Positions 1 through 64,000 of a stretch of DNA of 64,000 bases are shown piece after piece. Under the pieces are notes generated by a model. It was given only the letters and a program-made list of their open reading frames with translations, made no database searches and was not told the origin of the DNA. Origin of the DNA: Trichosphaerium sp. ATCC 40318 (Eukaryota > Protista > Tubulinea). The position numbers were made by a program, and so were the translations under genes. The DNA lies in assembly GCA_038496445.1 (NCBI GenBank), contig JALMLS010000376.1:496001-560000 (forward strand), written 5' to 3'. Positions within the stretch are counted from its first letter, which is position 1. Every line of letters starts with the position of its first letter.

Positions 1-912
1 CAGGCGGATCAAGCGGTAAAACAAATGAAATGAGTGTTGTGCCTGGCCATGGATCTATAATGACAAATATGGAATCGGATAACGACGCTACACAAACAAT
101 ATAAGCTCATAGTAAATTTAAACATAAAATAATAAAACACTATTAAAATCTTAACCGCCTGTATTGTTGACGCTACTGTTCTATGTCAACATAATTTTTT
201 CGCCTTTTCATTGCGTACCGAGTTGGCAAAAACTGAAAAAATGCCAGAAACCTATGCAGTTTTTTTTGGTATGCTTTGGAAATATTTTCTTATAACCTGA
301 AGATGAATCCGCCAGTGCACAAGTAGATGGTTCTCTCTTCGCTTGTATTGTAGATATACAGCGACCCAGGTATCTTAAATGGAAGGTTTATTCAGTTACA
401 ATTAAAACTACGCAGTCTCAAGCGAACCCATCCCTTTTTCCTCAATGCAACGAGCAAAATGCATTGGTTTTGTGCTGTCGGTTAAATGCATGTCATTCCG
501 TCCACATCTCACTGTTTAATTTCCAATCTCTGAACGGGACACGCTAGTTACAGGCGCGTTCCTTTCCTTATTATACAATAGCCGCTGTGATGTTAGTGAA
601 ATGCGCAGATTTCAAGAAGAAGCGAAAATATAAGATTTAAAAAAAGGGTAATTCAAACACTATTGTGCAAAACCATTTCGCTTGGAAATATGGTAAACAC
701 GTGCCCAATAGAATATTTTAATATGGAGTTTTAAAATTAGGTACAAATACAAAAAAACGTATTTTGGGTTAGCGTCAATATAGCACTATCCACGTTATTA
801 ACGTCCAAAATAAAACCAACAAAGACAATATACTGCACAAGATTTAGGCTGGCAAAAATAAAAAAAATTATGACGACAACCAAAAACCATAAAATTTATC
901 CTTTAAACACAG

Positions 913-2542
913 ATGACACGGCTCACTCTTATTGTATTTGTATTAGCACTTGGTAAGATATTATTTTAGCCTATTTATGACGTTATTATTCAACTTTACA
1001 AGTCGCCACGTGTAGTTTTTTGAAATTAACTAATTTTGTCTTAGTAGCTAATGTTGTTGTATCTAAAAACTGTATCTGTCTGAGCCAACCGGACTGCCTT
1101 TGTACAGAATTAAACAATGAATTTCCTACTTGCGATCTATGTACCGCTTGCGGTCCAATATTAGATGCTTGTACTAATGTCATTAACGCTGGTAATGTCG
1201 GCCAAGTCGGAACTGGCTCTAGTACGTATTTATTGAATTTTATTTATTGAAAAAAACCATCTAAGACCTTGAGGATTACAATGTCTCTTGTACATATTCT
1301 TACCTTAGCTTAGCGGAACCTACCCTCAACATTAACAACCAAGAAAGAAACTGTGTTGTCATTGATGGAGTTACTGTCAATGGAAACATCAACGGCGGTG
1401 GTGACGACTGTATTAGAGTTATCAACGGTGGTGTACTCAACGGCGATGCAAGCGGTAACTGGGGATCAGATTGTATTGAGGTAATCGGACAAGGATCTTC
1501 TATCACTGGACGTGTAAGAGGAGGTACTTAAAGATCTTTTTGTTATGTGAATTTTCTGGAAACGCAGAGCGTCGAGTTTGTTCCTTTTTTTTTTAACCTT
1601 CAATTTAAATTTGTTTTGTCACGTTTTGTACTTCGCCCTCTTATTTTGTCGACACTATAAATACAAATCGTGACCAACAGTTTAATCAAAAAACACCAAC
1701 CACACTCGACTCTCCTTGCGTCACGTTACGTGCCAAACAAAATATAGAAAAAACGACAAGTGCAGTGCTTTTTATTTTTGATCAATGTTTTGTTCTTTTC
1801 CAAATTATACTAAGTTCACGTGTAGACTCTCAAGAAGATTGCGTTCGCGTAAACGGAGGTCATATTGGCGAAGCAAAACTTGGATCAGGAAGAGATTGTC
1901 TTGTTGCTATTGACGCTACTATTGGTTCTTCTACAACGAACGTTGCTGTTGACGGTGAATCTCAAGTTGACTGCTTCATTATCTCTAACACAATCATCGA
2001 CGGAACTGTTACTGGTAAGTTCTATTTAACCCATGCCTAAAGTTCTTTGCGCTTATTCACTTTTCTCAGGTTCAAGCGACAATGATTGTATTGAAGTAAC
2101 AAGTTCCTCCCAAATCGATGGTGACTTGGACGGTAGTAACGGAGACGATATTGTATTCCTTCAAGAGTCTGAAGTCACAGGTGATGTTAATGGATTTAAC
2201 GGAAACGATATTGTCGCTGTACTTGATTCTGTTGTCAACGGTGATGTTGATGGCTTCAACGGTAAGCTCTTCTTCCTTTTCCTTTTTTATTTTTTTTGTC
2301 GTTTCGATCACGTGCTTATTTTCGCCTAAGGTGACGATGAAATGACTGTAACAGGTTCTTCGATTGGCGGAGATGTAACTGGTTTCAATGGAGCTGACGA
2401 AATTATTGTTTGCGACAACAGCATTGGTGGAAGCTTTGATGCTGGTTGGGGTACTGATGTTTGCGCCTCTGATCTTGATGCTGCCGCTCTTACTCGTTGT
2501 GAATCCAAACTTGAGTGTTATTCGTTTGATCCAAAGCCTTAA
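913..2542 (+). CDS. Secreted Cys-rich protein with ~19-20 aa RTX-like (GxNGxD) beta-roll repeats; 6 exons
   Basis: ATG 913 gives signal peptide MTRLTLIVFVLAL|VANVVVS across intron 953-1044. Spliced repeats GSNGDDIVFLQESEVTGDVN/GFNGNDIVAVLDSVVNGDVD/GFNGDDEMTVTGSSIGGDVT/GFNGADEIIV; stop 2542. Confidence 0.75.
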
Positions 2543-2784
2543 TTAAGGACGCTTGTACTATTTGTTACACTATATCATAAACACTATTACTTCTATCTCA
2601 TAACTACAGTTTGCTTATTGTTTGTACTTTTTTCTTATCACGCCTTAGCCTTACTCTTGCCTCAATTAATTGCTGTGAAATGCACATAACACTCGTCTAT
2701 TTTGATTATTTCGTTTAAGCGCTTCTGCACTGTTTAAGTTTGTTTGATAGTACGTGGTTAAGTATCAAGTTTTTACAGTTAAAC

Positions 2785-3973
2785 ATGTCAGAAGCAACTG
2801 ACGGAGAACGCCAAAAAGAGCTCATAGATACTGTACGTCCATTGACCATGTACTAGCGACACACAAAGGATTTTTTTTAAGCTAACGGCATCAAATAAAA
2901 AATGCTGTGAGATTTGGAAGTGTCTGTATGGCTCATTGGTAGATGGGAGGTTCTTGGGATGTGATAAAAAGGAGTTGGAGAAATTCTGCACTGAAAAAAA
3001 ACTAACTAAAGAGGCAATGGAGGGCGTATTAAAGCTTGAAGAAGATATGTACGCCCTTTTAATACATTATAAGTACAATTAAAGAGAAAACGATCCGTTA
3101 TTGGTTAAACTCGTTATAAAAGCCTTCCCAGTAACCCCACTGCGTAGGAATGACGCGTGTGTACTCTCATATAATACAATCTCTGAGGTGTCATTTATTC
3201 ACAACCGACTTATGTTTTCGATGATTAAACAAGACCAAAATGTTGATAGGTACGTCTAATCATCAGAACTGGTAATAAAACTGATTATTAATAGAATGGA
3301 TAACATGTTTCCTAAAGGCTCAAACGTTTTTAACAATATTCTCCCTAAAACACGCTATTTCGATATGTCATCGATGATAGAACAATACACATATCTTCTT
3401 CCTGTTAGAGCAATAGTTGCACTTGAAAAATGGGAAAAAGCTTTAAGTGACATCGAGAAACACTTGGAAAAACTTGAGAAAAAAAAACATTTGGATATTT
3501 TTTTGACAAAATCTATTTTTAAGTTGTTCGGTATTCCTCTTCAAGATGGTGATGAAAATGATATATCTATTAAACAACACGTGGCTTTTTTCAGGAGAAA
3601 AGAAAAGAATTGCTACACCCACTTTGTTATACCAGTAACCGCTGATAACATGGATTTCTTGGGACATTATGCTGAGATTCTTGATAAACAATATGACAGA
3701 CTAGGGAGCGATGACATTGGTGATGATGATGTTAAGTTTGATGATGAAGATGAAGGTCCTCCAGCTACACGTTTGAGAAAGAGGAAGGTAAAAGAAGCTG
3801 GTCTTAAGGCACCAGAAAAAGGTGAAGTTGTACCAAAGAAAGCAAAGAAAGGTAGTGCAAAAAAGCGTGTTTCTGAAGAACATAAAAATCAATCAGAACC
3901 ACCAGAAGAAGATGATAAACCTGGTGTAACACGTAGGCTCACCAGGAGTGCACGTCGCAACAAATCAATATAA
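2785..3973 (+). CDS. Hypothetical protein with acidic patch and Lys/Arg-rich C-terminus (probably nuclear); 4 exons
   Basis: ATG 2785; three GT-AG introns splice in frame into the 225-aa ORF 3296-3973; no family motif recognised. Confidence 0.6.
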
Positions 3974-4217
3974 TCCGTCTACGAAACACTGATTTTTCTG
4001 TTGAATAGAGTTGTAATTGTAGATAAAATTTGTAAAGGTAGCTTTGTTGTAGTGTTGCCGGTTTGTACCGGTGCTTAATATTGACCAGTGTCATTAGTTT
4101 AATACTAGTTTGATAGTGGTAATATGTACATGGGCACAGAGTCAGTGTAATGTGAAGGTTGTTATTATAAAAACTATAATTACATAGCCATGTGCAAGTG
4201 AACTTTGGAACGACGTT

Positions 4218-5639
4218 CTACTCTTTAGCTGCATCCTTCGATTTCTTATTGCGTTTTGGAAAAAGTCTTTTTCGTGCTCTCAAAAGATGACTTTTAAACT
4301 CCTTCGAAACTAAAGTAAGAACAAAACAAATAACTAGATTGAGAAAAAAATGAGCACATTTATTAATACCTCTGGTGAGTAACTCACGGAACCTCCGTGA
4401 AAATCAATGAGTTGATCTTTGTCTATGTATTTTAGAAGGTCTTTTTCGTCATGAATAAGGCGAATCTTGAGATAATAAAACGTTAAGTGTTTGAGTGTTA
4501 AGTTTGTTTAGTACGGTACCCTAGAAAGTATTTTGGCTTTTATAAAGAGACGTAGTACTGAAATGAGTGCTGTGAAAAATATTGGAGGATTGAGTACCTA
4601 ATAAATATTGAGATAGATGCCAATACATTAAAGACTGTAAAAGAAAGAAAGAGCGTACCAGGATGCGTTGAGGTCTTTGTGGAAACTTGTTAAGGATTGG
4701 CATAAATTTTCTTTTATGCTCGATATCAAATTGTGCCCACGTGACGTTCTTCAAGTCCAACACCATACAAGCGCCATTTCTGTGGTAATCCATGCTATAG
4801 GAGTATTGATTAGAAGAGTCCACAACGAGTTTCGGGGCACCCTTCACTCATGAATGAAAGCACTTGAGTTGAAATCTATACTTTAGATTAGTCTATGCTG
4901 TGGTTTTATCGCAAAGCGTACCGCCCAGTCTATGATATCATCACGATCCATTGTCTTTGGGTCGTTCAAAGCAGAGCGATTGTACATGATCATGTAACCT
5001 TCCTTAGACCGACAGCCTGTAACAGTAAATAAAGTTCTTTGTGTATAAAAAAAACCAAAAACTGTTTTGAAAGCTACCTGGTACACATAAGAACTTTCCG
5101 CTGAGTACAATGTGATCTTTTAAACGCTTTGGTTTTAAGATACGCTTATACATTGGATCGGTAGTTGCCCACTACATGACAAAATAAGTACGTTTCATCG
5201 CAAACAAGCCTAAGAAATACCTCAAGAAATTCTCTAGCCATTTTTTCTGCTCTATCAATATCATACTTTCTTGCAAACAACATCGCAGCAAGAAGTCTAA
5301 GAAGATGTGTTTAAGATAACAGAATGCTCGCGTTTATAAACCGTGAATTTACCTGTCATGAAGGATAACTGATGACTCACCTTCAAGTGAGAGTCTAGCT
5401 TTGAGATCTTGTAGTACCAAGTACTCTTGTGGGAATAGTTCTTCTGCAAGCGTTGACGTTGGAAACTCTCCAATTTGTTGTTTCTACAAAACGCTTTTAT
5501 GTTCATGTCACATACTACCTTGTCTAACTAGTAAAGAGCGTACTGAACACGTTGGAGGGCTTGGCAAAGGCTGTCCTTTTATCTTCGACTTTGTCTTTAT
5601 TTTTGTAGTCTTCTTACTTTTTGAATCTGACGTTGCCAT
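4218..5639 (-). CDS. CRAL-TRIO (Sec14-like) lipid-binding domain protein, copy A (appears intact)
   Basis: Spliced translation includes MDYHRNGACMVLDLKNVTWAQFD...ILNKFPQRPQRIL and LKYIDKDQLIDFHGG, typical of CRAL-TRIO; ATG 5639, TAG 4218-4220. Confidence 0.8.
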
Positions 5640-5868
5640 CGTGTGTTCAGTTGTGTTTAGGTGTGTCTGGTGTAATAATTATTTACCCGACATCCACGTT
5701 GCAAATCTCTCTGGGCTTTTAATAATCCCGAGAAACCATTGACTTAGGTATCTACGAGCTAAGTTCCGTTCGAAAGAACGTGGTCCACAAATGAGAGGAA
5801 AATCTCTAGGGCTCGCGTAATGAAAAAAAAAACTGAAGGCGCTGTGGTGTAACATGGTTTATTCGCTC

Positions 5869-6480
5869 TCATACGATTGCGTCTGCGATGTCTTTGGCTT
5901 GTTTGGTACCTTCATCGTGTTGGTACGATTTGGCTTCTTTTGGTTGAAAGAATCTTAAACCGTCCTTTTCAAAACGCCTAGGCGTAGGGTTAGCGGTGAA
6001 GTAGGTCGTAAAGCGTAAATCAAATGGTATAAGTGTCAATGTCGTTAATGTAAATCGGTTAAAAGTTATCGTACGGAATAACGTGTGCGTGGTAGTGAAA
6101 GACTAGGGTGTTTTAGTACACTTTAAGTTTCTAGTGATAATTATTTATCGTACCGACTTGTCCAGCAGCGGCGCAGTTGTTTTGGACAATATTAACACCA
6201 TCGGCGTTAGTTGCTTTTTTGACAGCGATCGCTACTTTTTTAGTTGCTACAGCTACTTCAGCCAGGATGTCGTCAGGGATAGACATTAAATCTGTACTGC
6301 TTTGAAATGACTACAAAGTTTTAGAAGGTAAAATATTGTTTTTTAGCGTCTACCTAGAGTATGGCCTTTATTGACAGGGTTTATGTCTAAGAACGCCAAA
6401 ACATTGGTTGTCTCATACACTTTGTAGCAAGGGATGCTTCCCTTTACTATGCGAGTAAATATAGTGTCTTCTGTGGCCAT
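5869..6480 (-). pseudogene. HIT (Hint-like) gene copy A, frameshifted and lacking its own upstream region
   Basis: Near-identical to copy B but tctgtactgctttg (~6291-6304) replaces tctgggtatggctgctttg (net -5 nt); its ATG lies at the duplication junction. Could be a sequencing error. Confidence 0.6.
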
Positions 6481-6537
6481 GTGATGTAGGTTGTTATTAT
6501 AAAAACTATAATTACATAGCCATGTGCAAGTGAACTT

Positions 6538-7925
6538 TGGACGTTGTACTTTAGCTGCATCCTTCGATTTCTTATTGCGTTTTGGAAAAAGTCTTTTTCG
6601 TGCTCTCAAAAGATGACTTTTAAACTCCTTCGAAACTAAAGTAAGAACAAAACAAATAACTAGATTGAGAAAAAAATGAGCACATTTATTAATACCTCTG
6701 GTGAGTAACTCACGGAACCTCCGTGAAAATCAATGAGTTGATCTTTGTCTATGTATTTTAGAAGGTCTTTTTCGTCATGAATAAGGCGAATCTTGAGATA
6801 AAACTTAAGTGTTTGAGTTTGTTTACGGTGGGTAGAAAGTATTTTGGCTTTTATAAAGAGACGTAGTACTGAAATGAGTGCTGTGAAAAATATTGGAGGA
6901 TTGAGTACCTAATAAATATTGAGATAGCTGCCAATACATTAAAGACTGTAAAAGAAAGAAAGAGCGTACCAGGATGCGTTGAGGTCTTTGTGGAAACTTG
7001 TTAAGAATTGGCATAAATTTTCTTTTATGCTCGATATCAAATTGTGCCCATGTGACGTTCTTCAAGTCCAACACCATACAAGCGCCATTTCTGTGGTAAT
7101 CCATGCTATATAAAAGTATTAATTAGAAGAGTCCACAACGAGTTTCGGGGCACCCTTCACTCATGAATGAAAGCGCTTGAGTTGAAATCTATACTTTAAA
7201 TTAGTCTATGCTGTGGTTTTATCGCAAAGCGTACCGCCCAGTCTATGATATCATCACGATCCATTGTCTTTGGGTCGTTCAAAGCAGAGCGATTGTACAT
7301 GATCATGTAACCTTCCTTAGACCGACAGCCTGTAACAGTAAATAAAGTTCTTTGTATACAAAAAAAAAAACTGTTTTGAAAGCTACCTGGTACACATAAG
7401 AACTTTCCACTGAGTACAATGTGATCTTTTAAACGCTTTGGTTTTAAGATACGCTTATACATTGGATCGGTAGTTGCCCACTACATGACAAAATAAGTAC
7501 GTTTCATCGCAAGCAAGCCTAAGAAATACCTCAAGAAATTCTCTAGCCATTTTTTCTGCTCTATCAATATCATACTTTCTTGCAAACAACATCGCAGCAA
7601 GAAGTCTAAGAAGATGTGTTTAAATAACAGAATGCTCGCGTTTATAACCCGTGAATTTACCTGTCATGAAGGATAACGGACGCTCACCTTCAAGTGAGAT
7701 CTAGCTTAGAAAAAGTACTCTTGAAATAGTTCTTCTGCAAGCTTGACGTTGGAAACTCTCAATTTGTTGTTTCTACGAAAGGCTTTTATGTTCATGTCAC
7801 ATACCTTGTCTAACTAGTAAAGAGCGTACTGAACACGTTAGAGGGCTTGGCAAAGGTTGTCCTTTTATCTTCGACTTTGTCTTTATTTTTGTAGTCTTCT
7901 TACTTTTTGAGTCTGACGTTGCCAT
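6538..7925 (-). pseudogene. CRAL-TRIO gene copy B, damaged; stop lost, reads into HIT copy A
   Basis: Multiple indels relative to copy A around 7675-7805 and 6800-6835; TAG missing so ORF 6343-6609 runs into the HIT N-terminus. Confidence 0.55.
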
Positions 7926-8154
7926 CGTGCGTTCAGTTGTGTTTAGGTGTCTGGTGTAATAATTATTTACCCGACATCCACGTTGCAAATCTCTCTGGGC
8001 TTTTAATAATCCCGAGAAACCATTGACTTAGGTATCTACGAGCTAAGTTCCGTTCGAAAGAACGTGGTCCACAAATGAGAGGAAAATCTCTGGGGCTCGC
8101 GTATAATGAAAAAAAAAACTGAAGGCGCTGTGGTGTAACATGGTTTATTCGCTC

Positions 8155-8771
8155 TCATGCGATTGCGTCTGCGATGTCTTTGGCTTGTTTGGTACCTTCA
8201 TCGTGTTGGTACGATTTGGCTTCTTTTGGCTGAAAGAATCTTAAACCGTCCTTTTCAAAACGCCTAGGCGTAGGGTTAGTGGTGAAGTAGGTCGTAAAGC
8301 GTAAATCAAATGGTATAAGTGTCAATGTCGTTATTGTAAAACGGTTAAAAGTTATCGTACGGAATAACGTGTGCGTGGTAGTGAAAGACTAGGGTGTTTT
8401 AGTACACTTTAAGTTTCTAGTGATAATTATTTATCGTACCGACTTGTCCAGCAGCGGCGCAGTTGTTTTGGACAATATTAACACCATCGGCGTTAGTTGC
8501 TTTTTTGACAGCGATCGCTACTTTTTTAGTTGCTACAGCTACTTCAGCCAGGATGTCGTCAGGGATAGACATTAAATCTGGGTATGGCTGCTTTGAAATG
8601 ACTACAAAGTTTTAGAAGGTAAAATATTGTTTTTTAGCGTCTACCTAGAGTATGGCCTTTATTGACAGGGTTTATGTCTAAGAACGCCAAAACATTGGTT
8701 GTCTCATACACTTTGTAGCAAGGGATGCTTCCCTTTACTATGCGAGTAAATATAGTGTCTTCTGTGGCCAT
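8155..8771 (-). CDS. Histidine triad (HIT/Hint-like) nucleotide-binding protein; 4 exons
   Basis: [46 protein letters not shown]...AGQVVFHYHAHVIPRFEKDG, with HxHxH triad. Confidence 0.9.
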
Positions 8772-9194
8772 CTGAGTAGTTTCAAACAAAAACAGATTAA
8801 GCCACGTTTTACGTGAGGTGCAGTATGTATAGAACTCTACACTGCGTTTTTAGGCGGAAAACGCTCCAACAGCTGGTTGAACAGCACGTCATGCGCACTC
8901 ATTGCGTCACGTACATTGGTGCACAACGACTTTGTTTCAAGTGCTCATCAGAAAAGCCTTAAACGTGTATTTACACAGCGGTTGTATGGAGAAGGAAGTA
9001 ATATTCTAAAATAGGGGATTAAGGGAGGTCGCACAAAGTCCATCTAACAATTACTGGTGTGCACTCAAAGTCTCAAACGGTTTGAATACGCCGATAACCG
9101 TGCTTGTGTTTCAGATAGACTGACGATAGAAAGACGATCCTTTTTTTTTGTAAAAAGGACAAAGCAGGCGTTTCACGTTTTTCTCGAGCTGAAT

Positions 9195-10904
9195 ATGGGT
9201 GGTGTATGCTGTGGAGAGCATAACGCGCGTACCAAGGCAGATAGGAAGATTAGTAAAGTACTAGCTCGCGAAAAACGTCGAAAAAGCGATGAAGTATGCT
9301 TATTACTTTTGGGCACGTGATTTTTTTAATCAAGCGAAGATTCAGAGTTTACTACAAACCCGACCTAACAAAATTATTACCAGGTCCGGGAGAATCTGGA
9401 AAATCGACTGTATTGAAGCAAATGACAATCATTGATAACTTGCGTGGGTTTAGAAAGGAAGTCTACCGCGAAACGGTTTTTTCAAATTGTATTACTCAAA
9501 TGAAAGTACTAGTAGACACGTTATTGAAGCTTGGTATACCTGTGGAGGATGAGAATAAGGTACATTAGAAAATAGAATGTATTATTATGGATTAAGCTAA
9601 CACGAACTGTTAATGCATAAAATTACACTGTACCCCAGTGATACGTGCAAACTTGTCAAAAAAAACGCGAAGCTTTTTTTGTCGATTTTTTTTAATTTTT
9701 TTCAAGGAGTACGTCAAGAAGATAAACAATATAAACGAAAATGGAGACGTATGGAGTGCAAAGGTTGCTTTAATGATAAAGGAGTTATGGGCCGACAAAG
9801 GGATAAAAAGAGTATTTACTATGAGAGATAGTTACTACCAATTGAATGATACAGCTGCATAGTATGTTATTCTCTGCGACAGATTTTGGAGATCTGTCAC
9901 GTGCTTTTTCACAAACGCATAAAATTTTTATTTAATTTTTGTGTAGTTTCTTTAATAACGTTGAGAGGTTTGGTCAGGCTGATTATGTGCCTACAGTAGA
10001 TGATATTTTACGGTAAGGGTTGTGGAAATGGAAATTTCCATTTTTCAGTGTAATTCTTTTTTGGTTTTTTTTTTCACTGCTTAAGTTTTAATTCGGTATA
10101 TAGTACACGTGTTAGGACAGTTGGTGTCAATGAAGTAAAGTTTAGAATGGAAGATTTCATTTTCAAAATGGTTGATGTTGGTGGACAGAGATGTGAGCGT
10201 CGAAAATGGATAAGATGCTTCTTGGATAATACAGTAACAGCAATAATTTTTTGTGTTGGTTTGAGTGAGTATGATCAAGTACGTTGTTTGATAATTACTG
10301 ATGCATGAACCTTTTTTGTTGTGTCTTTACTCTTTATAAGTACTGCGCTTATTTTTTATTTATCTTTAGACTTTGCGAGAAGAGTCCACTGTAAACCGAA
10401 TGGATGAATCTTTAAAATTATTTGGCGAGATGAGTAATAGCTCTTGGTTTAGCAAGACACCTTTTGTATTATTTTTAAATAAGGTGGACCTGTTTAAAGA
10501 AAAAGTACAACGTGTTAACTTAAATCAATGCTTTCCTTCATACACAGGTACACCAAAGAAGAATTTTACGTACATTTTTTTAACTCACAGTGTATTTCAT
10601 TTATCAATGTAAGCGTTTTGGATTCTTTTGTTGATACAATCATAGGTGGATTGAATTATGATAAAGCGTGTGTTTTCATTAAAGCGAGGTTTATGGAACA
10701 GAATCATTCACCACACTCTATTTATCCGCACTTCACGTGTGCTTTGAATACAGAGAATATAAGATATATTTTCAATGTGAGTTTTAATTTACTTTTTTTT
10801 TGTTTGCATTTGTTCTTTCTTTAACTTTTTCTTAGGTTGTAAAGGAGACGTTAATGGCACACTTGCTGAATAGTCTTGGTGTAAATGGCTTGCATGGTAT
10901 TTAA
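9195..10904 (+). CDS. Heterotrimeric G-protein alpha subunit; 8 exons
   Basis: MGGVCCG lipidation motif, [42 protein letters not shown]; first intron is GC-AG (9313-9383). Confidence 0.95.
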
Positions 10905-11397
10905 TCGTTGACTTCCATGTACAAGAACATGAAATTTTAACGCATATAAACTAAGTACAAAACTGCGCAAAAAAACGAGAAAAAAACAGAAAAACGTAAC
11001 CAAAAATAACCACCAACTTTTTTGGACTTCGCAAACACTTGCAGTTTTTGCAATCAAGTATTCATAAGTGCCAATATATTTTTAAAGACTGTATTAAATA
11101 TTTGTATACTTCCTTTTTATCTTCATGTGAATGAGTATTGATCACTTCAACAAAAACAAACTTTTACCATAAAAACTATTTGTTGAAAGCTATTCCTTTT
11201 GTGTTGGATCAGAACTCATTTTCAAAGCCTGTACATAAAAGGCTCTAATAGTGTGTAGTTCCAATATGAGAATTCATAAGTGACGTCACTCTAAGAGTGC
11301 CACGTTATGATTTTTTTCCTACCTTGTGAACGTTTCAAGTCAAATTATGTGAAATAGCGAAGGCTAATTATACCATAAACACTAAATAACAACAGCA

Positions 11398-12510
11398 ATG
11401 ACAGCACAAGTAACGAAAGTATTCATTCTAGCAGGCCAATCTAATATGTGTGGCCGTGCAGAGGCAAAACAATTACCAAACGAACTAAAAGGTCCATACG
11501 ACCGCGTTGAAATCAGATATGACGTAGATCGCAATTTTGGTGCGTTTGTTATTTAATTAAATCATTTTAACTCCATCAGGATTTCCATGGGCAACAAACA
11601 AGACATGGGAACCAGTACAACCACAGAAATCCCTTGGGTTAAAGAAAACGCTGTTTGGTACGTTATCGCTTAATTTGGCTCTCAACGCTAATTATTGCGT
11701 AAAATAGGTCCAGAAATAACGCTCGCTAGAGATGTAGGCGAAATGTACCCTGCTGACACTAAGATTAAGTTTATTAAATTCTCAATGGGTACAACATCCT
11801 TTAAACATTACTAAACATTCCTAATAATACTCTATTAGGTAGTACAAACTTATACCAGAACTGGAGCCCTCAGAATAATGGCAAGAAAGGCTACTACGCA
11901 GCATTTGTAAAATTCGTCAAAGAGGTAAAACAATCTTGTCCAACCTACACCAACTAACTCTTTTTTTTTTAACATCAGGCTCTTGATTCTATTGAAGGTG
12001 GTTATGGTACGATTATTTAATACGAAAATACTTGAATTGTAAAACATGTGATTGTGTTTAAGTGTCAAGACTAACATTTGATAAAAATAGAAATCGAAGC
12101 ACTGTTTTGGAATCAAGGAAGTGGTGATTCCTTCCCGAATAAGCAAAAAATTGCTAATGCCTATGGATTTAATTTACGCCAGCTTATATTCAAAGTGAAA
12201 GAAGACTTAGGAATGTCTAAAGACGTACGTTGAGACCAACAGGAATGTCAATTTTTGTTGACAAAGTTCTTCTTTTTTTTAGGCACTATGGATTTCTACA
12301 ATTATTAATGGCACAAAATGGAGACGTGGTGGACTTGTACCTACTATCAATGAAGCTATTAAGAGTGTTTCAAAAAGTTTACCTTTTTGTGGAGTAGTTG
12401 ACTCTATTGACCTTCCTCTAAAGTCTGATAATATCCATTTGGATCATAAAGCACTTCAAACGCTTGGACATAGATATGCACAAAAATTGAAAGAAATGAA
12501 AAAATTGTAA
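11398..12510 (+). CDS. SASA/CE6-type carbohydrate (sialate O-acetyl) esterase, SGNH-like
   Basis: VFILAGQSNM, GPEITLAR, FWNQGSGD, DNIHL motifs; no signal peptide. Confidence 0.85.
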
Positions 12511-12891
12511 AATACGATACTGTTGTACACTTCGACGTGAATTTTTAGAGTGGTTTATTCAGCTGCAATAAAATGGTTGGAGGCGAATAGAAGCTTTAAT
12601 GTTGTCTTGTGCTGCTAGGATCATCACTCACAATGTGACTGTTGCAATCAAAATAGCATTAAAATAATGGATACTATGATTGTGTCAGATCTAAAAATGT
12701 TCTGTGGTGTAATTTATATGAGCTTAATTAGATAACAGTATCGAGGCTGCTGTATTGTCACCTGGCAGGTTGATATTAAGGTACACTTCCAGCATAAGTG
12801 CAGATTTGAAACTAGTTTGAATTGTTAAGTTTCCACAAGTCTTTCTCTAAAACCTGCGAAAGACACAAACCAAACATTATTACCCTCAAAT

Positions 12892-14170
12892 ATGGCGTCT
12901 ATCTTCTCAGATAACGAGACAACATTATTGTTTGATCAGAGTGAACTACGTAGGCATAAACGAATTAAACGCGCGTCTGTATGAACAACAAACCGATATT
13001 TTAGGTAATGTTCCTAACGGAAACCTTTAGTACATACCTGACGAGGAGAGAAATAGCCCACAGATAGAGTATGTAAAAAGGCTTCGTAAATTAAGGTTCA
13101 GAAGGCACGTGACACTAGTAAACATTGTATTAGCATAGAATTTTGTAAAAATTATCCATACGTGACCGATGGTTTCGTTCCCAAATGAATTATTCTTTCT
13201 TAAGATATGTTTTAGACAATGGAAAAGCGCTGGTGTCGTATTTGTGCTTCTTGGTACTTTTTTATTCTATTCCCGTACGTTGCAGTTGGCGAGAATTTCG
13301 TCATCAGTTTTGATTGTATTTTTGGCTAACGTTTTGTTTTGTCATTATACCAAAGCCAATTGAAGCTTCGATTAGCGATGCGCAGTACGCAAACAGTACG
13401 TAATATTAGCTTCCTGTTATTTTGACACGTGATAGCGTCCATAAGTGATTTTGGTGGTCCTGAAGTTGATGTTGATCTTTCGGTACTTGTTATTATATGA
13501 ATCCTTTCTAGCTGACAAAGAATGTAGTTTACGTTGTCTATTTTGAACAGAAACTATATATCTGTAGTTCTAGAAAACGCAAATTTTGAAATGGAGTATC
13601 GCGATGTAGACTTTTCTATCACACTTGGCCGTGTATGTTTTTTTTACTGTTGGTTTTTTGTTTGTCTTATGTTTTCATGTAGATCAGCCTACCTAAACCG
13701 ACGCTATTATCGAAAGGACAAGTGGTAATTTTAAACTATTTTTATTTGGCAATGCTATTAATGTGTTCCATACATTCTGGGATCAGCAATCAAATCTGCT
13801 TTATTACAAAAGTTTTCTTTTTTTTTTCTTTTTTTTTTTTGTTTTGATTTGTTCTTCTTAGCGTATTCCAATATTTTTTCGTTTCTCAAGTAAGAACTTG
13901 GCCATTCCTCCTGTAGAATACTTGAGGATAGTAAAAAAGTTTACAAAAGATGTATTGGCTGGCATTATACCCGTTCTTTTTAGAGGCAAACTTCATGTTA
14001 GAGTTTTTGGCATCAGGCCAACAGTAAGCTTTGAAGCGCCTGTAGAATTCAAACTTGGTGATGTTTTAAATACTAACATACCGCCAAACCCTATAATAGG
14101 AGGGAAAAATTTTGGGGCACAGCAATCGATTCTTAACATGTTAGTTGGTGCAGTGCAGAATGTTAACTGA
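12892..14170 (+). CDS. Single-pass membrane protein with LEA_2-like beta-sandwich (tentative)
   Basis: Basic N-terminus, hydrophobic segment (AGVVFVLL...), then LNRNYISVVLENANFEMEY and FRGKLHVRVFG; some exon boundaries uncertain. Confidence 0.5.
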
Positions 14171-14566
14171 ATAAACAATAAAAAACTAAACCTTAAAACT
14201 TTAACATCTCACGTTTCAAAGTGATAAACGTGTATTTCTATAAACTCTTTCGCGTATCCGTACGTAGACCATCTTGCACTGTTGTGTTGTCGATTTGTTC
14301 ATCTGAGAAAAGTACAGCAAAGTTTGTTGAGATGCTTTTCTTGAAACACAACAAGTAATCAAGTCGACATAGCGAAGGATGATTGAGTTATGTTTGTATA
14401 CAGATAGCAGTATTGTTTTGAAGGGTGTTGTTCACAAACAACAACCAAATAGTTGTGTATTGTTACAATTTTCTAAAAGGGTGACGATCAATCGTAAAAA
14501 ACAGTTTGGGACTAATTTTTATTTAGGTTAACAAGTTTGTCGTGCTTCTTTTACAAGTGGATTCTT

Positions 14567-17500
14567 CTAATTACGGGAATCCAGTTCTACACCATCAAAT
14601 CTCTTTGCGCTTCCTTGTTTTGGTGATCCTTTTGTCTTCAGTATAATGACACCCACAACAATAGCTATCAAAGCGAGCACAACAAGTACAGCAACGGCCA
14701 CTACACCATAGAACGCTGGAGACTTCATGAAAGAAGAATTATTGCTGTCATTGTCCGTCACAGATGACTTTCCTCCTCTGGCTGCTAGACCATCCTAATA
14801 ACATTGTTAGGTACTTTAAATGTTATGATTAGGCTTCTTACGTTTGTTATGAACTTGTAGAGGACAGATAATGAATGGACATCTCCGTTGATAGCTGTAA
14901 CATCAAGTGAAACTTCAATGATGTACTCAGTATTTTTATCTACATTAGCATCTGACAAATTAAACGTCATGTAGAGTTCTGAGATGAACTCATTCAATTG
15001 CCAATTGGTTGAAACACCTGTTTGGCTATTTGGTGTTGACATTTTACGAGAATAACTGGTTTGTACTTTCTTACAACCCTAAACACTCATTAGATTTTGA
15101 AGAAAAAAATAAAGTTCCAAGAAACTAGCTGCCAATAAAAAAGAAGCCGTACGGTGGTTAGGTAATCTTCCTTGAAATCGCATAACCAAGCATCTGTAGC
15201 TTCCATGTCTATAATACTTGAAAACAAACTTGAGCTCTCGAATACAATTCTTGCTTCTTCGTCAGGTGCATAAGTAGTAGCAGTTGCACCTAAGGCAAAA
15301 ATAAGAAGTTATTTCCTCTGGAGCAAAAAATTCATTTGATTGTACGCACTTGAATATACACCTCTTGCTCTTGCTTCGATTTGTGGATCTTCTATAACTT
15401 CAGGTTCGAAAGTAGGTATCTTAAACGAGTGTAACCCGACATAGTGTTGAACCTTCTAAACGTTCAATGTGAGCAAGAAGAAAAAAGTATGAAATAAAAA
15501 TTTGTCGCGTACGTTCGAATTGCCACAGAAGTGAAGCGTGAACTTCGTTTCTACTAAACGGAATGGATCACAATCGTGGTCGAGTGTGAGAGTCATTTCC
15601 CATTCTTGATAACACAGTGGTAATCTGGTATCCTTTAAGCAGTCATCACAAATATTCTTTTTGACATTTTTAAGAGTTCCAATTTCCTTTCCGTTTAACG
15701 TTGGATCTTCTCCTGTGAGACTAAAAAATAAGGCTATTAGTAACGTGGAATAACCAAGTGCAAATAGGCACTCTATTTGGTTGAAGAACGTACTATTGTT
15801 CGAGTCCAGTGGAACCAAGAATAGTTGTTCTGAACTGTACTGTGTACATGTTCACTCCTGCATCATATGATATATCTTTTGTTTCGAAACTAACACTAGC
15901 TCCACTTGATAGTAAACCTGCGCTGTAGACCACTAATGGATTTTTCTTATCTGGTTCGAATAGATTGATGTTCTAAGTAAGCAAAAAAAGTAAGCACAAG
16001 AAAAAAAGGTAGGAATTTGTTATTAATGTATGGTACCTCCACGTGATTCTCTGAGTTTCCGTTTCCATCTACCATAATCGTGCGTACAAATAAGGTGTAC
16101 AATGATCCTTTTTGACCCTTATCGTTGGTTGCAGGCTTAAAACAATGTAAGACAAAGTAGCTACTTTATGAGCTAAACTGTACCTTGGATTTAGGCCCGC
16201 ATTTGTTAAGCATGTTTTGAATATCTCCAACACCATACAAAACGATATCTTCGCAGTCGCTTGTGTAATATTGCTTAAATTCTACACCGCAGTCTGTATC
16301 TCCAGCAACGACAGAAGCCTGGATGTTGTAAGTTAAAAAAACCAGGAAATACAAAGTTAAATTATTGAACATACGTATAAAGTACGCTTATCTATGGCTG
16401 GCGCGTGTACTACAACAAGAAGGTCCTTCAAACTAGTGTATTCATCCACAGTGATTATTGAATCACGTTTTGTAACTTGTGGAAGGTCTTTACACTCTAA
16501 AAAAACAGTTAGAAGATGATTGCTCGAAAAAACCCAAATTATCTCACGAACCTGAAGACAATTGTAGCTCATCTCTTGTAGGTACTTCTTCACATTTACG
16601 CTCGCCATGAGGGAAAATAGGAACGTGTCCTGGGTTCTCAAAAGGTGTACACTTGAGTGTCCTACATTGATCTAATCCTTCTGTAAAGTTTCCTCGTATC
16701 CTAAGAAAATTATGAGAAAACAAAAACAAAATATCGGAGCTTAAACAAGCGTACGCGACACAAAATCTTTCAACGACGTTGTTGACACACTGTCCATCAA
16801 GTGTACAACAAGCACCTGGATATCTTGGAGGTTGGAATGTTGGGCACACTCTAACAGGGAACCCATCAAGGGTTTGACATATCTCTGGTGATGTTCTGAA
16901 ACAAGCATGAAGGTATGTGACAGCACACCAAACTATTAAAAGTAAATACTTGCGATATTGGCACGTGTTTATCAACGTACTATCAGGATCATCAATAGTA
17001 ACAAGAAGTGGAGTTGGAGAAGTAAGCGAAGGCAAACGTGTACTCATAGGTCCTCCTGGGCCATTGTTTTCAAGGTCGTTGTAGGTACCAACATAATAAA
17101 TATCGCCAGAAATACCTGTTGTATCAATGGTGAAGCGTTCAAAGGCTGCATTGATGTCAACGTAGCGTCCTATTAAATAAAGTTAGTTTCGTGTTTCTGA
17201 TACTCTTTTATAGATACTTACCATGACACTGAACTTGCTGTGGAAGCATGATTGGACATACAAGCTGATTTATCATGGAGTTAAAAGGCATAAATTTTCC
17301 TTGTGATATTGTTATTTCAAAAATTCCAATAGAGGCTTCGTTCTCTCCAGAATCGTCTAAGAGATAATACAATAAGTTATTGAGAATACAAAAATGGTAC
17401 TAGATAAAGTCTTGATGCTATTGCGTACCTATTATAGCAGCATCAAAGTCAATGCTGGTTGTGCCAAATGGATAGTGGAAAGTTTTCGTTGGATCTAATT

Positions 17501-20500
17501 GATCACCTTCACAAGTATCGTTTGTTAAAGGATGATTATCTAACCAGCATATATCACCAGATTCGCTGACATATTTTCCTCCTTGTACAGGCTAAACAAA
17601 AATATATTCGTAAGTTTTAAGTACGTCGTAAATCAAATTGTTACAAAAAAATTGAAATGTTTCTTCCAAAAACGTGACGTGACAGGTGGTTTGAAATGAT
17701 CACGTACAACATTGGCGATGCTGACAGCTGGTGGATCATTTATTGGGTTAACACGAATGATATAAGCCTGTTAAAGAACAAGTTAGTAAAAAATACCAAT
17801 CACAATGTGAAGGTAGGAACTTACCATTTTTACGCCTCCTCTGTGGTCGCGAACTTCAATAGTAAGCTGTTCATCACCATTCCAGTTTTCATCAGGCTCA
17901 TAGCGAACTTTTGACAGTGCTTTGTTAAGTCCAGCAAATGCTGAGTTTGCTCCAAAAGAAGTGAAGTTTCCAACAGTTGTTGGTGTATTAAGGTTCATTA
18001 ATAGCCAAACGTTTGTTCCTTGTCCTGGTATTTCTTCACCGATTTCGGCTGTGACACGGTTTATATTAAGCTCAGGTAAGAAGAGAAGTCCGTTATCGAC
18101 TGACAGAGATACTTCCATGTAGTCTAAATTTAATGTCAAATGTAAGGCACTTTTTTGTTGTTCTCTCGATCTTGTAATGGCGTACCATCATAGTCTACAT
18201 CATGGAAAGTCCATCCATCGTTGATAGTGACCTGAGTATCTTCATCAAGTGTAGCAATAATATCACAATTCTGGGTAGGAGCTAAAGGGAGAAAATTAGT
18301 TTAGTTTATCGATTGTTAAGCGTACCACTCTCGTTTAATGCATTTTGGTTTGGACATTGTATTGGTCCGATTGGATCCAATACTAGATTACTGTCGTCCA
18401 TAGTAGGAACATCATTGACGTTCTTGATTTTCAAGCTCAAATGACCAGTAAAAGAAAGACCGGCAACTGGACCAGCACCGTAATGACCGTTATCTTCAAG
18501 TCTTATATCAGCACCGAATGTTCCAGATGAATTCTCATCAGGGACAAATGATACTGTTTCCATCAATTCGTTCAATCTCAGGAGAGTTCCTTCCGCAGTA
18601 AAACCTAGCAAAGAAGTTAAAACCAGTTTAGCTGAGGTTGTGTAGGTACCAATGTTGTTTGCTAGTTGTGTAGTTGTTACACCAGCAACATCAACCCAAG
18701 TGAAGTGTCCGTTGACACGGAAGTTAGGAACTATAGCGTTGAAGTATGCTGCGAGTAAAGGATCTATGATATACGTAGCAATATTATTATCAGGGTTGAT
18801 GATAGTCGTTGAGAGCTTAGTCCTAAACTCACAGTTAACTTTTTCTTTACCAACTTTTTGTATGCACTTCTTTTCGTACCTATCAATTGTAACTCTGAAT
18901 TGTCTTGAGTCATCATCACTAGGTACATCTACGTCGCTGAAAGATGAATCAGTACGTGTGTGAATAGGCTATGGGTGTACCGCAAGAGTATTGGGAATGC
19001 TGTTTTAGGTGGATATAGTTCTAATGTTTGATCTTCTAAACCAGTAACAGTATTTGGTGAAATGACAAGAGGTTCATCATTTACAGGATCAACACTTATC
19101 GCCATGGTCTATTCAACATTAGATCTCATTAACCATGCACTAGAATTCTATTTTCACATGTTTCTAAAATCCTTACCATATTTACAGAAGCTGGTACAGG
19201 ATTGTCGCTACCAGGATCAAATGATGTACCTAAACAATGCAAAGTTAGTTCCTGAGTCATCGAGTTTTGCAAGAAATTTTTCTTCAAAATAACACGTGCC
19301 TGTCACGAGAATCTGAGTGTCTCCATGGAAATTTCTTGGAGGTACGATAACAAGTGGTTGAGTTGGAGTCGTGAACGGAGCCCAAACAAAGTCAGTTTGA
19401 ATGTTGGTATCAGATATAACATCAGGGCCAGGGAGAGCTCGCTTTTTGTTTCCGCTAGTTCCTCCTTTTGATGCGAATTGTACGTCAAAGACATCAAGCA
19501 CAGGATCATATTGGGCTGGTTTAATACGCCAACCTTTAGGTACATTGCTAATTTGGATGCCTAAGATCTCTTCTGGGTCAACAGCTTGTAAGTCAATATC
19601 TAATAAGATATCTGTGTCTTCCAAGCCCGTGGAAACTCCAACAGTCAAGTCAGGTGTTTGCGAAATACATTGGATAATAACCTAGTATAAATATTAGTTG
19701 ATACCACGTGAGAAATCAATAAATATTTACCTTGATCTCTTGGAACATCATTGGGTTTCCATCCTTGTCAAGAGCTTCTACGACTATTGTATCACGTCCA
19801 CAGAAGTTACCTAAATATAAGTCAACAAAAGCTCCAAGTACACTTAGATAGGTTGGCGTACCTGGATCGTAAGTCAAAGTACCAACGTCAGCAGAAATGC
19901 TTGCAACCTTGCCAACAACTCTGATTTGTCCGGCGAAGTATGTTACTGCAACATCAGCGCTTGGTACACCGTTCCATGTGAATGAAGCGTGATTACAGTA
20001 TAGGCGAAGTGTCATTTCTGATCCTCCAGCTGGTGGATGATTGTAACGAACTTGTACACCGACTGGCACAGGGTTAAAGTCGTAACCACGAACAAAGGCC
20101 GGAATTAAGATAACAATACGATCAACAAATGGATCAGAGAAAACGACTTGAGTTAAAGTGTTCACATCAGCTCCTGTAAGATGTGTAAGTATTTAAAGAG
20201 TGATAAGTGGTTTCTTTCAAACGTACCATTGCTCAAACTAGTTGTAACGGCTTCATCTGTACTGTAAAGAATACGTTTATTCATAGGTACTTCATCGAAT
20301 CCAGAGTTCTCATTATCGCTGAAAGTGAAGCGGATAGTTACTTCAGAAGTTCTGTTTAAAGTTTAGTTAGAATGTACAAAATCAATAAACGATTACCCTG
20401 GAGTAGCGCCACTGTCAAACTTGTAGACCATGCCGAAAATGTTGTTGTTAATATTGGCAAGAGTTCCCTTTGTCAAATGAGACTTTGTGATACATTGTAA

Positions 20501-23500
20501 AGAGTGGTACGTACATCGAGTATCAAGTGGTATGGTGTTACATATTGGTAAGCAATCGTGCCATCTGGTTCAAAAACTAACTCTCCGATACCCTCTAATA
20601 CATTGATATCGAGTGTAACCCATCCCTACATTCAAACAGTTACTCATCAAGAAACATTAGTTGACACTACTTACATCGAAAGCATCAACATCCTCAGCGA
20701 AAGATGTAAAGAAACGAGCGAAAAACTCATTTCCTGTAGTGGACACTGTAGTTGGTACAGTCAAACTTGGAGGATCATTTACCTAGTAATAAAGTAAGCT
20801 CACTAGATAGATTGTATGAGGGCTGAGTAGTATTCATACAGGGAATATAAGGATTGGCTGAACTTTTGTTGTGAAAGCGCATTTATCCTCCGGATGTCCT
20901 GCCATAGGTTCCTGAAACAAACGTGTAAGCAAACAAATGATGTATATATGCGCTTGATACCTCCTTCTCTTCAGCAATACCAACAAGTAGGAAGCAGAAT
21001 TCTCCCTCAGAGTTAGGCGCTGGGTCAAATTGAAGATCAGGAATCAAGTTAGCAGGAATGTTGCTAAAGAGACAGTTATTCGGTTGTTAGTAGTGGTGGA
21101 GTTGTACGAGGTGTCCGCAATTGGTTGTCCATTTGCAAGGAATCGCGCCTAACAAGAATTAAGGTAAGCTATTTAAAGCTCGGTATTGCGTACGCCTTGG
21201 TCAAGCTTTAGTGGACATAGGCACAAGTTATCGTGACACGATAGAGGTGCTGGAGGAGCTGCAGTAGGACCAACACCACCGTTATTGAATGGATCGGAAC
21301 AAGGAATATCACCTGCAACATCGTCTTTGACTTCAGATGACAGAAGTTTTCTAGAAATTTAATTAGCCTTCAGAGAAAGTTGTTTTTCGTGCCTGTTAAA
21401 CATTGTCACACGTCTAAAGAATATAGGTATTGACTCGAAATGCAAGTAAGTGGATTCTAAACCAACACCAATACTGACTTCTCCTTGAATGACATTTCTA
21501 GTATTTATGTTACCAGTGACACTGGCGAGTGTGCACTCAAGCCCATTGACATATGCTTTTGTATCATCCGACACAGTATCACCTAAACAGCTAGTTAAAT
21601 TTTGGTTTCTTACCTGTGTTCGCGAGTACCATTTACAGTGACTGCTACATGATGCCAGTTATTTGGTGTTATGGTGTTACCGCCAGGAACGCGCTAGAAA
21701 AAGTTCTGTTAGAATTCAGATAAGGGATTTGAAGAAAATGCAATACCCAGATTAATCTTGTTGCTTGTACTGCTCCTGCGTATGCACCGCTTAATTGATA
21801 CAAGAAAAGGTTACTTCCACCAGAAGATACACCAAATACCTTAGCATAGGGTTTTAGCAAACGACAAGAAGGTATAAAGTACCCATCCAGAGGTAAGGCC
21901 AGTTGATGGATTAGGTCCTAGCTTGTGAGCTATTGTATACGTAGCAAAAAATTGTCTTTTGCCTGGAGCAACAGGACGGAATAATGCTGTTAGCGAGAAG
22001 TCACCATTGTAGTTTATGGCGTTAGATCCAGGAGCATGAAACAAATTGGATGACTGCGTTAACAAACTATAAAATATAATGAGTGGTGGTTATTATTCAA
22101 TCTCAGCTGAGCATTATCCGTACCTGACATAGTTGTCATCTTCAGTTGTACTCAGAGAGTATCCAGTTGCTGGAGGTTCCATATGGTGTTCTAAGCCTGA
22201 AATATCCTATACAGCACGTTAATATTAGGTGTGTGGTGCACTTGTGACGCAATGTTACCTTTCCTGGCTTAAACAAATCTTCGAAATCCCACCATCCTAT
22301 GATACAGCAATCTCTTGGATTTACAGGAGATCCACTAGCCGCTGGTAGTTGACATGTACAAAGCTCTGCTTTTTTCTCATTGTATACTTCTTGCATATTC
22401 GTATCCCACAATGCAACATGCCATACACGTACATCATCAATAAAACCATCAAAATCAAGCAGATCGCCTACCTTTAAAAAAAAAACCATATTAGTATCTT
22501 GTTGAAAAATATGTTTGTAGTACTTTAACGACATCTGTATCCACAGTATTGAATGGTCCAACTTGTACTCCAGGAAGGAAAAAGATAAATCTGTTGACGT
22601 TTTGACCGTCAAAGTAAAAGACAGGAGAAACATTACCTTTTTTTAGAAAGTCAATAATCAAACAAACTTGAAAAAAAAACCCAAAAAACTGTACCGTAAG
22701 TAGCTGAAAATGCGAATTGATGCCAATCAGCCAGACCAGCTATTGTAAGTCCTTCTGTCAGTAAATTTTCGGATACCCAAGAGTCTCCTTGATCTTTGAA
22801 TCTTGAAAGAAGTTCAGCGATTTACTTTAGAAGTAACAAAAACTTACCGAAGTCTAACGTAGTTTGTAAGACCTATACGTTGTACAGAAATACTGAAAGT
22901 CCATCTCATTATTGGTTGTGTTATACTTGGTGAGGTGCGCTCGATTAGAGTATACTCTTGCTCAGTAGATGTAAAGGTTGGCGGAACACTAAATTTGATT
23001 CGAAGAGATGCTGATGTATCACCCTAGCACATGAAGCGTAAGCGGAAAATACAATCAAAAAAAAAAGGTTAGTTTTGGGGTGTACGTACCTCGAAGTTCA
23101 AAGAATTGAGGTTGTTTATCTTTGCTGTCACTCTAGAACGCAAGAACTTAAAGGCGCCACCTGAACCTTCATTTGGTGCCCATTGACCGCCTAGAATCTG
23201 CAAATGCGCTCCGAATCCGGATGAATCTTCAGCAAAAGAACCAAAAGTCTCATCCATCTTCCACCACGCTCTAAGAATATCATCACAGCAAGCATCACCA
23301 ATACCGTCACCATTGATATCTTCTTGTAAAGGATTCGATACAAAAGGACAATTATCTAATGGCACGTGAGAATCACGTGGAAATAATTTGAAAAGGCATA
23401 AAACCAAGCGTACCACAGCGATCTCCTACGCCATCTTCATCAGTATCAGGTTCATCACAGTTACAAATGCCAAGACTAAGGATTTCTGAGTCATCGATAT

Positions 23501-26500
23501 CTACTAGTCTTGCTTCTACGTTGAGATCAAGAGGTCCGTTATCTTCCCATCCCATAGATCTTTTGACGACTACTTTAGGTGGATCTGCCACGGGGAACAT
23601 CTCTACTTTAACCTCATTGGGTGCAGATTCAACTTTACCGTCGCTACTTGCAATAACAAAAAACCTACAATGAACTTCAGCACCAACTCCAAAAAAAAAA
23701 AAAAAAGAAAACTCCACTAGATTTAAAACATACGTATCGTCTATGTCAGTATCTGGTTGTGGGTTGTAGGAAAACAAGCCCTTGTTTACATCTTCAAGAG
23801 ATACTATACCTTGACCAGAAGAGTGTATAAGGAAGAATGCTTTTTCATCGCCAATGGTATTAATGTCAACACCTTAAACGCCTTTGTTAGCTTCCTTCTC
23901 AAATCTCTTTTTCTTACCTGATACTGGGTCGTCTTCTCTAACTTGTATTGTTTGGTCTTGAGGCAATGGGAATTCCCTCGGTTCTTCTTCGCAAGTATCA
24001 AGCAAGTCGAATGTAATCTTATCCATAGACCATTTTCCGATAACTTTATCTACAGCCGCTAACCAGTCAAGACCAATGAAAACTATCTTTAGTCTCAATT
24101 CAAAGATGAAACTAACAGTGACAGTGATAGGTGTAAGCTCTAGCTTTATATCAAAGCAAACATCCAGCGGAAATTGACCAAAGTCCAATGTGGTTGTAGT
24201 TGGCAACTAGTACAATGTTAGTTTGTTTCCATGGTGAACAAAGTTCTTTTGTTCACGAAAGTTCTAAATGGTACCTTAACTGCCAGTAGTTCGAGTTTTA
24301 TTTTAATACCAGCACGAACAATAAAGAAAGAGATGGCTGCTTTTACAGTTCCCTCGACAAGAAATTTTGGAGTAACTGTACCAGTAGCTGTAAGTTCAAA
24401 TATGCATACTCCAACGTCGAAATCAACACCATATACAAACTTTGCTCCAACTTCAAAGTCAAGCGCAATACCAGCAAAAATAGGTACTGAGAAAGAGAAC
24501 TCGAATATTTTAACATCATTTTTGAGTTCGTCCACAGAAGAGAATGCAGGCAGACAAAGGCCTGTTGGTAACTTAAGACCTACAACAGGTTTTAGCCCAA
24601 AAAAAAATAAAACCAAAAAAAAAAAATTGTGCCTAAAATATCGTCTCGTTTAGATACTCCACTTCGCTTGTCATCATCCTTGAACATGTGATGAATGCCT
24701 CCATTGGCTCCTGTAAACTCTCCTTTGATTAAGTCATAGCCCAAGAATATCGCAAAGTAGTCATCTTTGAAATCATCAAAGTTCAATAATGTTCGTTTGT
24801 CATCACATTTAGCAAAAGCATCAAAATTTTTGCCAATAAATTCACACCATTCACCCTCGCCTGTAGGTATAGGTCAAAAACACAACATTTCTAAAAATTT
24901 ACGTACCTAGTGAGCTATCCAAGCTTACACGCATCCCAGATATCCAGGAGGAAAACCAGACACTAACAGAACTTAATTACTTTCAATGCTATTTTTTTTT
25001 TTGGCATACGGTTTGACAGCGCAACAACAGTCTTCATAGGCTTTCCACCAATCATCAGTTAAGCTAGTAAATTGCTTAGTCTATAAATAAAATATCACGT
25101 GACGTACTCTTTAATCAACCCACCAAAATCTGGATCACTGCCTGGAGCTAGCCCAGCGAGAGCCAAAAGATACTTGATTTTAACTGCACGAATGAGTTGA
25201 TCTTTAATACGTTGATCTTTAAGTGCATCAATAGGTATGATATCCCATGCCGTTTCGATAGCTTGTAGCTCAGATTCATAGGCTTCTTTGGCCTAAAAAT
25301 ACGTTTAATCGGACCGACTAGAACACAAGAAGAAAGAAGCGTACGGTTTCGTATGGGTCGTGATAGTTTCCATCATCATTTTTCTCTTGAAGCTTGCGCT
25401 GTATCTCATGTCGTACACAATTGTTAGGTCCTTCTGACCCATCATCGTATAGTTTCTCACAAGCACATTTCGCGTTTTCAATGTACTCAGGAGGGAGCCA
25501 ATCTGCAAGACCTGGTTCATCATAGTAGTCGCAATCAGTACGTGAAGCGCCATTAGGAAGTTCGCAATTCTTAAGCTCCTCGAGGTTGGCCAAATCTTTA
25601 AGAAAGTTCCAATCATCATTTGCAGCAATTGTCAACTGTGCCGCTCTGATAACTGCACACTCTTCTGGAGATGCAGTGCATCTATGAAGACCACACTAAA
25701 GCATATGGTTAACAAACAATCTTCTTTCAATAAAGTAACAAACACGTGTTACGCACGTTAAAAGCTAACCCTTCTGGGCAAGTGATTTCAGGTCCAGAGA
25801 ATCCAATCTCAAATTCAGTGGATAAAGTATCACGTTTTTTGGTGTCGGAAAGAGATTTCTTATGAGAACCTGCTATACGCTTATTTCCAGGCGTTCCTTG
25901 TGTTATACCCATATCTATACCGATACGAAGAATAGTCAATTTGTGGCCGAAAACCCACGCGTGTGCAGCAAACTCATCGTTTATCTTAGCAGATGCTTCA
26001 GGTAACCCGTTAAGAGGCCATTCCACTGAGAATATATTATCAAATACTACAATTATCGTTAGTGTGAAAACGCGAATAAAACAGGAAATAATCAACGTAC
26101 TTATTTCGTAGTCTGCACCAAATTTCTGGTCTCCAAATTTATCTCCTTTTCTTGAAGTATCACCAAGTTTCAGCTTGAACTTGTAACCACCAAGTAACTC
26201 ATCAAGTACTTCATTAATAATATCACGTTTCTGAGTTTGTAAAGCAATGATTCTTTCATCAGAAAAGTGAGATATAGTTATGTTAGCTTCATTGCGCAGA
26301 CTTAAACAGAGTTAGAAAGAATTCAACGATATGTTGCCAAGTATTCACGCACGTTTCAAGGTATTTATATACTTGCATGTTTTCGGCAGCGGCAGTGTTG
26401 AGTGTGACCTTAGCAAGCTTTACTAGTTCTTCATTTGTTTCAACTGTAATAGTGAAGAGTATCGTATCAATATCTTGAATGGACAACTTCTCATAATGTT

Positions 26501-29065
26501 GTGTTGCTAGAACCAATCCAGCTTTTCTAAAAAAAAGTAAGTAATACTTGGATAAAACTCTAAAATGATTGTACCTGACTTCATAGTTAGGGTTAACAAC
26601 GTCTTCGTAGACATTGAATAGACGCTCTCTTACAACACCTTCATAGTCTGGTATATCTCTCAACTTGTTGAGTGCGTACATAGCAGTTACTTGTACTTTT
26701 GGGTGATAGTGCGTTGTAAGCTTGTTTAAGAACTTGTAAACATGTCTGTTATGGGTGTTACCCAAAGAACGAATCCAGACGATTAAATCCTTAGGATCTT
26801 CAGTTTGTTCTGCTCTACTCATTAAAGTCTTGATATAAGTCAAAATATCTCTTGATGACTCCTTATCCGAGGATTCAAGTGCAAGGTATCTAGTAAAGCA
26901 AACAAGTTAGACGTTTTAAAACAATAATGTAGGGAAAAAAAAAAGGAAAAGCTCCGACTAACCTGTGGATCATACTACCCAATGTCAACGGTAGTTGCTT
27001 ATCAAGTGCGGAGTTGAACTTCTTTGGAATGTTATCATGAAGAATCATGAGTCCTTCTATACGTGGGTACGGTTGTAATGCCAAAGAATGCAAAGCTGAC
27101 ATTTTCAAATTTGCCGAATTGTGGTCTCCTTTATAAACGTTCCAGAGTATGTGAAATACATCATCATGATCGACATTGGAGATAGCGTTCAATGCAAAAG
27201 AAAACGTTCTATCAGAACACTTTGTTTGGCATGATTCAACAATCAGAGGCATAACAAGTTGAGGGTGATCTGAAAGATGATCTTTGATTTTATCAAAAGC
27301 TCTAGCGTTGGATGTAAGGTTATCCTCTTTTGCAATTTCTTCTGAAAGCACAATAACAGCATCAGCAATCTTTTGAAGTGTCTCTCGTTCTTCTGCAGAT
27401 CTCTTGTTTAAAGTAGGTTCTCTGTGAAGCATTCATTAGATGAAGGCGGTTACAGAGTATTAAAGGCGTGAGGAGGAGAACGTACTGTGTGTTGTGCGAG
27501 TAGAATAAGTTAGTCTCTTGAGATTCACCAACACTACGTTTGTGATGCTTCACAACGTCGCTCCACGAATTAAAGCTTACAGAACGTTTTCCAGGCTGAT
27601 CACGGACACTATGAAGACGCATTGAACCTATCAACCTGTAAATATGTAACATTGGTGATAGTATATAGTACCTGTAGAGGTTGCTAGTACTGGAGAAATA
27701 TGATCTTGTCCAGGCACTGATATATGGTGTCTCTCTTTGTACGCGCTTGAAGCAATAATTCGTGATACCAGATCAACCTTATGGTTACCTTGAGATTCAA
27801 TGTTAGAAAATATGACTGATTGAATTCAATTCAAAAAAAAAAAACACGTGCTATTGTGGTTGCTGACATATTTTGGTTTGCCAGTTTTATATTGCTAGCA
27901 TAGAGGTTAGCGAGGGAAGTCCAAAAACACCTGGGTAAACTGAACATACCTCGTTGTAAACGTGGCGGGTTTTGAGAGGTCTGTATTTACATTTATCCAA
28001 GTCCTTTTCTCTGTGGATAGCTACTGAGCGCTTACCAGACGTCGCCACAGTTTCGCGAAGGCGGTATTTTGTTTGACAATGACCTAAACGGAAAAAAGTG
28101 TTAGAAATAGTTCCTTATTGCTACCAATACGCGTACCAAGCACGTCCTTATCATGATGGACTGTCTCATGCCCTTCAGAGTTAAGAGCACGTTTTGAAGC
28201 CGTATAGGTATCTTCATGAAGCAAGCGAGTTTGCAAAGAGCTAAAGGAGCGATAAACATCCAAAACAAACAAAAAAATAATAATGAATGTATCACACGTG
28301 TTATTGATTACCGCGGTAAAAAAAACTTGAAAGCTGAGAGATGAAACGTACCTTAGTAAACCGCGCTTTATGTTAAGAATTTCTGGGACTTCATCTTTGT
28401 CGGCCAGTATTTTTTCGATTTGGCCATTACTAGAGAGCGTAAAGTACAATTTACGTTCGCTTAAGGATTTGTCCAGGTCGTGCGACGCATCCTCTTGTAC
28501 TTCCATCTTTCCTGTTATTCTATTGAAATGTCTAGGGTTGTATGTTAGACCAACGGACGAGGCTCAAAACTGAAGTGGGGCATGTAGTTGGAGTTTAGAA
28601 AAAAATGCAGCTCATCGAATGTAAACCCCATACCGTATACTTCCATGTGTAATAGATAACTGACAAAAGTGATCATAATGGTCATCGACGTTTCGAGGTT
28701 CTGATCCGAGAACTATTACATCGGCAGTTATCTACCAAGAGCACATTAACGATCGATAAAGTTTGGTTGCTTCGTAAAAAAAATTATCTCAAAAAAAAAA
28801 ACACTTACAGCCATTTCGTTCATCTCATGGTTTTCTTGATTGTTCTCTTGAACTGTAATATGTCTCGACTCAAACTCATAGCGATATATCTTCCCAGTCT
28901 TGTAGTCAAGTTGCTGGGAAACAACCAAACTAGCGAAAGACAACAATACTGCCAGACGCAATAAAACTATATAAACGTTAGAACACCTCAAGCTATCGAA
29001 GGTTGTAGACCACTGCGGGTGCAAGTTATGGCAATGGTATAGTCCTATCGTTTGTACTTACACAT
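14567..29065 (-). CDS. Giant multi-exon type I membrane protein: signal peptide, vitellogenin/MTP-like large lipid transfer module, TSP3 repeat, 2 LamG domains, cadherin/Ig-like repeats, TM helix
   Basis: ATG 29065 (4-nt exon) splices to MFLLRLAVLLSFASLVVSQQLDYKTGKIYRYEF; DVLGHCQTKY...[67 protein letters not shown] and KNVNDVP repeats; TM FYGVVAVAVLVVLALIAIVVGVIIL; every junction checked kept the frame. Confidence 0.8.
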
Positions 29066-32000
29066 GTTGTTTGGAAAGAGCGTTTAGTTTCAACGGAGAA
29101 GAGGTGCTTTCAAGTGTTCGTTGATTTCAATAAATTGAACGTTTTTCTCGTGAACCATGGAATTTTCCGGTTTTTTCGCGCTGGCCGGCGTCCGGTCGCC
29201 GCAAGGCTGTACATACCACCGGCGGTCCTCATCTCGCGGCGCCGCCCGGCAAACCCAAAACCGCAGAACACATTCAGGAAACATGTGCATGGAACTTCTT
29301 TATTCCTCGTTTTTGAAAGAAAACACCAATTTTGAAACGCTCGCTGTGAACGATGTCACTTCGAGGCGATCACTTGCCTGAAATATCTGTTGACGCTGAT
29401 CACGTGTCAAAAAAAAAAAAAAAGGCCGATTTGCCAACGTCTTGTATTTTGCGCCGTATAAGCGTCTACGCTGTTGGGCGACCGCCGTTGGAAGATTCAC
29501 GCGCGTTCAGCAATCGACCTTAAGAACTTCCCTGCTTCCGGAACTTCCTTTCAAGCGATTAATTTCCAAAGGCTCCTCGACGCTATAGGCGGCCTCCGAA
29601 CATCACTTTAAGGCATTTCGCAGCTGGTTCGCAATAATATCGCAGTAGTGAACATAAAAAATCGCTCACAAGCACACTAGAAGCTGAATATTCAACGCAA
29701 ACCCGAGTTTGCCTTTGGGGGTAAACCTTTCTATTAAACGCTTCAGCAGACTTCGCCGTTTCATGCCGCAAATTCACCTAATCTGAATCTGAACCAAACC
29801 CGTTCCAAACCTGTTGTCAAACCGCGCCACTTTAACAATTCCAGCGTACGGCAACATTTCCAAGAAAAACAAAGACTAAGGGCAATCGGCCCTGCAAACG
29901 ATAGTTTCAGGTGGATAAAATTGTTGCACGTCGTGCAGTAACTTTGTGAACAGAAAAAGACATACACCCACAAAATTGAGCGCCGCTCTGAGAAACGTTG
30001 AGTAGCTCCAAGACCTAAGGCGTAACGACTGTTCTTCTTGTTTGTCTTGTCTTTTTATAATAAAGAGCACCATTGCGTCTCCTTCGGTTGCAGCTAAGGA
30101 ACTTGCCAAACACTTCGACAAAGAAGTAAATTGGAGACAATTCACTAAACATTCAGTTTATTTATCGTTCTTGCTTTTATCTTGCGGATCTTTAAGGAAA
30201 CTTCCACTAATTTCTAACCCAACGGGATGCATTTGCGGGTTCAAATGACTGAGAGAGTTGTTTTGTTATGTTATAAATACAATAGTGAACTTCTGCATTT
30301 ACTGTGATTGTCGCTCTTCCCCAGCTACAAGCCTTCCAGATGATCTCAAAACAAGTACAAAACTATAATTTATGCCATCTCAACACTCGTTGATTTACGT
30401 TGATGTACTAAAGAGCGAACGTTGCTGTGTTATAGCACAACTTGCAAAACTAGGAGCAAATACCATCAAAGATTAGACAACTTGTTAGACGTGTCTAATC
30501 CTGAAAGCGGCAATTCCTTAGACTCTTTCTGTAGGTTAATACACCATTCTTGTAATATACTATATTGCTATTCAATTCTATGCTTGGTTGAGATGTAGAC
30601 ACTATTAGTTACACTAACGCTATCCACAAAATAGGCGAACATTGCTTGCTTGCGAAAACGTTTCTTGAGATAAGACGTTAAAAAAAACGATCGCATCTAC
30701 AGATGGTAGTGGCACTACTCGGCTTCGCAGGCTACAAACTTTTGAACCGAGCAAGCATCGTTAAGAAAACAGGACCTAAATCAAAACGTTTTGAAACTTA
30801 GCTATCACATTTGTACTTCCGACAGATGATTCATCTGCTTCTATTTCCTTAGCCGGCTGCAAAAACTCAAAAGGTCAACCTTTTTACAAGCTACTCCGTT
30901 GGCCACCAACCTTTACTTACAAACTACAAGATATCAAGTATTGCATCAATATCACCTTATGTTATTGCCATTATCATATAACACGCACGTGGCAACTTGT
31001 ACACTACATGTCCTTTAGATGTTTCTAACGTTTATTGACAAAACTGAGAATGACAATTTGTTGCTGAAAACAAGTAAGATGAAAATGCCGATACTTTTTG
31101 GTTTCGGGGTGTTGTGTAAGGCATAGCTGCCTTAAAGTCTCCTCCAAGAAGTTACCCAAGCTGTACCACTGATCACGCAAGCGCTTATTAATTAGTAATG
31201 ATAAGGATAATGCTTGTGGGCAGCCTAGCACCCGAAAGTGTGTACGTAGAGCCAACAACCCAATAATCTCAGAAGCTCTATACCATTTCTTCTATTAGCT
31301 TTAGAGCACTCTCCAACAACGTACGCATCAAGCCGATAAAAGAGTGGCCGTTGCCGACGAACCAATTTCTACCGGCTAGAAACTATGTCTACACACTTGT
31401 AGCCAGCAGAATCGGGCAAACTAAAACAAAGCCCAACAAACGAGTCAGGTTGTCTCAATTATCGGCAAAATAACCTAGCTGAACGCCAGGCACACTCTAA
31501 ACGGACCTTGTGGTTTATTCTTTGTCGCAGAAACGTACCGCCACCTCTACAAAGAGATACATAGGCCTGTAGCTGCGACAAACCGTGAACCACGCGCAGG
31601 GCGTAAGTTCAGGTACAAAAGACATAAACAAACAAAAAGGCACGCCAATAAACTTGTTTCTAAAACATTCTCAAAAAACAGCGCCACGCGCTCAAAAAAC
31701 TCACTATTTAATACAAAAAAGCGTTTTGAGAGATTTCGCTCTAAAACGCTTTCTTTTCGCCATTTACGCATTTCTCTCATCGAGGGTTTTTTAAATACCC
31801 GTGAGTTTATGTCTCAAATATAAAACAATTCCGAAAACGTCACACAATCCACCAGAAGGTGTTTTGGTTAGAAAAAATTTCAAAATATTCTCGTTACTTT
31901 TTCAGACAACAAACAACAATTTTATTTGTGTCTTACGCCATGATACACTCCAAAAATATATTAGAGCACCTTTCTAGCTCTTTTTGACGAAAAAAAAAAC

Positions 32001-32166
32001 AAAAAACGAGTTCACTTTTCTTTTATAAAACAGCTCTCTACTCGGCTTTAAATTGCTTGTGGCGTCAATCGGCAAAACAAAATATTCCGGTACGTCAAAA
32101 CTCTTTTCAGTCAAAACACGCTCATCTTTCGGTTACCGCAACACTTAAAGCAACAACAGACGCAAT

Positions 32167-33022
32167 ATGAGCACACCAACAATGACTCCAATGGCCCCTA
32201 TGGCCCCTGGCCATCATATGCCACCAATGGCTCCAATGGCCCCTATGGCCCCAGGCCATCATATGCCTATGGCTCCTGGCCATCATATGCCAATGCCTCC
32301 TGGCCACCATATGGATATGGGACACATGATGCAGATGACTTTTACGTCTGGTATACACGTAAAAGTATTATTTGACTTTTGGGACGCAAAATCACCAGGT
32401 GTTTACGCAGCTAGGTACGTCTACGCGTTTGCGAGTAAACATGCAAAATTTTTTTGGTTTTTTTTTTATTTAATACGTTTGGTAGTATTATTATTGTATC
32501 ATTCTTTTGCTTGATGTATGTATTCCTCCATTATCTTACGCAAAAACTTCAGCGCGATCGCATGAGAAAATTCAGGTACGATTTTTTTTTTTTATACCTG
32601 CATTTGGGTTCATGTGTTGTATTTTTTTGACGTTGTGAGTAGTGCACGCGAAGACATATCTTGGTTGCTAACGATTATTCAACTCGTAGCTTATTGTGGC
32701 CAAGTTACTTTAAGTTACCTTATCATGTTGGTTGCTATGACGTACGCCGTTTTAGACTCTAACTTGTGGCTTTTTCTTGACTTTCTTTTAGGTACAATGC
32801 TGGGTTGTTTATTACAGTTGTTCTATCTCTTACACTTGGATATTGGATATTTTACTTGAGGCGCACTAAAATGACTGATGAAGAAGCAGAAGCAGAAGAA
32901 GCGCTTCTAATTGGTAAATCTGTACGTATTTCGTCTTTTTTTGACACTTCACTAACGTCTTTGAAAAGTATTCCTCAAACAGCGCTAAACACGGATTAGA
33001 ACCGGCTAGTGGCTGTCACTAA
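32167..33022 (+). CDS. Ctr (SLC31) copper transporter
   Basis: Met/His-rich N-terminus, MQMTF, VLFDFW, MLVAMTYN (MxxxM motif), C-terminal GCH stop after splicing. Confidence 0.93.
32182..32310 (+). repeat. Coding tandem repeats (MAP)n-GHH in the Ctr ectodomain
   Basis: Repeated atggccccta/atggctcc...ggccatcat units; 4x PGHHM. Confidence 0.9.
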
Positions 33023-33290
33023 TATAAATAAATAAAATGCAAGTTACATCCTTGATCAGGTTTTTTTTCTGTGACACTAGTCGTTACAAAAAAAGTTGAC
33101 TAGTTGGTTCGCCATGTACACGCCAAAAGTAGTTAAGGCTCCTCAGATTTTTAACAGTGACTATTTATTTTTTCTACAATTCTTTGTACAACTTTAACCG
33201 GTATTTTCTTAATTTCATGCGACACTCACCCTATACACTACATCACCAAAGAGTCTTTGAAAAAGTGGGCAAAAAAATAGGTTACGAATC

Positions 33291-34748
33291 TTACTCTTCA
33301 CTGTCTTCCCAGCTTGTATACTCCTTCTTGGTTACATCAGGAACATCGTAGTGCTCAATTGCATCAAACAACCATTTTGGATTTACAACAACATCTTCTT
33401 CATCAATAGCTACGCGTCTAGTAGATATGATGTAGTCAGCTCTGTTGGAGGCTTTGGCAAGCTATAAACGAAAGAGTGAGGTTGTGGAAATCAACAAATT
33501 CTTCGTTGACGTACAGTGCCTCCAAGAGCCAAAACAAGCTCTTGTATCTCCTTTTTAGAGGGCCGAGAGTGCGCACCAGCTCGCACCAATAGAGATTTTT
33601 TGGCGAGTAGAGGGCTACCACTACGCAAAGCCTTTCTCGATTTTTTGACGCCATCTTTAAACTTTGAGGAATAAAATTGGTCAACCTGTTGAGATAAGGT
33701 TGTTAGTTGTTTGGCACACCACGAGAGAAATTGTACCGGCTGCCAACTGTGCTTAGTTTTAGATTGTTGTACCCAGTCCTTTGTTACTACTGGTATACCT
33801 TTGCGAGATTTAGAACGTATGTAACCAAATAAATGAAGCTGTCAGCTACGTGCCAAAGGCAATTGCTCTTAAGACCTTCATTGTGCGTTGATTATCCTTA
33901 CCAACAACTAACTACCAACTGTTTAGAAGGAAAGTGTACGTAAATAAACGTACCACATCAGTGCTGAACTTCTCAACATCGTTGTCGAACGCATCCAGTA
34001 TCCTGAACACCTTCTTTTTTTCGGTGCTGTCAGAAAACTAATTAGCAGTTAACAAGTTTTACGAAGAAATGAGCTACATACGCTTGTTAAAGCTACCACT
34101 GGTGGGTCCTTATCGTCTGGTGCTGTGAGCGTGCGTTGAACTGGTTTGCGAGGGGAAGGAGACTTTTTTTGCTTTTTCTTCTTGGGGCCTATGGATATAT
34201 AAGGGTGTTAAACGTAGTACACTACGCACTAGTTTCTGTTTTAGAGGGTTTTGCTGTCTTTGGTTCTACGCGTTTACGTTTTGCAGTCTTTCTCTCCTAC
34301 GCTTATCAAAACCTCATATTATGCTCTCGGCGCACCTTATTCGTTGTTTCTGGCTCTTTTGTGGTTGGCGCTGGTTTCTACATACAAGATTAGGTTTATT
34401 CACGTGACGCGTCAGTACCGTAGTTTTAGCTTTTGGTTTCGCCTTTGGAGCCTTTTTGGGAGTTTTTTGTTTTTTGGGTCTACGTGTAGCTGTGGAATTA
34501 CCTGATTTGCGCTTTTGGGGCGCTTTTGTTTCCTTTGGGGGCGTATTGGCTTCTTTTTTCTCGACGGTTACTTCTTTTTCAATCTTCTCTACGTCAGGAC
34601 TTCCAGACACCTCATTAGGCTCTTCTTCATCCATTTTAACGTCGTTTATGGCTTCTTGGCCGCTTGCATCAATTCCCTCGCTGTTGTCATCGGGCATTTC
34701 AATATCGCCATCTTCGTCGTAACTTGCATTAGATGATTGGGAGGACAT
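33291..34748 (-). CDS. Tandem BRCT-domain protein with acidic/basic disordered N-terminus
   Basis: LVVGKDNQRTMKVLRAIAFGIPVVTKDWVQQS (BRCT1) and VVVNPKWLFDAIE (BRCT2) after splicing, including GC-AG intron 33799-33853. Confidence 0.8.
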
Positions 34749-35013
34749 AGTGCTGAATGATTTCTGGGAAAGGACAAATGTCGACGAGGTTAAGTCGGCT
34801 TTTTAAGTTTCCATTTCCTTTCACACATCCTGAAATGTAAATTCTTTATTATATTCGGTACGACCGACCGAACTATCACGAACGAGATGTCATCATTTTG
34901 ACAGGTGTCAAAAATGAAATGTCATTTCTGTCTAATGTCGGATTTTCCGTGTAGTCAACGCTTTTTCTTTGCACTCAATCACGGTATTTATAACCTTTAA
35001 AAAACGATTGAGT

Positions 35014-36548
35014 ATGTGCGAACCACAAAAAAAGAAGAGGAAACGGAATCCAAAGACGGAAAGTACTGAAAAAGAAACAATACCAACAATACAGTTTAAA
35101 TGCGGTGATTTTAGCTTCACACTATCAAAAGAGCTTCTCAACACGTATTCATCGTCTCTTTTTGCATCTAAAGTTCATTTTGAGTCATTACAAGAAAACA
35201 CATCAACAAAAACGGCACTGGAGGAATGTAGGCAAGCCAAACTATGGAGATATTATCATTTTGCACTAAGTATACCATAGTCATTCAAAGTACCTGCCAA
35301 CTATTGTAAGGTTTATGAAAAAAGAAGAACTAAACACAATCAAAGATCCGTCCAATTTATGGTTTGCAGCAGAATACTATGGCGTACCTATAGTGTGGAA
35401 CGATTTCAACATGCCTTATCGCACGTGCTAGTATTATCTGTATTTCTTACAACCTAGAGTAGAGAGTAAGGTGCCAATGTTGGTGATTGTAGATATACTA
35501 AAAAACTTAAGAAAGTGTTGGGAAGCCCTTCAAAGTGAGTTAATTGCACCTGTAAGTCAAAATAGTTTGTAGTATGTATGTATGTCATAGCAGTTGATAG
35601 GCAGATGCTGGTTTAGATTGCTACCCTGTTAAAAGTGTGAATAATGTTTATGCAAGGTATGTTGCTGAGCATGCACAAAAAGAATTTGGTAGAGCTGTTG
35701 TAGAAAAGTACTTTACACAGTGTGACTTGGTGCGTTGAATGCAGTAGTATCATTTACTGACCCTTTGGAACACTAGCACTACGAATACATTGAAGATAGA
35801 CAAGGCAAAGAAGAAATAAATGTGATTTGGGCAGATTATCAGGTTGGACAAGAAGTTTTTTCAAAGAGAGGTATCAGTGCAATCGAAGGAGATTTTTGGG
35901 CATTTGCAAACTTGAGTACGTGTTTTTCTAAGCTTATTGCGGTTTTACATTGATGTATCGGTTAGCTGAAGAGTTATGGGCAAGATCACAATTTAAAAGA
36001 TGGAGTAGTTTACTCAAAATAAGAGATTCTTTACGCCAAGCTTATCTACAACAGGTGTATCAAGGTGCTGTAGAATTTGTAGTTTTGTATATTGCAAATG
36101 GCTTTGACTGTCCAGACGAGATTAAACGCAATTACACTATAAACTCTGAGTATGTGGGCAATAGCTTCAGCATTTTCTTCTAAAGTGTTGCTATTTTTTA
36201 AACAACAGTCACCTAAATCACTACCCTTTTTGCTGTAAACGTGATGTTTAATTAACATTCGCTTTTGTAGTCCAGATAGCATATGCTCAGTTAAGACTCT
36301 AGTGGAAGATGACTACATGAGAGTAAAGCTTGGGAAAATACTTGGTGCATTCGTTCAATTAGGTGTACGTTATTCTCTATTATTCTGTATTAAAGTCATT
36401 TTCGCTCTAGATATTCATTGGAGAAAAGGTCTACAATGATGACGTTTTAACTATTACATTATCAATTCCCCAAGCTGATATAACAATGATTGATGATTTT
36501 TTACCAATATACCTAAGCCCATACAAACAACGCCAACCTCTAGAATAG
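35014..36548 (+). CDS. Hypothetical protein with N-terminal NLS and KCTD-type BTB-like domain
   Basis: KKKRKR; IQFKCGDFSFTLSKELLN...IVRFMKKEEL...LWFAAEYYGV resembles BTB_2; many short introns, model approximate. Confidence 0.5.
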
Positions 36549-37393
36549 CTCTTTGCTTCTCTTTTTTTTTTGTTTTTTCACAACTTACTAAGTGACAGTG
36601 TCACTGACTGAATGACTTTTTTATTATCGGGTGGTTAGCTTGAAGGATAACTAAGTCTGTTTTAATCCTTGAGTTGACACATAACGTACTTCATCAGTAG
36701 TACCGATAAATAAAAAAATTGAGAACTGTGGTAGAACTAAAATTAATTTGAAATGCTGAGAAAAAGCTTCCATTACTCAACATGTATGTCACCAAGGCTC
36801 TCAGTTTTTACACGCTTATTTAAAGTAGCATATTCTTAGTTGCTCGCTACTTGTTCCCAAATGGGAGCTAAACGCTTGTGAAAAATGAAAGCTAATACAA
36901 AAGCGGAAATTCTGTAGGCCCAACCCGAAAACGGAGAATAACACTGAATAGCGTAAGGGCGGTCAGTGCTTTAACATAAAAGACAAATAATAGTATGCAA
37001 GTCGAAGAATGAAAATAAAACCCAAAAATGGTTGCAACTGTTTTCAGAAAACCTATCGTGCTGTATTTTTGCATCAAACTAGCACTAACAAGCCTTCACA
37101 GCGTAACGTTGGTAAAAAGAGGCAAAGAAAAAGACTTTGGTTCAACACGCGTAAAGGATTACACAAAACCCGCAAACTAACTCATTGCACTAAACAATGC
37201 GAAGAAGGCACACTGGCTTATTTTGGCCATTTTACTCTTAAATACTAAAACGCGTGAAGCCAAAACAAACGAAATGCTGACATACTAAGGCAAATGTTTT
37301 TCAAAATAGTATGTTCTAACATTCCTGCGTAGCAAACGGAGAAATCCCCATACGAACACAGTTTTATTCATCAAAGAAGCAACTCATCTCGTC

Positions 37394-39882
37394 ATGTTGA
37401 CTCTAACACATACAAGTGCGTGTCAACCTCTTATACCAACGATACCTCTGCTGACAACTTCTCAAAAGCTTTTTTGTTGTGTTGTACAGTACTACTGCTT
37501 CCTATCGTTTCATCAACGAAAGGACGAACACCACACGCTGTATATAACAACCTACCATTTCAAGAAAATGGCGAAACTACAAAGTTCTATCTAACCGAGA
37601 AAAATGGTAAAGAAATACCCCAAGACTTTGCTGGTAGCTTCTTCTATGTTTCGGCGTGCGGAGATTTTTCAAAAGAGTATGGTCGCGGTGAACCTCTCTT
37701 TGAAGGCTATGGACGCGTCTTTCGCGTTGATTTCAACAAAGACGGCGTTGAGTTTGCTCCAGGGAGCGTTTCCGTAACCACTAAAATGCCAAGAGCGATG
37801 AGTTTTCACGCGGACAAATTGGGCGGTTTTTTTAAAGACTTTGGGATTGCAAGATTATCTCCACTACTTGGATCTGCAACAAGCCTAAGCACAGCTTTCC
37901 AAACATTTAGATTCGAAGACGACACCCGAGACCGTCTTTTACTCCTTATGGATGTAAGCAGACCAGAAGAAATAGATCCAGTTACGCTAGACCTAATTTC
38001 ACCGCTCGGACAGGCATCTGAGTGGTCTACGTCGATAATGCAGAACGACTTTCTTTTTCCTTTCATATTCGCTTCTGCCCATCCTGCAATGGATCCATTA
38101 ACAAGAAAAGACTTCTTTACAGTACAATACCCAGGTATCGAGCACGCTATATTCCCTCCTTCGATGAATGACTCCGAGTCAACCTTTTCCGCTTGCTATG
38201 CAAAGTTTATGACGCTGTTGGTTGATCTTCACGACGAATTTGATGGGTTTCCAAGCAACGTCAAGACATCAATGCAATCAATCTTCACTAACGGAAAAAC
38301 AATGGTATATCAAGCAATGCGACTAAAAAACAACGCACAGGGTACCCAACAACAGAAAGATACGCTTCTAGGCGATTATATAGAGCCTGAACACAGACAA
38401 AGATACTTGGACACCCTCGTATCGTTCCTAGACATTATCACTAGCTGTGACGAAGGCAAATCAGAAGCAAAGACAGAAAAAACGATGTTTGATATGACAG
38501 TCGACGTTCTACGCTGGAGAGGCGGGAAGAACTTGAGCAGATGGTTCGTTCACTACACTGACGAAGATGGCGTTGCGAAACCAGTAGAGATTATGCAGTC
38601 TATGCACCAGATAGGGTTAACTGAGGACTACGTTGTTCTTTGTGATACTTCGTTTAAACTCAGTTTTACTGGTATGTTCGATTCGCCTGTTCCTTGGGCT
38701 CCTCCAATAGAACGTATGATCTGGAAGACACTCGCAAAGCCACAGCTTACAGAATCAGTTTTTTATATCATTAAGAGAACTGACTTGCGTGATGATGTTG
38801 ATTATGTTGTTTCGAAGAGAGTTACTGTTCCACGTGAATCACCTCATTTTTTGGTTGATTTTAAGAATCCAAATGGAAAAATTACATTTCACGTTGCACA
38901 CAATCCAGCTACTGATCCTGCGGAATGGCTTAGAAAGTTTCAAGAGCCTGTTATGGATATAGAAGATTTTCACTCGTATGACGGTATTTTCCAAGCAAGC
39001 GGTGATATCAATATGATAGGCCGATATGTCATTGACGCTGAAACTGGAACTGTCGGTACGAAGCAATTTAAACTTTCCAAAAAAATTCTTGTTTCAAGTG
39101 CTCTTCTCTGACTCTTTTGTAGATAGCGGTGAACAAGTTTTCGGAGATGCAACTTGGTATTTAGGAGTATACAGTTGCCGTGGTTGTTTTTCTTCAGGAG
39201 ACGTTCCTCTTAAATTTGAAGACATATTTTGGGGTTCTTATGGACTTTCTGAGCTTCATACCAAAGAAGTCTTAGATCTATACAAGGACTACCCACATAG
39301 AACGTATTCTCAAGAAGAAGTAATCAAACAAGCTTCAAATTCTTCTAACCCAGCTACGCACTCTTTCTTATTCAGATCGCGTCATGCTGCTGGTGAAAAA
39401 TTTGAGATACAAGATCAATACATGTTGCCAAAAGGCTTTCTTTTAATGTCTCATCAATTCGCGCCAAAAAGAAAACCATCAAAAAGTATACCTCTTACAA
39501 GGTATGCCACATCTTAAACATTCTCTTACGTCACACAAAACCACCTTGGACCTTTCTAATGTTTTTTTTCAGAGACGGATATATCGTGAGTACTGTAGCA
39601 ACTGGTGATGGCTCACAATCCTCTGATTACCAAGTATGGATTTTTGACGCTAATAATCTAGCTCAAGGACCAGTATCTCAGTTAATCAGTAAAAATACTG
39701 ATTTGAAGATGGGTTTTACTGTTCACAGCGCTTGGTTAGATGATATTACTCAACCGAAAGATAAGAAAAAAATGAGAAGTTATATTTCGCCTCGAGAAGA
39801 CTTTTATGAGAGAATGAAGAATAGCATTAACCCTGAAGTAAGATCAATGCTTCAAAAACTTAAACCATATTTTGACGAATAG
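37394..39882 (+). CDS. Carotenoid oxygenase (RPE65/CCD family) with predicted signal peptide; 4 exons
   Basis: Four candidate Fe-ligand His motifs SAHP, SMHQIG, SPHF, FTVHSAW; DVSRPEEIDPVTL; ATG 37394 spliced gives MLTLTHTTFLLCCTVLLLPIVSS. Confidence 0.85.
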
Positions 39883-40466
39883 TTGTGATGTGGAAAATAA
39901 ATTGTAGTTTTGTAATAGTGTTTCTGTGATTAAAAGGAAACGAATCCAACGGAACACGATACCATTACATAAGTTGTTTGAACAAAAGCTACGTGCGTCG
40001 TAGGTTTCAAGCGATTTTAAAGCGCGTGTAGTTGATGAATGCGTGTGGGCTCATTCTGGAGAAGAGTATCAAAAAAGTTGAAACCAAGCCGATTTCCATT
40101 TACAAACCTGTTGTTACAAGCAACAACCGCTTTATTCGTTGCAAAAACATAGTACGTTGCAGTTAGAAGAGCTGGTAGTGTCTTTGGTGATAACTAGAAA
40201 AAAAACCACAAAAAACACCACGCACGTTTTGTTCTGATCCAATGAGACCTGCCAATAGGTGTTATGAATCCCACGTAGCCTCTTAATCCTTAATTTGTTG
40301 TGACACGCGTAGGTAGCAGTAATTGAACATAAACACTGAAAATTCAGAACCGTTGGTAGATACGTATTTACGTGTGGAATCTTCGGGCTGTGGAAATGTC
40401 TGTACGTTTTTTTTCGTTCATGGTCAACGAACGAGAGGAAACACCACCAACACACGCACTGTAGTA

Positions 40467-42677
40467 ATGGCTGAGAAAAGGAAAAGGGACATTGATGACA
40501 ATCCAGGTGGCTCTGATGAGTCAAGTGATGAAGATGATAACATGAGACTCGTGAGTTTTTGTTTTTAGTGTTGCTACTGATTTTATGAAACAACGACGTA
40601 TTTGCTCGTTTTGTACAATTACACTTTCGTTAACAAAATAAAAACCCTGGCGTTGATGAACCTTTCTAGCAAGAAGCAATACTCCAAAGAATGCTAGCAG
40701 CAACTTTTGGTAACCGTGGCGCTGCACAAAGCAATGAAAGGCTTATTACCCATCTACGTAACCAAGGAGTGTTAAAAAGTGACCAAATAGCGCAAGGTAC
40801 AGCTTCAATGATCTTGGTACAAAAAACCGGTTAACGTAACTTTTTTTTTCATAGCGCTACGAACAGTACCACGCGAACACTTTGTCACAAAGGAGTTAAA
40901 GCCTGAAGTAAATTCACCAAAACGCTAAAAAGTCGTATTTGCTTATTTTAATTCGCTGTTAGGCTTATGCAGACCACCCACTTCGCTTTTCCAAGATGGG
41001 ATTTAATATTTCGTACGCAGTGGTTTATTCCCAAGCGGTTTTTTCTTGTTTTTTTGGTTTTTAGTTTCTTGCTCTCAAGCGACTTGCTAGCGCCTTTGTT
41101 GATATACCTTTATACCTGTTAGTGCACCGCATATGTATGCCATGTGTTTAGAGAAATTAAACGTGCTACCTGGGTGTACATGCCTAGTATGTTATCGGTT
41201 CGTAGAAAACATAATTTTTATTGTTGATAGGATATTGGATGTGGTACCTCACATTTTACGACTCTATGTGCTTTTTTGGCTGGACCTGAGACAAAGGTAC
41301 ATGGAGTAGATATACACCGGCACATAATAGACTACGGGAGCCAGAATGTTGCGAAATTTTGCGAACTTTCAGGTACTAAACTCTTTCGCCATGTCGATTC
41401 GAAAACTCACTTTCAAGAAAGGGATGAAGTTTCCCAACATGAAATTCTACGTAAGAAATTGTTTCCTACCCGATCCAGATGATAATACATATGATCGTAT
41501 TCATGTTGGTGCATGTATACCAGAAAGTAAAATTCAATTTTTATTTGATAAATTAAACAAAGGAGGTATCTTAGTAGTACGTTAAAACCTGCTCTCTGTA
41601 AACAAAAATTAGTCATTGACAAGCATTAGGCGCCTTACGGGGATAAGTTGATATGTGCTATGAAAGATAAGGATGGAAAGGTAAACTCTGGGTTTTTATC
41701 ACACCTTTTCTAATATTCATTTTTCAGGTTCGTGTTCAATCGCTTATAGACGTCAGATACAGCGATTTGGTTCTTCCTTCGGAAGCTGAGATTAAAGAAG
41801 CACAACGTGAAGTAGAAAAGAGTATGTGACGATATAATCAACTATGTCATTACACTGACTTAGTCTATTCTCTTTTTCACAATCACGTGTTATTTCTTAT
41901 ATTTGTTTAGTAAAAGCTCAAAGGCTATCAGTTCCAGAAGCAGCAGTTAAAGTGCCAGAAGAGTTCAAGGCTTTGTATAATAATAAGACCAACTCAGACT
42001 TTACCTTTATTCTAAATGGAGAAAAAATATACGGCCACAAGCACGTACTACAACTTCGCTCAGAACACTTTCGGTACAGTCCAGATGATTTCTTTTTGTA
42101 CGACAATTAACCATTGCTCAGGGTTATGTTTGCCAGTGGCATGAAGGAATCACAAACAGACGAGATTGTCATAGATAGTAGATACACACGCGAAGTTTTC
42201 CTTGAAATGCTCAAGTTTATCTATACAGATGAGTGTCAACTAACAAGCAACAATTGTGTAGAACTTCTTGAATTATCTAACTACTATAAACTTGACAGAC
42301 TAAAAGCAATGTGTAAGTCTCAGTTCTTCGTTCAAAACAAATACTAAACTTAACACAAAGGTGCAATGCTACTTAAGCAGAATATTGAAATTGAAACAGC
42401 AGCATACGTACTAAGCGTAAGTTAAATACAAGAAACTCTAAAAAAACCAAAAGAGCTAACACAACGATAGATTGCAGAACGATATCAAGCTACGCAACTC
42501 AAGCTGTTTTGCACCGAATACATCTACTCGAATATCGCGGTACGCTCTTCGCTCGTATTTTTTAGTTATCTACTCACTCAGGTTGCTTAGCAAGTTGTAC
42601 AAACAAAATGGTTCAAAGAGCTCGATGATCACTTGAGAAATGACTTACTGATTAAAGCGGTTAATAGAACCTTGTAA
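40467..42677 (+). CDS. Protein-L-isoaspartate O-methyltransferase-like domain fused to C-terminal BTB/POZ(-BACK)
   Basis: VPREHF, AYADHP, ISAPHMYA, LDIGCGT, YDRIHVGA, LNKGGILVAP (PIMT); then SDFTFIL..GHKHVLQLRSEHFRVMFASGMKES...FIYTDEC (BTB), joined by in-frame splicing. Confidence 0.85.
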
Positions 42678-42837
42678 ACGCGTACTTACCATCACTTCAA
42701 GCACCTACATTTGTAAATAAACAACGATCATCACAAAATTTTTTGGTTGCGCTTGAAACCCAGTCTACAAAAACTTGTGAAGTGGAGAAAAGAAACCAGA
42801 AACCTCCTGCAATGTAATTTTTCGTTTATGTAAGCAA

Positions 42838-43934
42838 TCAAGTTGCGTGCGTAAATGTGTAGTAGTATACAGTTGCACGCATTTCTTCAGGACCTTCATC
42901 TTCTTCAAACATAGGAACCATTCTTATTGATCTAACCTTCTTTACAATAAAATTGTAAGGTTCAGCCGCTGCTAAAGAAAAAAACTTCATGTCACGATCC
43001 TGCCATTTTGGTCTGTGGTGTGAGAATGTGATAAATACCTTACGAAAGCAATTAGTGATAAACTGTTACAAAACACAAAAAAGCAAACTGAAGAAAATGT
43101 TCAACAGCCACGTAACGCAACAAGTACGTGCTGAACTGTTGCCTATTGAGCGCTACAAGCGCAAAACTGTATCTTAGATGTTATACAAACTACTTACCGT
43201 TCCATTAGGCGCTAAAAAGTTCTTAATTGATGCCAGTAGCTCCTTGTGAACGTGATGATTAAACACCAAATCAGCGCAAATAACAATGTCAAACTTATCC
43301 CTCTTTACTGGTTTTAAAAGGTCTGTTACTTTGCTGTATTCCTTTCCCCATAAGTGTCCTTGAACTTTAATGTTGTTCTTCAACGCATCTGGGATGTTAG
43401 CATCCACGTTTTTGCTTATGTTTTCCATAAGATCATCGTCTGGGTAGTCTGTGATTACAGTACAAAGAGCTTTGTTTAAGCAACAAATAAGAGAAGGCAG
43501 AGCCCCACCAGCGCCTAGTTCTACAACACTATACGCGTAAGCAATGTACCAACAGCGTTTTTAAGCAGTTTGAATAAAAAATGCTCTGAAAGTAAGAATT
43601 AACGTACGTTTTGTTCGTGAGATCGAAGGTTTCAGCGTCGAACTGATTTGTAAGGTATTTACTGGCATTCCACAACATGTGACCCCATAACTAAGTGTTG
43701 TAAACGATGAGTTAAATCAAGGCTTGTACTGGGTGACGGCCTAGCAAATGGATTTGCAGCTCACTCGGTTCTCCTTTTAGCAAAGTTAGAAGTACAAAAC
43801 ACAGATTGCATGTGGCTACCAGCTCCTGAACGTCGTTTAAATGTTTCTATGGTTGGTTCTGGATCTGGCTCATAGTATTCCTCAGGTTCCTCAAATAATC
43901 CGCCATTGTTACCAAGAGAGTCACTGTCGCTCAT
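42838..43934 (-). CDS. EFM7: Family-16 protein N-terminal/lysine methyltransferase (EFM7/NNT1-like)
   Basis: LFEEPEEYY, HPLWGHMLWNA, VELGAGGALPSL, TDYPD, GHLWG, ADLVFNH, FSHHRP, MFEEDEGP. Confidence 0.88.
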
Positions 43935-44009
43935 GGTGCTCTGTAGACGCGAAATAAACACAAAACAAATTAAAAAGTCAAATTGTGGTAAATTACACAA
44001 AACGCAACG

Positions 44010-46523
44010 ATGCAAGCGCCCAACAGTGACGTTGGTCCTATGGTCGGCGAGGAATCTGCTCCTCAAGTGTCAGAAAGCCAAACTCCACAACAAGCGCTTG
44101 AAGGAGAAATTCCAATCACCACAGCTATGCTCGAAAAGCCTAGCGACCCAATGGACGCTGTCCCAGAAACTAATACAACAAACATAGTTGCTGCCCAGAT
44201 GGAACCGCAAAATACCCCAGTCGCCTCAAATATTGAAGCAGTAACTGCACAAGCAAATACAGAAGAAAATACTACAGAACCCACACCAATACAACAAATA
44301 CCAGATGCTGTAGTGGCAGAAACAATACCTGACCCTACACCAATGGAAGAAGAAAACGCAGAGATTAGTACTGAAGCTGAACTCCGTCAAAGCAAAGAAG
44401 AAGGAGAAGTTGAAGATGGTGAAGTAGCAGAAGATGGAGAACTACAAACACAACAAGCTCCAACTGTAACCGCCCAAGAAAATAACCCTTCAGTTGGCAC
44501 TACGCCTGACAGCGGTGTTCAAACTACAGCTGGTGTGAAGCGAGAACGTGCACAAGACGAGCAGGATACAAGTAGCGAAGGTTAGATCTATACACGCAAT
44601 TTTTTTTTAATTTAATTGTCTAGCGCCTGCGCCAAAGCGACAGCGCGTTGAAACTGATCAAAAGAGCGGACAACAGTATGATAAACAACAACAAGGCAAG
44701 GGACATCAAAAAAAAGCATCTGCAACAGTTTACATTGGTAATTTAAACCCAAACGTTCAAGAAAGTGCGATAAATACCTTTTTTGGAGAATGTGGCTCAA
44801 TTAAAGCTGTACGGTTATTTTTTTTTGCTTGTTCGTTTTGATCTTTTTTTTCACGTTACTCACGTTTATTTAATCACGTGATAAAAGTTTATATTGGTTA
44901 ACTAGATGAGTGTTTTCACGTGATTAAATTATTTTTTAGGTGCATTTGAAGCGTGAGCGTGATACGGGACAAGTAGCTGGGTACGTTATTATAACATATT
45001 TCACATACATTTACATGCGTCACGGCGTATAGCTGGCATGTTATGGCGAACCAATGGTTTTTTTAAACCCATTTTAAAACTAACTTTTAGTTCGTTTAGT
45101 TATGGATTCGTTGAGTTTTTTGATATTGGTTCTGCCAAGCTTGCTGTTGCTAAGAACGGTGAAAGTTTTCTTCAACAATCTATAAAAGTGGAATTCAGCG
45201 ATAATACAAATCAACCTGGTCGCAATAACCAGTCTAGAACGCAGCATCGTGACTCACCACGCAAAGGTAACCAAGGCAGAAATCAATACCGCAACAATAG
45301 CAACCGCTACGATAATCAGCCACAACAAACCCTAGGCCGTGATAGTCGTGTTTATGGTACGTGAACATGCAAAGAATCGTATTGGCTATATTTTTGTCTT
45401 TAAGTCTAATTATTCATTTTGTATGTAGAAGCCCAATCACCACGACCACCAGGCTGTACTACAATTTTTATTGGCAATCTATCTGATAGGATAGATGACG
45501 TAACTATATTTGAGTTATTCTCAAATTGTGGGACTATCAGAGAGATTCGTTGGCTAAATGATCAACATACGAACACTTTTAAGCATTGCGGTTTTGTACA
45601 ATTTTTTGAAGAAGCAGCGACTACACAAGTACGTAGCCTAGTACTATTATCCTCTGTGAGAGCGCTAGTGATTTAATTCATCCGATAGGCGGCTACATAC
45701 AACGGTATTGAAATTTTTGGTAAACCGCTACGCGTTGACTATGCAAATCGACCTTTGTCTGATGACCGAGATAATCGTAGACAAGGTGGTAATAATCACG
45801 GGCAGGGTAATTTTGGCCATGGCAATAGTGGAGGTGGTTATCAAGACCGTGGAAATCGTCGTCAAAACTATAATAATCAAAGAAATAATCAATACGATCG
45901 ACAAGGTGGTTACGGTGGTGGTAACCAAGGTGGTTATGGGTACAATGATCGCGGCGGTGGCGGAGGTGGTTATGGGGACCAAGGAGGTTATGAACGACGT
46001 GATAATACTAATAAAGGAACAGGTGGCAGGACTTTACAAGAAGGTATGCAACTGAGTTATTTTTTTTTGGTCCTCTATTACTTTTAGTTAATGTACTACG
46101 TAGTCCTTTCAGAACCTCAAAAACAGAGGCCTCCAGGGTGCAAGACTATTTTTATTGGTAACTTATCCCAAGATGTTTCAGATGAGGAAGTTTTTAGCAC
46201 CTTTTCTTCTGCTGGAAGGTACGTATCTCTAATACCTTATGGCTATCATATGCCTATGTTTGTAACGTCACCTAACTCGAATTAGGATTAAGGAGATTAG
46301 ATGGTTAAATCATAAACAGACAGGAAACTTCCAAGGCTCGAAACTTGAATTTTTTTCCATTTCAGTCTTCTGTAAACGTTCTAACTCTAATGTAGGTTGT
46401 GGATTTGTTGAGTTCTTTGATGAGCAAGGTGCTATAAACGCTGCTGGCATGAATGGAGTAGAAATACGCAATATTCCTTGCCGAGTAGATTACTCAGTAC
46501 CAAAGGGCTCAAGAAGATACTGA
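44010..46523 (+). CDS. RNA-binding protein with acidic N-terminus, three RRMs and Gly/Asn/Arg-rich linker
   Basis: RNP2/RNP1 pairs VYIGNL/YGFVEF, IFIGNL/CGFVQF, IFIGNL/CGFVEF; GGYG/RGG-like segment 45755-46030. Confidence 0.85.
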
Positions 46524-47035
46524 CAACCGGTACTTTTTTCTAGAGCATTCACACGTTGTCTGTCAGCAGGTTACCCCTTTTTCGATGTTGATTTACACGG
46601 CCGGGTGCTTTTGCCAAAAATTGCGTTTACGTCCTACGAGCTTGGTGCCAGATTTCCTGCTGTTTGTCATCGTGTTCACTTGCTTCTTGTCTCTTGCCGT
46701 TTTTGTGTGATAGGAATAACCGTCCTTGGGAGATATTTATATTACTGTGGTCAACTTGTACATGTCCTACCACGCCTTTTGTTCGGTTTTTGTGTCGTTC
46801 AGGAACTCTTTTTGTAGTGTTAGTGGGTTTTAGACAAAAGAATTTTGTTGTAAACATTGTTGTGCATAGATACCTGATTGTATTACGTTTTGTTCTTTGT
46901 TGAGCTGTTGTTATTCATTCGTTAAATTCGTATTTCTGAATTGACTTAGAAGTGACTCTCAGTTCTCATTTATTTGGACTTTTTATTCTCTGGTAGTACA
47001 ACCTTGTAGTCTGGCGTTGTGGTTGTTGCTATAAA

Positions 47036-48939
47036 ATGACCAGTAAAGTGAAGGTACGCCTTCTTTAATAAAACTCTTTTAAATTAAACTTTACATTCAT
47101 TGTCTTTGTTGCTTTTAGTTTGAGTTTGAAGAACCTCCATGCGTTAGAGATTTCGGCGTTACAGTTTGGCATGGTACACCAATATTTATTACTTTAGCGT
47201 TAATTACGCTTTTGATAAGCTTATTACGCTTCGACACGTTAATATTGATTAGAATTTTCGCCAATGGCTGCCAAATACGAAGCAGTAAATCTTGGGCAAG
47301 GTTACCCTAGTTGGAGTCCACCAGGGTTTGTCGTTGATGCTGCTATACAATCTATTAGCGAAAAGACAGGTAAGAAGTAATATTGGTAGTAAAAAGTTGC
47401 TGGTTGTGATGCCCTACGCGTAGAGTATACCATGAGCAAACTCAGATTAACTTGACACTTCCAAGTGTTATTCTCAAACTATTTCGTGCTAACGCTTCCC
47501 TAGGTGCCAAAAATGTTCACCAATACGCTCGCAGTGCTGGTCACCTCCGTCTAGTAAATATTCTAGCCAAGAAATACAACAAACGCTTCACTCAAGAAAT
47601 AAATCCCTTGACAGATATTTGTGTTACAGCTGGAGCGTCAGAGGGAATATACTCTGCTATTCAAGCCACTGTACACCCAGGTGATGAAGTCATTCTCGTG
47701 CAACCGTTCTTTGATATCTACATCGGTGCTATTGCTGCTGCAGGTGGTGTGGCACGGTATATTTCGTACAAGTGCAAGAGCGACAAACCAAAAAGCGTAC
47801 AACTGGTTTTAGAGCCTTTAATCTAATTTTTTTTTTGTTTCTTTTTTTTTACTTATTTCTTGCGTTAGTCGTCTGACTTTTATATTGATTTGGATGAATT
47901 GAAATCTGTCATGAATGAAAAGACAAAGGTTTTATTAATTAATTCACCTCATAATCCTTCAGGAAAGGTTTTGTCAAAAGAGGAATTACAAGGTAAACAA
48001 ATATTAATATTCTTGTACTAATAATCCCGAAAAGGTATTGCAGATGTTGTTGCGTCACACCCAAAATGTATTGTTATCAGCGATGAAGTATATGAGCATC
48101 TTACTTTCGATGGCGTTGAGCATCATCATATTGCAAATATGATCCCAGAGAGGACAATTACAGTCAGTAAGTGTTCTTTTTTTAGTTTTGAAAATCATTA
48201 ACTTCACTGACTTATCAATTTTTGTTAGGCTCTGCTGGTAAAGTACGTGCAATAAGAAAGCTTGATAATGATTGATTATTTACATCTTATTTATTATGTA
48301 GCTTTTCTCTGTAACAGGATGGAAACTAGGATGGTGCATGGGACCAAAGAACTTGCTGTTTGCTATTCAAAAAGTTCACCAGTTTGTTTGTTTTGCATTA
48401 TCGACACCTCTTCAAGAAGCAATTGCTATTGCCTTAGAAAAGGCTGAGGATGAAGGACATTATACTCAACTTGTAGAGGAATACACAACACGACGTGCTA
48501 AGTTGTATACAGCACTTGAAAAGGCAGGATTAAATCCTATAATGCCGCAAGGTGCTTTTTATATTTTGGCTGATATAAGCACATTGCCTTTGAAAGAAGA
48601 TGAGGGTAGAGCAACCTTAACTGGTTTGTGCCCTGAAAGACGTGACTGGAGGTAAACTTTGTTTTGATGTTCTGAGTGCTGTTTTTGTGCTTACGGTTGT
48701 TTAGAATGACGAGACGATTCACCACAGACTTTGGCGTCACTGGCATTCCTTGCTCTGCTTTTTTCAGGTAGGACAGCGTTCAGCCCTTTTTTTTCATCAC
48801 TAACCGAATTACTAGTGACAAGGATGGTGAAAAACCAGAGCACCAACGATATGTTCGTTTCGCATTTTGCAAGAAACTAAAAGACCTTGATATTGCCGCT
48901 GAACGTTTCGGTAAAATGGCTAGCGCAATGAAGCAGTAG
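47036..48939 (+). CDS. Class I/II aminotransferase, kynurenine aminotransferase-like
   Basis: VNLGQGYP, QYARSAG, INSPHNPSGK, ISDEVYE, PLP-lysine motif SAGKLFSVTGWKLGW, VRFAFCK. Confidence 0.92.
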
Positions 48940-49000
48940 GAGAAGTTACCAAAAAAATACAATTTTTTTTTTCAACAACTACGTGCTTACACAATGAACT

Positions 49001-49733
49001 TTATTCTTCTTTTTCAAGCAAATGCATGTTATCAAGATTGATTAACTTTCGAGAGAGAAATTTATCGCGTAGCTGCTTCAGTTTTTTTGTGCTAATCTAT
49101 TTTAAATCATGTCAGGTACGACCATATGGTATTGCCGGTGACATACCGTATTTATATTTTTTAGGACTTTTTTGTTCGCTTCACGTAGCATAGCTTTAAT
49201 CTGTAGTTTTGTTGTTTTAGTGTCTTGATCACATCCACTCCACCCTAAAGAACTATTTGAGTATTTCCTCAATGACTACATGTCAAAACCGAAATTGCGT
49301 AAAGCGCGAAGTCATCATGATGTACCGGCTGGTGGAGGTTTTGGTGGTCTGCCAATGAAAATATCGATGTCTGAGTACAGTTCATAGCGTACAGATTGTG
49401 AAGATCCAGGACGTCTAAACTTAATTGTTTTTCGTGTAGAAGTAGCCTTGAGGGATCTAGTTGAACGTGTATAGGCTTTGGCTAGTTTGGCATCCATTGA
49501 TTTGACAATCTCAGAAATGTTTGCCGTCTTGTAAGTGTTAGTACTCCGATCTCTCGTTACGAATACGAACAAGTTTGTTTTTTGCTTTGTGTTCGAGTCC
49601 TTTAGAAGCCATTTCTTTTACTACTATGACCTACAAAGACTGTACCAAAACGTAGTAAGCCACTTGTCTAGTTTGACACTCTCTATATCAATATGACTAT
49701 TACGTTATTCCGAGTATAAATACTGCTGGGTCA
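49001..49733 (-). CDS. Small basic hypothetical protein (5' end unresolved)
   Basis: ORF 49315-49572 followed by GT-AG-bounded exons ending ...HLLEKEE stop at 49001; no family motif. Confidence 0.35.
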
Positions 49734-49946
49734 TTTATCACTTGTGTGGTAACCTGCTGGTGAAACGTCAAATCGCTTTTCTAAAAACGTCCAAAGAAAG
49801 GAACTTTACAACCTCTATTGCATGCAACGATACTTTAGTGCGCAATAAATTGAAGTGCTCTTGGTTTTTGCCTGTCAATCTTGCTTTCATGAACCTTGGT
49901 ACAGAAAACTGCAAAAAACTTGGAGAAAATCCTGGTTTACATTCAA

Positions 49947-52944
49947 ATGGCAACTAGAGTTTCAAACTACGATCAAACATTACGTACCAAGGGTTTACGA
50001 CAGCAAAATAAAGTTAATCGCTTCGAATTGCGCGTACGATTCTTATATTTATTGATTACGACTGAAGTACCTTAGACGTACGTTTTGTGGGCAAATCATC
50101 TCCTACATGGCCGAGTAAAGATATCAAACATACTTGGCGATCTAGGGGATGGCCTTGTATTGCTTCATTTGGCTGAGGTAATATCTGGGCAACCTATAAA
50201 CGGGTTTTGTCGTAAACCAGTTGTAAAAGCGCAGAAACTTGACAATATAAATATTGCAATAGCGCGCTTTGCTAAAATTGGCGTGGATGTGTCAAGTGTT
50301 GTTTCAGCACGCGATATTGATCAACGGAACGAAAAACTTATATTGGCGTTCTTTTGGAGACTTGTAGAGTACTTTTACAGCACTCATAGTAATAGTAAAG
50401 AAGGTACGTATTTATAGTACGAATAACAAGGCGTTGACGCGTTCAAAAGGTAACTCACTGCTAACTGATGATGTTTACGGTTGGGTTGTTTCTTTTTTGA
50501 ATTTGGAGAACGAGGCTAAAGATAACGTACTACAGAATAAATCAAACGCGTACGTTTTACTCTTTTAACAATAATACAGTACAAACAAGGTTTTTTGTAG
50601 TTTCGTTGATGGTAATTTATTTGGAGAACTCGTAGACAAAGCTTGTAAGGGATCTCTACCTTCTGGGTTCAAAAATGTACGTGTATACCACAGTGTCATT
50701 GCATGAGCCTTGATCTTTATTTAACCATGACTCCCTGGGAGTAATAACACGTGCGTTTAGATGAGCGCTTATGACAAGTCGAAAGCAGCTTTTTCAGCTG
50801 CAGAAAAAAAGCTGGGTGTTCCTTCTTTGGTGCCTTCTGATACGGTTGGGAAAACAGGGGAGAAGATTCTTATTACGTATCTAGCTGAGTTTAGGAATAC
50901 AGTACAGAATAAAGCAGCAGAGAAATCTGTAAAATTAACAGACACTAAACGGGGTGAGTTTCTTTCCTATCCTTTTTTTTTTTTTTGTACTAAATTTCTG
51001 ATCAGGAATTCGTCTTGTGGCTAGAGGAGCTGCTCTTAAATATGGCTATGTAGGACAGAAATCAGCTTTTGAATTAACAGCCCAAAATATTAAGGGTGAG
51101 ACAGTTAAGCTTAATGCAAAGCATCTAGAAGTTGCAATGAAGCATAAACGTACTCAACGTGTTGTCGAACTCCGAACTACACGTGACAGGTAATTTTTAC
51201 AGAACTTACCAGCCGACTAACAATGCATACACAGGCATACTGGTACATTCACTTATGAGTTTATTACAAAGAAGCGTGGAGCGTATCACATAGATTTTAA
51301 ATTAAATGGGAAGACTGCACTTGAAAAAGTTCAAGTAGCAAAGTTTAAGAAACCAGGAGCAGATATAAAGATAAATGTTGATTATAGAGTATATACACCA
51401 TATAAATTTGATGATTATGATTTTATTCTTCCTATTAAGGACTCAATCTTATCAAATGGAGGTACGTACTATAAGGTTTTTATTGTGAGGTGTAGTAAGT
51501 TGTGACTTTTTTTTTTTTCAGATGAAAATGGAGCTGTTGTAAGAAAAGTTACATCAAAACCTACGTTATTTGTAAGACGACAAAGTCAAATGCGTATTGG
51601 TGGAGGTAAGTAATAGAGCTACAAATTTAGTACTACTGAGTTTATGCCGCTAATGTCTTTTGTGAAGGAAATCTTATACAAAAGAAAAAAGCAGAAAACA
51701 AGGGACAAAAAAAGAAAAAACGAAGAAAGAAAAAAAGATCAAAAACACAGAGTAAAACAGAAGAAGCTATAGCGGCTGAGACTGGTAAAAACCCTAATAA
51801 TAATCATGAATCAGAAAAACAAAAGCCCAAAGAACCGGAACCAGAACCAGAACCAAAAGAACCAGAACCAGAACCAAAACCGAAACAACAAGAACCAGAA
51901 CCGAAAGAACCAGAACCAGAACCGGAACCTGAAGAACCTGAACCTCGAGGAGATAAAGAGCCTGAAAATGATTACTATACTTCCACTCCTATAGAAGAAG
52001 GTGGAGAGCTTTATTCAAGTGAATCAGCCGATGACTTACCACTGGAAGCGCCTAATAGAAACTTGATAAATTTCTCATTCTTGACAGCGAATACTTCTCT
52101 AAAAGTAGGAGAAACACTTTCTTATACAATTGAAGTAACAAGGCTTGATACTGGTGACCAATTCAATCTTGATCCAGAGACACTTACATCAATAATAAAG
52201 GATGATGAAGACAATCAGATATCACCATCAAAGAAACAAGTCTCGTACGTAAACACTAATTTTTTCTTCTTGTATAATTTTTTGGTTGTGTGAGTTTCCT
52301 TCAAGTTAGATCATTCGTTGACTTATGTACCAAGTACTTCTTGAATATGGTTAACATTTTGACAGCAAGTTTAACTTGAATGATAAGCATACTATTCAGT
52401 AAAATTGTTTTATTTTTCTTTATTTTTTTTTTGAAGCTATTTTTACTTATTGCTTTGTTGTAGTGGGAGTTCTTTTGAGTTTTCTTATTCTACAAAGAAG
52501 AATGGTTTTTATAATATAGAAGTATTCTATAAAAATAGTAGTCTGTATGCAGACGACTTGGAAGTATACTTTGGAAACATAGCAGATCCAAAAACAAGTT
52601 ACCTTGAAAAAAGAGAAGTTACAAAAGAATATGTCAAGCTCATCACGTATGCTAGAGATAGTAAAAACAATCCTATAGAAAAAGGTAAGGCAGTATATAT
52701 GATCATCCAGTGGTTTATTTATTGACTTTTGATCTGTAGGAGGTGACGCTTTTCGTATATTGGTTGATGGTGTAAATATATCAGCATCACATATTTCAAT
52801 GAGTGATTGTGGTGATGGTAGTTATGATATACAGTTAAAACCTGTATCAACTGGACAAGAGTATGTATTTCAAGTTCTACTTGATGGTTTGGATATAAAA
52901 AATAGTGGTATGAGGATACAGACATAGCTGTGTTTGTAAAATAA
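49947..52944 (+). CDS. Actin-binding protein: tandem calponin-homology domains, filamin-like Ig repeats and a Pro/Glu linker
   Basis: QQNKTYVLWAN...DLGDGLVLLHLAEVISG...QKLDNI...EKLILAFFWRL (CH1); AEKKLGVPSL...ILITYLAEF (CH2); ARDSKNNPIEKGGD, DCGDGSY (filamin). Confidence 0.85.
51823..51966 (+). repeat. Coding low-complexity (GAACCA)n repeat encoding (EP)n
   Basis: gaaccagaaccagaacc... gives KEPEPEPEPKEPEPEPKPK. Confidence 0.9.
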
Positions 52945-53314
52945 AATAAATAAATAAAAAAAAAGCATAAAACGTCAATGTCAAAGCTTATCTACTTAGA
53001 TAACAATTGTGAATCTGTGTGACTTCATAAACCTACTGTTTCAGAGCTCTACAATATTGGGTTGGTTGTGAAACTGTCCAGTTGTAAAGAATGTGAAGTA
53101 CAAGTAAAACATTAATTGAAAAACTTCTAAGAAACTAGCCATTTACATTTCCAAATCTTTTACTTCAAGGCTTTGCAGATTGTTTCCGTAGACTTTGCGG
53201 TGTACTTTTCTATGTGTGTTGTGTTGACAGATTGATCTGAATAAAACTTGATGATACTTGAGAGCATGCAACAATGATAGACGTAATTTGTATTTATTCT
53301 ATTACATTTTACTA

Positions 53315-56300
53315 TCATCTACGTCTTCCACCGCACATGCCACCTGCTCCGCAGCAACATTCGCGTATTTTTTCACTTAGTGCGAATCCAGCCACAACTA
53401 AACCAACAATGATAACACCGAGAACAGCCCAAACAATTGGGTCAACAGAAGGACCAGTAGGTGGCTCTTCGACATATTTCACCCAAGGTGCTAATGTAGT
53501 TGGTGGTGCCTGAGTTGTAGGAGCTTCTGTAGGAGCTACTGTAGTTGGAGGCTTTGTTGTTGGAGGGGGAGTAGTTGGTGGAGTCGTTGTAGGAGGTAGA
53601 GTTGTAGGTCTTTGACCGGTAGCAACAAAGAAAGACTTTGATGTGAGATCGGAAGTCCTCCAGAAGTTCTTCCCGAAACCAGTTAGGTGCTCTTCAGAGT
53701 ATCCAAGATAAACAGGCTAAAGAAAAAACCAACAGTCAGCTCACACGTGAGAGATTTTGATAGACGTACTGGGCTTGTGTTTTCAGAAACGAAGCTCACT
53801 TCTGGAACAGTTGATACGTTTTTAGTTTGTAAATCTAGCACCATTACTGGTTGTGGATTGTCGTGCCATGTAGATCCACCATATCCAATTTGACCAGCTA
53901 GAGAAAGAAATCAGAAACAATTGATTAGTTTTTCAACTTACAGAAAAATAAACGGTCAAATTCTTCATCGTATGCCACTGCTGAAACGCTTGTTATTTGT
54001 GCGCCACCGCCAACATCTGTGAAAGGAATAGTTTCTTGTACTTCGCCTGTGAGTGTATCCAAAATACCAAACTCTTCGAGTGTGGCATAGAACATTCTTT
54101 CTAAGAAAACAATCAATCATTTTCATCAAGAAAAAACCAGGCCTAGTCTAGTACCTCCTGAAATGCTTATTGTTGTATTTGTTAATACTTGTAGGTTCTT
54201 ATCTTCTCCAGAAGTCAAATTAATACTCGTTAGAGGCAAGCCTTCGTAGTAAAAATAAAGGATATTTTCAGGTGTTATCTCAGCATTTGTAGTTGAAGGA
54301 AAATAAGATCCGAAAGAGCCTTCAGTATCCCAACGTTGTTCAACAAAGTTATAGCAAACACCCTGAAAAAAAAGGGGTTAGTTTCTTTCTTTTTTCCTAA
54401 CTCACTGTGACCGTTACATACCCTTCCGCGAATTGATATACCATCTACAGCAATAGGTGTACTACTGAAAGCGCATAAGTAATCGTCGTTGGCGACTAAT
54501 TCTTCAATAACAGCATCTACTTTTCCTAGCGGTTTAAACTCTGAGTTATCTCCATATTCAGCATAAACAACATCTTCACTAGCAAGTGCTCCTCCTACGA
54601 AAACTCCTTTGGAGTTAGCAGCAACAGTTTGAACTGTTCCTGTTAATGCAGCCGAAGAAGGATCAATATATTTCCATGTTCCTGTACTCAAGTCGAATAT
54701 TGCGGTGCCTCTAAAGGGTAGAATGTTAATACAATGAAGGAAAAAAAAAAAAAGAAAATCGAGTTGTTCTTCTTTTTTCTTTGAACTTTTTTGAACATCT
54801 TTTGTACCTCACATCTACACCTGCTACACGTGTGAATAAACCACCAATGATGAGTTGATTTCCTGATAACTCAACATCGTTTATTTCTCCCTTAATCTAG
54901 AGAGTGCTTAAGTCACAAAAAGCCTAGATAGAGCAAAGTTGTATGTTCTTACTTGTCCATTTAGATCAGTTGTGACATTACCAAATTCGGTCCAGCTATA
55001 ATCTCTGGTTTTAAATGACTTTTGTTGACGAAGTAACGTTCCACCACTCTTTAGAATAAAGCCCTCTGAAGGTCATTAGAGGTGCACTTCCTTTCTTGTT
55101 TTTTTCCATATTTTAAAACGTACCAACTAAATATCTTCCTGTTCTACCACTCTCGCGAATATCGTTACCATTAAACTTAGCCATTACCCAATTCACACCT
55201 CTTTCGAAGTATTTTATATCTTTTACTTGAGTAATTGTTGTATGTCCTTCATCTACAAGCGCACAAGTCCATACATATTGTCCTTTAGCAGCAAGGAAAA
55301 AAGTAATATTTACGTTCAGAAAACTTGACAAAGTGTCGCCTGTAGATTCCTTTGAATCTGATATACTCTGTACCATATCTCCGGAATCAAACTCATATAC
55401 ATTGTATGCTGTTTGTATGGCTTCTTCACTGATGACACGTTGAAGCAATATTGGCCTGCCATAAGAATCAATTTCGAAGATATCTACTTCCAAGCCGTAT
55501 GGAGAAGGAAGCTCTGATACAATAATATCCTCTGCAGGAAAACTACACTCAATTGTTTGTGGTCCAGTAGGTGCGCTTGTTATAATTTCTCCCTTTTGCT
55601 TAGAAATAACTAAAGGAGTAAGAAAAGCCATACAACACGTGTCATATTTTGTTAAATGATTCAAAGAATACGAGTAAAAAATATACCTGAGCCTTGTGAT
55701 GTTAGAGATGTTTTGAATATTAAGTTTTTATCATCTATTTGTGGATACTAGGATATTTTATAAGCACTAAACATTGTTGTGTTGAGAGATAGAGTACCGT
55801 TATTCTTATACGTAGGTTATCAAAGAAAGTATCACCATCATTATCAACGCCGGAATCTTCAATTGTGAACTCAGGAAGAACTTGACATCCCATTGAAATT
55901 GTTGTATCTGCAATACGTGGAACGGCTCCAGTGAGTGTTGCACGTACTGAGTTTTGATAACAATCAGTTGGAGTAAACTGTCCTGTGAAAACAGTTTCTG
56001 ATGTGGACGTCATTGCCACCGAAGTTTCATTGTTGGTGGTGATTCCAGAGAAAGAAACTTGAAGGTTTTCTAATGAGCTAGAAACAGGGGTTGTAGCTGT
56101 GATAGTGTATACAGTTCCTAAAGGTCCGAATGGTGGTGTGACCTCTATTTCCAAAGGAACAGCGTCTTCGCCAGATATTGTAACAGCGAAAGGAATAACT
56201 AAAAAAACAAGATTAGACAGAGATATTCTTTCGTTGAAGTAAACGAACCTTCCGGGCTTCCTGTGTTGCCGTTTTGTGCAATTATTATCCATTCTCCAGG

Positions 56301-58247
56301 AGTAGATTCTAGACTGACTGATGTATAAATAAATTGACCTGATATAAGTGTTCCAGGAGGAAATTGAACAGACCGATCTCCTGGTCCTCGTAGATTAAAA
56401 GTCAAGTGAGTTTCGGTGCTAAACACAACGATAGAAAAATCTGTTGTTCCTATGGAGTCTAAGGTAACTCTGATTTGCTCCTCTTGTCCTCCAGCAACTC
56501 CGCCAAGGTGATCATCAAAGAACACGTGAACGTCTTCTGGTAACTGTGGAGGAGGTGTGATGACATACTTATCTCTACCAGTAACACTTTTAGGTAAAAG
56601 AATGCTCAAGAAAATATCAGCTGTATGTTTTCCAAGGCCTCCCTGGTGCTGTTCGTCAATGACAACCTTTTCGCCATAACTCAAACATGTCGCTGAGCTC
56701 GCTGGAGCCAAATCATCTTTAGTAGCACCGACTAAAGAAGCATTAACCTCAGCGAAGAAAATACCAAAAGAACTATTCTTAGATACCTGTGTACATCAGC
56801 CCACTTGGTTCTCCGTACACCTCATTGAATGCTTCCATTCTAGAAGAAGACAATTCTTTTGCGTACTCCCATGTATTTTGAGCATCATCGTTAATTCCAG
56901 ATCGCTCTATAATATCTCCAAATCTGTTACCACAGTGAGGAGAGGCGAGTGTAACAACATTAGTAACATATTCGCTATTATCTTCCAAGTACGCTCTGAC
57001 ATCTATTCCACCCTAAAACATTTGTTAACAAGCGTCTAACATTGTATAGTGTACCTTTCCAAAAGCTACTATATCTGCTGTGCCAGCGCCCAACAGTGTT
57101 AACCAGTCGGTGATAGTACTAGAGATTACTGTAGCACGTTGTTGTATAGCTAGAAAGACAATATTAATAAACCATCGACTCACAAACGCTTACTGAGTTC
57201 GCCAACGCCAAATGACACGTGAATGTATGGTACGTGTGTTTTATCTAGCTCAGGTATCCATCCTTCATCCCATTGATGTTTGCCTAGACCGGGAACCAAT
57301 ACAATAGGTCTGACATACTCTGGAATACCATAAAGGGCCACCCAATCAATTGCTAATGGGTGTTAGTGGGAACAAGTATAAAAGCGTAATCAGAACGTAC
57401 ATGCACACCAGTTTGTTCCTGTACCGGGTGCGTTCTCGACATTGATATCGATAATGACGTTGTTAACACCAGGGATTAATGTACCGTTTGACCAACGTGC
57501 GAATTTTATCTAAAGCAATCATGTCATTAATCTTAAAAAGCCTTTTTTTTTCTGCAGTTTTTCTGACGTACCTTGTTCATTGGTATGCTGAATGTATTCC
57601 TATAAAACACCGAGTATTAGCAATTTTAGTGATAAAGTTAGAGATATTTTTATCTTTGAAAAGGCACGTGATAAAAAACTTGGCGTACTCAAACCAAAGT
57701 TCGTTTTCTCCATAAAGAAAACCCAATGCGAATCCATTAAAGGTGACTGTATCACGTTCTGGTCTACCATTTGTATTACCCGTCGGATTAAAATCAATAT
57801 CAAAGGCGGGAATAGTCAGAGATAGTGAAGAAGGAAGCTCCAATAGCGTTTCAGGCGTCAAATAGCCATCGGCATCAGTTGGACCTATTTGTGCAGTGAA
57901 TATTTTGAAAAGAGTATTTCTTCTGTTTTAGCTCATAGGATAGGACTTCTACGCATTGCTAGCGCAAAAAAGACGTCTAGGAGTGTTTTTCCAAAGATAT
58001 GGGCGTACCAACGAATTGTGTTATCTCTAGCTGCGCTGTTAACGTCCTTGTTTCGCAATTTGTGTCCAAGTCAGGGCCGCTAAAACAACTTTTTTAGCAG
58101 TAGCCGGTAAAAAGTAACGAACCAATCTACAAGCGCTGTACGTCTATGTTCTGGTAGAGATATATTTGGTGGTTCTGGTCCTGAGCCACAGCGTAGACTT
58201 GTTACTGCAGTTATACAGAGCACAAAAGTTAGAGCCGTGAGCCACAT
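53315..58247 (-). CDS. Type I membrane protein: signal peptide, lipase-like alpha/beta-hydrolase lacking catalytic Ser, Ig-like domains, propeller-like repeats, Pro/Thr stalk, TM, Cys-rich tail
   Basis: MWLTALTFVLCITAVTS; RPIVLVPG; DIVAFGKGGIDVRAYL; VVTLASPHCG; DSGVDNDGDTFFDNL; LIIGGLFTRVAG; PTTLPPTTTPP; TM IVWAVLGVIIVGLVVAGFAL; tail ECCCGAGGMCGGRRR. Confidence 0.75.
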
Positions 58248-58750
58248 GTTAGTTGTTGGTGCGCTTGTACGTTTTCGCTTTTTATGATAGTTACTTAAAT
58301 ACAGCGTTGCTGTTTTGTGCACGTGACACACGTGTCAGTTGTCACTGTTTTCAGCGTTCCTTATCATAAATCTACATACACAGGCTTTCTTGCATGTACA
58401 GTTAATACTTATCACCACACCCACAAATATTATCCGTCTCGTTTTGTGTAAGTTGAGTTACTTTGTAAAACCATGTTGTTTGAATCTATGAGTCATAAAT
58501 CTTTATGTCGAAAGTGGATATCTGGTACTAATCTGTGAACCTGTGAACACTTGGCATGTTATGTACTTCCACTCATTTATGTGCTATACGCGTATCATAA
58601 GTAATAGTAATCCAATACTTGCAGTTGCAAGCGAGGATTTAAACGAATAATAACTTGTATGAAGTAGTGAATTTTTTTTTTTTGAAGTCTATCAAGTGAC
58701 TAATAGGACGCGCTCTAGGGTGAGTCTTAAGGGTGGAGTCTCCACTTAAG

Positions 58751-60001
58751 TCAACAAAGCCAAAGGTCAAGTTGAGTTGAACCATTAACAGTACTATCAA
58801 TAAGCTCCACTTTTTTACTAAGCATTAAAGCAATACCCAATTCTTCAACAATTTTTTTGTTAAACTGATGAGATCTTCGCGAGTTGATTTTAAGGTAAAC
58901 AAGAGAAGTTAAGTGTTTCAAGCATCTTATGGTAAGCTTGCTTCTGCTGGCAATTTTGAGTCGCACCAGATTAACCAATTGATCCATGCCTACATCTGTA
59001 ATATTACATCCTGCAAGGGTGAGGCGTTTCAAAGTAGGCAAGTAACTCAATCCTTTATCTGTTATGGAATAGTTGTTCTCAATGCGGAGATATTCAATAC
59101 TACTTAGGTGCTCTAAATTCTCGTCTGTAATATCACTGCCTTGCTTTCCGTCTTTGATTATGAGATGCTTGAGATCAACCAAGTACTTGAAACAAGAACC
59201 TGTAATGTTTTTACAGCAATCAAGTTTGAGGTGCTGAAGATGGATAAGGTGCTTTAACGATGAGTCTGTAATTGTAGTACTATGAGTCAGAATTAGTTTC
59301 TTCAGACCAACCAATTGCTTTAATGAGTCTGAAACATTGGATAGAATACGAAGACTCAGATGTTTTACATTTGTAAGGTGTCTTATGCCATCATAGTTAG
59401 TATTGCAAATAGAAACTGAGTGTATATTGCAAAGGTGCTTAAACCATTCTTTTCTTACTTTGCTAAGCGAGATTTCGTGAACATTAGAAAGAGCTTTTAT
59501 TCCATCCTCAGTAATGTTGCTACATGCATCAATATGGATCGTGTGTACAGACTTTAGAGCTTTTAAAGAAACGTCTGTTATATGAGTGTTTCTTAACGAA
59601 ATATTGTGAATAGTGGTGCCTGTATTGACAAGTGCGAGGATGTTTGCGTCTGTTATATTACTATACGAAAAAGATATAGTATGAACACCAGCCAGACAAG
59701 CCATGTCAATCTCTGAAAACGTTAATGCGTCAATAAGAAAGTCAAAACAGAAAATTCTTGTATTTTTTAACAAGGGACTGCCTTTCAGAATGCGAGAATC
59801 TTCCGAAGATGAAAATACGATCCTCTCAAACCCAATATTATGTCGAATAATGTCATTAAACTGATGAGATACTAAAGACGCCGCGAAGCGTTCGTTTCTC
59901 TTTAAATAACGTAATACGTTTGTTAGTGTCTCTGGTGGCAGTGGTTTTGTTTGTTTTGAAGAAAATAAATCCGTAGTATCCGTCGCATCAAATAGAAACA
60001 T
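58751..60001 (-). CDS. Intronless F-box / leucine-rich repeat protein
   Basis: LPPETLTNVLRYL...SLVSHQF (F-box); repeated VHTI/LxxLxL...NITD LRRs; single ORF, first ATG at 60001. Confidence 0.85.
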   Translation of the reverse strand: MFLFDATDTTDLFSSKQTKPLPPETLTNVLRYLKRNERFAASLVSHQFNDIIRHNIGFERIVFSSSEDSRILKGSPLLKNTRIFCFDFLIDALTFSEIDMACLAGVHTISFSYSNITDANILALVNTGTTIHNISLRNTHITDVSLKALKSVHTIHIDACSNITEDGIKALSNVHEISLSKVRKEWFKHLCNIHSVSICNTNYDGIRHLTNVKHLSLRILSNVSDSLKQLVGLKKLILTHSTTITDSSLKHLIHLQHLKLDCCKNITGSCFKYLVDLKHLIIKDGKQGSDITDENLEHLSSIEYLRIENNYSITDKGLSYLPTLKRLTLAGCNITDVGMDQLVNLVRLKIASRSKLTIRCLKHLTSLVYLKINSRRSHQFNKKIVEELGIALMLSKKVELIDSTVNGSTQLDLWLC

Positions 60002-60465
60002 GTAGAGCGTTATCCGTTTGTTTGATAAATAAAGCGAAATTTCCAAAACACGTGGGCACAAAGCCGGTCAGAGTTTTTAGTACCGAAAGGAAATATGTCC
60101 TGACCGCCTCTGCTGGTACTAATATAGGTACAAGCTCTTTCGTACATAGAGAGACTTATCTTGTAAAAACATCAAGCTTATTGCACACAAAATTCGCTAC
60201 TCAAAAATGGGTAACGTGCTTACAAGTACTAGTTCATAACCAATACTGTAACATCAAAATAAAAGCTTGCTTAGTACGTATGCTGCAGAATAACCTCTCC
60301 GATTTGAGAAAAGCAACACCGAGTTCATTGATTGTGCGTTTTCTGACTCCGTAAACATAAAGTCAATATCACTAAATCTCAACGTCTGAGATTCAAGATT
60401 ATACAGCACTACCAAATAAGCCCACACTGCATAATAAATCTCTACCTTTATCCCAAAGAGATACA

Positions 60466-61973
60466 ATGGAGCCACAACCGCCTAAATCTGTTCAAAAACA
60501 TCGTAAATCTCGATCAGAACACCCATCAAGCAGACCCACGCATGAACAGCGGTTTAAAGGCAGAAAGAGGGACACAAATATTAAAAGCGTTGCTGGGACA
60601 ATAGCTAGTATCAGAGAAGAGCATGCGGTGCGTAATGGTTCTAATTACAGCATTTTGAAAAAAAAACCCCCAAAACAAAAATAGAAGGCACTTTGCGTTA
60701 ACGGTTTCTCATGTTGATTTTTAAGGGCGTAATACCGCAAATACTACAAAAATACGTAGAGCGCGTCGTTTCGTTAAAATTACGGAGCCTTGTATCGAGT
60801 ACTGAAGCTTCAGCAAGTAACAAATCCGAAAACCTACCTCCAAAAAATAATAGTAAGTTTGAACTTCAATCACGTGATATTTTTTGTACTTTTGTTTTTG
60901 GCTATATTCGGGAAACTCATCATTGTTTCAGATGAGAGAAAATGGAGAGCTATAGCTAAAGCCTTGCTTATAAGAGACGTGAGTTTGGAACTCGCTCAAC
61001 TAGAATATGAATACAACGAAGGACAAACCGGTAATACCTCATCTTCGAAGCACGTGACAACTTCAAAGAAACTTGTGGATAAGGGATCACAAACAAGCCC
61101 ATCAAGGCGCTACAGTCAACGCGCGGCATTGTATAAGGCGGCAAGAAGGAAATACAGAAGCAAAAGTATTGATAGCGGGCTTGTACTTAATAGCTCGAGG
61201 AGAGTTTTTGTTAAATCTGGAACTAAAAGAAGTCGCTACATTGTATCAAAGGTGTGTATAAGGAATTGACTTACGTATGTTTATCTCTTGTTAGCCTTAT
61301 TCGCGTAGAAGCTCTCTTAGACGTCCAAGAGAACCTATAAGGCATGTAAATTCTCTTGATGGACTTCTACATCCACGAAGAAGTCCAACAGGTATTGATG
61401 TGCGCTTCGAGACTATTCTCGGTATGAGATACGTATTTATAACTTTTGTAAGTGACATATCCTAGAAGAAAGTCCTTGTCGTAGTGGAGATATTTCACAG
61501 GCAGATCCGGAGATTTCTCTGATTGTTCAACAGGTTACCAAGGAGAATCAAAAAAGTATAATGAGAGATGTACGCCCTCGTTTCTTCAAGATACTGTTAG
61601 CTTACATACTTATCAAGCAATGTCCAGCACCAAATATAGTTCAACAATTACGCGCTGGTATACCTACATACCCAAATTGGGGTCTCACACGACCAGAGGT
61701 AAAGAAAAAAAAAACTGGAGAGTTTTTTGTAAAGTTTTTGTTTACAAAACTAAGGTGTCTCGCACAGTAGAAGGCATAGACTTAGAGGTAGCTGAAATAA
61801 CAGGTACAATCGAAAACGATGCTAGGTGTAAGATAGGAAAAGATACATTAAAAAGGTAGTACTCTAATGATAAAAACAAGCTAATACATTTTTTCAGGAG
61901 AGCTTCAAAGTCTGCTTTCCATGATTGGACAAATGCCAAAGCTACGACACTCGAAGAAGTAACACCCATGTAA
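60466..61973 (+). CDS. Hypothetical basic, Ser-rich protein (multi-exon)
   Basis: ORFs 60466, 60711 and 60790 link through GT-AG introns; ends ...LEEVTPM stop; no family motif. Confidence 0.5.
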
Positions 61974-62479
61974 AGAAAAAAACCACAAGAATCAAGCGAG
62001 AATATTTGTAAAAGAACTTAGATAAACCAATTGTAGCAAATAAACAATGTACCAATAGAAATCATAAAAAAAATTCATAAAAACGAATTTGCTTACTTGC
62101 TCAGGATCATCGCTAGTCATGTGTGGGCATGTAATAGTTTACAAAATTCCCTCAGTACCTGTACAGCCATTGCGTAGGTTTCTGCAAAAAAAGATAGATA
62201 AATGATCGTCAGGAATAAGAAAAAAGACTAAGATTCTAGAGGAACCTTTCAGTGACAATCGTATTTCTGGAAACCTGAATAAGTTTGCTCGATGCGTTAC
62301 TTTTTATGATGATCTGAAGAGCCGTGTACTTTAAGATGAAGATGGAGCAAAATTAAGTCATGTATTTTTTAGCTGAATAAGTCAACAGTTTCGCGTGTTG
62401 CCACGTATGAAGTGCTAGAAATAGAAAAATCATAGCGTTTTGAGTATCACACATGTACCAGGCGTCTATAAGAAGCAAA

Positions 62480-64000
62480 ATGCAGCTTGTCACGTTATGT
62501 TATGCCATTGTGTTGATTAGTGTGGCACTAGGTACCATGCAAAGGTTAAACTGACATTCTAACAACTTCTTTAAGCCTCCGAAGGTCCTAAGCCGCCGTC
62601 TCAACTTAAAGTCGTTACGACTGTTTTCCCTAAAGCAAAATATAACTCCAGAGCGCCCATAACAGTAATCTTCAACAGGCACTGAAACCACTTCGTGAAG
62701 ATGTACTACTAACTCTGACAATGTAGACCTGTAATCGTACTGGGATCAGACTTTCCTCAAGTCTCCGATGATCTTATCCCCTTTACTCTCAACACAACCG
62801 TACCTGGTAATTTCAGATGGGTCACTACTAGTATAGCGAGGTGGGATCCCTTAGTAGACTGGCCACCTGGTTTAGTAGTCGGTGTAACGTTCAAACGTGA
62901 TTTTACTGATATGTATGGCCAAAGTATAGGTTCGAATAGCTCTATTGTTGGCGAAGTGTTAACTGTTTTTCGTATTGCAGATTTAGATGATAGTTTTGAG
63001 TTTACGACACCAGCATCATGTATGTTAAGTCTATTTGCTGGTAGCCTGAGTGTATTTCTAACACTTACTAGTGCGCGCTAAGGCTATACTAACATCAGAA
63101 TTAACAAATAACTTAACTGATAATCATTGGTACAAGCGACTCATCCTTGCCGTGCTAACCCTGCTGACAGGCATTCAAGACCCCTTTTAACGTATCCACA
63201 CACCGACACACATGTCCACGAATGTCCTGAAGATGGATTAATACACATAAGCTTCAACTATGGCACGTGTTAAACCTAACAGCTATTCGCGTCTATGAAA
63301 CTAAATGTTTAAAAGACGTCACTTTACAGCTGATGTTGGATGCGCTCACTTTCGCAGACGAAAACGGTATTCCATTAAATAATTTTGTTTACCTTTAATC
63401 ACAGTGATTCAGATAATGAAATATCTATCAGCTCTATATCATATTGTGGAAACAACAAGAGATGCATTGAAGTAAAATTACCGAAATTAGAGCAAGGGGT
63501 CCAGTACACTTTAGAATTACCAAGTGGCTCAGAATATCATCACTATGGCGGAAGAACATCAACAGATATTACTATGTACTTGACAGGGTTACATCCATTC
63601 ACTATTCCTTTTATTCACATGACTTCTCCATCATCTAATCTGTTCGGGATTTGGATTAGACATGGTTTGCCTGATAGTAGTATGGCTGGTGCGCATTGGG
63701 TCATGTTGATTTTATCCTGACTTCAATCAATAGCATTTGATGAATCGCTGGAGATTTTAGATGAAAGTGATACGGTGCTCAATAGGACGCTTACCTTACG
63801 GAACAAAGGTTAGTTCTTTGAATTGTGCATTAATAACCTACAATGTAGCAATTGTTGAGATTTACGTCCCAGATATGAAGCCTTTACAACAGGTAAGCCT
63901 TCATTTACAAAAACTGTACGTTTACTAATGTTTATAGTACACAATTCGGACCAAGGCAAACAGCCAAGTGATTGATGGATATGGACTTGCACTCCAAGAG
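62480..64000 (+). CDS. 5' part of a secreted bacterial-type alpha-2-macroglobulin-like protein (Big_5-like Ig domains); runs off the window
   Basis: Signal MQLVTLCYAIVLISVAL; PITVIFNRPVIVLG...VPGNFRWVTTSIARWDP..DWP; HECPEDGLIHISFNYDV; LEQGVQYTLELPSG; two GC-AG introns. Confidence 0.65.

Follow-up and report, generated by a model that had tools for sequence, protein, structure and literature searches.

All large lipid transfer proteins (LLTPs) described so far are, to our knowledge, soluble, being either secreted or ER-lumenal; solubility is a property of the known members and not a defining feature of the fold. LLTPs have been treated as animal proteins for circulatory lipid transport that emerged in connection with multicellularity (PMC12214520, PMC1783640). 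Vitellogenin is able to bind membranes and PAMPs and acts as an opsonin for phagocytosis, and in MTP a small cavity suffices for lipid transfer (PMC12214520). We describe here a gene on the minus strand of a 64,000-nt stretch of DNA (the window) from Trichosphaerium sp., so that the host is a marine amoebozoan, unlike those of the animal LLTPs. The gene encodes a real, expressed, and divergent LLTP-like protein, with a new architecture in a new taxon.

A dynamic-programming search that allowed GT..AG introns, rated splice sites with a PWM trained on RNA-confirmed introns, and scored codons by log-odds gave a stop-free spliced path from an ATG at 29,063-29,065 to a TAG at 14,567-14,569 (reverse strand; Table 1). 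The original prediction of one continuous spliced ORF over 14.5 kb was thereby borne out, and every motif it quoted was located where first stated, including LDYKTGKIYRYEF at 28,872-28,910, IRSLGN at 26,757-26,774, and the beta-strand motif FSVPIFAGIALDFEVGAKF at 24,437-24,493 (all reverse strand). The modelled gene has about 64 exons, a CDS of 10,971 nt (about 3,656 aa), and introns of 43-121 nt (median 53), the model being approximate for exons 1-8 (the first ~1.6 kb) and for some small exons. Seventeen introns within 20,950-26,962 were confirmed by spliced RNA contigs (runs X2, X3, and X4, from three studies), and all 17 have CT..AC ends on the plus strand, that is, GT..AG on the minus strand, with one GC-AG (intron 24,580-24,632). 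The RNA comparison covered 20,950-26,949 with contigs of at most 1,044 nt; contig pieces connect 26,816 down to 24,483, and RNA depth goes on to 20,950. For example, record 13 of X4 (1,044 nt) covers 24,483-25,829, and record 6 of X2 connects 25,552-25,695, 25,757-26,046, and 26,101-26,300. The gene is expressed and spliced in its middle third; since the contigs are short, a single transcript is read from overlapping pieces in that third and is presumed for the rest of the gene. Two alternative splice models with long introns were ruled out by the RNA joints. Animal contamination was rejected because we found no close animal homologue and because the intron style and GC, which look like those of a protist, fit the amoeba genome (GC 37.7%, short introns; Trichosphaerium genome paper). 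Coding signal of the plus-strand neighbor stops at about 14,167, none was found between 29,066 and about 32,100, and no paralogue turned up when the exons, all of them, were compared with the window by tblastn.

Table 1. Features of the LLTP-like gene of Trichosphaerium sp., in order of translation (positions in the window).
Feature	Coordinates	Strand	Basis
Whole coding span	14567-29065	-	stop-free spliced path, intron statistics, neighbor coding signal
Start codon, probable first intron, predicted signal peptide	28911-29065	-	read from sequence
Vitellogenin_N-like region: beta-rich N-sheet part in many small exons, then alpha-solenoid (exons 9-11)	26353-28910	-	Pfam
Two-cysteine motif DVLG/HCQTKY...REKDLDKC, with a 53-nt intron inside (28084-28136)	27989-28146	-	sequence
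Candidate C-sheet: two exons after the solenoid, partly amphipathic beta	25757-26300	-	RNA joints, beta moment
Cys-rich insert: 5 exons, 13 Cys	24633-25695	-	flanking introns all RNA-confirmed
Candidate A-sheet: two exons, strongly amphipathic beta strands	23918-24579	-	beta moment
Thrombospondin type 3 calcium-binding repeats	23288-23456	-	Pfam TSP_3 E 0.0038, motif
Two LamG-like (Laminin_G_3 / ConA-like) jelly-roll regions	21402-23287	-	partial Pfam matches
Bacterial-type cadherin/Ig-like repeats	17645-20782	-	weak Pfam matches, junction motifs
Membrane-proximal region, with Cys-rich exons 16553-16930	14842-17591	-	coding score, introns of 47-74 nt
Last exon: Ser/Asn-rich stalk, predicted TM helix, tail, stop	14567-14794	-	Kyte-Doolittle

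With the favored first intron (probably 29,061-28,967, reverse strand; GTAAGT..CTAAC..TATAG), the protein begins with a predicted signal peptide, MFLLRLAVLLSFASLVVSQQ, followed by LDYK; its hydrophobic core, LAVLLSFASLVV, has a Kyte-Doolittle value of 2.72, and alternative donors at 29,057 likewise yield a signal peptide. At the other end, the last exon encodes the TM helix and short tail that had been proposed: the helix lies at 14,639-14,716 (reverse strand; Kyte-Doolittle 19-residue maximum of 3.56), is the only hydrophobic segment in the whole model besides the signal peptide, and precedes a basic tail of 23 aa (14,570-14,638, reverse strand; KTKGSPKQGSAKRFDGVELDSRN). These topology signals are those of a predicted type I membrane protein, about 3,650 aa long, and the short tail suggests anchoring rather than signalling. 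The single C-terminal TM helix, as a predicted anchor, sets the amoeba protein apart from the soluble LLTPs.

As in the animal LLTPs (vitellogenin, apoB, apolipophorin II/I, and the MTP large subunit; Vitellogenin_N / LPD_N), the predicted secretory signal peptide directly precedes the lipid transfer module. We ran the Pfam searches exon by exon, and most of the matches are under the family cut-offs because the exons are short. Three separate exons match Vitellogenin_N (PF01347) in collinear order, with a summed score of about 58 bits: 28,354-28,530 (profile 64-114, E 0.0036), 27,890-28,114 (profile 141-185, E 0.032), and 26,577-26,888 (profile 456-543, E 6.8e-7), all on the reverse strand, of which only the last is above the gathering cut-off (28.7 bits vs. 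24). Profile positions from about 185 to 455 are unmatched in this exon-wise search, and about 45 downstream exon queries gave no Vitellogenin_N match. Because of the three collinear matches, the one above the gathering score, and the blank downstream, the original assignment of the N-terminal part to the Vitellogenin_N / LLT N-terminal family is supported at the level of sequence. The matches fall in both the N-sheet and the helical parts, as in LLTPs, and the N-sheet likewise carries a two-cysteine motif: the two cysteines of HCQTKY...DLDKC are 27 residues apart, within the profile 141-185 match, and by analogy with the family would form the conserved LLTP N-sheet disulfide. Introns 26,890-26,962 and 26,527-26,574, in the helical part, are among those confirmed by RNA, and the AF2 model of exon 9, with its 8 helices, also speaks for the family assignment.

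The amoeba protein is too divergent for PHMMER to reach any LLTP: exons 10-11 (26,292-26,906, reverse strand) found no credible relative among 1.84 billion representatives, and the sole match, a low-complexity coiled-coil protein, was judged spurious. This library does not contain the amoeba protein itself. PDB sequence searches with exons 9 and 10 returned no LLTP and nothing relevant, and no related loci were found in metagenome contigs (exon 10, exons 46-47) or viral contigs (exon 9).

The alpha-solenoid precedes amphipathic beta regions, as it does in LLTPs, and these are candidates for the C and A sheets of a lipid cavity on account of their high amphipathic beta moments. Exon 13, in the candidate C-sheet, has a beta moment of 1.02, exceeding its own helix moment; exons 19 and 20, in the candidate A-sheet, have beta moments of 1.43 (the highest of all exons) and 1.11, and these three exons lead all others in this measure. 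Neither pair of exons has any Pfam match, the AF2 fold of exon 19 is unusable (pLDDT 35), and exon-wise Pfam searches gave no match to DUF1943, DUF1081, VWD, or the MTP lipid-binding domain; the amoeba protein thus differs from LLTPs, but in lacking a VWD domain it resembles MTP. A further difference from LLTPs is the large Cys-rich insert of roughly 290 aa, which has no Pfam family match and interrupts the region where the sheets are expected. Of the amphipathic beta-sheets and Cys-rich insert of the original prediction, the insert is present, and the sheets are candidates with high beta moments but no Pfam or structural support. Here the rival reading to be weighed most seriously, though we consider it unlikely, is that the head descends from an LLT module and no longer carries lipid, serving as a protein/glycan recognition or adhesion domain of a giant amoebal adhesin with a Sib-like layout. 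The cavity-forming sheets unmatched in Pfam, the insert that breaks the expected sheet region, and the adhesion-type modules that make up the remaining protein agree with such a head; exons 13, 19, and 20, however, have long amphipathic beta strands such as would be expected in sheets that line a lipid cavity, and MTP needs only a small cavity (PMC12214520).

Downstream of the LLT-like head, TSP3, LamG-like, and cadherin-like modules make up about 2,300 aa, unlike in LLTPs. The TSP3 repeat was found at the place predicted for it: the calcium motif DxDxDGxxDxxDxC occurs there twice, and since an intron splits the repeat, the match to TSP_3 (PF02412) stays below the cut-off. The two proposed LamG domains are represented by Laminin_G_3 pieces in two separate regions, but both are short and below the cut-off (22,259-22,471, profile 130-145, E 0.11; 21,631-21,693, profile 70-89, E 0.0033; reverse strand); six introns of the LamG-like region are confirmed by RNA. 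Cadherin/Ig-like repeats, also predicted, are indicated by four V/INDxP junction motifs (20,768-20,782, 19,070-19,084, 18,405-18,419, and 17,729-17,743, reverse strand) and by four partial Pfam matches (Cadherin_4, E 0.0064 and 0.0094; Big_9, E 0.0022; Cadherin_5, E 0.0055), though all of these are below cut-offs; exons 47 and 49 have weak mutual self-similarity. The membrane-proximal region matched no Pfam family. The partial Pfam matches, the V/INDxP motifs, and a DxDxDGxGDxC calcium motif are shared with bacterial-type cadherin-like / Big_9 adhesins and with TSP3 / LamG modules, but in the amoeba they are encoded by an intron-rich eukaryotic gene and would make up the stalk of its product, and the exon-wise matches are all below family cut-offs. 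In Dictyostelium, SibA-E are type I adhesion receptors in which a VWA head is followed by bacterial-type repeats, a membrane-proximal part rich in Cys, one TM helix, and a short tail. The amoeba protein may be compared with them in overall layout; its head is LLT-like and not VWA, and its tail lacks the NPxY motif.

That the Vitellogenin_N part shares one reading path with the TSP3, LamG-like, and cadherin-like modules is supported, with spliced RNA pieces for the middle third. We consider it improbable that two or more genes or isoforms have been merged, one for an LLT-like protein that is secreted and another for a TM adhesin that begins below about 20,950. The RNA was compared over 20,950-26,949 only, with short contigs, and a flexible splice search may yield open paths by chance; but the LLT, TSP3, and LamG-like parts are already connected by the RNA joints, the codon score is positive for every modelled exon, and neither a second signal peptide nor another hydrophobic start is present. 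In addition, the largest modelled non-coding gap between 27,421 and 14,567 is 74 nt, whereas the gaps to the neighboring genes are at least 400 nt. Least credible of all is a generic HEAT/ARM solenoid with chance Vitellogenin_N matches and no LLT module: the strongest of these matches does sit in a HEAT-like stretch (HEAT_2 scores 24 bits on the same exon, exon 10), the ESM-Atlas feature neighbors of exons 9 and 10 are HEAT-repeat clusters only, and Foldseek with the AF2 model of exon 9 (26,965-27,420, reverse strand; 8 helices, pLDDT 69) found nothing more specific than generic ARM/HEAT folds (all with E of 0.05 or more), but Vitellogenin_N passes its own cut-off and HEAT_2 does not, the two other matches lie in different exons, are correctly ordered and spaced, and fall within the beta N-sheet section of the profile, the domain stands directly behind a signal peptide in LLTP fashion, and no Vitellogenin_N match occurs in about 45 other exon queries.

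We therefore lean, by a little, toward one expressed gene for a type I membrane protein with a lipid-binding LLT-like head on a stalk of adhesion modules. In such a protein, a cleavable signal peptide would be followed by a divergent Vitellogenin_N-type module (a beta N-sheet and a two-layer alpha-solenoid), amphipathic beta regions split by the Cys-rich insert, TSP3 repeats, two LamG-like lectin folds, bacterial-type cadherin/Ig repeats with Cys-rich segments that would serve as a stalk, a single TM helix, and a cytoplasmic tail that is short and basic. The LLT-like head would then sit at the tip of a stalk stiffened by calcium, exposed on the cell surface or, just as well, facing the lumen of phagosomes. 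There its ligands may be lipids or surfaces that carry lipid (for example, prey membranes, LPS, or lipoteichoic acid), by analogy with soluble vitellogenins, which bind membranes and microbial patterns; the LamG-like domains may add glycan contacts. The surface location and lipid capture proposed originally are inferences.

We found no report of LLTPs in Amoebozoa or other protists in the literature, a blank that is not proof of absence. Some protist proteins may already bear a vitellogenin-domain label through automatic database annotation. Neither in the Trichosphaerium genome paper nor in its supplements is there any mention of vitellogenin, lipoprotein, or lipid transfer. The architecture may reflect an LLTP origin outside animals, also suggested originally, or horizontal acquisition, and we found no relative with which to root the family. 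More tentatively, and at somewhat less than even confidence, we propose that the LLT module is either older than animals or was acquired by this amoebozoan, and that it forms the outermost part of a transmembrane receptor whose stalk is stiffened by calcium and which captures lipids, or prey coated with them, on the cell surface or inside the phagosome, a use unknown for the superfamily.

A divergent but recognizable LLT N-terminal domain in a unicellular amoebozoan opens the origin of the module to test, as ancient in Amorphea or as horizontally acquired. It also points to the module being employed in a new way, as a receptor head tethered to the membrane instead of a soluble carrier, and provides a candidate for the recognition of lipid or LPS on prey by a phagotrophic amoeba, which would connect to the reported pattern-recognition and opsonin roles of vitellogenin. 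If the more tentative reading above is true, no membrane-anchored LLTP would precede this one, and the protein would stand as a unicellular counter-example to the rise of LLTPs for circulatory lipid transport in multicellular animals.

We searched the minus-strand gene at 14567-29065 exon by exon against Pfam profiles (24,736 families) and found matches to Vitellogenin_N (PF01347), the family to which the original prediction of a membrane-tethered vitellogenin/MTP-like protein with adhesion modules had pointed, in three distinct exons, one of them above the cut-off, with the exon order following the profile order (see table). Vitellogenin_N was absent from the ~45 downstream exon queries, which serve as an internal control, and the convergence of three independent queries, correctly ordered, on a single family out of 24,736 is far beyond chance. 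By this profile test, the N-terminal domain is Vitellogenin_N-like. The adjacent signal peptide, the two-Cys motif HCQTKY...DLDKC (which sits within the second match), and the eight helices in the AF2 model of exon 9 (26965-27420; pLDDT 69) are consistent with expectations for the lipid module (LLT module) of large lipid transfer proteins (LLTPs), which combines an N-sheet and an alpha-helical subdomain with a cavity formed by the A and C sheets (PMC12214520; PMC1783640).

Phmmer found no LLTP among PDB sequences, so the head domain is very divergent. An exhaustive phmmer search with exons 10-11 (26292-26906) against 1.84 billion representatives returned no relatives (the sole match, a coiled-coil protein, was judged spurious); scans of metagenome and viral contigs with three exons as queries were blank, and no paralogue is present within the window. 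The blank searches reflect the single-exon queries and the extreme divergence; since animal LLTPs were also missed, they tell little about distant kin.

Features of the minus-strand gene at 14567-29065 (window coordinates)
Feature	Position	Strand	Evidence
Signal peptide, LLT-like module directly after	MFLLRLAVLLSFASLVVSQQ, then LDYKTGKIYRYEF	-	favoured first intron
Favoured first intron	29061-28967 (95 nt)	-	textbook GTAAGT donor, CTAAC branch site
Vitellogenin_N (PF01347) match	28354-28530	-	profile 64-114, E 0.0036, 16.4 bits
Vitellogenin_N (PF01347) match	27890-28114	-	profile 141-185, E 0.032, 13.3 bits
Vitellogenin_N (PF01347) match	26577-26888	-	profile 456-543, E 6.8e-7, 28.7 bits (cut-off 24)
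Two exons after solenoid	26300-25757	-	amphipathic beta moment 1.02 in exon 13
Cys-rich insert, five exons	25695-24633	-	13 Cys (Cys count)
Two amphipathic beta exons	24579-23918	-	beta moments 1.43 and 1.11, highest in whole protein
TSP3 calcium motif, two copies	23288-23456	-	PF02412, E 0.0038
Laminin_G_3 match, short piece	22259-22471	-	profile 130-145, E 0.11
Laminin_G_3 match, short piece	21631-21693	-	profile 70-89, E 0.0033
Repeats with four V/INDxP junction motifs	20782-17645	-	motif search
Last exon: Ser/Asn-rich stalk, TM helix, 23-aa basic tail	TM 14639-14716	-	Kyte-Doolittle 3.56
Confirmed intron	26890-26962	-	loose contig end reading into exon 9
Confirmed introns, solenoid side	26047-26100, 26301-26352, 26527-26574	-	RNA contigs
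Confirmed introns, Cys-rich insert area	24861-24906, 24963-25009, 25064-25107, 25293-25344, 25696-25756	-	RNA contigs
Confirmed GC-AG intron	24580-24632 (53 nt)	-	GCACAA...TTGTAG; RNA contig
Confirmed introns, LamG-like side	21064-21107, 21149-21193, 21583-21629, 21694-21746, 21840-21882, 22207-22258, 22472-22523	-	RNA contigs

The gene shows dense coding signal in numerous short stop-free stretches, with very short introns whose donors are of the GTAC type, whose branch site is CTAAC-like, and whose acceptors are TAG. Dynamic programming, which scored codons by log-odds and splice sites by a PWM trained on the introns confirmed by RNA, gave a stop-free minus-strand path from an ATG (29063-29065) to a TAG (14567-14569) with 64 exons, a CDS of 10,971 nt (~3,656 aa), and 63 introns that range from 43 to 121 nt in length (median 53), all ≤74 nt downstream of 27421; exons 1-8 and certain very small exons are approximate. 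This path, together with RNA-confirmed introns in 20950-26949, bears out the continuous spliced ORF originally proposed. The window has a GC content of ~38%, and the gene's introns and exons have medians of 53 and 146 nt; in the published Trichosphaerium draft genome, GC content is 37.69%, introns average 75 bp, and exons average 154 bp (PMC10521059), which partly supports the assignment of the window to this marine amoeba. The first coding exon (in the 29058-29065 area) is, in the favoured model, just the ATG plus one base; a signal peptide is likewise preserved with either of two alternative donors, both GTAC and located 4 nt downstream. The final coding stretch of the convergent plus-strand neighbour (13862-14167) lies ~400 nt from the gene's stop codon, with the 3′ ends close and face-to-face; the ~3 kb 5′ of the gene (29066-32100) is unusually empty compared with the remaining window.

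RNA contigs were mapped over 20950-26949, from the best Vitellogenin_N exon to past the LamG-like region. Three RNA runs from separate studies (X2, X3, which is a recorded RNA-Seq library, and X4) each carry spliced contigs, whose joints are CT..AC on the plus strand (GT..AG on the minus strand). Once alignment shifts were resolved, 17 introns were confirmed: one is GC-AG, backed by exon pieces 24483-24578 and 24632-24859 of a single 1,044-nt spliced contig, and the others are GT-AG (16/16). That contig (X4 record 13) joins 24483 to 25829 over six introns; X2 record 6 joins 25552 to 26300 and further, X3 record 12 joins 26390 to 26816, and X2 depth is present in 28 of the 30 bins. These short, overlapping contig pieces show one shared orientation of transcription and splicing for the LLT-like part and the Cys-rich insert, for the amphipathic beta exons, and for the exons of the TSP3 and LamG-like regions. 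The fourth run, X1, had the top share of sampled words (0.56) yet gave zero contigs here, which neither supports nor contradicts this, since the contig filter can lose contigs by chance. The RNA contigs depart from the window at scattered single bases, and most of the 17 listed are transitions (for instance, those at 21443, 22375, 24811, and 25823); a T>C at 22469 led the aligner to misplace one joint. These differences look like strain or allele variation among the sampled cultures, not editing.

Downstream, the proposed TSP3 repeat is present in two motif copies. The two LamG domains and the cadherin/Ig-like repeats are upheld in part: two Laminin_G_3 pieces in separate regions would fit two LamG-like domains, but both are short and one has an E of 0.11; the repeats carry the V/INDxP motifs, but their four matches to Cadherin_4, Cadherin_5, and Big_9 are partial (E 0.002-0.009). 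Cys-rich stretches and beta regions with no family assignment follow, before a last exon that contains the expected TM helix and short tail. The model has no hydrophobic segment other than this helix and the signal peptide, and we therefore predict a type I topology in which the LLT-like head forms the membrane-distal end. The exon layout and amphipathic beta character agree with the proposed beta-sheets split by a Cys-rich insert, which would correspond to the C and A sheets of a putative lipid cavity, but Pfam matched no family in exons 26300-23918 and AF2 of exon 19 (one of the two amphipathic beta exons) alone gave a pLDDT of 35.

A degenerate head, with the protein used for adhesion only, is possible but doubtful. 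It is improbable that the model merges separate genes: the closest coding signal next to it comes from the convergent plus-strand gene, which ends near 14167, and a coding-score scan found no scoring stretch on either strand from 29066 to ~32100, so local intergenic gaps are at least 400 nt, far above any gap within the model. Least likely is a generic HEAT solenoid at the N-terminus: the strongest Vitellogenin_N match does fall within HEAT-like sequence (24 bits for HEAT_2, under that family's cut-off), exons 9 and 10 have HEAT proteins as their ESM-Atlas neighbours, and a Foldseek search with exon 9 alone, returning only generic ARM/HEAT folds, was uninformative, but such a solenoid cannot account for the two N-sheet matches.

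LLTPs are described as animal proteins, with an origin tied to lipid transport in multicellular bodies, and vitellogenin is reported to bind both membranes and microbial patterns and to act as an opsonin in phagocytosis (PMC12214520; PMC1783640). Three features set this protein apart from all described LLTPs: its TM anchor, its fusion to adhesion-type modules totalling ~2,300 aa, and its origin in an amoebozoan genome. Within an incomplete coverage of the literature, we found no paper that treats LLTPs of Amoebozoa or of any other protist, and auto-annotated protist "vitellogenin domain" proteins may exist in databases; vitellogenin, lipoprotein, and lipid transfer all go unmentioned in the Trichosphaerium genome paper and in the supplements covered (PMC10521059). 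The observation behind the original prediction is confirmed, and its interpretation supported in part. We lean, with somewhat better than even confidence, towards a receptor facing the cell surface or phagosome, in which a calcium-stiffened stalk would hold the LLT-like head, the head would bind lipid or lipid-bearing prey surfaces, and the LamG-like domains may contribute glycan contacts.

What the first reader, a model, noticed from the sequence alone, without database searches (positions are those of the whole stretch)
40467..42677. PIMT-BTB fusion: candidate Cullin-3 adaptor that reads isoaspartate-damaged proteins
Seen: an L-isoaspartyl methyltransferase domain with its SAM and isoAsp motifs (ISAPHMYA, LDIGCGT, YDRIHVGA) spliced in frame to a C-terminal BTB(-BACK) domain, with an N-terminal KRKR. 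Established: BTB domains recruit Cullin-3; human PCMTD1 joins a PIMT-like domain to a SOCS box that binds Elongin BC/Cullin-5 and has been proposed to target isoAsp proteins. The N-terminal SNERLITHL and the FYVRNCF..YDRI segment look PCMTD-like. Inference: a convergent repair-or-degrade system for aged proteins using a different cullin, possibly nuclear and relevant to dormancy.
Basis: partly seen in the sequence, partly recalled or inferred. Interest (0 to 1): 0.78.

Follow-up and report, generated by a model that had tools for sequence, protein, structure and literature searches.

The report
Isoaspartate-sensor domain fused to SPOP-like BTB
One amoeba gene, confirmed by spliced transcripts, joins a PCMTD-type domain (the kind that recognises isoaspartate-damaged proteins in humans) to a SPOP-like BTB module of the kind that recruits Cullin-3. 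It belongs to a widespread protist family that I found described in no paper, and the family suggests that marking aged proteins for destruction is older than animals.

Summary
Positions 40467-42677 (+) hold a 14-exon, 461-aa gene. All 13 GT..AG introns are removed exactly as modelled in single contigs that span both domains, in runs from three studies.

The N-terminal domain is a protein-isoaspartyl methyltransferase fold of the PCMTD type. In an ML tree the fusion family and animal PCMTD group together, apart from 31 canonical enzymes (100/100). The C-terminal half is most like human SPOP BTB/3-box/BACK (90 bits, TM 0.89) and keeps the Cul3-binding phi-x-E motif.

"Convergent" is not supported: the sensor domain is homologous to PCMTD, and only the cullin-recruiting module differs (BTB instead of SOCS box).

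The fusion is also not unique. More than 70 protein clusters carry it, including Acanthamoeba castellanii, Physarum polycephalum, the green alga Asterochloris, and an ESM Atlas cluster that is mostly Chlorophyta. I found no paper describing it.

At the gate residue, which is Thr in active enzymes and His in inactive PCMTD1, the family has Asn. Catalytic status is therefore open.

Nuclear targeting and a link to dormancy have no support.

Most likely function (about 0.5, inferred): an AdoMet-dependent isoaspartate receptor of a Cullin-3 ligase.

The parts
40450..42734 (+). Transcribed span seen in spliced contigs (5' UTR from at least 40450, 3' UTR to at least 42734)
   Evidence: table 8: X1 contig covers 40450..42680 and X3 contig covers 40450..42734
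40467..40550 (+). Exon 1 (aa 1-28): start codon, KRKR, acidic Ser/Asp/Glu-rich stretch
   Evidence: KRKR is not conserved in homologues.
40670..40796 (+). Exon 2 (aa 29-71): N-terminal helices of the PIMT fold (SNERLITHLRNQGVL...)
40855..40907 (+). Exon 3 (aa 71-88)
40963..41012 (+). Exon 4 (aa 89-105). It holds the start of pre-motif I. The gate residue Asn103 is codon 41005-41007.
   Evidence: Asn occurs in 52/53 fusion proteins, His in 23/24 PCMTD and Thr in 29/31 canonical enzymes.
41123..41186 (+). Exon 5 (aa 105-126): SAPHMYA substrate-site motif
   Evidence: Ser105 and Pro107 are invariant in all three groups.
41231..41372 (+). Exon 6 (aa 127-174). AdoMet motif I is D-I-G-C-G-T-S (41231-41251); the third Gly is Ser133 in this species only. 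The post-I acidic residue is Asp153.
41422..41576 (+). Exon 7 (aa 174-225): the PCMTD-type signatures F-x-x-R-N-C-F, YDRIHVGAC and GGILV
41630..41680 (+). Exon 8 (aa 226-242)
41728..41821 (+). Exon 9 (aa 243-274): post-motif III (VRYSDLVLP) and the start of the conserved linker helix (SEAEIKEAQ)
41822..41910 (+). Intron 9 (89 nt), the intron between the methyltransferase half and the BTB half
   Evidence: junction 41821>41911 is seen in X1, X3, X4 and X2
41911..42073 (+). Exon 10 (aa 274-328): end of the linker, the BTB dimerisation helix and the first BTB strands
42122..42312 (+). Exon 11 (aa 328-392): BTB core. The phi-x-E motif Met335-Lys336-Glu337 is at 42141-42149.
   Evidence: PMC3616122 for the motif
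42361..42416 (+). Exon 12 (aa 392-410): start of the 3-box/BACK helices. Ala393 stands where 49/50 family members have Glu.
42471..42539 (+). Exon 13 (aa 411-433): BACK helices
   Evidence: (BACK_BPM_SPOP, E 0.018)
42591..42677 (+). Exon 14 (aa 434-461) and the TAA stop

Best explanation
The gene encodes a two-module protein. Its N-terminal PCMTD-type seven-beta-strand domain binds S-adenosylmethionine and, dependent on that cofactor, the L-isoaspartyl kink of spontaneously damaged proteins. Its C-terminal SPOP-like BTB/3-box/BACK module dimerises and docks on the N-terminal domain of Cullin-3. The protein would then act as the substrate receptor of a Cullin-3 RING ligase that ubiquitylates isoaspartate-bearing proteins for degradation.

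This makes it a Cullin-3 counterpart, and by descent a relative, of the animal CRL5-PCMTD1/2 receptor, with the layout of SPOP: substrate-binding domain first, BTB-BACK last.

Shown here: the gene structure, the single mRNA, the domain identities, the sister relation to PCMTD, and the conservation of the cofactor, substrate-site and Cul3-contact motifs.

Inferred: AdoMet binding, isoAsp binding, Cul3 binding, ubiquitylation, and whether methyl transfer has been lost.
For: - Gene and mRNA.
- Family: more than 70 clusters at 90% identity carry PCMT plus BTB, often with BACK_BPM_SPOP. An intronless 1737-nt ORF on a 61.5-kb eukaryotic metagenome contig encodes the same fusion, so it is not a gene-model artefact.
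- PCMTD affinity by score: the P0002 domain scores 103.8 bits against human PCMTD1 (9oma), 82.2 against human PCMT1 and 73 or less against archaeal enzymes.
- PCMTD affinity by search: apart from family proteins and fragments, the two other hits in the word search were a nematode PCMTD (P0280) and a weaker canonical PCMT1-type protein (P0284; E 6e-11).
- PCMTD affinity by tree: in the careful ML tree (80 rows), canonical enzymes separate from the rest at 100/100, PCMTD is a group at 100/100 and the fusion family at 91/89.
- Shared derived residues with PCMTD: N186, G203, I223-L224, D230.
- Cofactor positions that Pang et al. list for PCMTD1 (N86, T91, L94, E112, L113) correspond to D127, T132, F135, D153, I154. 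All are conserved or conservatively replaced in the family.
- The substrate-site Ser-Ala-Pro is invariant.
- BTB half: SPOP is the best solved relative, at 90.4 bits and ungapped over 159 residues, against 56 or less for KLHL/KBTBD/KEAP1. Foldseek gives TM 0.89 at 35-39% identity.
- phi-x-E: phi is L/M/Y/F in 47/50 and Glu is present in 46/50 family members; the window has M-K-E.
- Constraint: 71 near-invariant family columns, of which the window deviates at 3.
- Human precedent: CRL5-PCMTD1 binds L-isoAsp peptides only with AdoMet bound and does not methylate (PMC12590147).
Against: - No binding or activity was tested.
- The gate residue is Asn, neither the Thr of active enzymes nor the His that blocks PCMTD1. 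Asn also occurs in two canonical PCMT1-type proteins (P0284 and L004). The domain may therefore still be an active methyltransferase.
- Post-motif III differs from both known classes: Asp255 stands where they have Pro. The ligand may not be identical.
- This species' copy has Ser at the third Gly of motif I and Ala at a Glu that is conserved in 49/50 family members at the start of the 3-box.
- Even for PCMTD1, ubiquitylation has not yet been demonstrated.
- Not all BTB proteins bind Cul3.
- The presence of Cul3 in this genome was not checked, because only the window is readable.
- The structure model and the full-length Pfam scores are for the homologue P0002 (56% identical), not for the window's own protein.
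Confidence: 0.5

Rival explanations
1. It is a catalytically active isoaspartyl repair methyltransferase. The BTB-BACK serves only to dimerise or oligomerise or to localise the enzyme, or to make the enzyme itself a Cul3 target. It does not deliver damaged proteins for ubiquitylation.
For: The canonical ISAPHM motif, the acidic motif-I residue (D127, where PCMTD has Asn) and the post-I acid are kept. The family scores higher against PCMT1 (82 bits) than PCMTD does (28-38 bits). Asn at the gate also occurs in PCMT1-type proteins of apparently ordinary architecture. SPOP-type BTB and BACK are oligomerisation modules in their own right.
Against: The domain groups with the non-catalytic PCMTD clade. 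The universal Thr is replaced in 52/53 family members. The Cul3-contact phi-x-E motif is kept under selection, which pure oligomerisation would not require.
Confidence: 0.2
2. It does both. It is an active methyltransferase tethered to a Cullin-3 ligase, so that one protein triages damaged substrates between repair and ubiquitylation.
For: This rests on the same conservation of catalytic-type motifs and Cul3-type motifs cited above. The family domain is intermediate in similarity between PCMT1 and PCMTD.
Against: There is no precedent. In PCMTD1 binding and catalysis are uncoupled (PMC12590147). The Thr-to-Asn change is unexplained under full activity.
Confidence: 0.15
3. It is a Cul3 adaptor whose methyltransferase-fold domain recognises a ligand other than L-isoaspartate, such as another carboxylate or a specific partner protein.
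For: There are family-specific changes in the substrate pocket: Asn103, Arg252, Asp255 (where both other classes have Pro) and Phe102.
Against: Ser-Ala-Pro-His-Met of pre-motif I, the core of the isoAsp site, is nearly invariant. The closest characterised relatives both bind isoAsp.
Confidence: 0.1
4. The fusion is an artefact: two neighbouring genes joined by a wrong gene model or by read-through.
For: None found.
Against: Single contigs in runs from three studies carry all 13 junctions in frame. The same architecture occurs in more than 70 clusters, including an intronless ORF.
Confidence: 0.01

Closest known systems
Human/animal PCMTD1 and PCMTD2 (CRL5 substrate receptors; PDB 9oma; PMC12590147)
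   Same: The PCMTD-type methyltransferase-fold domain is the best solved relative (103.8 bits) and the sister clade in the tree. The two share N186, YDR, G203-A204, GGILV-x-P and D230, and both have lost the gate Thr. Both have two modules: a sensor followed by a cullin-recruiting module.
   Different: The C-terminal module is BTB/3-box/BACK (Cul3 type) instead of an extended SOCS box (Elongin BC/Cul5). The gate residue is Asn, not His. Motif I keeps Asp where PCMTD has Asn. The substrate-site motif is the canonical SAPHM rather than SAPCI.
SPOP / plant BPM (MATH-BTB Cul3 adaptors; PDB 4j8z, 3htm, 4eoz)
   Same: The BTB/3-box/BACK half is 35-39% identical with TM 0.89, aligns ungapped over 159 residues, has the phi-x-E motif, has hydrophobic residues at the dimerisation helix, and follows the same domain order (substrate binder N-terminal, BTB-BACK C-terminal).
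   Different: A PCMTD-type domain replaces the MATH domain. There is no C-terminal NLS tail. The window has Ala at a Glu conserved in SPOP and in 49/50 family members.
PCMT1 / bacterial and archaeal Pcm (isoaspartyl repair methyltransferases; PDB 1i1n, 1jg1, 3lbf)
   Same: The fold is the same (TM 0.83-0.88), as are pre-motif I ISAPHM, motif I with Asp, and the post-I acid.
   Different: The domain lies outside the canonical clade (100/100). The gate Thr is replaced by Asn. It has the PCMTD-type insertion and motifs, a C-terminal BTB, and a post-III Asp where the canonical enzymes have Pro.
Acanthamoeba castellanii Neff 'BTB/POZ domain containing protein' (P0216), Physarum polycephalum transcript (P0201), Asterochloris protein (P0224)
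   Same: They have the same PCMT-BTB(-BACK) architecture and are 40-46% identical to the window protein or to P0002. They are members of the same family.
   Different: They come from other species. None carries a functional description, only automatic names. Physarum and several environmental members have two BTB matches or longer linkers.

Membership tests
PCMT superfamily (Pfam PF01135) | Seven-beta-strand fold with pre-motif I (S-A/Q-P), motif I (D/E-x-G-x-G-x-G) and a post-I acidic residue | tested here: met
   Exon 7 hits PCMT at 1.6e-3. The homologue P0002 hits at 1.5e-38. The model has TM 0.83-0.88 to PIMT structures. Motifs are tabulated; the window has Ser at the third Gly.
Canonical PCMT1/Pcm repair enzymes | Placement inside the canonical clade | tested here: not met
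   The 31 canonical rows, including eukaryote-type ones, form one side of a 100/100 branch that excludes all fusion proteins. Animal, plant and amoebozoan PCMT1 were not in the tree; they were compared only through PDB scores.
Canonical PCMT1/Pcm repair enzymes | Thr at the AdoMet-to-substrate channel (two residues before the Ser of SAP) | tested here: not met
   The window has Asn103. Asn occurs in 52/53 family members and Thr in 29/31 canonical rows.
PCMTD (animal PCMTD1/2) | PCMTD-type methyltransferase domain (sequence signatures and phylogenetic affinity) | tested here: met
   The fusion family is the sister group of PCMTD, not nested in it (fusion family 91/89, PCMTD 100/100).
PCMTD (animal PCMTD1/2) | His at the gate position, which blocks methyl transfer | tested here: not met
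   The window and family have Asn, whereas PCMTD has His in 23/24 rows.
PCMTD (animal PCMTD1/2) | C-terminal SOCS box (BC-box plus Cul5-box) | tested here: not met
   No SOCS_box hit was found. The C-terminal half is BTB-BACK. PF07525 occurs only in the animal proteins.
SPOP/BPM-type BTB Cul3 adaptors | [quoted passage not shown] | tested here: met
   BTB hits at 1.8e-8 on exon 11. M335-K336-E337 is present and conserved in the family. The motif definition comes from PMC3616122.
SPOP/BPM-type BTB Cul3 adaptors | 3-box/BACK helices after the BTB | tested here: met
   BACK_BPM_SPOP and BACK hits occur in homologues and weakly in window exon 13 (E 0.018). The alignment to SPOP residues 182-340 is ungapped. 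The model has helices at 401-456.
SPOP/BPM-type BTB Cul3 adaptors | Physical binding to the Cul3 N-terminal domain | not testable with these tools
   No complex prediction or assay is available here. The Cul3 of this organism is not in the window.
SPOP/BPM-type BTB Cul3 adaptors | N-terminal MATH substrate-binding domain | tested here: not met
   The N-terminal half is a PCMT fold.

The most novel reading that the evidence does not exclude
The PCMT-BTB protein represents the older, pan-eukaryotic form of an isoaspartate-degron ubiquitin ligase receptor, working through Cullin-3. Animal PCMTD1/2 would derive from the same ancestor by exchanging the BTB-BACK for a SOCS box (Cullin-5). The near-invariant Asn at the gate position would make the family AdoMet-dependent readers rather than repair enzymes. 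Degradation of isoaspartate-damaged proteins would then be an ancient arm of proteostasis that can be studied in amoebae and green algae.
Probability: 0.3. Interest if true: 0.75.

Novelty: new variant of a known kind. Interest (0 to 1): 0.58.

Why it matters
Whether PCMTD proteins really couple isoaspartate recognition to ubiquitylation is still open; ubiquitylation has not been shown even for human PCMTD1 (PMC12590147).

A sister family has the same sensor domain hard-wired to a different, older cullin adaptor. It is conserved across Amoebozoa and green algae. This is independent 'Rosetta stone' evidence that the sensor's job is tied to cullin-RING ligases.

The family also offers new experimental systems (Acanthamoeba, Physarum, algae) and a natural third state of the gate residue (Asn, against Thr and His) with which to dissect binding from catalysis.

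It also gives a direction for the evolution of PCMTD1/2, as a module swap between BTB and SOCS box.

Tried and rejected
Database, Pfam and structure work used exon references and the homologue P0002 (56% identical) instead. The window's exact protein was not among the proteins retrieved.
2. The big representative search was run with exon 11 only. It served to reach full-length relatives.
3. The word search with the P0002 domain collected only 341 candidates. It returned one weak PCMT1-type hit (P0284) and no named PCMT1.
4. The genome-contig scan gave a single bacterial Pcm.
5. A first tree with only two canonical rows was unstable: the long P0284 branch attached inside the fusion family with support 13/4. 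It was discarded. A metagenome scan then supplied 30 more canonical rows and the tree became stable.
6. Thr-to-Asn as proof of lost catalysis was rejected, because Asn also occurs in canonical-type proteins.
7. The N-terminal KRKR as a conserved NLS was rejected, because it is absent in homologues.
8. Literature searches for any description of a PCMT/PIMT-BTB fusion found nothing relevant. The 2005 BTB survey does not mention it.
9. Warmack et al. 2022 (PMC9875861) is not held.
10. The upstream ORFs at 39026-39882 gave no Pfam hit.
Full report
**Gene structure**

Reading 40000-43200 and translating in three frames shows short coding blocks separated by GT..AG introns. Joining them gives 14 exons: 40467-40550, 40670-40796, 40855-40907, 40963-41012, 41123-41186, 41231-41372, 41422-41576, 41630-41680, 41728-41821, 41911-42073, 42122-42312, 42361-42416, 42471-42539 and 42591-42677. 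The 13 introns are 44-119 nt long. The open frame is 1386 nt, or 461 aa. The finding's coordinates are exactly the start and stop codons.

**Transcript evidence**

Five public runs hold 36-41% (and one 10%) of the sampled words of 40300-42800. That is the share expected for a spliced mRNA.

Laying four of the runs on the stretch shows every one of the 13 junctions at the modelled positions. Single contigs of 1406 nt (X1) and 1460 nt (X3) run from 40450 to 42680 and 42734 with all introns removed. The junction that joins the two halves, 41821>41911, is present in four runs from three studies. The domains are therefore on one mRNA.

The runs are not on record as RNA. I infer that they are cDNA from the clean removal of 13 introns.

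**Domain identity**

Single exons give weak but coherent Pfam hits: generic methyltransferase and PCMT on exons 6 and 7, BTB on exons 10 and 11, and BACK_BPM_SPOP on exon 13.

The spliced protein has no reference, so I did not type it into any tool. Instead, an exhaustive search with exon 11 led to full-length relatives. P0002 (457 aa) is 56% identical to the window protein over 454 residues. It scores PCMT 1.5e-38, BTB 1.1e-25, BACK_BPM_SPOP 4.4e-6 and BACK 1.8e-5.

**The fusion is a family, not a one-off**

Four further representatives at 50% identity have the same architecture.

A word search with P0002 lists more than 70 clusters at 90% identity that carry PF01135 plus PF00651. These include:
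- Acanthamoeba castellanii Neff, named 'BTB/POZ domain containing protein' by NCBI;
- a Physarum polycephalum transcript;
- many metatranscriptome proteins that JGI names protein-L-isoaspartate O-methyltransferase.

P0226 is a single intronless 1737-nt ORF on a 61.5-kb eukaryotic metagenome contig.

Its closest relative is the Asterochloris (green alga) protein P0224. P0224 aligns with P0226 over its whole length and matches the family's BTB-BACK profile at 8.5e-16.

The nearest ESM Atlas cluster has 62 members, is PCMT 100% and BTB 98%, and is mostly Chlorophyta. The next clusters are chordate PCMTD2 with a SOCS box.

I found no paper that describes this architecture.

**What kind of isoaspartyl-methyltransferase domain is it?**

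Scores against solved structures point to PCMTD:
- The P0002 domain matches human PCMTD1 best (9oma, 103.8 bits, almost ungapped over 215 residues).
- Human PCMT1 follows at 82.2 bits, and archaeal and bacterial enzymes score 73 or less.
- Window exon 7 alone ranks the same way.

The word search points the same way. Apart from family proteins and fragments it returned two other hits. The stronger is P0280 (Thelazia callipaeda, E 8.9e-24), which shares ten PCMTD1 words and scores 186.6 bits against PCMTD1 but only 28-38 against PCMT1. The weaker is the canonical PCMT1-type P0284 (E 6e-11).

P0280 then retrieved animal PCMTD1/2, from sponge to vertebrates, many with the SOCS box.

For canonical enzymes I used three sources:
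- P0284, a eukaryote-type PCMT1 that scores 147.9 bits against human PCMT1 and does not match PCMTD1;
- one bacterial Pcm;
- 30 diverse canonical proteins from a metagenome scan.

A first tree with only two canonical rows was unstable and was discarded.

The final careful ML tree has 34 fusion, 15 PCMTD and 31 canonical rows over 228 columns, under LG+C20+F+G4. It gives:
- canonical enzymes against the rest, 100/100;
- PCMTD as one group, 100/100;
- the fusion family as one group, 91/89 (the quick version is).

The root must lie among the universal canonical enzymes, so the fusion family and PCMTD are sister groups. They share derived residues: N186, G203, I223-L224 and D230.

The sensor is therefore homologous to PCMTD, not convergent with it. 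What differs is the cullin-recruiting module.

Limitation: animal, plant and amoebozoan PCMT1 were not in the tree. They were compared only through the PDB scores.

**Functional residues**

Pang et al. 2025 (PMC12590147) report four relevant points:
- CRL5-PCMTD1 binds L-isoaspartyl peptides only when AdoMet is bound.
- PCMTD1 does not methylate.
- A Thr-to-His change blocks the channel between AdoMet and substrate.
- Ubiquitylation has not yet been demonstrated.

At that gate position, the three groups differ:

| Group | Gate residue |
|---|---|
| Fusion family | Asn in 52/53 (window Asn103) |
| PCMTD | His in 23/24 |
| Canonical enzymes | Thr in 29/31 |

The two canonical exceptions (P0284 and L004) also have Asn. 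Asn alone therefore does not prove loss of catalysis.

Other positions:
- Ser105 and Pro107 are invariant in all three groups.
- The PCMTD1 cofactor positions correspond to D127, T132, F135, D153 and I154, all conserved or conservatively replaced.
- Post-motif III is family-specific: V-R-Y-S/G-D-L, with Asp where both other classes have Pro.

The window's own copy deviates at 3 of 71 near-invariant family columns (G133S in motif I, G147T and E393A). That is within the family's range.

**The BTB half**

An AlphaFold2 model of P0002, built with a 40-sequence family alignment, is confident (mean pLDDT 89.6). Its pTM of 0.60 leaves the relative orientation of the domains open.

Foldseek finds PIMT structures for the N-terminal half. 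For the C-terminal half it finds human SPOP BTB-BACK (4j8z, TM 0.89, 35-36% identity) and SPOP BTB/3-box (3htm, 38-39%).

By sequence, SPOP scores 90.4 bits, ungapped over SPOP residues 182-340. KBTBD2, KEAP1 and KLHL proteins score 56 or less. Window exon 11 alone also ranks SPOP first.

The phi-x-E motif is the residue pair that buries most surface in the SPOP, KLHL3 and KLHL11 complexes with Cul3 (PMC3616122). In the window it is M335-K336-E337. In the family, phi is L/M/Y/F in 47/50 and Glu is present in 46/50.

From my own knowledge, not tested here: SPOP's BTB-dimer leucines L186, L190 and L193 align with hydrophobic residues in the family.

The layout is that of SPOP, with a PCMTD-type domain in place of MATH.

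The KRKR at the N-terminus is not shared by the closest homologues, so nuclear targeting is unsupported. Nothing bears on dormancy. BTB domains in general do not all recruit Cul3; the argument here rests on the specific SPOP-type features.

**Mechanism and odds**

| Reading | Odds | Status |
|---|---|---|
| AdoMet-dependent isoaspartate receptor of a Cul3 ligase, dimeric through its BTB | about 0.5 | All binding steps inferred |
| Active repair enzyme that uses BTB-BACK only for assembly or localisation | 0.2 | Untested |
| Both activities in one protein | 0.15 | Untested |
| A different ligand | 0.1 | Untested |
| Gene-model artefact | 0.01 | Refuted |

The broader evolutionary reading is inference, at about 0.3. 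Under it, the BTB form is the ancestral one and animals swapped it for a SOCS box. It fits the presence of the BTB form in two eukaryotic supergroups and the SOCS form only in animals within my sample.

**Context from earlier notes of this scan**

Earlier notes call the organism an amoeba and report other 'X-BTB' fusions in the same genome, such as G-alpha-BTB. I did not test those claims.

Noticed in passing
window 43174-43428 (-): An exon-sized ORF just downstream on the opposite strand matches Methyltransf_16, a lysine methyltransferase of the METTL21/FAM86 type (E 4.4e-7). It is probably part of a neighbouring multi-exon gene.
   Followed up: partly
whole window; one copy in intron 9 at 41884-41889: The palindrome CACGTG occurs 44 times in the window, against 10.7 expected from shuffles (0 of 100 shuffles reach 44).
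   Followed up: partly
window 41249-41251, about 41291-41293, and 42363-42365: This species' copy carries three substitutions at positions that are otherwise near-invariant in the family: G133S (third Gly of AdoMet motif I), G147T, and E393A (start of the 3-box, Glu also in SPOP). The transcript contigs show no differing letters at these places.
   Followed up: partly
L004-L008 (rumen-type metagenome contigs) and P0284: A group of AT-rich eukaryote-type PCMT1 proteins carries an N-terminal coiled-coil-like extension of about 90 aa. Within this group the gate residue varies between Thr and Asn.
   Followed up: no
P0156, P0170, P0201 and other members of 530-650 aa: Many family members have two (Physarum: three) BTB matches, or a long linker between PCMT and BTB. 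The family therefore has architectural sub-types.
   Followed up: no
window 39026-39882 (+): Two ORFs of 163 and 107 aa upstream of the gene give no Pfam hit. They may be exons of an unrecognised neighbouring gene.
   Followed up: partly
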